Assembly (NCBI GenBank): GCA_904063045.1 | Contig: CAJFCJ010000003.1 | Coordinates: 1,612,001 to 1,676,000 of the forward strand | DNA length: 64,000 nucleotides | Reading direction: 5' to 3' | From: Dimorphilus gyrociliatus | Taxonomy: Eukaryota > Animalia > Annelida | Shown here: one piece after another, positions 1-64,000 of the stretch | Layout: every line of letters begins with the position of its first letter | Position numbering within the stretch: position 1 is the first letter of the stretch | Made by a program: the position numbers and the translations under genes | Notes under the pieces: model-generated | Told to the model about the DNA's origin: nothing | The model's database searches: none | What the model saw: the letters and a program-made list of their open reading frames with translations, nothing else

Positions 1-3000
1 AACCTAAAGAAGTTAGCGATGTATTAGGCAATCGTGCCAATGAAGACAGTAATATAACATGGTCTGAATTGCCTAAAGGAAAATCATATAAACAAAACGA
101 AACAAAGTTTGAAGATAAAGGTCTTCAGCCTTACTTTAATCTTGTAAATTCCTTCTTGAAAACTACTCAGCCGAAAACTCCGCTTCACGGTATACTCTTG
201 ATTTTTTTCTATTCAATCTAAGTTTAATTAAATTAACGCTAAAATTAACAGAGATACTTGATTATACGGAGGGTAACTCATTGGACATTCAAAATGTCAT
301 AAAGGAATATGGAGTAGGCATTATTATTTGTGGGAGTCTTGGTATTTTATTTGTAATATTTATGCCCATTATTGGACTATGTTTTTGTTGCTGTCGCTTA
401 TGTGGAAATTGCGGGGGTAAACGTATTCAAAATAAAGGATCTTATGATAGAGTAAAAGTGATAATATTTTCGGCCTTACTGGTTATATTCACAGCCTTTA
501 TCGGGTGCGTATAGTAAATAAATCTTTCATAGTTTCTTTTTGAAGATGAGATATAAACAATTACATATTACTCACTTTTCTTATATATATTATTATAACT
601 ATTGTAGAACTAGTGCAGCTTGTGTGATAGCAACTAGCGAGTATACAACAGATGCCATAAATAGTTTATATAATATTATATCCAATGATTATGATGACTT
701 GAACACTTTTTTGGAGAATGTAGTTGATGAGACTAATCACGCTACAAAGAGAAGCTTTGATTTTGCTGGCACAGTTATAAATAGGGATTTAGATAGTAAG
801 CTATTAAAAGAAAACATAATAAATGATTAGACTAACAATTAACAAAATGATATTTTAGATGTTGGCTATCTCATGGGAATTCCTCTACGAAACCATCTTG
901 GTAGTTCTTCAGGAGCAAATGTTGATAATAGCATTAATAACATAAAAAATCTCGATCCAAGTATATTCTGATCATATTTTCAAAAACTTTTAATTAACTT
1001 ACTTTAAATAATCTAGGAGTCGATGAACTGGAGAAGCAGATGAGTACTATTAAAAATAACACCGATAGCATAAAGCCTGACGGTACGAATTTAGAAGCCA
1101 GTTTATTGGATATGCGAAACAAAATAGCCGCTACTAAAGCTCAGACAGGAGCTTGTTTAACCTCTTGCCAAGCCCTAGACCAAACTCTACTTACTATGGA
1201 AGTTGATTACAACCTAGTAATGATTTTTCTTTTACCTACATTGTCCTTTTACTTCTGTTTAATGAATTGTGCTCGTGTGTATTTTTTAGCTACCCGATAT
1301 AACTACAGATTTGATTGCTATAAGAGCTGTTCAGGCTCAAGACATTGCGAAAAAAGCAGATCAGGTAGTATAATATTGTTAACAGCTTACTATTATATCA
1401 ATAGCATTATGATTATTTAATTAAGTTTGTGAATATATAACGTTTGTCTTACATTTAGGGTAAAACACAATTTGATTTGATACCTTATCGAGTGATAAAT
1501 GAATCGCTACCTACTTTACTCAGTAAATTATATTATTTCATATTGTTTTATTCCCAGACTAAGCAAATTTTCTTTTGGACAGGTGTAAAAAATCAACTAA
1601 GTAATTTTAGTAAAATTTTAACGGATCTGCTTGAAAATATCAATAAACTCCCCCAGGACGTAAGAATCTCATTTGATACTTTTTCCCTAAAAAGAACTCA
1701 AATAAACTCAAATACTTACATTTATTTTTCAATCTAGGCTTCTGAAAATCTAGATGATTCAAAGAAAGACGTTTTGAAATATCTTGATTACGCAAAGGAT
1801 TACAATCCTTATAGAAGATATGTTGGCTTTGGCTTTGGGGGAATAATAGCCTTAATAGGGTGTTTGATTTTGTTCGGACTTTTATGTGGTTTACTTGGGT
1901 ACAATCATAAAACTTCGCCCGTGGATAGAAGCTCTTTAAGTAATCATGGAGGAAATACGCTCATTTCGTAAGAAATATTTTTTTTAGAGACACTGATCAC
2001 ACTAACGTCTTAATCCCCAATAACTTTAGTTCAACGGCCTTTATATTCATTTTTACTCCTCTTTTTATGCTTATTACAACAATACTTTATTTGATTGCTG
2101 GAGCTATGACTCAGAGAATTGTGTGCGACGTTTTCACGGATTCGGAAATGACTGGAATTAAAGTACTCCTTGATGGTCCCAGGAGCATATTTGGTAAAAA
2201 CAAATATTACTTAGGCGAAATGTTTCTCCAGAACGATACAGTCCCTTTAACCTTCTCCGGTGTTCTAAGGTAACAACATATTTTGAAATTCTTATTGTCT
2301 GGTCACAAATTAAGTTAATAGCTTAATTAGTATTATAATTCACATGACCATGTTCTATTAGTATATTCTGCTTAGTAATCTCGAACATCTGAAGGTGATC
2401 AATTTAATTATAAAGAAATGCCTCCAGACTATCGATTCAGACGTCTTTTTGTCTTTACTATTTTTTGTAATCAATATTTTTAAATCATTCGTGTTTAAAC
2501 GAATCTATAACAGACATAATTGAATGAAGAGGGAAAGTGTTAGGAAAAATAAGAAATTTAATATTGAGAATCAAATAAGTTTCTTTTTCAGCGACTGCAA
2601 ATTAAATACGGCGGCCTTCACGGCCTTAAAACTCGATAGGAAATTTGATTTGGATACGGCTTCCGATTACAAGAAAGTAATTTATTCAATTTCTTTTCCG
2701 TAAATAAAAATAACCATACTTTTAAAACAAAATAAAACTTGTACAAGTATACAACTACGACAACAATTCACACACTATACCGTTATACAGTCAATCGACA
2801 TCGAGGGAGAAATTAATAAGATGCAAGTTGATTTAAGTAATATTGAAATTATGAATCAGGAAATGGAAGATCTATTAAATGCTTTTCACGATTCCCTTAA
2901 TATCAATTATAATGGATATATAAATGAGGTTTGTACTTTAATCTAATAGCACCTTCTTTGATGTTTCGAGTGCAACTGTCTCCTTTCTATTTCAGCTCTC

Positions 3001-4220
3001 AAAATCGACGACAAGAACTGATCTAGGGACATTTGCCACTCAAATGGAAAATTCAGCTAATGACGGTCAAACTATAAATCCAGCTAAAGTAGAAAGAAAT
3101 TTAGATAAAAAGAAAATACTTAAATCACCTAATCAATAAGATCTCTTTTTTTCTTTTTAGGACGAACTGTTAGCCTATGCTACCCAATTAAAAGCAATTT
3201 ACAACACTGGAACCTATGCAACGGCATATAATAATCAAAATCAATTATTGAGAGACGTCGTTCAGCTGCAAACTGATAAAACGAAAACTCAAGCTGATAT
3301 TAAAACAGCAATAAATACAGCAAAAGCCAGCAATAATTATTTTCCAACTCAATCAGACACCGACGTTAAAAATGTAGGGAGCGTGTATATTTCACGATTT
3401 AACAATTAATTTAATACGAAGAATTAATTTGCCTAGGCGGCCTCCAACTACGGTAAAAGAATTGTTCATCCTGCCGATCAATATAAAAAGCAAGCAGTGT
3501 ATTCTGTAAGTGGTTTGTTAAGCAAAACAATTGGTCAATTAGATCTTTTTTATCTAGATGAGAACTGATGTGGGAAGGTGTTCTACTATATATAACGTCT
3601 GGGACAGCCTTTTTAATATTGGATTATGTCACTACTTTACTTATTCAGTGGTGAGAAAATCTTGCATTAAACTATAATTTATATCCTTTGCAGCGGCGTT
3701 TATATAAAAATTCATCGTCTTTACAGAATGGTTTCTGGTTTGGCATAGGATGGGCTATATTTTTTATGATTCCAAGTGTAATTTTTGGCGTTAAGTTAGC
3801 AAAACATTTCCGTAAAATGCGTTTCGAAAATATTCATTCTCAACCGAATACAAACCAGAGGTTAGTTACTAAAATATTACCTTTTATTGTAAAAGCCTTT
3901 TCGTGTTGTATTGTTTTTGTTTAGTTGGGAAACAAAAACAAAAAGGAAATGTCGACCACGTTACTTTTCTTTCATTCTTTAAAAATTTATACAATAAATG
4001 TCATGAATATTTTATATTCACTTTTTTCTAGCTTACCGATGCAAAATGATCATATACCTACTCAAAACAACAAAGGACCACCATTTAAAAACAAAGTATC
4101 TCACACAGGTAGAAAAAAATTCTGTTACCAATGAATAAACCTTTAAACCTTTTTGCTTTTCTAGATGGTCCGGTCCCAGAGGCTCCATCACAGCAAGAAT
4201 TGTATCCTAATTTAAAGTAA
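1..4220 (+). CDS. PROM1: Prominin (CD133-like pentaspan glycoprotein), multi-exon, 5' part outside window
   Basis: Exon translations give prominin hallmarks: TM1 followed by Cys-rich PIIGLCFCCCRLCGNCGGKR; TM2 IIFSALLVIFTAFIG; YRRYVGFGFGGIIALIGCLILFGLLCGLLG...HGGNTLI; late TM NGFWFGIGWAIFFMIPSVIFGVKLAKHFRKMR. Last exon ttctag|ATGGTCCG...DGPVPEAPSQQELYPNLK* ends at TAA 4218-4220. Confidence 0.93.
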
Positions 4221-4960
4221 CTATGATTTATATATTTATTGTCTCTGATTAATTAAAATGAAGTCTTGAAACGTGTAAATTGGAGATTTATAAATTACTG
4301 ATTTATGAAATTAGGTTTAAAAGCTACAAGATGCCAGCGCCAAAGCCACTTGCTCGTGAAGACGAATGGTATTGAGTGGAGATATTCAACTAATATTGGC
4401 TATTTTCTGACTCTAACAAAAATATTTTTCTGCAGACTTATAATTATAAATCAATATTAACAGACTAATAATATATTTCGTTCGATTTCTACTAATTACT
4501 CAGCTACATGATGTTTTTCTCGTCATTTGCATTCTTATACCCCATATTAATCATCTAAATGTACCCTTTTTATCCGACAGGTTTTGAACGAAGAAAGAGA
4601 GTTTATATTTCCATAGACACCAGAAATGATATAGAAAAATTTTTCTATTAGTTCTCAATTTGTTTTTTTTTGTCTCAGTTAAGCACTTGAATAATTGAAT
4701 ATTGCTTGAATAAATAAAGCGATTAATAAATATTCATTAAAAATTATATATTCATATAATTCAATTTCACACAAATTTTCCATGTAGCAATAAAAACAAA
4801 GCGACAAAAATTTCTGTCGCCTCAAAGATGATTACAAAATTACAAAAAGTCTCTTAATATGCCACTTTTTATCAGTCAGAATTTAAAAGAAAATTCCACA
4901 AAGAAGTTATACAAGGTAAAAAAAGAAAATAATTAAATATTTTCTAAGACATAATAAGAT

Positions 4961-5540
4961 TTATAATTCGGTGACACCTTTATATATGCTATTCTCATTC
5001 CCAAGTGGTATAGTTATCTCTGTAATAGTATTATTCTTAGCGTCTAAAATTGGGTATCTGACAAATTTTTCTTGTTGTTCATTTATATGTATTGGTAACT
5101 CGATTGTCACTTCAGCCGCATCAACACTATCGTAAATTTGTAATAGTGATCTATGCATCGATCTGAAAATTTAACGAGAAATCATTGTTAGAATTTTTCA
5201 ATTTTGCAATCAAATATATTTCTTTTATGCAAATTTCTTTATACCTAAAATTAGGTAGATTTCGGTGGCCTGCTTCGAAGCTGGACCGAGCCGTTACGGT
5301 AGAGAGTCGGTTTACATGTTTCTTAGAACTTCTATATATACCCCGGGAAGTTCTCTTCTTTCTCTTTAGACACTGCCCCCTTAACAAACCGCAAACTATA
5401 CTGAACAGTAATATAGCAACTGCAATACCAGCCCCGACTGTAATTACAATTAATAAATTGTTAGGAGGCTGATCCGGTTTCTTTGGTTTCACTTCTGCTG
5501 TTGTCTCCAATTTCTCTTCTGTCCCGGAACTCTCAATCAT
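4961..5540 (-). CDS. Orphan single-pass membrane protein (two exons seen; an upstream exon is possible)
   Basis: ORFs 5151-5588 and 4961-5158 join in frame through a GT-AG intron at 5163-5244 (NLPNFR|SMHRSLLQ). One hydrophobic helix (LLIVITVGAGIAVAILLFSIVCGLL) is followed by a basic stop-transfer segment (KRKKR). First ATG at 5540. Confidence 0.7.
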
Positions 5541-5772
5541 TCTAGTTGTATTGCTATTAAAAAGTATTACAAGGCTGTCTAAATCCAAGATTCAATAATA
5601 CGTATATTTCTTAGCTAACATATTCACATAATTTATCTACCAAGGTTAAAGAATAGATTTCGTAACAAGCTTTAGACATTTTAGGGCTGCATTTAATCAG
5701 AAAATATCAAGGTAACATCACTCAATAACTGTTAAGAAACAAACTATTTAACGTGAATGAAAGCAGTTATAA

Positions 5773-5785
5773 TGCCATCTACAGG
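5773..5785. promoter_or_regulatory. CTCF-like motif
   Basis: TGCCATCTACAGG (reverse complement CCTGTAGATGGCA), about 230 nt upstream of the orphan membrane gene ATG. Confidence 0.4.
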
Positions 5786-7429
5786 TGAAATTCAATTTGC
5801 ATAGTAATATAGTAATTTTTAGTAGTAATTACTTAATTATTAAGACCTTTAAAGGTGACTATTAAAACTGTTTAAAAACTAACCTTTTCTCATTTGCGTC
5901 TTTAGAGCTGTTTTTATATAAATATTAACTTAAGTAATATAATCATTTGACAGAGCACAATCATTAAAAAAAATAGATTTTTATTAAACCTCAACACGAT
6001 GAACAATCTGCCTAAGAAAATTGAAATCCAAAAAACTTGTTGAAACATCTTCAATATTGAAATTTTTACTAAAAAAGAAAAAGATATCAGCAAAATTCGC
6101 AGTTTATCATAATTCTTTTTGTCAGCTACAATAAAATTCCAATTACTGATTACAGTTACTCATTAGAAAAAGGAGTAACCTACAAAACTACTCAATTAAT
6201 AGTATTACATATCTTAAGTAAATTGCATATGAATATTAAAAATTAAATATAAACTCTTCCCTTACATAAATAATATACAATGTTATATTGTATAATTGTT
6301 TGCAATATTTGATTACAAATTTTCTATATTTTTCAATTCCAGTGTCAAATGGAACTACAATCGTCTGCCAAAAAAAAAGTTAGAGGGATAAAAGAGTTAG
6401 CAGATCGGAAAGTTATTCATTCATCAAATCTCTTTAGGATTTATTGTACGGTCTCATCAATGCCCGAGTTGCTACATCTAAAGCAGTTGATTTTCATCTG
6501 GATAACTGATGTAATTTAAAAAGAAAGGGTATTTTGAAGGCCACTTTTATGGTCCCTTGAAATAACCGTCAATCAGAATATCGAGGCATGATATAATACA
6601 TTAAAAGAAAAGAGTTAGGAAAAAATCAATAGAAAATAGAAAAATAAGTCTCTCCCCCGTATCTTATCTGACGTAAAATTTCAACGGGCGATCTTTTGTG
6701 TAATCTTTCTAATCCAAAAAACTACCATAAATCCTTGCACTCCCCCTTTTCTAGCGAAGGTTAAAGTTTTGCGACTTTATTTATGGATAAATAGAATGCA
6801 AGATATATATACAGTACCAAAAAACAATTTCAAAATATAATAAATGTTACAGTCAAATTTTGTATCATTATGTGTAAACAATAATTTTTCGATGGAGAAG
6901 AGCTGTCGTATAATTTTAGAATAATTTCTGTATAATTTTCTTTATAACGTTCGTTGATGATGATAACTAAGAATTATGTTTAATGTGTATTCCTTTACTC
7001 CACCGAAATTTTATCTGGGATTGTGTAGTCGTAATATGACTTTTAAAGGGTCTAATTAGTTAAGGAAAAAATAAAATATCTTTCGAATTAGTGTTTCTCT
7101 GATATTCAATACTCATTGGAGATTTATATAAAGATGAAAAAGACATTTAATTTAAGATCTATACATTGGAAATCTGACAAAAAATTTATCTTTCAGATTC
7201 TTATTTGACTAAACAATAATAAAGTAGTTTATTGATTATAACCTTTATTATCTATTGATTTTGTAAATTAACAGTCTTCTTTCGTCTCAGATATTGCTAT
7301 ATCTTCATATCAAAGAGTGTCTCTCTCTCTTTCCTTCCCCCTCCCCTTCCAACCTCCTCTCCCCCTAGAGTTATTTATTCTTTTTAGTACTGATGAGATA
7401 GCTAGATGTGAATTCCCATACAAGTCTTC

Positions 7430-9050
7430 AAAGAATTTTAATTATCTTAAACGTCTCACTATATCAAAATATCCACTAAACTTTTCACTGTTAAAACAAT
7501 CATTTTATCCAGAACATGTCCTGTACAGCTTAATAGTTGACAATAAAATCTCTGTTATCTAAATGGCAAGAAGGAAGATAATAGTTTTAAACAGGCTTAC
7601 ATTTTGTAGTTTTATCCATATGACAACGGAAGTTTCCTTTAGAGATAACTATTTATAACAAGGCCTTTCAAGTCCTTTAATTATTGGCTATAATTTATTG
7701 CATTATAAGTTGAATTTCATTCAACTATTCCATCAATTGCAATTATTATTTCTATACTCATCATCAAAGTCTCTGTATTTAGTAGTAATACTCTGTAAAA
7801 TAGATTTAAACGAAGCAGGGGATAAATTCCGGTCTTCCAAGATTTTGGAGCTATTTTGCAAAATAAGTGAGTTCTTTGAAATAAATCAAGTTTCAATCCT
7901 GCCAATATATTTATAATGATTTAAATAAGTCAAAGAATTAACTTTAGCCTTCTGATTTATCTACAAAGAACATTTATCGACTTAAAATTGGCTTCGATAC
8001 AGATTTATATATTTAATAAATACAAATGATTTCTCAGATTAATCCTAAGCTAGCTTTGATCTCTCTTAATCAAATCGAACAATGTACTGACATGGAAAAG
8101 CAATATCTATCTAAGCTGAATACGAAGCACCGCTTAAATCCATTTTTAGCTAAAGTAAAAGTTTAGTACTAATAAATGATGTTCGAATTGAGGCATGTAA
8201 TCCGATAATCGGTTCAAAAGAAGAGAAGACGATTTCTTAAGCTTCAAAATGAGCCAATATCCAGGTATAGCTCGTACTAATATTGAAGTCTTGATTAAAT
8301 TCAGTTTGTATTACTGAAAAACTTTGCTCTGATCAAGCAAAAAGTCATCAGTTTACGGATGATTGAATGAGAATATGTTATTAAACTGCTTATTGAGTCA
8401 ATTATTTTTTAAATTTATCAGTTAGCATATAGCAGAAGGATATATCTTTTACACCTAAAGATCCTAAATTTAATAAACAGTCTTATAACAAAGACAAAAA
8501 TGAATTCAATCTCCTAACATGAAAAAATATTAGATAGCTTTGAATTCTTTGAAGTTAGTATTAAAGCGTTATTCAGTTTACTTTCATAAAATCTACAGAA
8601 AGTAGATGTAAAAGAAATCATCTCAGCATAGTCATATAACGATCATTTACAGGCATTCCAAATGAGATCAAATCTCTTATCTATTTTATCGAACAGCATT
8701 CCCTTAAAAATAAGGGAAACAATTAATAAGCAATTTCATATTTTCTCTTTGCATATGTTTTACATATATTGTATACAGTGGCGAACAATCTTTGTATGAA
8801 GATCGCAGCTTTAAGATTTTGAATATTATTGAACTGCTTGCTATCTTTGCAGTGTAAAAGTCTTGCTATGACTTCCCAGGAGACTCTCTGACTATGTTAA
8901 AGTCTTAACATTTTGTTCAATTATATAGATTTTCTCTTCTTTATCTTATGGTTTGTTGAATAAGGCTCTTTCCGCAAGTTTCTTTACTTTCTACCCTCAC
9001 TTTTTAAAATATTTTTGATAATTTTATTTAGAGCCTGACAGTGACAGAAA
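7430..9050 (+). pseudogene. Decayed leucine-rich-repeat (possibly LRR-receptor) remnant
   Basis: Short LRR-like peptides in shifting frames with stops: LKRLTISKYPL, LYSLIVDNKISVI, INQVSILP, VKELTLAF, PKLALISLNQIEQ, NLQKVDV/RNHLSIV, HLQAFQMRSNLLSIL; hydrophobic fragments after ~8880. Confidence 0.35.
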
Positions 9051-9626
9051 TTCTTTAATTTTTTTTTGCAGAAATCTTGTTCTGCACAGCATCAAAAATT
9101 TTTTGCTGTCGATTTTTTTCTGCGCAATTTATTATCATTTCCTTATAATTATTTGGAATTTATAATAAATTTGAAATTTTGTATCATTATTTCCTTTGAT
9201 TTACAATGCTCTCTCTCTGCAACAGTCTCTTCAACTGTCATATTTTTTCCCATTACCATTTCACACTTGTTTATGAACTAGATAGAATATTTGATTAGTA
9301 CTGTTAATTATTCGCCTATTTCTTATATTTTTAATAATAGAAAAGCATCGTTAAGTGAGAAAAAGATGATGTAAACAGAATTGCCTTTATATTTGTATAC
9401 AAAGAAAGAGTTTGATGGGGATTCGACAAGTACACAGGACTTGAAAGAATTTCTTCTAGCCTACAGTAAACTAATGATCCATAATAGAATCTAGGGGTCT
9501 AAAATTTTTCTCGTTAATGTCAGAGAAATAATATTAAAGACAAAAGTATACAGAATTTTTTCTGGCACAGAGAATTCTTAACATACTGTATTTCATATTA
9601 TGTATTAATAGCATATCATTAACACT

Positions 9627-10669
9627 TTATGATTTAGTCTTCGTAATTGAATAAAACTTTTCACCGTTATAATCGATGAAATCTATTACAGTATATTCTT
9701 TTGTGATCTTCACTGCTGTGAAGCCATTCGTATTCTTAAACATATTAGAAGTTATATTCCATTTTTTTAACTCTTCAAGATGTTCTGGTATTTGTACAGT
9801 TGGGAATTGACCTCCACCTCCGCTTCCGATATAGGTAACACTATCGAAGGATGGACCAGTTAAGTGCTGCAAGACATGATCATGACCAAAAATATAAAAG
9901 TCAACTTTATGTTCTATAAGGATTGGTCGAAGTTCATCTATTAAATCTTCATGATTCCCATGTAGGGCAGTGGAAAATATAGGATGGTGAGCAGCCACAA
10001 TGCTCCAGTCTGCATGACTATTAGCTAAGGTGGTGTTTAGAAAGTCCAATTGCTCTCCTTTGTTTGAAGTAAAGTACATGGACTCAGTGTCAACTACTAC
10101 AAACAATACTTCCAGAAATCCTACTTTTTTTGTAAAGGTATAAAAAAACTTTGGTATTTTCCATAAAGGCTCGACTTTGGAAAATTCCAGTTGATGTTTT
10201 CCGTTATCTAAATAATGATCATGATTACCCAATGAAATTTGCCATTCAACTCGTAAAGATGGATGTGGATTCAAGTACACCTAAATTGTATATAAAATTT
10301 TAGTTTCCAACACGCTTAGATTTTGAAGTATAAGATTTTTATCTACGTACTTGTCTCCATTTCCTATTGAATTGTTCATCGTCAACGCTATTGGCACCCA
10401 CAGGATAAAAATTATCTCCTAAAGTTAATATAAAATTAAGTCCAGTTTCATTTGCCCACTCAGCCATTTTATTCGCCACTCTCTCTTGATAATCAACTTC
10501 ATCCGGTACCTTATCCGTTCCCCAATCTCCAAGAGCAATAAAATTTAATGCTTCCGGATCTTTTATACTCGAAGTGACATCCAAAAAGATTAAAACAGAC
10601 AATAACCTATAATAATTAAATTGAAATATTTATGAGTTTATAGAAGAGAGAAACTTACGGAAGAAGCAT
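9627..10669 (-). CDS. ACP5: Tartrate-resistant (purple) acid phosphatase, ACP5-like, copy 1; 3 exons
   Basis: Spliced start MLLP|LLSVLIFLDVTSS (signal peptide; intron 10607-10658). All metal-ligand motifs present: GDWG, GDNFY, GNHDH, VAAHHP, GHDH, plus GSGGGG. Confidence 0.93.
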
Positions 10670-11677
10670 GTTTTAGAGCCAGTTACATAATTGTATTGTT
10701 TTTATTGCTTTAATATACTTTAATCACCTGTCAATTTCCATCGATATACACTGATGCTAACAAAGAGAGTAATAATAAAAGTCAACAGCTTTTATTATTC
10801 TGATATCTTAATATCTTTTAGTAACCCATTACATAACTATGTACTTGCTGTAAAATTAAAGACAAATAATATAAATAAGAATTCTACAAAAATGAGTTGT
10901 TGACAGTTATACATTGCAGTTAGTGTTGTACTTGGAATACAGACTATAACCCGTTAATAAAACGAGATGAATGTGCACAAGTGAAACTGAAAATTGAAGA
11001 CGTGGAATTTTTATCTCAAATTTCTAAATGTCCTAATTATTTAGAAAATTATATCAATAATTTCACAATATAATGATAAAAATAACGTGTACTAATTTCT
11101 ATACACCAAAATAATACTCAATTACGTGTTGAGAAAATTCAGAATGGGTAGATAGAAGAGAGAACTCTGACAAGCTGTTTAATAGAGTAGGAAATTCTAA
11201 AGTATTCACTTTGCTTTTAATAGTTTATTTGTATTATTTAGCATTAGCAAGAAGAAAAGCTAGTGTTATAAACTAAGCACTATAAATATGAGAATCTTCT
11301 TTAAAAAGTCAATTTTCTCACTAATTGTAATCCTAAACCCACCTCTCGTAAATAAGAGGCTAATAATATTGAAATGATAATCTCAAGTTTGTTAAAAACT
11401 TCCTTAAGACTGTAATCTATACGCATATAAAGAATATGCGTGCTCTGGTGAAAAGAAGAATCATCGTCAGGTTGCATAAATTATAAAATGATTCGAAACA
11501 GCTCTCACAAAATTTTCAAACTTCGAAAAGAATATTGAAATTGAATAAGAACTTTATACAGAAGAGAATCTTTTCATAAGAAAAATATTGCCTATCACAA
11601 ACGTAAAATAGAACTCGTTTATCTAAATTCAATGAAAAGTTCTTCTCAGAATGATAAGATATGAGAATATTTTAAAA

Positions 11678-12735
11678 TTAGTTCTTATATTTAGTAAAAG
11701 AATAAAACATGGTACCCTCTAAATCGACGTATTCTACAGTTATGGAATTTTGTTTTACTTTAATTCCTGTAAAACCATTGATACTATTAAACATTTTTTG
11801 TGTAACATTCATGTCTTTTAAGTCTTCTACCGCAATCTCATTCTGTGGTCTCGCCGAGGCTCCTCCACCACCACTAATTACGTACTCGATAGAATCTCCT
11901 GGCGGTCCGTTAAGGTGTTGTAAATCATGCTCATGACCAGCTAAATAGAAGTCTACGTTGTGTTTAAGCAAAATTGGTCTTACGTCATCAATCATTCCGA
12001 AATCACTACCATGATGACCGGATGAATAAACAGGATGATGGGCGGCTACAATAACCCAGTCAGCTGAAGCTTGTTCTAGAGTTTCGTCTAACCACGATAC
12101 TTGCTCATTCAAAGTATCATTTACCAACCAATATAAACTATCGCTATCCACAACAACAAAAAAAACTGATGTATCACCAAACGTTTTGGTAAAAGTATAG
12201 TTAAAAGAAGGTAACTCCCAAAGGGGTTCTGTCTTTCCAAATTCAACTTGATAGTGACCAGTGAAGACTCTGTGGTCATGGTTCCCCAAAGATATTTTCC
12301 ACTCTACTCTTAGGGACGGGTATGGGTTTAAATAGACCTATTAAAAAAAAACTAGATTTCTTTCTAAAAGTTTCATTTGACTTACGTTTCTCCATTTTGT
12401 TTCAAATTGTTCATCATCAGCACTGAACACACCATCGGGATAGAAATTATCTCCCAAAGTTAAAACGAATTCAGCATTATTCTCCCGTGCCCAAACATCC
12501 ATCTGCCTGGCAACATCATCCTGTTTATTCGGTACGCCAGCGGTTCGTGTTCTTCCCCAATCACCAATTGTAATAAAATTAAAACCTTCTTCTGCTAAAA
12601 GTAGAGTTGCAAAAGTCAAAGTCGCAAAAAGAAACGAACTGTAGGAATAAAATAAAATAATTCTTTATGATTATTGTTGATAAATTATTTCTACTTGAGT
12701 TAAAAAGTATGATTCACTTACATAAGAGAGTTCAT
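11678..12735 (-). CDS. ACP5: Tartrate-resistant (purple) acid phosphatase, ACP5-like, copy 2; 3 exons
   Basis: Spliced start MNSLI|SFLFATLTFATLLLA (signal peptide). Motifs GDWG, GDNFY, GNHDH, VAAHHP, GHEH, SGGGG. Same intron positions as copy 1. Confidence 0.93.
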
Positions 12736-14232
12736 ACTTAAATTATGCTTAAGGTAAGGTTCTGGCTCTTAAATATCTCTTCTTTGTTTATATACTATAT
12801 TGAATGAACTATGTCATCTGATTAGTGATCTCAGATATGCAAAAAGTGACAAGCTATCAACATCTGCTATTTCCATATCTCTTAAAAAGATCACATGTTA
12901 AAGTGATATAGTTGTAATAATTATGACAAATTATTTAAATTTCACTGTTTCAAAAATTTAAACGTACCTCTTGCGGTTATTCTGCTTAAAACTAGGGAAG
13001 TAGAAATCTCGTTTAAAGCAAAAACAAAATCATAAACAATGAATAAGAATTTCTATATTTACTGAAAAAGCAAACAATTTATTATTAGCTGATAATGGCT
13101 TTACTCGAATTACTATATCTAGATACAGAAAATGTTTTAAAAGGCGGTTTATTCTTTACAAAACGGAATATGAAAATATATTTTGAAAAGTTAATGAATC
13201 TCTTTCAGTTCTTTAAAAATAAAAAAATTTGGATAGTAGAAGCTACGCTACCACCATCTAGTGGATTTTTAAAACAACCTGATATTTATTGCTTGTGAAC
13301 TAAAATTTTCCATAATGAAAGATCTTAGACTTCCGTAAAAGTAAAAGTAGCATGTCATAAATGTAAGATTCCTCCAGCAATATAATAGTAGACGACCGTA
13401 TTCCTGCTAAAGAGAATGCACAATTAAACGAAAATACACTATTTTATCTTTCGATGAAATTTTACCTATCTTTGAATTATATTGAAGCTCTCCTCTACCA
13501 TATTGAACTTTAAAGGCTTCTATTAGAAATATACTATCTATTTAAAATTCTTTTTGACAAAAAACCGAACGAAGCTTAAGCTCTGAAATGATATAAAAAG
13601 ACTGAGAAGAGAGATGAAAGGATTCGAACTGGCAAACAAGAATTATTTACTGGATTGCTTCCTAGACTGTAAGCATCATTTAAACAACAAAGAAATATTG
13701 CATCCGTTTATGAAAACTTAGAAATTTCCTTTAATATTAAAACTATTAGATTTTAAGCAATCAAGCAAATAAAAATTATCATCTGCTTGAACGAGTTTTA
13801 CCATAAACAAAATCACAACTACGATTTTTTATTGTCACGTAAACTAATACATGTTAACTTTTTGCTATTGTATGAATTAGATATCAGAATCCAAAAAATA
13901 TTTCTTGAAAGGTTAAGTCTTACACATCTTGTCTCACACTACAAAGCATATCTAGCCACTTCTTAAAGATAGAGCACTAAAATAAGTAATGGACCATATG
14001 AAAACTATACAATTAAATTAAAAACAACCCTTTATTGATTCTAAAATGAAGCACCGACGTAAACTTGGAAAAAGTAGTCAAATGCACTTATTCGTTATCT
14101 TTATTTAAGGAAGCCAGATGACTGATGCTAACCAACTTCTTTTAGCGAATTTCAAACGCTTATGTTGAGTATGTTCTAATCGTTAATAGTAGCTTATGCG
14201 AGATTTCTGTCACTTGCAGCTTCGACTCCGTC

Positions 14233-14781
14233 ATGGAAGGAATTCCTCGAATGAAATTTTCGATCGATTCAATTTTAGATTTGAATTATGATGAAGGTTT
14301 AAGTAGCGAAGAAGAAAAACTAGATACACAGCAGGCTGAAAAGATTAAAAGGCAAAGAACAACCTTTTCCACAGGTCAGCTTCAGGATTTGGAAAGAGCA
14401 TTCAGGAAAACTCATTACCCTGATGTTTTCATGAGAGAAAAACTGGCCACTCATTTGTGTTTACCCGAATCTCGAATACAAGTTTGGTTTCAGAATAGAA
14501 GAGCTAAATGGCGTAAGAAAGAAAAGAGTTTACTTGGTGGGCAACAACTTTATAACTCTTTATCTAATAATCAATGGACAAACCAACAGCATAATGGACT
14601 ACAAGCATATCAGCAATTATTTAGAACTCCATTCCTATCTTTGCCTTCTGCCTTCTCTCCATTAAGGGCACTCCAAATTTTTACCCCATTTACAAAAGAA
14701 AACTACGAAATACCAACGAACATAGAACTGAAGGCTCGAGAACGTGTTGATGCACTTGCTTTAATGCATATTCGAAGTTAA
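14233..14781 (+). CDS. PRD-class Q50 homeodomain protein, aristaless/Arx-like, single exon
   Basis: Homeodomain [60 protein letters not shown]; N-terminal eh1/octapeptide FSIDSIL; degenerate OAR-like IELKARE near the C-terminus. Exact orthology (Arx, homeobrain, Alx, Drgx) is not resolved. Confidence 0.92.
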
Positions 14782-16270
14782 TTTCAGTATGGACTTATAA
14801 ATAAAAACCATATCAAATATACATGATCTGCAACCTCATCACTTATTATTCTTTATAATTCAAATTTTCTTCAAAATCGTAATCTTTTATAAACATGAGA
14901 GTAGTTATTGCTTTGCATTATTTATTCTTAAGACACGAGTGATGGATTTATTGTCTTTGACCTGTTATAATTTAATGCTTAGATATTCCGAAAAAATAGC
15001 TAAAAAGTCCACTTTTCCCTTGGGCAGTTATGTTGTTTTTCACTAAATCGAAAAATATTAATATTTTAGCTATTAATATTAATAGAATTATTATATATCT
15101 TATATGAAAATGTATGCATCTCAATAAAAGTATACTTGTACTGTATATGAGCACAAAATGTTCGAAAAACTGTGTTTGCACTATATACATTTTATCAAAT
15201 CAATAAATTATAATAACAGGAAGCTAAAAATATTAACCAACGCACCTTTTGCCTAGTTTAATTGCTAAATATCTCAGAAAATATAATACAATTAAATAAC
15301 TTTATAAGACAAACCATAAATTATCATTGTAGAGCTTTCTTAAAAATATGTTAAAAATTATTTTATAACATTCAGTCAGCTGTTCAATTAGTAAATCACA
15401 GTAATCACATATTTTTTTATATGTTTACTCAATTACATTGCTTTCACATATCGATACAAGAAGAAATGTATATTGCCAAATTCGCTAAATAACGTTTCAA
15501 GAACAGTGAAAGACATACATTTCTAGAAACCAGCTTTTTTCCCGTTAGCCGAACTCATTTATAAATGTCGTTATTAGATTAGCGCACTTTCTTTGGTTAA
15601 ATGACATTTCTACGAATTATGCAAAGTAAGGTAAAATTAAGACAGTTTAATTGTTGGTTTTGACTTTTAATGAGTTACTCTTTAGGAATATCTAATATCA
15701 AAGAAATTAATACTTAATCCTTGTCTTTCTGGCAGTAAACTGCAAAAATTACTAAGCTACAGGCTTCTAATGGTTTAGGCTTACTACGGCGAAGTCAACC
15801 TAATACTGTCTATGATTTTTTTTATTAGCATTGTTTCTAAAATATTTATCTTTCTTTTCGATCGTGTTCTAATTGTACAACTTTTCGGAAAAATTGCCTT
15901 TAAAGTTAAATGCTTCCCATCATATTAAGCAATAGCTGCGTATTGCAAATCTTGTTAATCGAGTTGTTTGAAAATTATAGAATGGTAAATATTATTGTCG
16001 TTTTTCATTCTAAAATGTCAAGAATTTTTTTTCCTGCCGTTTTAGTCACTAACTATCACTGAGTATAGCATATGAATTTAAGTATTCGTATATTTTCTGA
16101 AAAAATACTAATTCTTCTAAAATGAGCAAATTTTGTAGGATCTTCAGCATGTTAATCTTAATATGTCGCGTGTTAAATTATGCAATGCTTAAAAACTTTC
16201 TACGAAATTAGTAATTATAAAGAAATTTTATCTTTAATTATTCAATAATTTAAATTTTATCAATATATGT

Positions 16271-19200
16271 CTATCTTCTCACGAAACCAGATAAAGGAGG
16301 AGCAGAAACTGATAAATTTCCAGTCGTTGTTAGAGGAGCACCTGGTGTCACAAATTGGCTTCCTGTATTAGTAGGTGCGGTTAGCATTACAGGAGCCTGC
16401 TCAGCTAAACTTTGATAAGGCGATGAGAATAGTTGAAATGAAGACCTTGATCCTGGTTTGATAGGAGCGATGCCAAACGATGAATAAATTTCTTTCAGAA
16501 AAAGTAGGATTGTATCTTCCGAATCCCTGAAGAACATTCAATTTAGAGATACATAGGAAACTAGAATTACGAGCAAATATCACACTCACCAATAACACAA
16601 ATGACTCCCTAATGCAAATATATATTCATTAAAGCTCTCTAGAGGAGCCTCTTGAAGAACATAGTCGATTCGTCTGCCTTGGTTCAGCTGCCCCTCCAAT
16701 ATGTCTTCTTCAACAACAGTTGATGCTATTGCTAAAGGCAATCCTTAAAGTATTTGTATCTATACAATGAAAAGATACTAACAAGCTGTATCTGTTTCGT
16801 CTGGTACATTTAAAGATGAAAGTACTGAATCAACTTCCTTTTCCACCTCAGCTGAGGATCTATGAGACCTTGCAAACTCTGCTAAGGTGTTCCAAGTCTT
16901 TCGAACTGACGTAAGGATTTGCTGTTTGATATCAGACCCCATCCTCATCATCGATTCTTTTAATTCTACAAAAAACTTAATTCACACAAGGAGACAAAAT
17001 CTGTTTGCATTAGTTACCTAAATGTAACCTTTTTCTTCCTTTGTGATGAGGCATAAGGACAGGTTTAGGGGGAGGTGATGAAGTAACAAGAGGCTCCAAT
17101 CTATATGCTACCGGATCAAACTAGACAGAAAAGTTACATTAAATCAATGAAGGAAAGTAGTCTTACTGGATGGAAAATATTAAAGTAGCCAACGCATGTA
17201 GGTAATTGAAATGATTCTCCCAAGTTACAAATTCCTCTAACGGTTAACAACATCGCTACTGGACTACCTAAAGCAAACATGTTGACTACTGAGAAAGATA
17301 ATTGGCTATATTCAACATGGGGTGTTCCAATTCCCCTTAAAGTCATATCATATTCTATTAGAGATGCATTTTTCTCCAGTTTTGCGCTGTCAAAATGAAG
17401 TTTTGCATTTAAGGAAGAAACAAGTATTTTTTATACATTAAACATACCCAGAAGAGAAGGGTGTCGATTCACGACTATTTAGATTTATCTGTTCATGAGC
17501 AGTTTTCGAATCATTTTGTCTTTTTGCTAAACCTTTCAGATAAGCTAAAATCTTCTTACGAGGTCCCATCGGTAGACCTAAGTCTTTAATATCAGATTCG
17601 TCACACATTTGCTGCAATAGAAAACAATAAGCTCTTAAAGTGATTTGCATTAAAACTGATTTACCAAGGCTTCGAGATCTATATGTTCTCTTTCAAAAAC
17701 TCCTTTATAATCGTTTAGTGATAGTTTCTCTAAAACTGTAGTTATATTTTCATTTTTAGGATCATCAATTGTCTGAAAAGATTTTATACTAATTGTTAAA
17801 TAATTTTATTAGAATAAACGAGTTCACCTACTAGACTAGAAGGTGTTGACGATCTAGAGAGGCCACTATCATTAAATGCTTGACCTACTGCTAAATCTTG
17901 AACAGGAGGAACTGAATTAGTTGGTTCTTTGCTATTTAGTGATTTTTGATGAGATAGCAAGTCGAATAAAATCAAAGAACCCAAGCTATGACCAGAAACA
18001 GACACATCACCATTAAAATCAGAATTTCTTTGTAAAAACAAGTCATAAACACGATTCATTTCCTTGGCAACAATATCAGAAATTTTCTGTAAATGAAAAC
18101 TATTACCAAAGATGATCGCATTAATCTAAAAAGTATACTTGACAATATTTAGGACTTGAGTAAAACAAAATATCCAACAGCGTATCGTTTGTAAAAGCTC
18201 TTAACTTTGTTATACTTTTCAATGTAATTGACTTCAACTGTCTAATAAAATCAAATATAATAATGATACTCTAGTTTTGGCAAATGTATACTCGTCTATG
18301 ACATTCGCATCATTATGAAGAGCAGCATGCCAATTAATTGGTAGAAACTCAACTCGTCCTATCCGGCCTTCTCTAACGTAGTGTCCAAAGTGAGACTGTA
18401 TCAATTTTTCACTTATTTCCCTCATATCATTTACTAAAAAGTAAAATCTTAGTTGCTGATTGAAATCAGAAATTATTAATATACCGCATTCTACAAGGTT
18501 GCGAAATCTAAGATCGCATGTTGAACCTATACCATGGACGACAAACACTAGATGATCCACCTGAGGGCTTTCTCCTTCCTCAATGCCATCCATATCAGTT
18601 ACCCCTCTTTTGACAATCCTTGGCCTGGAATCATTGCCTACGTTTCCCCATTCATCAATTGCATCAGTTGCTTTGAATTGCACTATTGCTGTTGGAGAGT
18701 GAAAAACGACAACGTGACCGTCGGATAATTCAACTTTTCGATGCCATTGACCACTAACTAAAGTATTTTTGTATTCTTCCTGTATATATATATATATACA
18801 TATATATTTGTATAAACATAACAGAAAATATTGCAAAAAAGTTACAACAAATTACCTCTAATTTTCTGGCATCATTTTCAATATATGGCATAAACTTTGA
18901 ATCACCTTCTGGCTTGTAAAACCAAGAGCATCTTCGCACGTCCGATGGATCTTCATCCCAGTATATGGGATATCGTAATCTCGTTCTGATATCCACATCA
19001 TATCTACCACCATTCGTTGGAATATGCTCTTCTGCAGTATCTTTCGGAACAAACATTTCCAAATGAAACATTGACTGAAACTACAATAAATAAAACAGAC
19101 TATACTTACTGCTACGAAAAGAATCCTCCAGTCTGACTGAATCTATAACTGAGAAGGGCTTCCAAACTGTGCGTGTTTCAATTGTAAGGCTATAAAACCA

Positions 19201-20013
19201 GTGATGATTAACAGGTTCATATACAGGACCGATCGGAAGATTAGATACAGGCGGTGCTATACCTTAGAAAATGACTTTAGAGACGTTTAAATATGTGTAC
19301 AGTAAACAACTCACTTGATGGAGGGGGTAGAGACGGAGAATCATAACTGCTACCTTGTAAAGGATTAACAGGCTGAGAAGCAAAAGAGCTAGGAGGCGGT
19401 TGCTGAAAAGTGTTTTGTGAATATGGCTGACGTGTCGCTTTTTGCATACGGTAGATATTTTGATCTGTAAAAGATGCTATCAGCGATTACAAAAAAAAAC
19501 AAAAAGTTTAAAATTCACCATTGGTTATGGTTGGTAGTGGCGCAGGAGGAGCCATTGCTATTGGAACCGAAGTCAAAGATGGTTGATTGGGATATGAGGA
19601 AGGCCCCTGAATATTTTTGTTTACTCCTTCCTGATCTGAGAGGGGTTTTTTCGAAATATTATCGAATATATCCCCATCTGATGAAGTTAAAGCTGGAAAT
19701 AAATTTTGCGATAGAGTTGTTCCACTATTAAGTGATGCATTTTGGCCAATAAAACTATCAGCTTCTACGTCTTCAGCTGTTAGGAATAAAGAATTCCTCA
19801 TAGAGCAAAGTTTTGCAGACGAAATTTTGCATCTTTCAAAACTTTCTTTTGTTTCTTTGATAACAAACCTGTTTCAACCAGGCTTTCTGCTTGTTGGGGA
19901 ACAACAGGCATGAATAAATTAGATCCCAGCGCAGGATTTAAATTTAAACCATCGGAAGTGCCCATAAGAAGAAGAGGTGCAGTAGAAGCTGTTGTTTTCT
20001 TCTTTTCCGCCAT
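16271..20013 (-). CDS. SEC23IP: SEC23-interacting protein / DDHD-family phospholipase A1 (WWE-like, lipase, SAM, DDHD), multi-exon
   Basis: Pro-rich N-terminus; [18 protein letters not shown]...VRRCSWFY; [10 protein letters not shown]; [10 protein letters not shown]; lipase GHSLGS; [16 protein letters not shown]; FALGSP; NIFHP|DPVAYRLEP; RRIDYVLQE; stop at 16271. Confidence 0.93.
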
Positions 20014-20257
20014 TTTGAAACGTGTTTAATTTCCTCTTCCTCAAAAATCGTATTTTCGTATGTAATTCATTTATAGACCAACTCTATAAAAATTGACAAT
20101 ACATATGCATATCTGTATATTTTTAGAAATATATATAATATGTACTCATATTTTTATTGAAGGCCGAAGTGGAGGCAATATTTGGCGCCGTTTTCATCTT
20201 CATATCAATTTCCTTAACCTCTTGCTATTTATTTACTAAACAGTCAAAAACTTAAAT
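20014..20257. promoter_or_regulatory. Putative bidirectional promoter of SEC23IP and MCMBP
   Basis: 244 nt between divergent ATGs at 20013 (-) and 20258 (+). Confidence 0.7.
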
Positions 20258-21591
20258 ATGACTGATCTAGAGAAATATATAGTTGATCCTCTATCATATA
20301 TTAGTAATTTAGCAGGTAAATTCTTCGATTAGTTGATTTTATAACTATTTTTCGCACAATTCTTTCATTTCGTAGCAGAAAGAAAGAATGTTTCACAAAT
20401 ATGTGACATTTTTCGGGAAAAGATTCAAAAAGGACTGTCCGAAATGGTATGATTTTCAATTCTTATTGTTTTAAGATTTTAAAGTAATCTTTTATTTCTT
20501 AGATACCCAGTTTAAACGAAACGAGTCAGGATTCACTGAAGGCTAATAGCTTAATTAAATATCGGGGAATGGTTCAAGATATGTTTGGGGAAGAGCTATT
20601 TCCTGAATACTTCAATGTAGTAGATTCTTCTAACACAATGAAGATGAAAACTGGACTTCTTCAAGATATTTATCAATTTAAAGTTTGAAATTAATATCTG
20701 ATTGATGAATATATAAATAAAATAATAATATATAATATAATATTTTAGGATGGCGAAAGGGCCGATTTCGATACTGCTCAGATGGCTGAAAGACAGTGTT
20801 ATTACTTTGTACCAATACCGACAGAGAATTCTTGGATCAAAGACGTATGTAGCTATGAATTTTAAAAATGTGATCTTAACTTATATAATTTGCTTCAGTA
20901 TTATAAAAGTAAAAGATTGCTGGAACAACCTTCTTCTTCCAATTACGATAATCGTAATAAACGAAATCTGGAAAGTGATGATGAAGATTCGAATGGCTTT
21001 GAACAACTAAGTCAACTCAGTGGAGACGAAAATCAATTCATGGATATTGGAGAAGTAACTGAAAGTTCGAAAAAAATGAAAACTCCAAAAGAAGAAGGTA
21101 TTATGTTTAATGCTTATTTATCAACGAAACAAATATGTCGTTATCTCAGATAAGAAGAGCCAAATCCCTTTCAACTTAAATTTTCCAATTGATACGGAGA
21201 AAGAAACTCCATGTATAGGAGTGGCTTATGAAAATTATGATGACATAAAATTAAATACAGTATATGAAATTTATGGAATATTATCTAATCATCCCGCATT
21301 GGCAGCAAACACATTAAATGAGTAAGAAATGTAATTGATTATATTAATAGTAGTAATGAAACACTATAATAGAAATGGATCAGCAAGCGGTTTTGAAACG
21401 GATGAAATGTATGCTAAATCACCACCGCCATCTCTTGTACCAAGGTTTTACTAAATTTTAATAATTTCCTTCATAAATAACGTTGATTTTCAAATGACAG
21501 GATTCACATAGTCCTTATTCGAAAATTAGAAAACATTGATCCTTCTTATCAATTAAGTAATATTAACATACAAATATGTCTTGATATATAC

Positions 21592-21634
<43 letters not shown>

Positions 21635-22944
21635 TTATATGTTCTTATTTATTTTAGTTTTAAAAGAATCGAGACTGAACGATATTTCTTTAAAGTTACG
21701 AGACTACCTTCAACAGGTTCTCCTAGGTGATAGAATAGCAGCAGATTATCTATTCTGCTACTTGATGTCAAGAGTGTAAGTTTTATAAAGTTAAATATGA
21801 TCGCTACAGATTATAGAAACTACCTAAGTAACTATTCTCTTTTTGTTATTTACAAATGTTTTACAGATATGCCCGTAAAGATTCCAGGGCGATTGGAAAA
21901 TTCAGCCTCAATCTCACTAATTTGAATATTCAAAGTCAACACACTAAATATATTTATACCGCTCTAGAGAGAATTCTTCCTCTGGTACGAGAAATTTAAC
22001 TTAGTTTCTACCATTATTAATAGAGGTTTCAAACTTTCAGTCCCTATATTGCCCTTTATCTTTGGAGAACATGAATAAGAGGAGGATGACTCCATACAAA
22101 GACTATAAATCAAATAGATTAATGTCAGGAAGCTTACAGCTACCTGATGGAACTCGACTAATTTTGGATGAAACTGCCCTGCAACCTGGTCAATTAGACA
22201 CTATTGGAGTACAAAATACTAGATCTCTAAATGATGTTGTTTGTTGGCAAAAATTAGAATATGACTTTACTTATCACAAGCAAGAATTTTTTACTGACTT
22301 TCCTGTTCTTGTTTTCTCAGAGGGAAAGTCTGTTTTCCAGGTATAGTAACAATATTGTTTGAAAAAAAAGTAAATAAGAAAATATTATTTTTTTTAGTGC
22401 GACTGCAGACTACCTTTAAAGACAATCATAAATCCAGATAATTTAGAAAGTTATTATTTACAAATGATGGCAACCCAGGAATCCAACTTTCAAGACTTTC
22501 GTAACTTTATATCAATGATGAGTTTCAGAGATTACACATTTCCTGATGACTTGAAACAGGTTAAATAATTTTAAGTGTAACTTGTGTTGAAGTACAAGTT
22601 TATTAAATTTGTTTTTTTTTTAATTTTAAATTATTTTAATTAAACTAAACTTTCGAAATAAGACTTTTCTATCATCTGTAATTTTTCTTTGTACTGATAT
22701 TTCAGGAAGTTGAACAATACTTTGTTGACATGAGAAAACAAGACAACAAAATGACAGCCGATGCTTTCTTAAACCTCTTGTTGTTTGCAAGGTGAAATGC
22801 GAAAATTCTTTATAGTATCACAGAAACATGTTATTTTCTTTCAGACTTCTTACTCTGAGTAGAAGTGAAACGACACTCACAGCTGATATCTGGAGTTGTG
22901 CTAAAGCTCTAGAGCAAGAACGCCAAAGGAGAATAGAGGCTTGA
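20258..22944 (+). CDS. MCMBP: Mini-chromosome maintenance complex-binding protein, multi-exon
   Basis: MTDLEKYIVDPLSYIS; LIKYRGMVQDMF; SLVPR|IH; LLGDRIAADYLFCYLMSR|YARKD; MTPYKDYKSNRLMSGSLQLPDGTRLILDETALQPGQL; ends EQERQRRIEA* (TGA 22942-22944). Confidence 0.93.
21595..21630. repeat. (AT)18 microsatellite in an MCMBP intron
   Basis: Perfect AT dinucleotide run. A shorter interrupted run lies at ~18783-18807 in a SEC23IP intron. Confidence 0.95.
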
Positions 22945-24105
22945 AAATTTCTTATAAGCAATACATAAAGTTCATTGCTTATTATTGAATTGCGCAACAG
23001 TTTCAGTCAAACCGGATGTAGAACCTTACTAGGCTGTTTTCAATTGCGATGTATAGTTAGTCTAAACTGATCGCTTAAAGAGGTCATACTGAAAAAGTTA
23101 CATGATATAGCCCGGTTTCTAATATAAATAAAATTATTCAACTCTAAAAAATTCTGATATATTTGCAATAGATCGTCTATTTTACGGTTACCTTATTTTG
23201 TGAGTATTTTCGTTAGTTTCCTTAAAGCCGTTGCACTTAGGGCAATCAGTAGGACGCACTTTGTTGTAGGAAATGCAACTTTATTTTTCATAAAGGGACT
23301 TAAGAGGTTGTTTAAATAATAAAAATAGTCGTTTTTCACGAAAGCTTCATTGTGTTTGTTATGTCAAAGTCAATAAACAAACTTTGACCTAAAAACGGGC
23401 AAAGATTAAGCTGACCTGCAACGAGATTGCCAATATAGATCGGCATATTATTTAAATATAAAATATTTTTCAATGAAAATGTTATAACTTCTACGTAAAA
23501 TGTAAACTTTGCGTCGTTTGATGTGGGAAAATAGATTAAAGTAGCAGCTGGTGTAATCTCTTAAAATTGTATAAAGTGAATTCAATTCTATGAGAAATAC
23601 TGAAAAAGGGCAGTAAAATAAAAAAAAAACATAAAATAAGTTAAAAAAAATTAGTCATTGGTAATTTTTTGTAATCTTAAATTTTGTACTACATAAAAAC
23701 AACAGGTCAAGTGGTTAGAAGAAATACTATCAAGAAATTTAATACTGAGTACTTTAAATTTGAAAGTTATCCTCCTTTACCTACTTTTTCCTTAAGAGCA
23801 ATGTTGTTTTTTTAAGCAAACTGAATTTTCTACTATCTTCTTTCTATTAAAATTGAAACTGAGGAGGTATATCAACATATGCTTCAATTGTAACACCGGA
23901 ACCTGCATATGCAAAATTGTATAATGGTTTTTTCCATACTATTAATTAGGCGCATTTGATTCAACAGATGTAAAACGAATTCAGTTAAAACGCAAGAATT
24001 TAGTAAATTGTAAATAGTTGAACACACGCTGGTTGATTCACAATAAAGAACGGATATGTTATGTGAGTGAAATCAAGATAATACGAAAAACCGCATTTCT
24101 TGAGA

Positions 24106-25262
24106 ATGAAAATTTTTGATTCTTTAGCTCAACCTTGGTTTGGCCTTGATATTGGGGGAACCCTAACGAAATTGATATACTTTGAACCTTTAGAACCCAG
24201 CGATGCAGAAACTCCAACAGCGAAAACCCTCCGCCATTATCTAACATCCCAGACTGCATATGGTAAAACTGGAATAAGAGATGATCACCTTCAACTGGAT
24301 GGTGTTGAAATAGATGGACATATGGGAAACCTTCACTTTATCCGATTTCCAACATCTCAAATGAATGCTTTTATCGAGCTCGCAAAATCCAAAAACTTTT
24401 CTTCATTAGCAACTACCGTTTGCGCTACTGGAGGTGGAGCTTACAAATTTGAAATGGATATTTATACCAAACTATCATTAGAACTTTTCAAGGTAGACGA
24501 ACTAGCATGTTTGATGAGTGGCATTCACTATATTGAACGAATAAACTCCCAATCAGAATGCTACTATTTTCAACAGCCTCTTGATGATGCTGTTAGAGAA
24601 GTTCCTTATGACTTTACTGATCCATATCCATATTTAACTGTAAATATTGGTTCTGGCGTCTCCATACTTTTGGTTAGATCGGAAACAGAATATTCCAGAA
24701 TATCGGGTACAAGTTTAGGAGGTGGGACATTTCTTGGCCTATGTTGCCTCTTAACTGATTGTGAAAGTTTTGAAGAGGCCATAAGCTTGGCAGAAAAGGG
24801 GAGTAATGACAATGTAGATAAATTGGTAGGAGATATATATGGAGGCAGCTACGACAGATTTTCTCTTCCAGCTCATGCTGTAGCTTCTTCTTTTGGCCAT
24901 ATGATGCATGAGGAAAAGAGAGAAGCCGTTTCGAAAGCAGATTTAGCTAGAACAACTCTAGCTACCATTACAAATAATATCGGTTCAATAGCACTTTTAT
25001 GCGCTCAGGCTCATAAAGTAGAAAGGGTTGTTTTCGTTGGAAACTTTCTTCGAGTAAATTCTCTCTCTATGAAAATGTTGGCCTATGCTATGGACTTTTG
25101 GTCAAAGGGTCAATTGAAAGCACTTTTCCTTCGGCATGAGGTTAACTAATTTTATATTTTATAACTTTTAAACAAACAAAATTTTTAAATCAATTATAGG
25201 GTTATTTTGGCGCTGTTGGAAGTCTTCTTCGACTTGTTGAATTAAGAAACTTCAATAGTTAA
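24106..25262 (+). CDS. PANK: Type II pantothenate kinase (PANK1/2/3-like); 2 exons
   Basis: [60 protein letters not shown]. Intron 25141-25199 joins FLRHE|[20 protein letters not shown]. Confidence 0.96.
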
Positions 25263-25423
25263 ATAAAAGTAACATTCCATATATTTTTTTATTGTTTAAT
25301 ATTATTGTTATTCGATGATTGCATTACTATTTAGGAAATTTGTTGACTTTGTCAAAGATTTTTCTTTGTTTACTAAAAATTTGCCCACTGCAATAAATTT
25401 TGCTTTTTCATACTTGCTATGGA

Positions 25424-25435
25424 CAATAGATGGCG
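25424..25435. promoter_or_regulatory. CTCF-like motif (partial)
   Basis: CAATAGATGGCG between the convergent PANK and PPP1R3 3' ends. Confidence 0.3.
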
Positions 25436-26238
25436 TATATATATACTATAAATTCTGAAAAAAGCATTTACGTATTAGGCCATTAACACGTGCCAAAATC
25501 CTTTTATAACGCTTTTGATTCATTATAATAATACGCAGTTGTATATTGACAAAAAATTGGCAGAAAATTCGAGTTCAATATATATGGTTTCTTGAATAAT
25601 TTGAAAAGAGTGTGTTTTGATCGGTCTATGAATAAACTGTATATATGCATATATTTATAGCCATGCACAAAAGTATGTTAGAAGGAAATCGATTTTTTAT
25701 CATTTATTATTTATTCCTTTCCTGTTAGTGACATTCATTTTTGCATAATTTTCACTAACCTAGGTGTATTTCATCAGACAGAAGAATAGAGGTTCTATAT
25801 CAATATTTCTAAAGTATGAAGAGGTATTCCTCAGGTAACACGTGATGTGCATGCACAAAATCATACGTGTATCTTTATCCCACTTTAGCCTTTGTCGAAA
25901 ACGAGAATATAAGTTTATTACAAAAATATAAGTCAACGGACTAGTTAACATGAAAACTGTAAGGGAAAATTCCGTACACAAGGTTTGTAAGGGTGCAAAA
26001 ACTTTAAGCGTTTATAAACAAGTAAACGATAACACGGCAAACATTTGATTGTAAACTGATTTCTAAAAACGGTCCTTCTAAACGTATATTTACAAAGTGT
26101 TTGTTTCAAGTACATAACTCACTTCACCGCACATAAACAGTTCTGCAGGATAAAATACAAGGAAACACTTTGCTGTCAACTTCTCTAACTCTATAAAACT
26201 ATTTTTATCAAGGTTTGCTCATAAGAGAAACAATAATT

Positions 26239-27156
26239 TCACCAATATGGTACATCTAGATATTCACGCCCTTTCCAGGCTGAATATTCAGACCAGTGGT
26301 CTTGAGCGAAGAGTCTATGATTAAATTCAGTAGACCGAGAAGTTTCGTCCCAATCTGCTGCAGAAGAAACTTCATAGTTTCTTCCAGAGTTGTTATCCCA
26401 ATATTGTTGACTATTAGCCTCGAAGCACACGCAAAACGAAGCTGATGCAATTCTGGGCCGATCTGGGACTTGAAACTCAAAAGCAAAAGTGTCGTAATTG
26501 CTAGAAGAACACGTTGATTCGACATACAGGGCTGCTATATCCTCCGAGGTCTTCCACTTATCAAAAGTCACTCTAATTGTGACCCTCTTCTCATAAGCAA
26601 TATTCTTAACTTTAATCGTACCTGCGACCTTCAGACCTTTGAGTAAAACATTTTCCAAGCTTACATAATCTTTCAAGAGTCGTTCATGAAATGTTACATA
26701 CTGAGCAGCCGGTTGCTCGAAATTAAGCTTTAACTGAGGACCTTGACTATTATCTTCATAATAGTGGTGAATTGACTTTAAATAAGTCGCTGGAGTTTTG
26801 ATCGGAGTATCTCCCAAAACCTTCACAGTTACTAAGGCTTTTCCAAGCTGATCAGCAAAAGAGACGTTCTTCCTCGGCTTTGGAGAGTTAGGTGTTCTGA
26901 GGCCAGATTTTGTAGGTGTTGAAGTGGAACTACCACCACAAGAAACGTTCGAATCAGATCTTGATCTTGGTATACGCCAAGCATCACAAGTGAATTCTTG
27001 AAAAATTTCATCGGGATTACTAGTTGGTTTGTTACAGAGTAGGTTAGATGCTCCTCTGACAGGAAATAATTCAAAAGTGGGCGGAGAGCTGGCAAGAAGA
27101 TAGGAACTATATTCGAATGGCGTTCCCGTTAGAGGCATGCTCTGCACACTTAGCAT
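26239..27156 (-). CDS. PPP1R3: Protein phosphatase 1 glycogen-targeting regulatory subunit 3 (PPP1R3B/C/D-like, CBM21), single coding exon
   Basis: RVxF motif KNVSFADQLG; glycogen-binding GTIKVKNIAYEKRV; substrate-binding YWDNNSGRNY. Confidence 0.95.
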   Translation of the reverse strand: MLSVQSMPLTGTPFEYSSYLLASSPPTFELFPVRGASNLLCNKPTSNPDEIFQEFTCDAWRIPRSRSDSNVSCGGSSTSTPTKSGLRTPNSPKPRKNVSFADQLGKALVTVKVLGDTPIKTPATYLKSIHHYYEDNSQGPQLKLNFEQPAAQYVTFHERLLKDYVSLENVLLKGLKVAGTIKVKNIAYEKRVTIRVTFDKWKTSEDIAALYVESTCSSSNYDTFAFEFQVPDRPRIASASFCVCFEANSQQYWDNNSGRNYEVSSAADWDETSRSTEFNHRLFAQDHWSEYSAWKGREYLDVPYW

Positions 27157-27171
27157 GCTCTTATCCGTTAA

Positions 27172-27225
27172 CTAATTTGTAATCGGTAAAAGAGATTGAG
27201 CAGCCCGCTTCGGCGAATTCGACAT
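27172..27225 (-). other. Candidate upstream ORF (17 aa) ending 15 nt before the PPP1R3 ATG
   Basis: ATG TCG AAT TCG CCG AAG CGG GCT...ACA AAT TAG = MSNSPKRAAQSLLPITN*. It lies between the promoter motifs and the main ATG; the transcription start is unknown. Confidence 0.4.
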
Positions 27226-27268
27226 ATGTCCCAGCTGAAGGACGAATTCATTAATATTTACCGTGGAT

Positions 27269-27334
27269 CACGTATCACGTGACGTCTAACCTCTCAACCA
27301 ATCAGCGAAGAGAGGAGATACCAGATGACGTCAT
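27269..27334 (-). promoter_or_regulatory. PPP1R3 proximal promoter cluster: HRE/E-box, CRE, CCAAT
   Basis: CACGTA 27269-27274 (TACGTG on -), CACGTG 27276-27281 overlapping TGACGTCT, CCAAT 27298-27302, and the perfect palindrome ATGACGTCAT 27325-27334. Confidence 0.6.
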
Positions 27335-30300
27335 TAGTTAGTCACCTTATTAATTCCGGTGCGGAGAAATCAATAAAAAAGAATCTGCTAATCGTCGATA
27401 TTTAAAGATTATTTCGAAATTTAACTCAATTTTTAAGGAGTTTCTGTTGAAATTTTAGAAAAGAAAATTTAATCTTTAAACAGCTCCTACATATGAGAAA
27501 AGTCTGATAACAGTCTGTCGACTAACTCATAAGTGTCTGGTTGCGCAGGCTTAAGCAGTAAAAGTTGTAGTAAATTATGTAACCACAAGAAGAGTTTCGA
27601 TAATGCTCAGTATTTGTGAAAGTATTGTATTTCTCTAGTATAGCCCAGCTTTCTTTCCTAAAAAGCTCATCTACATATCAGCTGAGGGGTGGTCTAAATT
27701 TTAGACTAGACTGATTTTAAGCCATTATTAGTTGTCTAAATAAATACTTAGCTGAGGTAAAGCAATATGGATATAGAATTTTCAGATTATCCAAATCTGA
27801 TAATAGCATAAAGATTAAAATATACCTTCCAGCAAACTATTATGCTCAAGAAAGTAGCTCAAATTGAAAAGTGTTACATTTAGAACTTGTAAATAAAGTC
27901 ATGCGTAATTGCTAATTAATGATCGTAATTAAATAAATGAAAAACATGACGGCTAATCATATATAAATGTAAATATATAAATACTTTCTATCAAACACAT
28001 TTGCCCATTATAAATAAATAAATAAATAGACATGTATACATTTATACGTGTCAATATACGATAATAAAAATATGTTTGTATTGTTTCAAGATCTATCTAT
28101 ATTTTCCATTTTACTTTTAAAATCCATGTTTACGTTTTAAATTGTTGGACACAATAATGCTTACGACGTACGGCTTTGTTTTGAAATTTGTAATTTGACC
28201 TTGGTATAAGCTAGCTTCTTGCCCAGCTTATATGCATATTCTATGGCGGAACTCTCACTCAGCTTTGTCAATGTCACCTACAAATAAATTAGACGCCATA
28301 ACGTGAGCGGTGACTGACCAGAGAAATACCAATGCGTTGATTAAATCCCCACCCCCTGACTACGATAAGTAGTTCAATATAAGAAAATAATATTCCAAAT
28401 GTTGCAACTCGTAAGAGATTTTGTGATATTAGGAGTTTGAACGTTAATCTCTTTTTTTATGAGTAAGAGAAATAGTAACCTTGAACTGTTGTCGATGAAA
28501 TATCGACTTATCAAGACATCAATAGCATTAATACTTCAAATAAATTTATAAAACTTAGGAAAACCATTAAATCGAAAGGTCATAAGCAGTTCAGGGACAC
28601 AATGGTAAGTTGTTGCTAACATGTGTGCAAAAGTTGAAAGTGTCCAATGCACACGTGTCGGAGCCCAAATGCTGGTTTAATTAAAATTGTCAACTGTTGA
28701 GGTAATTTTCCACTCAAAGAGGCAATTATTACTTTTTAAAGCATAAATTGGCTGAAACTAAGCCTAACTTGTGCTTTATAAGTTCCTCTGGTATAAAAAT
28801 TTTTTAATATCAGTGCACTTTGCTTTTTGTATATAAGACAAATTTAGAAAGAGCACTTCCTTGATTCTACTTCTTACATTGATATATTGAATGTTATTCT
28901 TCCTTTCTTCTAAATTTTTATATTTTATTGCGCAATAATTTATTAAATTTAAATATTTTTTTCTTAGGCGGATCGACTTTTTATCTAATAAGCAAAAATT
29001 AATAAAAACTCTCTTGACCAAAGCGCAAATGGAATTACCCGAGCTGTTACTTGACATTTAGAATTGTAACAACCATTGTTCACTTAGAACCCTCATAAAT
29101 TAGCAAAATGAATTTATTTGCTATCTCTTTTACAATCTCCTAGTCAGGGAATGAAATTCAAAGGCTGGACTCTTTCGGTTGGTTAAATTTTGCTTAAAAT
29201 GGAATAATGACAAAAACCTTCAAAGATAGACTTTAATAGAGATTAGATATCAACTAAAATTTTATTATCTGTGAAATTGAACAATTAAAGGATCTTAACT
29301 AAATTTTCTCACTGTTTTTTACACTTGATTCATTTAGATAGTATAAAATCAGCTGGACGAAGGCCAGATCTCCCTCATTGAGATATTCCCAATTGATAAA
29401 AAGGGACCTTTGTCTCGGATTGTAGACAAGACAAACAACGCTTTGCATTTTTAGTGGGCACACAAGAATAGAGTATCAAAATACAAGCACAACTAAAATT
29501 AACTTACACAAAAGATGAATAAGCAAAAAGAAACCATGCTTGTAACCCTTATCATATTGTTTTCAAACGGAGAACGTTAAAGAATAGTAAAGTTCAAATA
29601 CAGGGGAAATTTTGAGAAAGCTTCATTTCGTTTTAACAACCAAAGATTCTTTGCTATCGACTATAGCATTGCACTATATTCAAACACGTGCCCATGTAGC
29701 GGCGGTTAGCTAGTCACGCTATAGTTTGGCCTTGGCACTAGCACGTGGGGATATGCTGACGAAATAATCGATTCAAGTTTTATGTAACCAGACGTAATAG
29801 ACAGTATATAGATTAATCGAGTAGTCTGGACAATCAAGTTACGGTTATAGGTTCATTGGTTCCAAAAAAACACCTATTGATGATTTTCAAATTCCAAGAA
29901 ATCGAAAGCTATCTGTTGTGATGTTTTATATCTAAATAACTATAGATAGATGAATTAGAAGATAAATGTGAAGTTATACTTGTATACGCAGCTAACAACT
30001 TGAATAAGATATAGATATATTAACAACGCCATTAAATCATTAAAGACTTGGCATTATGACTTCTTCGACTGTGGCTCCCTCTTTCGTACTTCGGGAGATT
30101 ATTCCTAATTGCTGCAATGCTGAGTAATGGCTTTTTAAAATAAAACACATACCTTTTTCAGGTATTTGATTTATCAGTTGGAGAATTACATCAAAGTCAA
30201 TTTTTCGTTGAAGTTTCCATGCTGTTGCAAGTAATTAGAGAGATCTAAATATGGCCATATTTTCATATATTAGCGAAGACGTGAGGAGAATGTAAGAAAT

Positions 30301-30608
30301 ATAAAAAAGGTGTTTATGATATACAATCTCACGTTATCTTTATCAAATGATTTAAAATATATAGAATATAAAACTACGAGCTCTTGAAAAACTTTTTTTA
30401 TTTGTGATAAAACAATTACACTACATTGAAGACAGGTCTTGTCTAGTAAATGGCACAAAATATGTTCCAGAGTGTAAAGATATGTATTTAAAAATAGAAC
30501 ATCGATATTTCTAAATCCACTTGAATAAATTGCGTTGTGCTTGCCGTTGGTATTGTATGTAGTGACTTTTCAATTAAAATAATACTTCTTGACTAGAAGA
30601 CTCCGTTA

Positions 30609-30890
30609 TTATTTCTTACAAGCACATCTATCTTCTGCCTTGACATCATTTAGAACTGTATCAATATGTTTTCCACAACCTTGAGAAAAAAGATATTTAA
30701 AAATATTTAAAAATCTCTAGATATTCATTTAAATTAATCTAAATTCAATAAAATTCAATAAAATTTGATATTTTGAAAGATGATTTTAAAAAAATATCGA
30801 TATGAACAGACCCATCCATGTCCATTTGCCACACTTATCACACTTGATCTTTCTACATTCATTTATCGGTATCTGGATAGTCGCCAACAT
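30609..30890 (-). CDS. 49-aa Cys/His-rich microprotein (putative zinc-binding), two coding exons, absent from the ORF track
   Basis: Exon 30890-30812 and exon 30679-30609 joined by a GT..AG intron (30811-30680) give MLATIQIPINECRKIKCDKCGKWTWMGCGKHIDTVLNDVKAEDRCACKK*. Phases match exactly; an acceptor (ttttacag) lies just upstream of the ATG. Confidence 0.85.
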
Positions 30891-32915
30891 GATATAGCTT
30901 CTGTAAAACTGATAAATGCTTGATTAGTACCCTTACACAACTCGATATATAGAAGGTAAAAATGTCGGTACCAGGTCAACTAACTCACGTTTTGGCCTAG
31001 AGCCAGATTATTTGTATAGGCTTAATTTGTTTTTATCATTGATTGGTTACTACAACTTTTAACAAGTAATTTACAGAAAAATTTTATGTTGGCTAATTAG
31101 CGTTTATACTAAACCAGAATAAACAAGAAACAACAATGTTTAATTACTTAATTAATTAAAGCTTTGTTTATTTCTTTTTTTGTTAAGAAAAATTAAATCT
31201 GGTGTGATCAGGAAAACTAGAAAAGCCCTTCTATCTATAGATATTGCAAAACTAAGTAATAAATAAACAATTAACGAAAATATGCGTTTATTTGACATTA
31301 AATTTCAATTTTCCTTTTGTACTAAAGACACCAATGCTACTTTGGCATATGTCGGCAAAAGTTTAATCAGTAATAAATTATACTACGTTTCTCATTGCTT
31401 TTATATGTTACCATAAAATAAATAATCAAATGGAATTAAACCAGCTTTTCATCTGAAGGCTTTGTATGGAAATTGAAATTTTGTTTAATAATTAGAGTAT
31501 TCAGACATTTGGTCATTTTTAAAGATTTACCATCTAAAGCATAAACTCACAAACCAAATTTGTTTCTTATTTTTATATTTTTATTCCTTATCCAACAAAG
31601 GGTCTTAGATTGTTGTTAACATTTTAGTGAAAAGTCTAGAAAGATCCTGGAGAGAAAATGCTGAAGGAAAATTGTCGAGATTTTAAGAGAATGTATCATT
31701 ATTTACGTAAGCTATATATAGTATTAAATTTGTTTTCGTATCAATTAACGTTTGTCACAAAAATAAATTATAGAGGGGAGTTTGTTTATCATCAGCATTT
31801 TTTAATAGATATTTTTTGAGATTTAAATAGGTACAACTTCTATTGCACTAAAAAATGTACTCTTTGATATTTACCCATTGGCTTTTTTTAGTTTTCTCTA
31901 AAATCTGTCAGCTTTTTTTCTATTGGTCAAATCCACAATTTAGGTACATATGATAGCTTTAATATTATTTATGGTGACTCTTAGCAAGTGCAATTATTCA
32001 GATATGACCCGACAGTTACATAAATTATTATCTCCGGCTCTTGAATTAAACTTTTGATATTTATATCATTGCTTGATGTTTTATCGTATTCTTTATTAAG
32101 TAAAGAAGCAAAAGAGACTTTTACTGCTTATTGTTTCCATTGTTTTATTGGATACACTTTTTAATCCCTTTCGGAAAAAATAGGTCATTAAACAAAAGAT
32201 AATAATTCTTGATATAGAATGTAATCTTTAGAGTTTTATAGCAAATTTTTATAATTCCCCTAATAAATTAACTCTTCTTTATACATTATGCAGCTATTAG
32301 CAATTAAACACAACGAAACTAAATTGCAAATATTCTACTGCTGTTATATCTTGAAAAGCTTTAATCTATCTTTTTTTCTTTTTCAGCGTTTTCCGATATG
32401 TAGCTATGTATCAGCAGTCTAGGCATAATTAATTTATATTCTCTTTGGGTCAAATGTTTAATTTATATCCATATACATCAATAATTTATAAATGATTCAT
32501 CTGCAATTTTTTCACTATTTTAATAAAAGAGCAGAGATAAGCTTCAATTCCAATGGTTTTCGAATACCGTGGAGAAACTTAATGTGAAAATGTTATTCTA
32601 TTACATTCTCTTACTGGTGATGCGATAGAATTGAAACAGGCTAATACCCAGTATTATATAGCCAAATTTCAGGATATTATCTTAGTGTGGCTATCATAAA
32701 TAATTAAAATTGGATAAAAATTTCTATTACTCTGGCTTTCCAAAATACTGTATAGTTGAAAACTAAAGCTTCTAAATACAATGAAATCTATTTGCATATT
32801 GAAGTAAAGTATTTCCCAACTAGAATTTCAATTGAAGTGCAGATTATATTTTATTTAAAGACACTTTGATAAATTCAGATCAATTTAAATGTTCCATAAA
32901 AATTGAAGACTCTGA

Positions 32916-35900
32916 TTATGCCCCAAAACAAGATCCAGTTCGCCACTTTAAATTGTCAATAGCAATATCTCCTGTGTAGTCCTTTCCTCTCACAGCATGA
33001 ATTACTAGTCGAAAATCACCAGGAGCAATATCTTTCTCCAAACTCAACCAATTCCGTCCCTGATGTCCCTGCTGAGTCCAAATGGTTGTTTTTTTATTGT
33101 TTCGATCTTCAAGAAAAATTGATAAGCTACCAATATTTGCACCATTCATATGATAACTAAGAGAAAGACAAGAAGCTTGTTTGATATCCATATATCTAGT
33201 GTACATATCAGCAAAGTCATCTTTTTTCGCTGGTTTAGAGGCTTCAGTATAGATAAAGTAAGACCCTACAGCCGCTTTTAATGGTCCTGTATTTCCGCTC
33301 AAAGTTGGTCTATTTCTTCTTATCCATCTGAAAGCCTTATCTTTTGGATATGCTGTATATGTATGAGACAGCTCATTACATTCACTTTCAAAACCACATT
33401 CTAAAATTATATTGCGAATATTTGGGGTTTCGCAATGATCTCCTGTGTACCCCTCATCGCATTCGCAGTAGTATTTTTCAAATTCTTCCTCTCCCAATAT
33501 ACAACGCCCTATAATAAATTAAAATGATTTTTGTATCAATAAAACAATTACTTTAATAATTTCTCACCATTGTTTTTGCAGGGATTGTCAGCACATGGAT
33601 CACCTATTTTATTTTCACAGAACTTTCCAGAATAATCAGCTGGACAATCGCATTTTGGTTCAGTAAAACCACTTGCAAAGGTTCCTGTGTCTGTCGTCAC
33701 GTAGACTTTAGTTGAACTGCATTCACCTGTTAACAAAAAAGAGCATTATATATTCCTCTCGTAGTCATATTTAATACAACCATTTTGACAAGGGTAATTC
33801 TGAAGACAAGGACTTATTATTTGACACTTTTTCCCAGCAAAATACGGTGAGCATTTGCATATTGGTTCTTCCCAACCAATGTAAGATGGTATGTACATAG
33901 ATCCCTTTGGGTCCATTTTTTGTTTTGTTACACATGATCCTGTTTGATGTAAATATATAAAGATATATAAAATTTAAAATAAATTGTTCATATAACTTTA
34001 CCTTGGTTCATACAAAAACCACCATCAAGACAGGGATTTCTAATTTCACATCGTGAACCAGCATACTGGAATGGGCAGACACATTTAGCTTTCACATCAA
34101 CGAGTTCTGAGTTTTTATAGACTCTTTCCGGAAAACAGAGAGCTAAAATGAAAAAAATTAAAATAAATATTTTAACGAAGGAAAATAATTTAACCTTTGT
34201 TGAGACAGAGATTAAGTCGATCGGAACAAGGATTCTCAATCTCACACATTTTTCCATAATAGTCTTGAGTACATGTACAGTAAAAGTTGCTGCCATCATA
34301 CGGCCTGCATATACCTAATTAAGAGAGATAATTGATTATTGCCAAAAAATAAGTCAATTTAGCTTACCATTATGTCTGCACGGATTAGGAAGACAAGGAT
34401 TGCTAATTTTTTCAGAGCAAGTTTTTCCTTTCCAATCTCCTATACAGACACAGAAAAATTCTTTTTCACGAGTTTCTGGATTCAGTTTAGGTACACAGGA
34501 ACCTAACAAAGAAAATTGATATAAATATTAATTCTTATGAAAAAGAAAAAGGCATACCTTCATTTTGGCATGGATTCTCAGCGCATACATCTTTAGCCCT
34601 TATTGAACACGTTTTTCCTTCAAAGGCTTTGACACATTTGCAAGCAAAATCTGGCTTAGAAATGCTTGCTATCATCAGTGGTGAGCATATTCCTGAAAAT
34701 GAAACAATGTACATTTTTCTATCTTTGGCTACATTATGGCAATCAAAAGAAAGAAAAGTCAACCTTTGTTCTCGCAGGGATTTTGTAGGCAAGGGTTACT
34801 ATATTCACAATTTTCTCCCAGATATTCTGGTAAACATTCACATTTATAAACTGTCTCAAATCTTCTAGTGTTTGAATTCATCCTTCTTTCGCTTTTGCAA
34901 AGTCCTATAGAGAAAATCATGTTTTGTCATTATTTGCTTTTGCTTTAGACATAATCTACCTCTATTTTGACAAGATTTTGGACACGTAGTTTGCTCACAA
35001 TTTATACCAGAAGTTCCAGATAAGCAGTTACAACGGTATGAACTTGGTGACCCATTGTCAATACATATTCCTCCGTTTTGACATGGGTTAGATTTACAAG
35101 CATTATTATTTCCATTATTGTTATTATGTTTTTTGCATGGACTTCCCGAATAGCCTTCATTACAGAGACAGAAATATGCTGTATCCGTTATGTTGTAGCA
35201 TTTACCTTTAAAGATATTTCTCATACTGTATATCTATTAAATCGCTAAGAATTTAGATTACCGAATTGTCCACAAGGTGATGAAATGCAAGGATTTGGCT
35301 TTGGGGATCCAGTTCCTGGAGTAGCAGCTCGTTCACAGTTTTTACCTTCGTAATGTTGACCACAAAAGCAAGTATATCCGAAAGGATTACGTTCGCATCC
35401 TAAAAGCATTTGATTTTACTCAAAAGTCCAGTATTATTTTAATACTCTACTAACTTCCTTGATTGCACGGATTGTCGAGGCATGGATCCATATGTGTAAC
35501 TCTCTTTTCACAAACTGAACCGGTGAATCCAAAAGGACACTTACAAAATTGTACAGTACCAACATTGTAACAAACGCCTGAAAGTTAATCAATAAAAAAA
35601 TCATTTTTCACTAATTATGACTATCTTTACCATTGTTTTTGCAGGAGTTAGTCTTGCAGGGTTGGTTGTTTGTGGGAGGAGGAGTCGGGATTGAACCTGC
35701 GTATTTATGTTCGCAACGTCCACCATAATAGTTTCTGGAGCAGTGACATTTAAAACTCCCTCCAATTAAATTCTCACATGTGCCTATAAATAGCATTTTC
35801 AGTTTACTCTGTAAGAGTAAGAGTAGAAAAAGAGTAGAAGTAGTATTAAAAGTTAACCTCCATTAAGGCATGGTCCTGAGGAACATTGTTGAAAGTTCCC

Positions 35901-36742
35901 TTGTGATATATCGCAATATTTTCCCGAGAAACCGGGTTTACAATAGCAAAAGACCCCATCAGAGAGATCGACACACAAAGCTGTTAAAGTTTATAATTAT
36001 AAGACAGAAAGTATCATATTCGTAATCTTTTCATACCATTATTAAAGCAGGGATTGGATGAACATTTTTCCACTTTCTGGGGAGGTTGGACATTTTTTCG
36101 AGTTTGGCAAGTCTTTCCCTCATAATTTCCCGGACAAGAGCATTCAAAACTCGATGGTGTGTCGTAGCAAACCCCTAATTGTATACCTTATTGTTTTATA
36201 GATTGGTTTTGAGAAATAATCTTACCTCCGTGAAGACAAGGTGAAGAATCGCAGAAACTTCTTTGTGTGTTACGACGTTCAGAACAACGTGAACCAGTAA
36301 AGTCATTAGTGCATTTACAAAAATATGAAGAGCCGACATCATAGCATTTTGCTGTATGTAATAGAAGTTATGTATCTTATTTCTTTCATTTATTCTATTT
36401 TACCTCCGTTTTGGCAAGGGCTACTTGCGCATGGAGAGTCTGATAAAACTTTAACATCACAATAAATGCCTTGGTAACCCGCTGGACAAATACATAGAGT
36501 AACACCAGAGGAGAATGTCTGACATTTTCCTAAAAAAATAAAAATTTGTGAACGGAAATTTTTACCCAAAAATTTAGTACTCACCATTATTTTTGCAAAT
36601 GCATTTTCCCGCAATTATAGCTTCTGAAAGTTATATACAATTATAAAATATATATTGAAATATAATAACTATAAATGCAAAATTTCTTACGAAGGGATAA
36701 ACACCCAAGAGCTAGAATAAAAAGAGTATGTTGAAGAGCCAT
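32916..36742 (-). CDS. Secreted protein with ~16 EGF repeats and a C-terminal MAM domain; ~17 exons
   Basis: Signal peptide MALQHTLFILALGCLSL. Successive exons each carry Cx(n)CxCxxGYxGxxC plus the start of the next repeat (CxxxPCxNGG|). MAM: ECGFESEC...FRWIR...TLSGNTGP...GSYFIY...CLSLSYHMNG...GDIAIDNL. No TM segment; ends SCFGA*. Confidence 0.9.
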
Positions 36743-37693
36743 AGTATATTGTATCAACTTCTTCCAATCAGGACAAAAGCTGAAAAAGTGCACCCGATAG
36801 AGTGAAATCGTATTTATACCTATTCGGTAGGTCTTAACTAAAGCACACAAAATGACTCATACCTGCTTCTATTGAGATATGTATCACGAATCGGAGCCCT
36901 GTGATTTAAAAGACTCTGTCTTGGTTACATATTTTTCCTATACAAATATTTTATTTAAAAAATTACGTTAATGGCTTTATATTAATATATTTAATAACAC
37001 TTCTCTGAAAAAACAAAAACCTCTTATTAAATATGAAAGGATTGACAATCATGACAAAATTTAGCATACCAAATCACCCAAAATTTCAAATTGAAAAAAT
37101 AATCAAAGATTGGAAAATTGTCACGATTCAAACCGAACTATATCACGTATCTTCAATGGCCTATGTTAATAGAGGGGTCAAGTCCTGAAACCGATCGAGA
37201 AAAACAGTCGAGATTGGAAATTTCAAGGTTGGTCACGATTTAAGAAATTAAGAAATTCGTTTGCAATTTAAATAAAACTTAAAAATATAAGATAAAGAAT
37301 TTGCGATTCGTTGGAGTTTAGTTAATTGTGTAGTTTTTTATTTCTAAATTGTGAATCAACAAGTTATATCAATTTTTCTTTTGGTTCGAGAATGATACAT
37401 TTGTTGCTAAACAGAAAATCTTAGTACAAAGTCTATTTAAAAGCTTCTTTATTCTTTAGAACATATAGGAGATAATTTAAGGCGTTCTTTCAAATCTTTT
37501 AGTTTTAAAACGAGAATTGTTTAATTTTTTTCACCATTAAGTCATTTCAAGATTTACTACTTTAGTGCCTGATTTTAACATGTTTTTTTCCATTAAGATG
37601 TTATGGTTTTACCGACCTCCCAAAAGAATCAGATGTAGAAATTGGAAAGATATTTACAGCTAATAAATATTTGTGGAGACAATCAATATACTC

Positions 37694-37707
37694 GCGCCCC
37701 CTGCTGG
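37694..37707. promoter_or_regulatory. CTCF-like motif
   Basis: GCGCCCCCTGCTGG (reverse complement CCAGCAGGGGGCGC), a near-consensus CTCF core in AT-rich intergenic DNA. Confidence 0.6.
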
Positions 37708-38423
37708 TTAAGCGAAAGATAAACCTTTCATGGTAAAACTTCTTCCAAATTTAGCGATTAAGTTAATAAAGTAATCAATATTTAATGCTGTAGCCTTCAC
37801 TTTTGTCTTCAGAAGCATAAATCTTGAATTCTACTTAATCCTTCCAAGACTCTTTAATGTCAGATTTACGACAAAAATAAGCATGTTTTTTCCATTGGAC
37901 TTTCTTTATGTTAGAAGATACTTTGAAAAAATTTTTGCAATTTTTTATGTGGATAAAATCATAAAAATAAGACGGCTTAAACTGGCGCTTTATAAATGGC
38001 AGTAGACGTTTTATTATTTGGTAATTCAAGTAATTTTATATCAGCTTTAACATTCGTTTACCCCAAGCTCTTTCAAACCATGTTTCAGACAACGTTCGAA
38101 ATTTGGTAGACTCATATCGGTAAAAGAAAGCTGGGCAGTGAAATAAAGTAAATAAGGAAAAACGTCCCAACCTACTCATTTAATTATTTGGCGTCAATAG
38201 CAACCGTGATGCGAATTTGCAAAAATCTAGAAAATGAAGCAGAATTGACGCAGAAATAAGATGGATATTTCTTCATAAAAATTATAAAAGAGGAAAACGT
38301 ATTTCAATTTTCTTCTTCAATAAGAAAATACGTGTTTTAAGCGCAAACTCAGCAACACCATCTGCTTCCTCCGTAAGTCAAAGTAAAAAAGAGATTAACG
38401 GCATTCGACTCCGGGCATCGATC

Positions 38424-39042
38424 ATGAACGCTGCAAACCTCTATTTAGCCCTTCTGTTTACAGCGTCTGCGGCATGGAATATTACAAGAGAAGACGAAAA
38501 TACCACAAAATTGGATTCAAAAAATACTGTGCACGAAAAACAAGCACCAAGGGTAAGTTTTTCAATAGACAAATCGTTTTTAATATTCGATAAAATTGAT
38601 AACGAGGGAAGAAGCATATTGAAGCTTTACGATTTTATTTTAGTTCCTATATTAATAGTTTTGTATTGATTGAGAATATTGGAATTTGAATTTATACAAT
38701 ATTATGATACTAATTGAATAATTCAAAGCAAAAAACATATGGACACGAAAATTTTTTTGTAAACAGAGTAACGTCTATACAGTTACTGTTCTTGTTCCAA
38801 TTGCGTGCGGAATTGTATTAGCCGTTATTATAGTCGGAATGGCTTTTGTAATGAAAACGTGTAACGAAAAAACGAACGGGACGAAAAGCGAGGAAGAGCA
38901 GCAGGTATTAGAACGACTTAATGGTGAATTACAAACGATATTTATAGGGTTGTTTGTCTACTAGCAGGAAGTCGAAGAGACAGTGGACGTTGATCAAGTT
39001 GTCTTGCTTGCAGATAGCTCGGACGAGGAGAGTTTATATTGA
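38424..39042 (+). CDS. Small orphan type I membrane protein; 3 exons
   Basis: Signal MNAANLYLALLFTASA; intron 38553-38766; TM VTVLVPIACGIVLAVIIVGMAFVM; a ~60-nt intron then QEVEETVDVDQVVLLADSSDEESLY* (TGA 39040-39042). Confidence 0.7.
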
Positions 39043-40513
39043 TAAACAATCATTTCCATTTTTATATAGCACATCATATACCTCTTTTTCTTGGGCCTAT
39101 GTACCTGTAAAAAGTACTGTAAATTATTTGTACAATTATATTACTTTAATTTAACTGTAAATTCATTTTTTAAGTCCATGTTATTTAAAATACTTATATT
39201 TATGTGAATACTAGTGTACAGAGTATATTGAACATATTTTAATATTTGATATTTATTTACTATAGCATTTCAATGATACTGACTATTAAAAGCAAAATAT
39301 TTGTACAAAGAACTTGTATATAGACCTATAAAATATTTTCATACAAAGAACATCATACAAAAAATTGCCTGAAAACGGCTAAAGACACAAGAATTATTTA
39401 ATAATAAAAATAGTAAAATTCTATAATCGACCACATATTTATTTTTACCACATAACATACAAATTGCTATTTTATAAATCGATAACAATAACCATCTCGA
39501 ACCAACGTATTATTGGACGAACGACTTTTCTACAAGCTGTTTTCCGCATCCGTAATTTTCTTCGATTATTTTAAAACTAATTTACAAATAATTATAATTG
39601 TGAAATAAAGTATTTTATTTATTTATATTAACTTACAAGTATAACAAATATCTGTCACCTATCAATAATTTAAGATTTTTATAGCATAAAAGAATATAAT
39701 GAAAATATAAATCTTAAAATTAATTAAAGAAAAATTATTGCAGTTGTTGGAACATTAGATATTGTCATCTTATGTACCAACTGATAAAGTATTATATTTT
39801 TTTATCAGCCTGCTCACTCTTGCTGGTAAGTTACTTATTTATAGATATCCAGCCTCAAAGAATAAGAGTTAATTTACATAATCGACAGCTCCGGGAATTT
39901 CAATCAGAGAGCTAGGATTTTTTTTTCTTTCCCAGAATTTAAATGGCTAACGCTTTGACTTCGAGGTTTTAGTTGTAAAGAGGTCTATTGAGAAAGGTAA
40001 TATTAAAATACAGTATATATATATAGTTTTCAATTAAACTAGAGAAAATAAAGGTTCTACGTTTCATTTGTTAACTGTCATAAAACAGTAATATTTTGCT
40101 AATATGTCACTCATATACTGGTTTGTATGCATTAACTTCCTACTCATAAACCGGCTTCATTTAATAGCTGAAGGCTGTAATCGTATAGACCGACTTTTAA
40201 AAATTTACCGATAGATAAAAACTATCATTAGTCATTAAATTATTAAAGCATTTTATTGTCTCTTTACATTTGAGTAAGAAATTCATACGTATAAATAATT
40301 TTCTGACATCTGAAAGCTTCTCCGCCAACGCTAAAGCACAAAAAAAGAGGTATCATACTCACAATAACAATCAGAAGAAGATTGAGGCCAGTTTCATCGC
40401 AGTCTTATATAATTTAAAAATTTATGCAATAATTTAGGGTACGATTACTAAAAAACGAAATGTAGTAAATGTTAATGATTTCTTTGTAATTATTACTTAT
40501 ATTGTCAAAAGAA

Positions 40514-40517
<4 letters not shown>

Positions 40518-40544
<27 letters not shown>
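40518..40544. repeat. (TC)n microsatellite
   Basis: About 13 perfect TC units. Confidence 0.9.
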
Positions 40545-41555
40545 TCAATTTCTGTGAAAAATATTTTATCACTTCATCACTTCTTTTCTTCGTCCTTTTC
40601 GTCCGGCTTTCTTCATCTCTTTCAAGTACACTAAAAGCGGATCTCTATAAGCACAACCTATATAAATTTCGCGCATAATTTATAGATGAAATTACTGCGT
40701 ATAAGAGTATATCTTTCCCTTTTGTTTTAAAATAATTCTTTCTCTTCTCATTTGTCCAATTCTTGGTCAGAATATTTTGATTGCTAAACGTTTCAGTTCG
40801 TTAAACGTAACAATCAGAACTCCTTTTTGGACACATTTGCGTCGATAGAAAAAAATTTGTTTTTTATAACTGTATCTTCACTGTTTGTGTAATGAAAGCG
40901 GGATTTTCGGGAGCAGATATTTTCCAAATATATTGTAATGTAGGGTTTACATTTTAAGGAAAATAATGAAACAATATGAGTTTAAGACATGAAATATATT
41001 TTTAATAAACGAATTACGATATTACTTTCAGTAATGAAATATCCCATCAGATAATTAGCCGTGAGTTATATCAACAACAATAAGTAATTGACGAGGAGAT
41101 GGGTAACCTATGCATTGCACTATGATATTCAGTACCGTATTTTGTTTTGATTTAGAATATCTTCAAATGTTCGTCTTAATACGATATTCAATATTAAAAT
41201 GTTTTATAGTTCAAAATGCATAAAATGGAAGCTTTAAACATTTTATATAGATTAGTCTGAACAATCTTAATGTCGATGGGTTTAAATTTATTGAGAAGTT
41301 CTTTAACTTAGCAGATAATCTTTTTCTTAGTAAGATATCAAATTATTCAATCAGTTTTTTTACATTGAACAATGGGTCGTTTACAACGTCATCAATAAGT
41401 TTTATTGTGATAGCATAGTTTTGATGCTTTCAAAAGTAAGCTGAACTGTTTTGCAGAGTGTAAAAATATGTTTCGTTTTATAGCGCTTCGCTATATATTT
41501 GAATATCTCAAGTATATTTCTTAAATTTTAAGCTTGCTCATTACGAACATAATTG

Positions 41556-43223
41556 CTATATACTCTTTTTAGAATTTAACTCAAGAACAGCCTGCTTCAA
41601 TATTTCCAACCAATTCTCTCCAAGTTTCATTGAACGAGCATAATTTTTTGCTGATCTTAACTTTGCCGTTGTCTCCATTATCGGAGCTCTCAAACCAATA
41701 CTTTCAATAACTTCTGGAAATTTTGCTGGTGAAGCAGTCGCTATAGCAACTTGCGGATGCTTGCTATAAAAGCAGGGAAGCATATTAAAAAATTTGGATT
41801 TTGTCACAGATAAGAAATAATATAGATAGGCACCTTCTATTTTGCAAACAATACCAAACAGCCGTGGCAGTATGAGGACAAATTAGGTAATTATATCTAT
41901 CATGTACCTCCTGTATGCAGCTCAATATATTCGAATTACTAGCTGTCGAGGTTAGAAATACTTTTTGCATCTGGAAAGAAGTTTCAAATTTATCTCTAAA
42001 TAGAAAACATTGAGCTTTTAAATGATAAATCATACCCTTTCCAAAATACAACTAGGAATTGTTGTTTTTCCTTTGGATTCAAACTCAGTCATTAATTTTG
42101 TTACAAGTTTAGTATCCCTATTGGAGAGCAAATATATAATTCGCTCAATATTGTAAGGAAAGGATATATCCATAGATGGGGCTGGCGTCATAATAATTTC
42201 GTCCATTACGACCAAGTCTCCCGTTTTTATACATTTGGCTGTAATGTCATTTTCATTCGTACAGGCTACTAAATTAATTGGTAAACCCATTTGCTGAGCT
42301 ATAAATCCGCCAGTAATATTACCCATCGCGCCATTTGGGACAGCAATCTCAACAGTTTCATCAACGTTCTTCGCAACCTTAAAATACGCATAAAAATAGT
42401 GGACAACTTGAACCATAATTCGGATCCAATTTATAGAATTCATACTGCATAAGCTATTTTCTTCAACAAATTTAACATCTCCAAAGCATTCTTTGATTGG
42501 TCTATCAAGGTCATCAGAAGTCCCCTCCACTTCAAACACCAAAACGTTCTTTTCATTAACTGAAGTCATTTGTAGTGCTTGCAGAGGAGAACATTTGCCT
42601 TTCGGTAATAGAACAATTATATTGATATTAGATAAACCTTTGACTGCCTCTATTGCAGAGCTTCCTGTATCTCCAGATGTTCCTATAACAAAATATTAAA
42701 AATAATGGTTATAAAACATGATGCATCTAATCTTGTTATAATCGTACCAACAAGAACTGTCACAGTTTTCTCATTACGCGCTAAAAAATATTGCATCATT
42801 TGTCCCAAAATTCTCATCGCTAAATCCTTAAAAGCTAATGTTGGTCCATGAAATAGCTCCATTATATGTATGTTGTCAAAACTTGCCATCTCAACAATAT
42901 TATCTTTAGCAAAATTTCCCCAACTTTTTCTTAGAATTCCTATTTAAAAGAATATTGTATATTCTGAAAGAATATTAAAAAATAACTTTGGTTAATAGAC
43001 CTTTCAATACTTCTTTTGGTATTTGATCATTTTCGACATAATAACTCAAAATTTCTTCAGCCAATTCTACATAAGATAAATTTCTTAACAATTCTAAATT
43101 TTCTTTTGTAAGCTTTGGTATAAAATTAGGTAGGAATATGCCTCCATCTAAAGCATATCCTGAAAATACAGTCTGCTCTAGTGAAACATCTTTTACAATC
43201 CCCCTAGTACTGGAAAATTTCAT
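41556..43223 (-). CDS. THNSL2: Threonine synthase-like 2 (PLP fold type II), multi-exon
   Basis: MKFSSTRG...VFSGYALDGGIFLP; PLP-lysine motif ELFHGPTLAFKDLAM; VG|TSGDTGSSAIEAV; NSINWIRIMVQVVHYFYAY; VPNGAMGN; SMDISFPYNIER; CPHTATAV; ATASPAKFPE. Confidence 0.95.
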
Positions 43224-43376
43224 TTTTGCCGTCAAAAAACAATCTTTTTTGAGAAAATGTTGAAATTTGATCTAAATCAGACCATATAAAAAGTAAACTT
43301 TGAAACTTCTCAGATAAGCCTTTTTATATTATAATTTTTTCAATATTACATTGCTACCAGCAGTTAGAAATCGATA
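43224..43376. promoter_or_regulatory. Putative bidirectional promoter of THNSL2 and threonine aldolase
   Basis: 153 nt between divergent ATGs at 43223 (-) and 43377 (+). Confidence 0.75.
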
Positions 43377-44550
43377 ATGTACAAGTTGAAAATAGTCAGG
43401 AGTAGTTTACGGCTCTTTTCTTCAGTAAGAACAATTGATTTTAGAAGTGATGTTCTTAGTAAACCCACTCCTGCAATGCGGGAGGCAATGGCTTTGGCAG
43501 TTGTTGGAGATGATGTATTTGACGAGTGTACAACGGTCAAAGAATTGGAAAATAATGTGGCTGAAATGTTTGGAAAGCAAAAAGGAGCATTCGTTTGCTC
43601 GGGAACAATGGGTAACTTAGCTAGTGTTTTGGCTCATTGCGATGAAAGGGGTCAGGAAGTTATTTTGGGCGATAAATCGCATATATGCCTTTATGAACAG
43701 GGTGGAATTTCAACCCTTGGAGGTGTTCATAGTCGACAATTAAATAATTTTTCTGATGGGTCATTTGATATTAGTAACCTTCGAAATGTAATTCGCCCTC
43801 TTTATGATCCTCATCAGCCTCACACAAAGCTAATTTGTATAGAAAATAGCCACAATTTTTGTGCCGGTGCCGTTGTTCCCGAAAAATTTATAAGAGATGT
43901 ACGATCAGTTTGTGACGAATACAATTTGTCTTTACATTTGGATGGTGCCAGAATTTTCAATGCGGCTGTAGCTGAAGGAAAAAGTGTAAAAGAACTGTGT
44001 AAAGAATTTGATACAGCCAGCATTTGTTTGTCAAAAGGCGTTGGTGCTCCAGTTGGGACAGTTGTAGTTGGAGATGAGAAATTTATATGGAAGTAAGTCA
44101 TAATTGTCGCTTATAGTTCATAATAATAGTATCTACAAGTGTTTTCTCGAATAAAGGATTAAGCGATTGAGGAAAGTTCTCGGCGGAGGTTGGCGTCAGC
44201 CAGGACATTTGGCCGCGGCTTGTCAGGTGGGATTAAACGATGTTTACTCGCGATTAGCTGCCGACCATAGGAGAGCTAAGAGATTAGGAGAAGCTTTTGA
44301 AAATTGTGGCAAAGACCTCTTTAAAGTTAAACCAATTCAAACGAATATCATTTATATAGAAGTGATTAAGGATGGAATAACGGCTAAAGACTTGAGTGAC
44401 TATTTAGCAGAGGTTCGTATTGGGATTAAGATAATTGCTAATCCATCCAGATTTTCTAATAAAATTCTACGGATGTGCCTTCACTCGTCAATAACAAATG
44501 ATATGATTGATCAAACAATAGAACGTTTATATTGTTTCTGTAATGCATAA
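43377..44550 (+). CDS. THA1: Low-specificity L-threonine aldolase (GLY1/Tha1 family) with a putative mitochondrial targeting peptide
   Basis: IDFRSDVLSKPT, ENSHN, HLDGARIFNA, PLP lysine in CLSKGVGAPVG, RKVLGGGWRQ; intron 44095-44156. N-terminus MYKLKIVRSSLRLFSSVR is Arg/Ser-rich with no acidic residues. Confidence 0.95.
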
Positions 44551-44710
44551 TTATACAGTTGTAAGCCTACTATTCGTAGTGTTTTCAACCGTAAGATGGC
44601 ATCATTCTTGAGAAATAAGTTGTATACTGCAAATTTGTACAGTACTTATCATTATAAATATACAGTATGTATTATATTATTTTATAATTATACGAAAAAA
44701 TATAAAACAG

Positions 44711-44848
44711 GGGCCTCAGCCAGTTATGTCAGCACCTTTTAGTGAAACACTCTTACGTTTCGTCACGTATAGTGATATTGATGATGAAATGGTGAATACT
44801 ACGGAGAGGAAGATGGCTATTGTTTGTGAAAAGCTTGCAAAAGGATAA
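44711..44848 (+). CDS. THA1: Alternative (duplicated) terminal exon of threonine aldolase
   Basis: Acceptor aaacag|GGG at 44710/44711 opens a phase-0 exon GPQPVMSAPFSETLLRFVTYSDIDDEMVNTTERKMAIVCEKLAKG*. This matches the aldolase C-terminal RFVTHxDI motif and fits the donor GCAGAG|GTTCGT at 44412/44413. AATAAA at 44893. Confidence 0.75.
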   Translation, partial: GPQPVMSAPFSETLLRFVTYSDIDDEMVNTTERKMAIVCEKLAKG

Positions 44849-44957
44849 ATAACTTCAAAGTCTAAGTAGTTCTATTTGATATTCTGTATTAGAATAAAGT
44901 TGATCAATAATACAAGTAGACAAAGTATTAACAAAATTATTTAATAAGTTCTGAGAA

Positions 44958-45109
44958 GCGCCATCTGTTGGCTAAGTAGTTTGATAGTCTAATACATTAA
45001 AAATATGAATATTTTTGAAATATATGAATAGAGAAATTTTGTCAAATGTTTACTATAAAATTTACTACAGTAGAATCCGCATGTGCCGAAATTCATCACT
45101 AGGTGGCAG
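44958..45109. promoter_or_regulatory. Pair of oppositely oriented CTCF-like motifs
   Basis: GCGCCATCTGTTGG at 44958-44971 and TCACTAGGTGGCAG at 45096-45109. Confidence 0.55.
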
Positions 45110-46888
45110 CGCTTGCAAATAGAAACGATAAATACTACTTAAATTGGATTTGAGAGCGACAGGAGTAGTATAGTATTTCTTCAACATTTTTCCATCCTCC
45201 TAATTGTATAATTGGATGTAAGTAATAGCTTTAGTGGTGTATTTCGTCAAAAAGTGAGTTATTTGTTTTTGAAAGGCTTATTTGTTCTAGTTATACATAT
45301 ATCTTACACGCGAATCTTATGAAGATCGATGAGCGATAGGTGGAAAGAGGAAAACGACAATACCTAAATAGAAGTAATCTATATTACAGTTTATCTTGAA
45401 AAACGTCCAATACGACAGAAATCGTGAACAGTATACAGTATGTCTAGTGCGGATGAATCTAATATAATGAGTATGTAACAGATGGCCTATTATGGTAAAG
45501 GTAACTTTAAAAAAAGCAAACTCCTGAATATCAATGTTTATTTAACGTAGTTTTTTCTTCATGTGGGAAAAAACTGCTTTATTTGCTCTTATATTCTATA
45601 TTAGCAGTCAATTATGCCAACAGTTTAAAGTTAGTCTTCGAGCTGTTATTATATAGGATTGCTGAAACGTTGAAATAAGGAGTAATTGAAAAATATTAGG
45701 TAAGATAGCTATCCAGCAATCGCCATACATTATCCTCTTAATCCCCACCGAAATATATTGTTTCAATAATTGAAACGATACCAGCAAGCCAGTGTATCCA
45801 GTATTTATTTTGCAGCAGCAATTTTCGTGTTGTGATCGAATAGTAATTGCAGATAAAAAGTAGCAATGTTTAACGCAAGAAAGGGTTGAATGATCATATA
45901 TAAAAGCAGACAATCAAACAGCAACGATTGATTTAGTTCGTTGCATGCTTTATTTTTTCGCGTCTGCTTGAAGACTCTTAAAATGTTGCTGGAAATTTAC
46001 ATGAAACTAGCCACTTAAATATTTGCCTATGATAAATGAACAAAAAAGAGTAACTTCCTTTTATATTCTATGTTAATTGTTTAAGATCAACAAAAAATTC
46101 ACGAACATTAACGAATCGTGCTCCTGTCCTGATTAATGATATTCTATTCTTTCTCTTTAATTATTTTATACCTCTTACAAACTAATACCTTACTTTAAAA
46201 TCTATTATGCTTGATTATAAATGAAGATAGATTTTGGATTCAATAAATTGACGATGAAAAAAATCTACTATTTATTATAGATATTACAAAAGTACGTTAG
46301 ATTGAAAAATGAGAATCATGTTACTTGTCTGATAATGCCTTGAATAACATTATAAACGTTTATATATTAATCTTATAAAATACATACAAATTATATTAAA
46401 TCATAGATATTCTGCGGGAAACTAATTTATTACACACGTATTGTAAATGAACAATTGATTTATATAGAAGAAAAGTATTATCCAAAATTTGCTCATAAGA
46501 GTGTCAAGAGAGTTTTTAAATCCTTTAAAAAAGAAAAGTATATTTATCAAAGTTTTGTTTTCTTTTTTCTTAAGAAGAAATAATTAAAGGCTAAAAATAC
46601 TTTTATTCATAGAAATTCATTCAAATTCAAAAATTATTTAATAGAAAATTACATTCTATAAATAATTTTTTGGATTTTATTGAATAAAGAGTACACCCTT
46701 TAATGCTCTCTTCAGTTTTACCCTTTAAGGCCAAGATATTTGATATAGTCTATTAATCTTAGATTATTTTATAGAAGAAAGCGTAGTGTACCCTATATTG
46801 TATAGAGACTTTTCCTCTCTCTTTCCTTTCATTTCCTTCGGAGGTCGGAAATTTTATATTAGCGTATACGCAGGCGTCGAACATTCGA

Positions 46889-46902
46889 CACCTAGGGGGC
46901 GC
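46889..46902. promoter_or_regulatory. CTCF-like motif in a GC-rich patch upstream of the SUEL/CUB-like gene
   Basis: CACCTAGGGGGCGC; CCAAT nearby at ~46931. Confidence 0.5.
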
Positions 46903-47179
46903 GAACCGAATAGCATCGCCGCCTGTTCGGCCAATAAAGCAGATCAACACTAATGAAAAATTCACACTCTCTGCAGCAAACTCAACTAAATCACTTCTTA
47001 GACTGTGCATCTCTAGCGTCTGGTATCTCAGCCGTCTTTGGACATTTAAGAAACGCCTCTTAGTCATTTTGTCACAACCCAAGCTTTATGTGCTGTTTCA
47101 GCTTTAAACAGGTAAGAAACAAATAGCACCTCTTGTATAATTTTATTACTTTTTGTTTCATAATGAAGTACTTTCCGTA

Positions 47180-48952
47180 ATGAATCAAATAGCAACTTTT
47201 CTTCTCTGCACTGCAGCAGTTTTTGGAAAACGTCTCGGTAAATAACAACCCGCTCTTACAAATAAAAACCATAAATCTCCTTTCAGAAATTTGCATACAG
47301 GATAAATTTGAAGAAGAGTGCCATAATGGAATTTTAATAGTTACTAAAGCATGGTATGGTCGAATGAATTCCAAATCAATGTGCCTAAACAATCAAGATG
47401 TTTCTCTATCCCCTGATAAGTTATGTAAGAAAGATGTCACTAAGCCTCTTCAAACAGATTGTAACGGAAGAAAGCTATGTAGTATTCCTGTTTACAAATT
47501 AGTTCAGTATGAACAGTGCTCAGGTGTCCTGGGTTATTTGGAGCTCTTTTATTATTGCCAGGAAGGTTAGTAAATTCGCTTAACAGGGCCACCAATCGCC
47601 TTTGGGCGTCCATTATTGTAAACAGTTTAAAACGACAAGCGATCTAAAATGCTGAAACCGCCGTCGCCATAATTAACACTTAAAAAAGCAATTAAGTACA
47701 CGTGAACTTACGTATTGTTTGCCTTTTGTTTTTATGCGTTAATCACAATGCTACAGTACTTATTTACATCTAAATCGTTTCTAACGCATCACTGAAACAA
47801 TTTTGTCCGGAGGAAATATTGAGAGTGTATGGGAAAGTGGAGGTAGGAATAAAATTAGCTGTCTGAGATTCCATTTAAATTCTTTCTTGAAGTAATAAAC
47901 ATGAATAGCTTGATATTATTGATATATATTAAAAGGAAAATAAATATCCCAAATGAATTTAATTAAATGACGATAAAAATTTTTTATTATTTCTGTCATA
48001 TTATTTAAAGCGAATATATTATGCTAATTGTCTGCCACACTAATAGCTTAAGTGTATTTTATAGTGTATTAACATTACTATGACCTACAGATATTTTCTG
48101 TTTCTTTCGCATAGTTATGCAGAATTGCGAATCAATGTTATCGACCGGAGCTTTCTCTTCCTTACTGTCAACGTGCCCTTGGCGAATACGAACAACTAAC
48201 CGGAAACGAATTTCGGCAAACATGTACATTTGGGGTCAAAATGCTTCTGACTGCGTAAACGTTAGACTAGTAGACGGTGGTCAGACTAAAAACGTTAAAG
48301 TTTGCTCGACAAACAACAAACCCGATTTTGTATACAATACTACGAGCAACGAACTGGAAGTGAATTTGCTGCCGCCCAGAAAGGGTCTTTTTCTCAATTA
48401 TACTACTATAAGCTGTGAAGAGTTTAAGCCTGACGAACTAGTAGAAATTGTATCTGAAACATACACAGAAGTAGTCTTAAAATGCAAAAATAAAAATTCA
48501 AGTTGGAAAGCGACGTGTGAGGGGGAGAAGTGGGTGGAGGACAAAGGCAGGGATACCTGTAAAATTAGTTCGCCTAAATCATCTTTTTGGTACCAAGTAA
48601 AATGGGGTGTGATTAAAATGCCATACGGTAACAAAGTGTACAATTGTCAAATATAACAAAGCTTATTAATAGGTTTGTTTCGATACATTTCAGGGGTGTG
48701 GATTATTGTAATAATGTTGGTGGCTATAATCATAAGTGCTACAATATTAATTGTCGGTTGCATGTTTTTAAAAAGGTTTGTGAAACATTTTACTACACAT
48801 TTCAAAGGATAAAGTCCATTAGATAAACTGTAGAAATAATTTCTAACTAATAACAATTGTATATTCTTTTTATTTTAATTCCTTTTAGATCAATTCCAGT
48901 ATCAAGCAGCTTATACCAAAAATCAGCAACAATAAACATTCCAAGATTATAG
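47180..48952 (+). CDS. Type I membrane protein: SUEL/gal-lectin-like, CUB-like and sushi-like domains; ~5 coding exons
   Basis: Signal MNQIATFLLCTAAVFG (intron 47238-47286). Lectin-like AWYGRM...C...DVTKPLQTDCNGRKLCSIPV...YLELFYYC. CUB-like CPWRIRT...FVYNTTSNELEVNL...LFLNYT. Sushi-like C...VVLKC...WKATCEGEKW...C. TM VWIIVIMLVAIIISATILIVGCMFL; short tail ending NIPRL*. Confidence 0.78.
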
Positions 48953-51619
48953 AACTTATAAGACTGATGATATTCTCGTTATTTTTTATAATTTTTCGAT
49001 GATAATACCTCTGGAAAATAATGCAGGATAATAAATAATAGAAAGAGAGCCATAGCTCGTATACTACTTGAAAAATCTATACAGTTTGACTCCTTGTCTG
49101 GCTGTATAGTTTATCAAATAAGTTTTCGTGTTTTCTATTAACAAAGTTATTTTCATTGAATAACATTTCCTATGGACCACAAAGTGCGTGCCATAAATGA
49201 AAATTTATTTATCCCTACAAACATAAATAAGATGTATGACATCTTTGTTATGCAACTGTAAAAAGTTTATAAATCTTTTTAGTATATTGACATCTGGTAT
49301 TGTGTGGTTTGTCAACAGGTTAATAATATTCGAATTTTCGTAGCACAAGCGAGTTCGTTTTATTATAGAATGACAGATGGCAGAGGAACAGATTGCATCA
49401 TAGCTAACCTTCGTCGACTTATTGATTTTACAAGATTATATATAAGATAGAAAGTAAAAAGAAAGCATGACAAAAAATGTTGTCAGAAATTTTTGATAAA
49501 AGAACTATTATATTAGAGTTGAGTATCAAAAATGGCATAGAGAAATTCATTTGGGGGAAAATTCATTACCATATCACGTTCGCACACGCTTTTTTCTCAT
49601 CTCATATTTTAACTGATGTTTGTTTCAACATGAGTTCTAAAAAGCTTTAAAAATATGAAATTAATTATAGGGTTAAGAAAATTTGAACATTTATTGAAAT
49701 TTTCTTGACAGAAAGGATTGTGACGCTAAATCGTATAAATTATGTACTCGCTTTTAAAATTAAAAGAATTTTCTAACTGCTATAATTCTCTAGGAGAATT
49801 TACATTAGCAAAGAAAGAGTCCTCCGAGATGTTTTTATGTTTAAAAAATTATTGATAAATATGAGTTACATACTGTTTTCTCTGAGCTATATTTTACGGA
49901 AAGAAGCAAAAACTACACTTATTCAAATTTCTCACTTTGTACTATATGCAACAAAACTCTAATAAGACACAAAAATACTCAAATCCGTTAATGGCTTATT
50001 CAAATGCTTTTACTATTTTATTTTGAAACTGGCCATCAACGAATAGAGTAAGAAAAATGAACCCGAAAGATCGCCATCATAAACTTTCACGAAAAACAAA
50101 GAAGCTAAGGTATCGAGCGAGGAGTTCAGAGAAGTCTGCAAAAGCACGCCAACGTCTAAACTGGAAGTGGTTATATTGCTATTAGTAAAATAATTTGATC
50201 ATCTAATTTCATATTCAAATGGGGCTAATTACCTGTCTCAAGCAAAGTAGTGGGGATCCTTTTTTGCTTGGCAAATAACTTGTCGAAGTTTCTTCCTTGT
50301 ATCGGACATTCCAGGTCTATAAGACTCCTGTTAGAAAAATATAATAGAGATGAAAGAGTGCTAACGAAGCAACGACAGTAAAGCACAAAGGAAAAAAGCT
50401 GCCAAGCGCATGTAAACTAACAAAGCAAATTTTTTCTACTCCATTCGATTACAAGAAACCTCATTTTTAACGAAATGAGTTTTTTTTTTAGAGAAAATAT
50501 GTTTTATTTATACAGTGCTAACTTTTAAAGGCAATCGAAAAGAATATACAGTTCTCTCAATCAATTTTTAAAATTGTTTTTCTCCTTAGAACCTTAATAT
50601 TATCATTTTTCAATAAGTTAATTGGAGTTAAATCTAGTTACTGAGATTCCTTGAAGAGATTATAGCTAAAAAAACGGTACTGGTTTTTGAAGGACAAATA
50701 AAACCAGTCACGTCTCTGAATGAACTCGGTTGGCTCCATTTTTTTCATATTTCAAAGGTGTAATTGGCCTTCCATCACTTTTCGTTCACTTTTTAATTAC
50801 AATTCCCTTGTTTTATATTGTAATATTTAGAGTTTTGAATCATTGAAATTAATCAGTGTTTTCATGGAATCAGCAACGTAAAAAGTAAATGGACTTCCTT
50901 ATCTTTATCATTTCTTTTTATTGATATTTTTGAGTAACGGAGCAGAAGATTCAATATTGACATAAAGCTAATCTATTTTAAATTTGATTTTTAAGGTTTA
51001 AATAAGCAAACAATTATAATTTTTATTTATATATAATCTAACTCATATTTCGATAGTTAAATAGATTTAAATACTCAATTTCTATTGGAATTGATCATAA
51101 TTGTGAATGAATCTTGGTATTTTCACCATTACGAAGAAGATATGCTATATGTTTTGACACGAAAGCTATATAGCAGAACACTAGCATTAGCACTTAAAAC
51201 ATTTATTATTCGGCGTTTTATCTATAATTATGCAGGTGTTAATTATTACACAGGCAATATAATATATCGTATAAATGTAGCACTATATAATTGTGCGCCC
51301 CATATATTCATCTCAAATAAGTTGTCTATATATAGTATGTATCGTAACTATTGATAGATAAATGTACAGTGTCTTTGTACTAGTTAAGAACTGGGAAAGG
51401 TAACTAATGTAACACTCGACTCTGTATAATGTATTATTCGATCAACTCCCCAAACAGTTTGTCCCAGCTGAACTTGAAATTTCCCCAAATGTATATAACA
51501 TCCAATTACACTTCTCTATTTGCAGCTCGCCCCAAATAATAAATCCACATTCTCTAGCTAACTTTTCCCATAAGTCCCCAGCCATAATAGTATTTTCATG
51601 AATGAGTCATGCGAGAAAG

Positions 51620-52350
51620 TTAAAGAAAAATAAATAAACTTACCGCAAAACTCTTATTGTTGGTGGTACCACGAGAAGGCGGAGGTAAAGATGAACCCCT
51701 GTAATACCGTGTTGGCCTCCGAGGATCCAAAGACGGCATCCGCTGAGCCAACTCATCAAATTTAAACTCGACCTCATATTCCACAGCATTTTCAGGACCA
51801 AAGGAAATTGGTAAATAGCGGTCCAACATTGTTTTGTGCAAATGCATTTTGTTCTTAGCATCAGTCGCTCGATTTCTTAGTGATTCATAAGATGAAGGCG
51901 GTCTTTCCAATTCTACATCTGAAGAATTGCGGTAGGAAGAGTCCTACAAAGCAGATAATTTCAATAATTCGCTACAAGGCTTAGAAAGAATTTCTCTAAA
52001 TAAAATAAGCATTGAATGGAATGATTTGCTTATATCTGATTTGACTAGCTTAAAGTAATTTCAAAATTGAAAATAATCTGTTATCTTTCTTACGTTAGAA
52101 ACGACTCGTAGACGAGCAACGGGCCCACCTGGCGGAAGCCCTTGGTATCGTCGGGTCTTCGTCTATGAAATAATTTAAAAAATTTTAAATGAAAAGAATT
52201 TTATTTTATAAATTTGACAAAGAAACTTACAGCGGTTCCATAAGCCGGTACATGGGGTTGAATATAATTCGAAAGAGCCGGTGAACGCCTGTCGTTCGTT
52301 GGATAGCCCGAAACGGCTAGTTGCTGCTGTAGAAGTAATGGTGACCGCAT
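51620..52350 (-). CDS. Orphan Arg/Ser/Pro/Tyr-rich protein (3 exons joined in frame; termini uncertain)
   Basis: MRSPLLLQQQ...PAYGTA|TKTRRYQGLPPGGPVARLRVVSN|DSSYRNSSDVELERPPSSYESLRNR...YRGSSLPPPSRG, with phase-0 GTAAG/TAG junctions. A GTAAGT donor at 51643 suggests a further 3' exon that I could not place. Confidence 0.6.
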
Positions 52351-53407
52351 TATAAAGCGAAAAAAACCAACTGCGAGAAAACGGTTGTTTGCACGACCTA
52401 CATTTTTAGAGAAGCGATCTTACACAGATGAAGGGGTTTTTAGTACTTGTTACTGGAGGTTAATAATTAAGCCTACCTCTATTTCAAATTTTCTTATCGA
52501 CCGTCTAGCGAGCCGTATTGCAGTGGCTGTCGATAGGGAGGCAGTACCCTCCTGTTTCGAACGTTTGTTTCATTGTTTTCAGTTTTTTCAAAAGTACTTA
52601 AAATATAGAAAAAGAAAGTTGGAGATGGCTAGCAAGGCAAACAACAGCTTGCGGAGGTTTGAAGCAAGTAAGCTTTGAAAATAAACATTGCCTCTAGAAA
52701 TGTGAGGTTGGTTTTAAGATTTCAAACGTAATAATTCTATTTCAGATAAAAACTTTTAAATGGAAACAATGACTTTCTTTAAAGAAAAGCTTTCAATCTA
52801 TATAAAACGTTCGAAGAAGTTGGTACAAAATATTTTTAAATTATTTAGTTCTTTAGTTGTTTTGATTACTTACATGATTTAAGATCGCTCAAAAAACAAA
52901 CTTATGGTTAGGAATAAGTAAGGAGACAAACTAGGCAGTTCGTTTTGGAAAAGCTATACTAGATACACAAACATGTTCAAACTTTTGTAGAAAAAGCAAA
53001 TAAAAACCAGTTATTATTTTAGAAATAATATAAAATCAGATTATATAAAAACATTTTAAATATTCTAAAAGTAAAAATATTGGATAGTTCCAAAACGACC
53101 TGCGGTGGTGGAGTTAAGGGGAAATTCGGAGAAGTAAATCAGGACATCCTGATTATAAGTAGGCAAAATGTATTTCTGTATTAAAAGCGCCATCTCACGA
53201 TTTGTTTGATGAAACTTTACCAAAGACAAGAAACCACAATCTCAAATGATCAAACAAATCGTTAGATGTATGACGTTTTCGTATTAATTGTAAATGGAAT
53301 AGGTCCAATGTGTTTACGCACGATTAAATTAAGTTGTAAAATGGGTTGAATTAGAGATCTATTTTATTCTGAGTTAACTTGGGTCGCAATATTAACAGCT
53401 GAATTTC

Positions 53408-54292
53408 TTATCTATTGAAAATCTCACCTCCACCACCGCGCAAACGTCGTCCGCTACTGTCATCTAAAAGATCTTCATAACCCGAAACCTTTGATCGGTT
53501 TTCATTGACTCTTCTATCTATCGGGGTGTAGGGCACGTAGGATGAAATTGGTCGTTGGAAAGGTTGTTCGACGTAGTTCAATTCCGTTACATATGATCTT
53601 GGCAGTAAATTTGCCCTTGCTTTTAGCATCAGCAATCGCTCTTCGAGAGTTGGTGGAGCGATTTCTTCTGTCTCCACTCTTTTTATTTTTCTTTTAGGAA
53701 TTATTGGCCGTTCCATAGTTGCATTTTCGTTACCCCGATTTGAAATTTTCTGTTTCTTCAAAAACTTCGGAAATCTTCGACCACTTTGAGTCCAAGCATT
53801 GTAGCCTGGCCTTATACCTTCGAGTTCTATTTTATACTATACGCGCCACATGAATAACGGATACACAGCAAAAAAGCAAAAGGAAGTTAGGGAAAGAAGC
53901 GGTTAAACTTACCATTTTATTCGTTATATCATTCAATAGTCTTTGATCTTGTCTTCTTGAAGAAATGTGTTCGGTTTCCATATCATCCACGCCTGCATGA
54001 GTTATTCTTGCAGCTCTTCGTGAAACTGAGTTTACGTCGTCAGTAGATTACAATAAACATATATTGAAATTTACCAGGAAAGTATCCGGGCGCTATATCT
54101 CCGTCATCATCGTCATCAATAACAAACTTTCTACGGACCACCGGAGAAGAATCGATTAATGAGTCGGCAAATCCAGTCCCAGGACTATAATAGTGATGAG
54201 CATAACTAAAACTTGAAGACTATTTAAAAAAAGACAATCTATTATTTCAGAAAATAGTCTTGAATCACTTTACTTACTCTTCCTCGAGCCAT
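53408..54292 (-). CDS. Orphan, largely disordered protein of ~235 aa; 4 exons
   Basis: MARGR|SSSFSYAHHYYSPGTG...GYFP|VSRRAARI...ITNKM|YKIELEGIRPG...GGGGEIFNR*. All three introns are GT-AG of ~55-75 nt and keep the frame. Confidence 0.7.
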
Positions 54293-55117
54293 TTTTAAGT
54301 ATGGTTCTTGTTCTCGTGAGAAATCTGTTTGAAAAAATGGCAACCATTTGTCAGCCCAATGAGCTTTTCCGGTTGAAGTTAAACAGATTCTAGTCATTTA
54401 GCACTTCACGAAAATTTTACCAGAGTACCAATACAGTTATTTTTATACACTAGCAGAAACTATTCGTTAAAAGATTTGTGAAGCTAGCAACATTTTTATA
54501 GAAACTACGTCATTACATAAGATCTCTGGAATGTGAGAAAGTTTGAGAATCAGCGAAAACTTTTAGGAAATCTACAAAATCTTTATGTGTGCGTAAATTC
54601 GACACAAAAATAACTAAAAACAAAATTACTAATATTCACATGCCTAGATAATTTTAGAAATTTATAAAGTCGATTCCGAAATTATCGGAAAACTGTAGAA
54701 CACGTGTTAAAATAAATTTTAAAAAAAGAAAAACTTGAAGGTACAAACCTGAATAGAGCGGGCCTTTTCAGGCTCCGCTCATCTGCAATAGCCAACTTAT
54801 CTGATAGGTAGGCGGCCGATAGTTTATAAATAGTTTTCTGTTAGTCGATTCCATCTTAGGCCTAAGAAGAAGCGCTCTAAAAATATTGATATAGACCAAA
54901 TTGGAATACCTCCAAAAGTATTATTAATTTTTATGTAAAAAATTTGTTTTAAATAGCAAGTCACCTTTCAATAGAGAATTCATTTTTAAAGATATACAGT
55001 ATAATAAAGGCTTTAAATTATTTAAAAAATAAATGCGGTCCTGAATATTCTGCTAGCGCAAAAGATTTTTCTACTTGACGTATAAATTTCTATTTGCTAC
55101 GGTTTACCAAAATTAAT

Positions 55118-56576
55118 ATGTCTGATGGAATACATGATAGTGTTAAAGATTATTATGGTAAGGTGCTACAAAAAAGTGGTGATCTGAAAACGACTGCTTG
55201 TACTACATCGGAGAATGAATCCATGTCCAAATCGGTTAAACACGCCCTTAGCTTGTTAAGTGACGAAGTTCACGAAAAATATTACGGCTGCGGAATTGTT
55301 TTACCACCTGCATTAGAAAATTGCACAGTTCTTGATCTTGGCTGTGGTGCTGGTCGTGACTGCTTCTGCTTAAGTAAATTAATTGGTGAAAATGGGCATG
55401 TTACCGGGCTAGATATGACACAAGAGCAGGTAAATGAAAAATCGAGGACAGCCAATTTTATAAAATATCTCAAAGTCATGTTAATGTAATATGAAAGAAC
55501 TTTTCAGTTAGATGTTGCGAATAGAAATATTTCTTTTCATACCGAAAAATTTGGTTATTCTAAACCTAATATTGACTTTAAGAAAGGCTACATCGAAAAA
55601 CTAACGGAGGCCGGTATCAAAGCATCTACTTTTGACGTCATTGTGTAATTAAAATAGTGATAATTGTTTTATGCTCTCATATGCTATTCGTTCCAGGTCT
55701 AATTGTGTCGTAAACCTATCACCAGATAAGGAGGCCGTCCTGTCGGAAGCTTACAAAGTTCTAAAGGTAATTTAGATTTAATATAATAACATTACTGCTC
55801 TCCTCTACACTTAACACCAAATACCACCCAGGAAGGAGGTGAGTTCTATTTTAGTGACGTTTACGCTGATCGACGTCTATCTGAAGAAATTCTAAAAAAT
55901 GAGGTCCTATGGGGTATGTCTTAAATTAAAAGGAAGAATGCATGATAATTATTAATACTAATGAATTTTCTACACAGGGGAGTGCATAGCTGGTGCATTA
56001 TACTGGGAAGATTTAATTAATTTGGCAATAAAAGTAGGTTTTACCTCGCCGCTACTGGTGAGTGCGAGTTACATTGATATAAAGAATAAGGAGCTAAAGA
56101 AAATTCTTGGTTAATCATCTGAGTTTTATAAAATATAGCTTTTATTTATCTCATCATTTTCAGGCTGTGCTCAATTTATATCAGCTACGTACAGATTATT
56201 CAAAATTCCGAAAGGAGATTTTCGAAACTCTATTGCAGTTTATAAAGGCGGAATAGAAGATTTTGAGTCTAATTTGAAATTTGATTACAATCACAGTTTT
56301 CAGGTTAGTGGTAACGTATCTGTATAAATCAATAGGTCCAATAAATGTTTAACTTATAAACAGAAAGGTATACCCGTGCCAGTTACTGGTGAATTGTCTG
56401 GTGTGTTGAAAGGATCACGTTACTCGAAATTCTTTACAGTTGAAGAGCAAAAGCATTCCTCTGAAATTATCAATCCATTCCATGTGGCTGGAAAATCTTC
56501 AGGTGGATGCTGCGGAAAGCCAAAACAGGAAGAAAAGAAGACAAAATCATGCTGTTCCGGCGAGAAATGCAATTAA
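55118..56576 (+). CDS. AS3MT: Arsenite methyltransferase; 7 exons
   Basis: VKDYYGKVLQKSGDLKTTAC; YYGCG; SAM-binding VLDLGCGAGRD; GLDMT; SNCVVNLSPDK; GGEFYFSDVY; GECIAGALYW. All four catalytic-type cysteines are present; C-terminal GGCCG...KSCC tail. Confidence 0.96.
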
Positions 56577-57349
56577 GGGATTGAAGCCAGAATGTGATTA
56601 TCTAAGCTAAACTCATATTCTTAGACGTTCAATAAAACGACGATTCGATAACTACCAATTTTGTTGAATTGATTATCGGAAATTAAGTTATTGAGAATTC
56701 TACGGGCAGGGATATTAAATTGATATCCTTGTCCTATTATCATATTCACGTCCTTGAGTATTTTAATTGATAAAAAATCCAAGAATTAATAATACTTATT
56801 ACTAATAAATCAATAGCGGCTAAATTTTGGTCGTTTTTAAAATAAGGACCGAAGAGATTCTCAAAAGACTAAAAAGTTGGTTTAGAATCGACTCTAAATT
56901 CTCAATAATAGTATATACTATAGAATGTTTATAATATGCACCACAGTTAACTTAGGAAATTATTGCAGAAAGCGAAAGACGCTAAAGAGTCTTTTTCCAG
57001 CGATGATCGAGGATTTTTACTAATATAAACATGAAGTCCATTTTAATAAATAAAGAACTAGTAAACTAGATACAACTCTTGTATCATTTAATAAATCAAA
57101 AACGCAACAGTCGGCTCTCATAATAAATATATTATATTTGTTAAATTGTTCAAACTTTATGATGTCGCAATATTGTATCTAACTATTTACTTGTTTTAAA
57201 AAATGTCTTACGTAAAAGATTCCTATTCGGGACAAAGAGCTTTCAATTACTACTGAACTGTTCGGATCCAACAGTTTTTCAGATATTAATGTATATTTAT
57301 ATTTAAATATTTAATTAATTACATACGTTCCTGTTCCCTTTTGAGAAAA

Positions 57350-59000
57350 GATCTCAAAATATCTCCTCGAACCGTGAATTATATAATGATTCTTTTATGA
57401 ACCTTTTCATATGCAATGAATAAAAAATCTTTGACGGGTACAGCGGGTAGCAGGCAATCTGCGGTCATATTATTCAAATAAGTTTGTATGACACAATAAA
57501 GATAAAATAGTATTATTGATGCAAATACGTTTTTGGTATATATCGGATGACAATGATAATTTAGATTTAGATTACTGATTTTCTTTAATGTTTACTCTGG
57601 TATAAGCGAGTCGGTTGACGAAAAGAATACCAACAGAATCGATAATACTTATAAGCAAGTATTCCACTTAATTGGGAATTAAATTAATTTTATAGTAGAC
57701 TTGATTAAAATAAGAAATTTTAGCAGCATTTCCTTATTCGCCTCAAGTTATGATTCAAGATTTGTTGAATTAAAATATAATTTTATTCTATAAAGAAACT
57801 ACATGTTTTAAATGTTATCTAAAAAACATTCACACTTGATAGATTCTGACTAATTTGTTTTTATAGTGATCATCACTTGCAATTCGATTTGATCCATTTT
57901 TTCTTTTATCACCCTTTTAAATATTTATAATAAATTCTTTCCGGATTGTATGATACTTAATGGATTCACAAATAATTCCGCTAAATTTACTTTCGTTTTC
58001 TTGTTAACTTGACGGAAAAGTTCAGTTGAAAAACGCAAAGAATATTTGTATACTAATTTATTACTCAAATATAGCTTTTATTTATGTTGAACTGACTGCT
58101 AAAGATAACTTTGAATTCTTAACTTTTGACTTTTTAAGCTCTGTAAAAACATTACGAAAGAGCTTCCTGACTAAGGAGCCTCGTTGATTATTCTAAAATT
58201 GACTCTAAGTAGCTCATTTCCTGAAATTAAGATACTACTACGCCCTTATTACAGTGGTAGAATAATACTTCTCAAATCGCTGTATGCTAAAAGGCATTTA
58301 GTACTCGTTAATGATGGAATACAGTCGGTTTGAGAATGTTTAAATTCAGAAGCGCTTAAACTTGAAAAGATAGAATCCCTTTGGAGGTTTCTAAGTCATT
58401 TATACGTACTAAAAATAATCCTTTCGGCAGTGCTCAATTACGAAAGAGCTGTGAAGCAATTGATTGATTTCTGTGATTCGTAATAGTTAACTATCTTATA
58501 ATACAAATGGTCTCAACTTTCTGTTACTTGTCTTTTATGTCAAGGAAAAATACAGCAACTGAAAAATTTAACCATTTATGTAGATCACGAGTCAGTAAAT
58601 ACTTTTATTGCAAGAAATAATGTTAATTACAAAGTCTTCCTATTGTTATTCATGCAAACGGTATTTTATTAATTTAATAAACTTTTGCTGGTTACAAAAA
58701 CTTTTTATTCATATTTCAATGCAATCAAATTACTATATATAAAACATAAAAAATTTTCTCCGCTACTAAAATCTCGTATATGATTAAATGAATCTTTTGT
58801 GATATTGTTAAAAAGGTTTACTTGAAAATGTGCTTTTTAATTACAGTTAATTTCCTGCAGAAAAAGCGAGTGGGACTTGATACTTTAATAAGAATATTCG
58901 AAGCACTTTTAGTGATATATCTCCTTCATATCTTATAAAGTTGATGACATATTTTGCTCAAGTTAGATGCGCCAGTTTCTTAATAGAATTTTATTATAAT
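57350..59000 (-). pseudogene. Second decayed LRR(-membrane protein) remnant
   Basis: Fragmentary LRR-like peptides with stops and frameshifts: LKVLRI, NDLET/PKGF, SDLRSIILP, ILISGNELLRV, LQSLKSQKLRI; then hydrophobic fragments VLSILLVFFSSTDSLI and VFASIILFYLYCVI. Confidence 0.28.
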
Positions 59001-59275
59001 TTCGTTTCGTCCATGAAAGAAGTTTCTTGAATGTAGGCTACCAAAATACGAGATGCTTTTGTATCTGCTATAAGAAGACATAGATGAAAAGAAATCAGGA
59101 TCGTAACGGACTTAATAAGTATTTTTCCTTGATGCTCTATAACACTCTCATCCATCATACTAAATTGTCATTTATCACTCTAATTCAAATAATTAGTCAG
59201 AAATTATGTTTAGATTTTATTGAGACGCTGGACACGAGGTTTTCAGTCATTTAGAATCAGTGGAACAGGAAGGTA

Positions 59276-60238
59276 ATGCTTTTTTTATGCTTCTCAGCTA
59301 TTTTCGTCTGCCTTGGATTCGCAGCTAAAGGACAGGTGGAATTTAAAGAGCAAGTTGTGGTTGAGCAGGTTTTAGAAAACTGCAAATCAGCTTGCATCTT
59401 ATCGAGACCTATAAGAGATGCGAAACAAAAAGTTACTGTTGAAATGATGATTAGGTTGGTTGAAATTATTGATGGAGACCCTAAACTTGGAGAGTTTACA
59501 TTAAGATTGGCAGAGGATTATGTAATATTTTGAAATAAAAATATTTAACTTTCTATGAATTATCCTGATTTATCTATTTTCTATTAACGTATTTTAGTCT
59601 TGGATAGATTCAAGGTTATCGTGGCCAGATTCGGATGTTGATATGATCAGCCTTCCTGATAAGTATATCTGGATTCCTGATATTAAACCCAACAATTGTA
59701 GGTAAATGTAAAAACTAAAAAGTTAAGCTGCAATTAGAAATTGCCTTTGTGCACTTCACTTAGAATTTCGTATGATTCTTATTCGGCTGCATACCGTTCT
59801 CATCCAGCGAAGATAAAAAGAAATGGAAGCGTTCATTGGAGTAAATATCGCCTTATGAAGGTATAACAATGACATCTGCAGTTAAATACATGTTTACGTT
59901 ATGAACATCTTTTTTGCAACAGAGTATATATTTATTTTGTATTATAGTAAATTATAATTTTTCAGGTGAAATGTAAGTTCGATAGATCCAAACCAGTATT
60001 AACGAACATGTATGCATGTACAATTATTTATTACTCATCAATTTGGAATGCTAATCAGCTAGACGTAACTTCTATGACGAACTCAATAACGAAACATGTT
60101 GATTACGTAGAAAACTCTTTTTGGAACCTTAAGAAATTAGGTGCAAAAATAATACATTATAGAGATAAATGCTGTAAGGATTTATTTGTCCTAATTAATG
60201 TAACTTTTCATTTTACACATGCTTCTTATTTTGTGTAA
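59276..60238 (+). CDS. Cys-loop (pLGIC) extracellular ligand-binding domain protein, acetylcholine-binding-protein-like, ~239 aa; 4 exons
   Basis: Exons 59276-59521, 59598-59701, 59764-59860 and 59966-60238 join in frame. Signal peptide; RPIRD..VTVEM.I.LVEIIDGD; SWIDSRLSW; IWIPDI; NGSVHW; Cys-loop CKFDRSKPVLTNMYAC; DYVENSFW; loop-C vicinal CC (YRDKCCKDLF); stop immediately after beta10/pre-M1. Confidence 0.88.
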
Positions 60239-62702
60239 GCATGTATTGCAATAGACGCAATAGAAACTATTGTGCTATAGTATAGAAAAGCGTTATCGTA
60301 TTTCAAAATTTATTATTTCGAATAGAATGAGCAGTAAACATAAAAAGATTGGTATCATCTTTGTTTTTCTCTTTGTTGCGCTCACATTCAATGAAGAGTA
60401 ATCTGACTTCTTTCTAGGGAGTACATCTTAGCATTTCTTCAAATATTTCCTTCTCTTCCGGTCATTTTGAGATGAGAAAATATGAAAATACTTGTTCGAC
60501 CTTAAAACACACTTATCCTTTTAAAAGAAAATTAATAGAAATGAAAAAATGAAACATAATAAAGTACTGAGGCGGAAATAGAGTCAATACTCTTTCTTCA
60601 TTTTTAGTTTTTCCAGATGCACATTATAACAGGTTGATCATAATGTAAAAGTGGAATTTAAAGTATCGACACGTCTTCCTAGAATGATAAATATGAAAGA
60701 GTTATTTTAATTTCCACCATTATTATTTATTTAATTAGATATCAAGCTGTGGGATTTCTGTCGGGATATTTCAAATATGCTGTAAAGGAAGATAAATAAT
60801 ACATTATTGATGTGAGGGATTAGCAAAGATAATTGTAGGTATATATTTATATGTTTATCCGCCTCCACCTTGTTATCCCTTCAGAATAGCACAACCACAA
60901 AAGTTCCCAGAAGACAGACAAAATTTCTCAGCATGCTACTTATAGTATGAACAATGTCGTGTGAGGAATAAAAAAAATTACGAGTCGCAAAATGAGGGAG
61001 ATATGCCCTATTCTGTTTCGTTAGTTAGGGAAACGTTGCTGTCGAACCGATTTATCTCTGAAATGTAGCAAAATCTTAATACGGACAAAGGTCCAGACTG
61101 TACTTCTAAGGAGAATTGCTCCCCAAATACCAATCCTCGCAATGGAAACAGTTCCCTTTGTAAAGCCTCGGGCAAATTCTATATTTCATTAAAAAATTCT
61201 ACAGAAGTATCAAGAATATGAGAATATGTAAGAGACTTTTAAATTTTTGTTCTCGTCTGGATTTTAGTAGGTATTTTTATTGAGGTTGATAAGGAATATT
61301 CCTGGAAATTAGTTTCTAAATAAGCCGCTGGGGGGAATAAGTATAAAGTATAGCCCCTAATCTTTGTTTGACTTCCGAATCGGCTGCGTTAAAAGACAGC
61401 CAAATAACCCTTAGGAGAACTATTTTGACCAGAGAAAACACACAAAGAGTTAAGAGAAGATTTAGTGTAAATCGTGAATACTGCTACATCATTGCTGATA
61501 AAATTCAATATATGAATAAATTAATTTCTTAAAGATAAATGTAGTGCTTTGATTTCCCTTGTCTACCGTATGAATTCCATAAATTCGAATCCATCTAAAT
61601 CCCGAGTCAAAAAAGAATAAATAAATAAATTTAATTCCTTATCTTTAGCTCATTACTGTTTACCATCAAACTTCTTTGATATATAACGAGGTTATAGTTA
61701 AATTTAATGACTTGCTAGAAGAAGAATATGGTCCATAGAACAACACCGAAAGTTAATTACAACACTAATAATTGTAAAATATGTATGAATAACGTTACTT
61801 TTAGGAAATATAGTACCTCATAGATTCATATCCTATATTTTACATTTATTTTTAAATTTAATAAATCTCTCGCGAAAATACTTCAAATGATTCTGATTAT
61901 CCGATGAAAGTTTTCATACTATGACAAATAGCATTCGATCGCTACCATGTTATTACTTCAATTAGAAAATTGAAGCTGAGGATAGAAAATTCACACGGTT
62001 CGGAATAGAAAGATGATATGGAAATAGATAAACGCCATTAGGTGTATTACTATGATCTTAGAAAGACATAAAGAAAAGTTACATTTAAAAATTTTTAATT
62101 AAGTAATCAATTATGCATGATTTGTGCATTGAATACCTAATAAAAATAACTAGTATTCTGTTTGATATAAATGCGGGATACCCTCCAGTAAGCATATATG
62201 TCGTAAATACACTTCACATATTATATATTCGTATAGTAAGCATTAATAAAACTGTTAAATATATATATGAACAGCAATATATATATATTCAGTATATATG
62301 TATATTGTATATATTATCGTATTTATATATACAAATACTAGAACAATGCATAATCTATATTAATAAAATTTCGTTTAGAAATATTTCAATGATCATCAAT
62401 AGTTTTCTTAACATGCAAATGATATGATATATGTGAGGGGAAATTCGATAAAAAAACGACGCTTCTTTCGATCGTCAATACCAAAGAGTCTATACGGAAT
62501 ACATAGGCCTATACCAGATGTGTCCTATAGGCCTATAATAAATAATGCAACGCTCTCAAACGTAATGCGCTAATTCAGAGGGTTGCATATAAAAGTGGTA
62601 TTCAGTTTATCTTTGTACCAGTTTAAATGATATCATATGATCGATTCTTTATCTGTCTGATAATAATATAAAAATAATGAGCAATAGATAGCGCTTTATT
62701 GA

Positions 62703-62716
62703 GCTCCACCTAGCGG
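62703..62716. promoter_or_regulatory. CTCF-like motif
   Basis: GCTCCACCTAGCGG (reverse complement CCGCTAGGTGGAGC). Confidence 0.45.
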
Positions 62717-63599
62717 TAAATATACCAAATCATTTAAGACTACGCCGAGAGGCGTGAAAAAAAGCTATAAAATAGAATAAGCTTTTCACGTTAAATAGTT
62801 CAAATCAACTTCTATAGTCGATCATAATGAACAATCATCGGAAGAGGCATGCCCATTTCCAGTGTCTCGTTTCTCTACGATATCTATTTCATTCGTTGTT
62901 TTGTCTGTGAGATATAGTGGCTCTTCTAGACTAGAGATAGCTACCTAACATTCATATTTTGTATGCCCCTTCACTTCACCAAACAGAAAAGAACCCTAGA
63001 GAATAGTTTCTTCCATCTTTTGAATAAAAAAGATAATATGAACTGACAATGTCAGGAAAATTTTAAGTTTCATTTTCATATTATGAGATGTTAGCCTCAT
63101 TTCAATCAAATTTAAATGAATTATATATCAACCAATATCTATTGAATTCTTTCGTAACTTATTGATTATAAAATAACAAGTGGGGAAAAGCCTTTTCCAG
63201 TTAACTTTCATAGTAAGTATTAAGTATCTCTTTTACTACTTTCGAAGTCTTTTTTATATAATAAAATCTGATGTAAACGTTTAACATTTTTGGGTAACTT
63301 TTGCTCAATCAATTAGTAAATACTGTCTCCTGTAAAAGGAAATGTTTTGAAGTTGATGCTGATTAAAATCTAAATTAGAGATGCCACAAGATTAAACTAG
63401 TATGATATATTATACTTTAGTAAACCTTAAGTATAATTATATTCCGGAGATAACGCCGCTTATTTTAACGGTGCTAAAAACCAATATCTTTCATGTCTTC
63501 ATCTTAGTTGAAACAGTACACACGCAGATTATGTTTTGAAATATATCAAAGCTCATTCCTCTTTTTTTTCCTAGTTATTCGTTCTACAGCATTAATATT

Positions 63600-64000
63600 T
63601 AACGACTGTCTAGAAGAGCCACTATCTTCCCTTTTATAACAACGTCCGGTATATCATCTTCTAGAATCCAATCTCCGTTGTCGTCGAACTTGTCGTTTTC
63701 ATCCGGTTCGTCCCAAAACGGCAAACGCAGAATTAGACCGGTTACTACTCCACCCAAGATAGCGATTCCTAGTGTTACAAAGATCGCAGCAAGCTGATAG
63801 AGAGCTTGAGAAGAAGCGGATCTGCCTGATCCGGGCTCGATCAGGTAGTCCTAAATAGAAATATATCGTGAGATCTCGAATGTATAATGTTATTTCATAT
63901 ACTTACTTCATTTGTTAAATTAGATTTTAATATACCTTCTACTGGTGCTCGAGATGGGTAGATTATATAGAGTCTGTAGACATTTTACAGGGGGATTTAC
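63600..64000 (-). CDS. Rh-type ammonium transporter (Rh50 / RHAG-RHBG-RHCG family), last two exons; rest outside window
   Basis: Exon 63973-63908 LYIIYPSRAPVEGILKSNLTNE, intron 63907-63851, then DYLIEPGSGRSASSQALYQLAAIFVTLGIAILGGVVTGLILRLPFWDEPDENDKFDDNGDW...LDSR*. This is the typical Rh last TM helix and FDD..W tail. Confidence 0.88.

Follow-up and report, generated by a model that had tools for sequence, protein, structure and literature searches.

A transcribed gene of the annelid Dimorphilus gyrociliatus encoding a candidate secreted ligand-binding domain of nicotinic type with four of its five aromatic-box positions replaced

What can a protein of the nicotinic type do when it carries neither a channel nor most of the aromatic residues that hold acetylcholine? 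The question is raised by a four-coding-exon gene lying on the forward (+) strand of the genome of Dimorphilus gyrociliatus, a minute worm of the sea, at positions 59276-60238 of the window, i.e. the whole 64,000-nucleotide stretch that was analyzed (C3:1671276-1672238). Acetylcholine-binding proteins (AChBPs) are the standard soluble models of nicotinic receptor pharmacology. They are known from molluscs, from a single annelid (Capitella teleta) and probably from a spider, with variable Cys-loop lengths and a low mutual identity (PMC4569296, PMC3423370), and a mollusc variant of the AChBP type, ACCBP, has a mineral-related role (PMC3423370). More broadly, nicotinic-like genes are greatly expanded in lophotrochozoans, including orphans, and several members are orphan or responsive to non-cholinergic chemicals, according to a survey that took in D. 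gyrociliatus sequences (PMC10338036). Is the present gene one more AChBP, a receptor subunit whose channel part lies elsewhere, or a decaying copy? The evidence examined below points to a product that is most likely a secreted ring-forming binding protein no longer using the cholinergic aromatic box.

The coding introns all follow the GT..AG rule and have phases 0, 2 and 0, and joining the exons yields a 239-codon open reading frame (ORF), the product of which is identical in all letters to DgyrCDS2260 (CAD5113066.1, UniRef A0A7I8VB13; 239 aa). The gene is present in the public annotation already, nameless there, and no paper was found on DgyrCDS2260 or on the AChBP-like genes of D. gyrociliatus. 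It is flanked by a methyltransferase gene upstream and a convergent ammonium transporter gene downstream, in a genome of 78 Mb with 32% GC (68% AT). The four exons and frames proposed in the initial annotation of this DNA (59276-59521, 59598-59701, 59764-59860 and 59966-60238) proved correct. Coding exon 1 (59276-59521, ATG at 59276) gives on translation residues 1-82, comprising the signal peptide, the N-terminal helix and beta1-beta2; the predicted signal peptide, MLFLCFSAIFVCLGFAA (residues 1-17, 59276-59326), is read from the hydrophobic N-terminus, with a putative cleavage site at its end. Coding exon 2 (59598-59701, joint 59521>59598) covers the loop A region (SWIDSRLSW...IWIPDIKPNNC) and ends in phase 2. 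Coding exon 3 (59764-59860) covers the loop E region, ...NGSVHWSKYRLMK, and its two joints, 59698>59761 (cut +3) and 59858>59964 (cut +2), are both GT..AG. Coding exon 4 (59966-60238) runs from the Cys-loop to the C-terminus, ...TFHFTHASYFV, within an unbroken contig piece (59964-60338). The mature chain, with a predicted pI of 8.95, carries two N-glycosylation sequons, and its cysteines number seven, which leaves at least one of them unpaired; the extra cysteines noticed at the outset are indeed found in the translation, as Cys36, Cys40 and Cys116 (the latter at 59697-59699, placed by the alignments).

DgyrCDS2260 is expressed as RNA. A single spliced contig of 1268 nt (run X1) shows all three coding introns and one 5' UTR intron as joints, in pieces spanning 58847-58961, 59020-59521, 59598-59698, exon 3 and 59964-60338, and each of its joints (58961>59020, 59521>59598, 59698>59761, 59858>59964) is GT..AG. 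This support consists of contigs from one public run, whose type is not on record and which is taken as RNA because its contigs carry spliced joints. The gene is thus transcribed, and the absence of expression that the initial annotation had set against its own reading does not apply. The first 5' UTR exon (57578-57654, 5' limit approximate) corresponds to 77 loose 5' letters of the contig, the last 30 of which map uniquely to 57625-57654; it would be followed by a 1192-nt intron of the GC..AG type (57655-58846, with GCAAGT after 57654 and ..acag before 58847). The second 5' UTR exon is the contig piece 58847-58961, joined by GT..AG (58961>59020) to a third exon, the contig piece 59020-59521, in which the remaining 5' UTR (59020-59275) precedes coding exon 1. 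Altogether the 5' UTR is 448 nt long and contains seven upstream ATGs, one of them opening a 56-codon upstream ORF (uORF, 59084-59254) whose end lies 21 nt upstream of the main ATG, and translation of DgyrCDS2260 may therefore be weak. On the other side, the 3' UTR extends at least over 60239-60338, with AGTAAA at 60333, and low-depth contigs go on to ~61064; an AATAAA lies at 60558.

Does the protein really end where a channel should begin? The ORF stops about where M1 would start, and no transmembrane (TM) domain of a pentameric ligand-gated ion channel (pLGIC) follows the extracellular domain (ECD). As remarked in the initial annotation, the stop codon (TAA, 60236-60238) overlaps a donor-like GTAAGC (60235-60240), and acceptors at 60281 and 60326 are in frame and would, on reading the sequence, add ...KKIGIIFVFLFVALTFNEE. 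A membrane protein could accordingly be proposed, either through a minor tethered isoform (60235 donor to 60281 or 60326) or through distant TM exons, since the sequence does contain the donor-like site and acceptors in frame with it, which would add IGIIFVFLFVALTF, and contigs can hide rare splice forms, variants of this kind being dropped from them. The assembled transcript is nevertheless unbroken over 59964-60338, across the stop, the donor left unused and both acceptors, which means that the assembled mRNA encodes the truncated protein; the membrane-tethered isoform suggested initially is not seen in this contig, a form of evidence that rare forms can escape.

Nor does the DNA downstream hold a channel. 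Profile scans of this genome give at least 170 LBD exon matches and at least 162 TM-domain exon matches, and a genome-wide scan with PF02932 (Neur_chan_memb) places none of the matches listed near C3:1.672 Mb. Six-frame ORFs were inspected over 60239-63600 and for 10 kb further, and nothing in them resembled M1-M4. Pfam assigned none of the largest downstream ORF pieces to the pLGIC family, and a tblastn search using 327 ORFs drawn from 30 of the genome's pLGIC loci returned scattered noise only over 60239-63600, whereas the coding region of DgyrCDS2260, as a positive control, yielded consistent matches. There is also little room, as a highly transcribed stretch reaches back to ~62033, ~1.8 kb from the gene, and probably represents the 3' UTR of the ammonium transporter gene that converges on it. 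In addition, the motifs that couple the ECD to the TM domain are gone, PVLTN standing in place of FPFD and His234 in place of the pre-M1 Arg. With the 60235 donor ignored by the assembled transcript and no TM remnant downstream, splicing into TM exons finds no support, and the membrane protein is a very improbable explanation. The architecture is that of AChBPs, a signal peptide (predicted) and an extracellular domain only, in a 239-aa ORF ending after beta10, as had been described. An aside of the initial annotation, on how surprising such a gene would be in a placozoan, is moot, the host being an annelid with the many LBD exons just mentioned.

That this is a ligand-binding domain of the pLGIC family is clear from the whole protein, which matches Pfam PF02931 (Neur_chan_LBD) with 77.4 bits (E 1.3e-21), above the curated cut-off of 26 bits, and spans positions 15-212 of the 216 in the profile; taken individually, the exons give weak matches only (positions 56-87 for exon 2, E 1.9e-4; positions 139-212 for exon 4). 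An AlphaFold2 model computed from an alignment of 40 rows (pLDDT 85, pTM 0.81) predicts a beta-sandwich with an N-terminal helix, and the ESM Atlas entry for the same protein (pTM 0.79) has as nearest clusters LBD-only proteins of 230-250 aa, mostly molluscan. Foldseek with the AlphaFold2 model returns on top the extracellular domains of alpha7 and alpha9 (22% identity) and Lymnaea AChBP (Ls-AChBP, 15-18%), with a TM score by target of ~0.8 and E ~1e-16 to alpha7, alpha9 and AChBP. By sequence, the best PDB matches are nicotinic beta2, beta4, alpha2, alpha4, gamma, alpha9 and alpha7 (E 1e-11 to 1e-8), and among the best 60 the only AChBP chain is an engineered alpha-subunit/AChBP chimera (4zjs). 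Close orthology to described AChBPs, which the initial annotation had named as a finding against itself, was thus not found among PDB sequences or with Foldseek. Designed TIM barrels that came up as PDB matches for exon 4 were rejected as chance, repeat-driven hits.

Which residues then occupy the site? The register was taken from one HMMER alignment (against human beta2) and three MAFFT alignments, all agreeing. The loop D Trp, present at this column in 93% of relatives, is replaced by Ala79 (59510-59512), the loop A Tyr by Asn114 (59691-59693), and the loop B Trp, found in 100% of aligned relatives, by Ser174, with Trp176 two residues on (60038-60046). In loop C (60158-60187; Tyr214, Asp216, Cys218-Cys219, Phe223), the canonical Tyr of Y-x-C-C is Asp216 and the second Tyr is Phe223. 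Four of the five canonical positions of the aromatic box are consequently non-aromatic (Ala79, Asn114, Ser174, Asp216), and the initial annotation, which had already read the first three substitutions and a largely lost box, is reproduced by all four alignments. It was equally right about the vicinal cysteines at the tip of loop C (Cys218-Cys219, 60170-60175), which are kept in the sequence and presumably form a disulfide, and about the Cys-loop (Cys152 to Cys167, 59972-60019), which in translation and alignments has 14 residues between its cysteines in place of the usual 13, with PVLTN where F/YPFD is expected.

Trp176 follows a canonical aromatic position by two residues, and Tyr214 precedes one by the same distance. 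As these residues and Phe223 adjoin the lost positions, a pocket of different aromatics could be rebuilt, and Trp176, Tyr214 and Phe223 could form another aromatic pocket. One may ask whether such a re-registered pocket, together with the vicinal disulfide, would leave the protein a still cholinergic AChBP. The retention of Cys218-Cys219, the aromatics two positions away from those lost in loops B and C, and the great variability of AChBP sequences (16-36% identity among themselves, PMC3423370) speak for it. However, Cys167 and NQLDV, the anchors on either side of loop B, fix its register, so that Ser174 does fall at the invariant Trp column; the loop A Asn and loop D Ala have no aromatic substitute nearby; and all seven AChBP-like paralogues reconstructed from this genome retain Tyr in loop A, Trp in loop B and the first Tyr of loop C (loop D lies outside the reconstructions). 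Continued cholinergic binding is for these reasons highly unlikely, and the preferred reading is that of a binder without the canonical box.

The changes in this protein are not spread evenly. Taking as conserved the 55 columns shared by at least 70% of relatives, DgyrCDS2260 retains 25 and differs at 30; those retained make up the scaffold (W84, D86, L89, W91, W107, P109, D110, G138, W142, C152, C167, W202, C218 and C219), including the family motifs W.D..L.W, WxPD and G..xW, and those changed concentrate in the binding site and in the ECD-TMD coupling elements. Self-association through the usual subunit interface is also predicted. A three-copy prediction reached an ipSAE of 0.54 versus 0.32 for the best control, a narrow pass (+0.22 against a mark of +0.20, which in calibration was reached by 21 of 30 solved one-chain pairs and none of 23 single chains, in two copies and not three), with a partner pLDDT of at least 73 and at least 71% of contacts in agreement between runs; such a pass may stem from the predictor's memory of solved pentamers. 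Predicted contacts involve residues 38-50, 88, 110 and 174-175 of one copy and 21-33, 95-105 and 130-133 of the next, and in the model they are the usual head-to-tail ones, from the loop A/B side to the loop E side.

Where does such a gene come from? Searches for close relatives were unproductive: phmmer, given exon 4 as the query and 1.84 billion representatives as the target, and a word-indexed search with the full protein, each found only DgyrCDS2260 itself. Two profile searches, whose length window leaves out full-length receptors, brought up fragments of ordinary nicotinic proteins and further proteins with an ECD only, with identities to DgyrCDS2260 of 28% at most. Coding exons 1 and 4 (the two largest), searched singly in the D. 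gyrociliatus genome, hit nothing elsewhere below E 0.09, and none of these searches turned up an orthologue. The same genome nevertheless holds at least eight AChBP-like genes (on C93, C66/C194, C117, C58, C9, C145, C49 and C229) and an AChBP-like pseudogene with stops (C155), so that an ECD-only architecture is not unusual in this worm. These paralogues have C-x8-12-C Cys-loops and stop a few residues past beta10, and beyond the three aromatics kept throughout, the second loop C Tyr is kept in six of the seven reconstructed copies and is Phe in the seventh (joined partial models were used only for local alignment and tree). Their last exon opens in phase 0 with V[KR]C, as does exon 4 of DgyrCDS2260 (VKC). 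Because an intron follows FY[IV]Q in two paralogues, an origin of the stop from a Gln codon closing an ancestral exon was considered; the idea was dropped, as AChBP-like paralogues end there without it.

The maximum-likelihood trees, which include no named AChBP from molluscs or Capitella, show ECD-only derivatives originating on several occasions among animals, and the free tree grouped DgyrCDS2260 with the AChBP-like genes of the worm (support 97/94). An AU test did not reject its placement among ordinary receptors (p 0.53) despite this grouping, and DgyrCDS2260 may be either a very fast-evolving offshoot of the AChBP-like family or a separate truncation of a receptor gene. Its end branch in these trees is extreme, at 4.5-5.2 changes per site, ~10x the median.

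Could it then be an expressed relic without function, i.e. a duplicated AChBP-like or receptor gene that drifts, the loss of the box reflecting decay? A branch tenfold longer than the family median, 30 altered columns out of 55, the failure of every search run to find an orthologue, a 5' UTR laden with uORFs, and at least one clear pseudogene in the AChBP-like family (the C155 copy with stops) would all fit such a history. At 4-5 changes per site, however, drift in a 68% AT genome would bring stops, frameshifts and broken splice sites, none of which is present: the ORF is maintained over 239 stop-free codons and four exons in a genome of 32% GC. Furthermore, the changes are non-random, the fold-determining residues and both disulfides being kept when the binding and coupling positions are altered, and the sequence still folds confidently with two predictors. 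Selection is supported because the ORF and its splice sites survive such divergence in an AT-rich genome, because the scaffold is selectively kept with a changed pocket and changed coupling positions, and because the fold is predicted confidently; a functionless relic, the main competing explanation, is thus considered unlikely.

Taken as a whole, the best explanation, and a probable one, is that of an expressed, lineage-specific gene for a secreted protein made up of the ECD alone. DgyrCDS2260, which shares the architecture of AChBPs, would be secreted; through its predicted interface, the usual one between subunits, it would assemble head-to-tail into a ring; and with classical acetylcholine binding lost, it would act as a soluble binder of another ligand, perhaps as the decoy or carrier proposed in the initial annotation. 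A more specific version can be put forward tentatively, namely an 'orphan AChBP', a secreted ring in which selection has refitted the pocket to a small molecule or peptide that is non-cholinergic and may be anionic or hydrophobic. The mineral surface listed as a ligand in the initial annotation has no basis in D. gyrociliatus, which is shell-less.

Why would such a protein matter? ECD-only proteins are a type already known, and what is new here is the replacement of four of the five aromatics that hold acetylcholine; to our knowledge, every well-studied AChBP keeps its aromatic box. If the 'orphan AChBP' is real, it would provide a soluble, crystallizable model of ligand switching in lophotrochozoan nicotinic-like proteins. 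As a small soluble member keeping the fold, the loop C disulfide and the self-association surface, it would be easy to express, and it could serve to screen what derived pockets bind. The genome itself offers a comparison between at least eight canonical AChBP-like paralogues and one strongly derived copy. If, on the contrary, the gene drifts without function, it would be a mere curiosity of a fast-evolving gene family.

How does DgyrCDS2260 compare with known systems? Like the AChBPs of Lymnaea, Aplysia, Bulinus, Biomphalaria and Capitella teleta, it consists of a signal peptide and a pLGIC ECD only, ends a few residues past beta10, carries vicinal cysteines in loop C, and has a Cys-loop of non-canonical length devoid of FPFD. 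It shares its predicted fold with Ls-AChBP (TM by target ~0.8), and is likewise predicted to self-associate. Unlike AChBPs, it has non-aromatic residues at four of the five box positions and a predicted pI of ~9; moreover, Foldseek identities are lower to Ls-AChBP (15-18%) than to alpha7/alpha9 (22%), and by sequence nicotinic subunits outscore every AChBP chain.

Two other systems are instructive. Orphan receptors such as Alvinella Alpo4 and the cephalopod chemotactile receptors are likewise members of the nicotinic-like family expanded in lophotrochozoans; their ligand site deviates from the cholinergic signature, and they either lack an assigned ligand or use a non-cholinergic one. As cited in PMC10338036, they are full channels with TM domains, whereas DgyrCDS2260 has no channel, and Alpo4 keeps the aromatics without the CC pair, the opposite of the pattern seen here. 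ACCBP (Pinctada, Haliotis) is, by its description (PMC3423370), a soluble paralogue of the AChBP type in a non-synaptic role, in this case in the formation of the molluscan shell, a structure that D. gyrociliatus does not have. A further likeness is found within the worm itself, whose AChBP-like family is ECD-only, shares the W.DSRLSW motif and places its stop 1-3 residues after the RRK position, and whose C66 copy gives the highest identity in the tree set (27%); the family combines C-x8-12-C with the aromatics kept, whereas DgyrCDS2260 combines C-x14-C with the loss of those same aromatics.

The transcript of DgyrCDS2260, the gene for a predicted secreted AChBP-like protein, appears to begin upstream of a first intron at window 57655-58846 that has a GC donor (GCAAGT) and a normal AG acceptor, an intron inferred from the otherwise unplaced 5' end of the spliced RNA contig, which maps to window 57625-57654. 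Its 448-nt 5' UTR contains seven upstream ATGs, one of which opens a 56-codon uORF (window 59084-59254) that stops 21 nt upstream of the main start codon and may repress translation of the gene. Just 3' of the gene, one low-depth contig carries an 'opposite strands' joint (window 60465-60508), probably an assembly or hairpin artefact. Further downstream, transcript coverage is very high at window 62033-63900, where contigs reach depths of 250-670 compared with about 20 for DgyrCDS2260. The stretch probably belongs to the convergent ammonium-transporter gene, encoded on the minus strand, as its long 3' UTR. Within it, the joint 62904>63631, which skips 726 nt, ends in CT..CC and has a short side of 28 nt, could reflect an intron on the minus strand or be artefactual.

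Elsewhere in the D. gyrociliatus genome, an AChBP-like gene family encoding only the extracellular domain (ECD) occupies nine loci (L056-L064), at C93:18000-21000, C66:101800-104800, C117:12000-15000, C58:14800-17800, C9:2199800-2202800, C145:14500-17500, C49:27800-30800, C155:18000-21000 and C229:14500-17500, the last partly masked (reading N). Its members begin their last exon at |V[KR]C and have short Cys-loops (C-x8-12-C), and they retain the Tyr of loop A, the Trp of loop B and an intact Y-x-C-C in loop C. In-frame stops interrupt the C155 copy, a pseudogene, and the copies on C66 and C194, whose scores are identical, may be haplotigs.

The public 164-aa protein DgyrCDS5640 (L028/P0033; C7:203715-204361, minus strand) ends in ...RRKSEFYVQ+VYF*, where the final three residues look, from the sequence, as if a GTATAT donor following FYVQ had been read through, which would make the annotated model probably a truncated receptor and not an ECD-only gene. 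An intron lies at the matching FYIQ| position in another locus, L027 (C1:2358386).

Among the proteins compared, at least two further clades combine a signal peptide with only the ligand-binding domain and have modified Cys-loops (P0031, P0037, P0040, P0042, P0121-P0127 and P0176; P0045, P0057, P0168, P0172, P0189 and P0216). One includes springtail (Orchesella) proteins and the other adjoins alpha7-type subunits in branch position; it thus seems that nicotinic subunits have given rise to channel-less derivatives several times.
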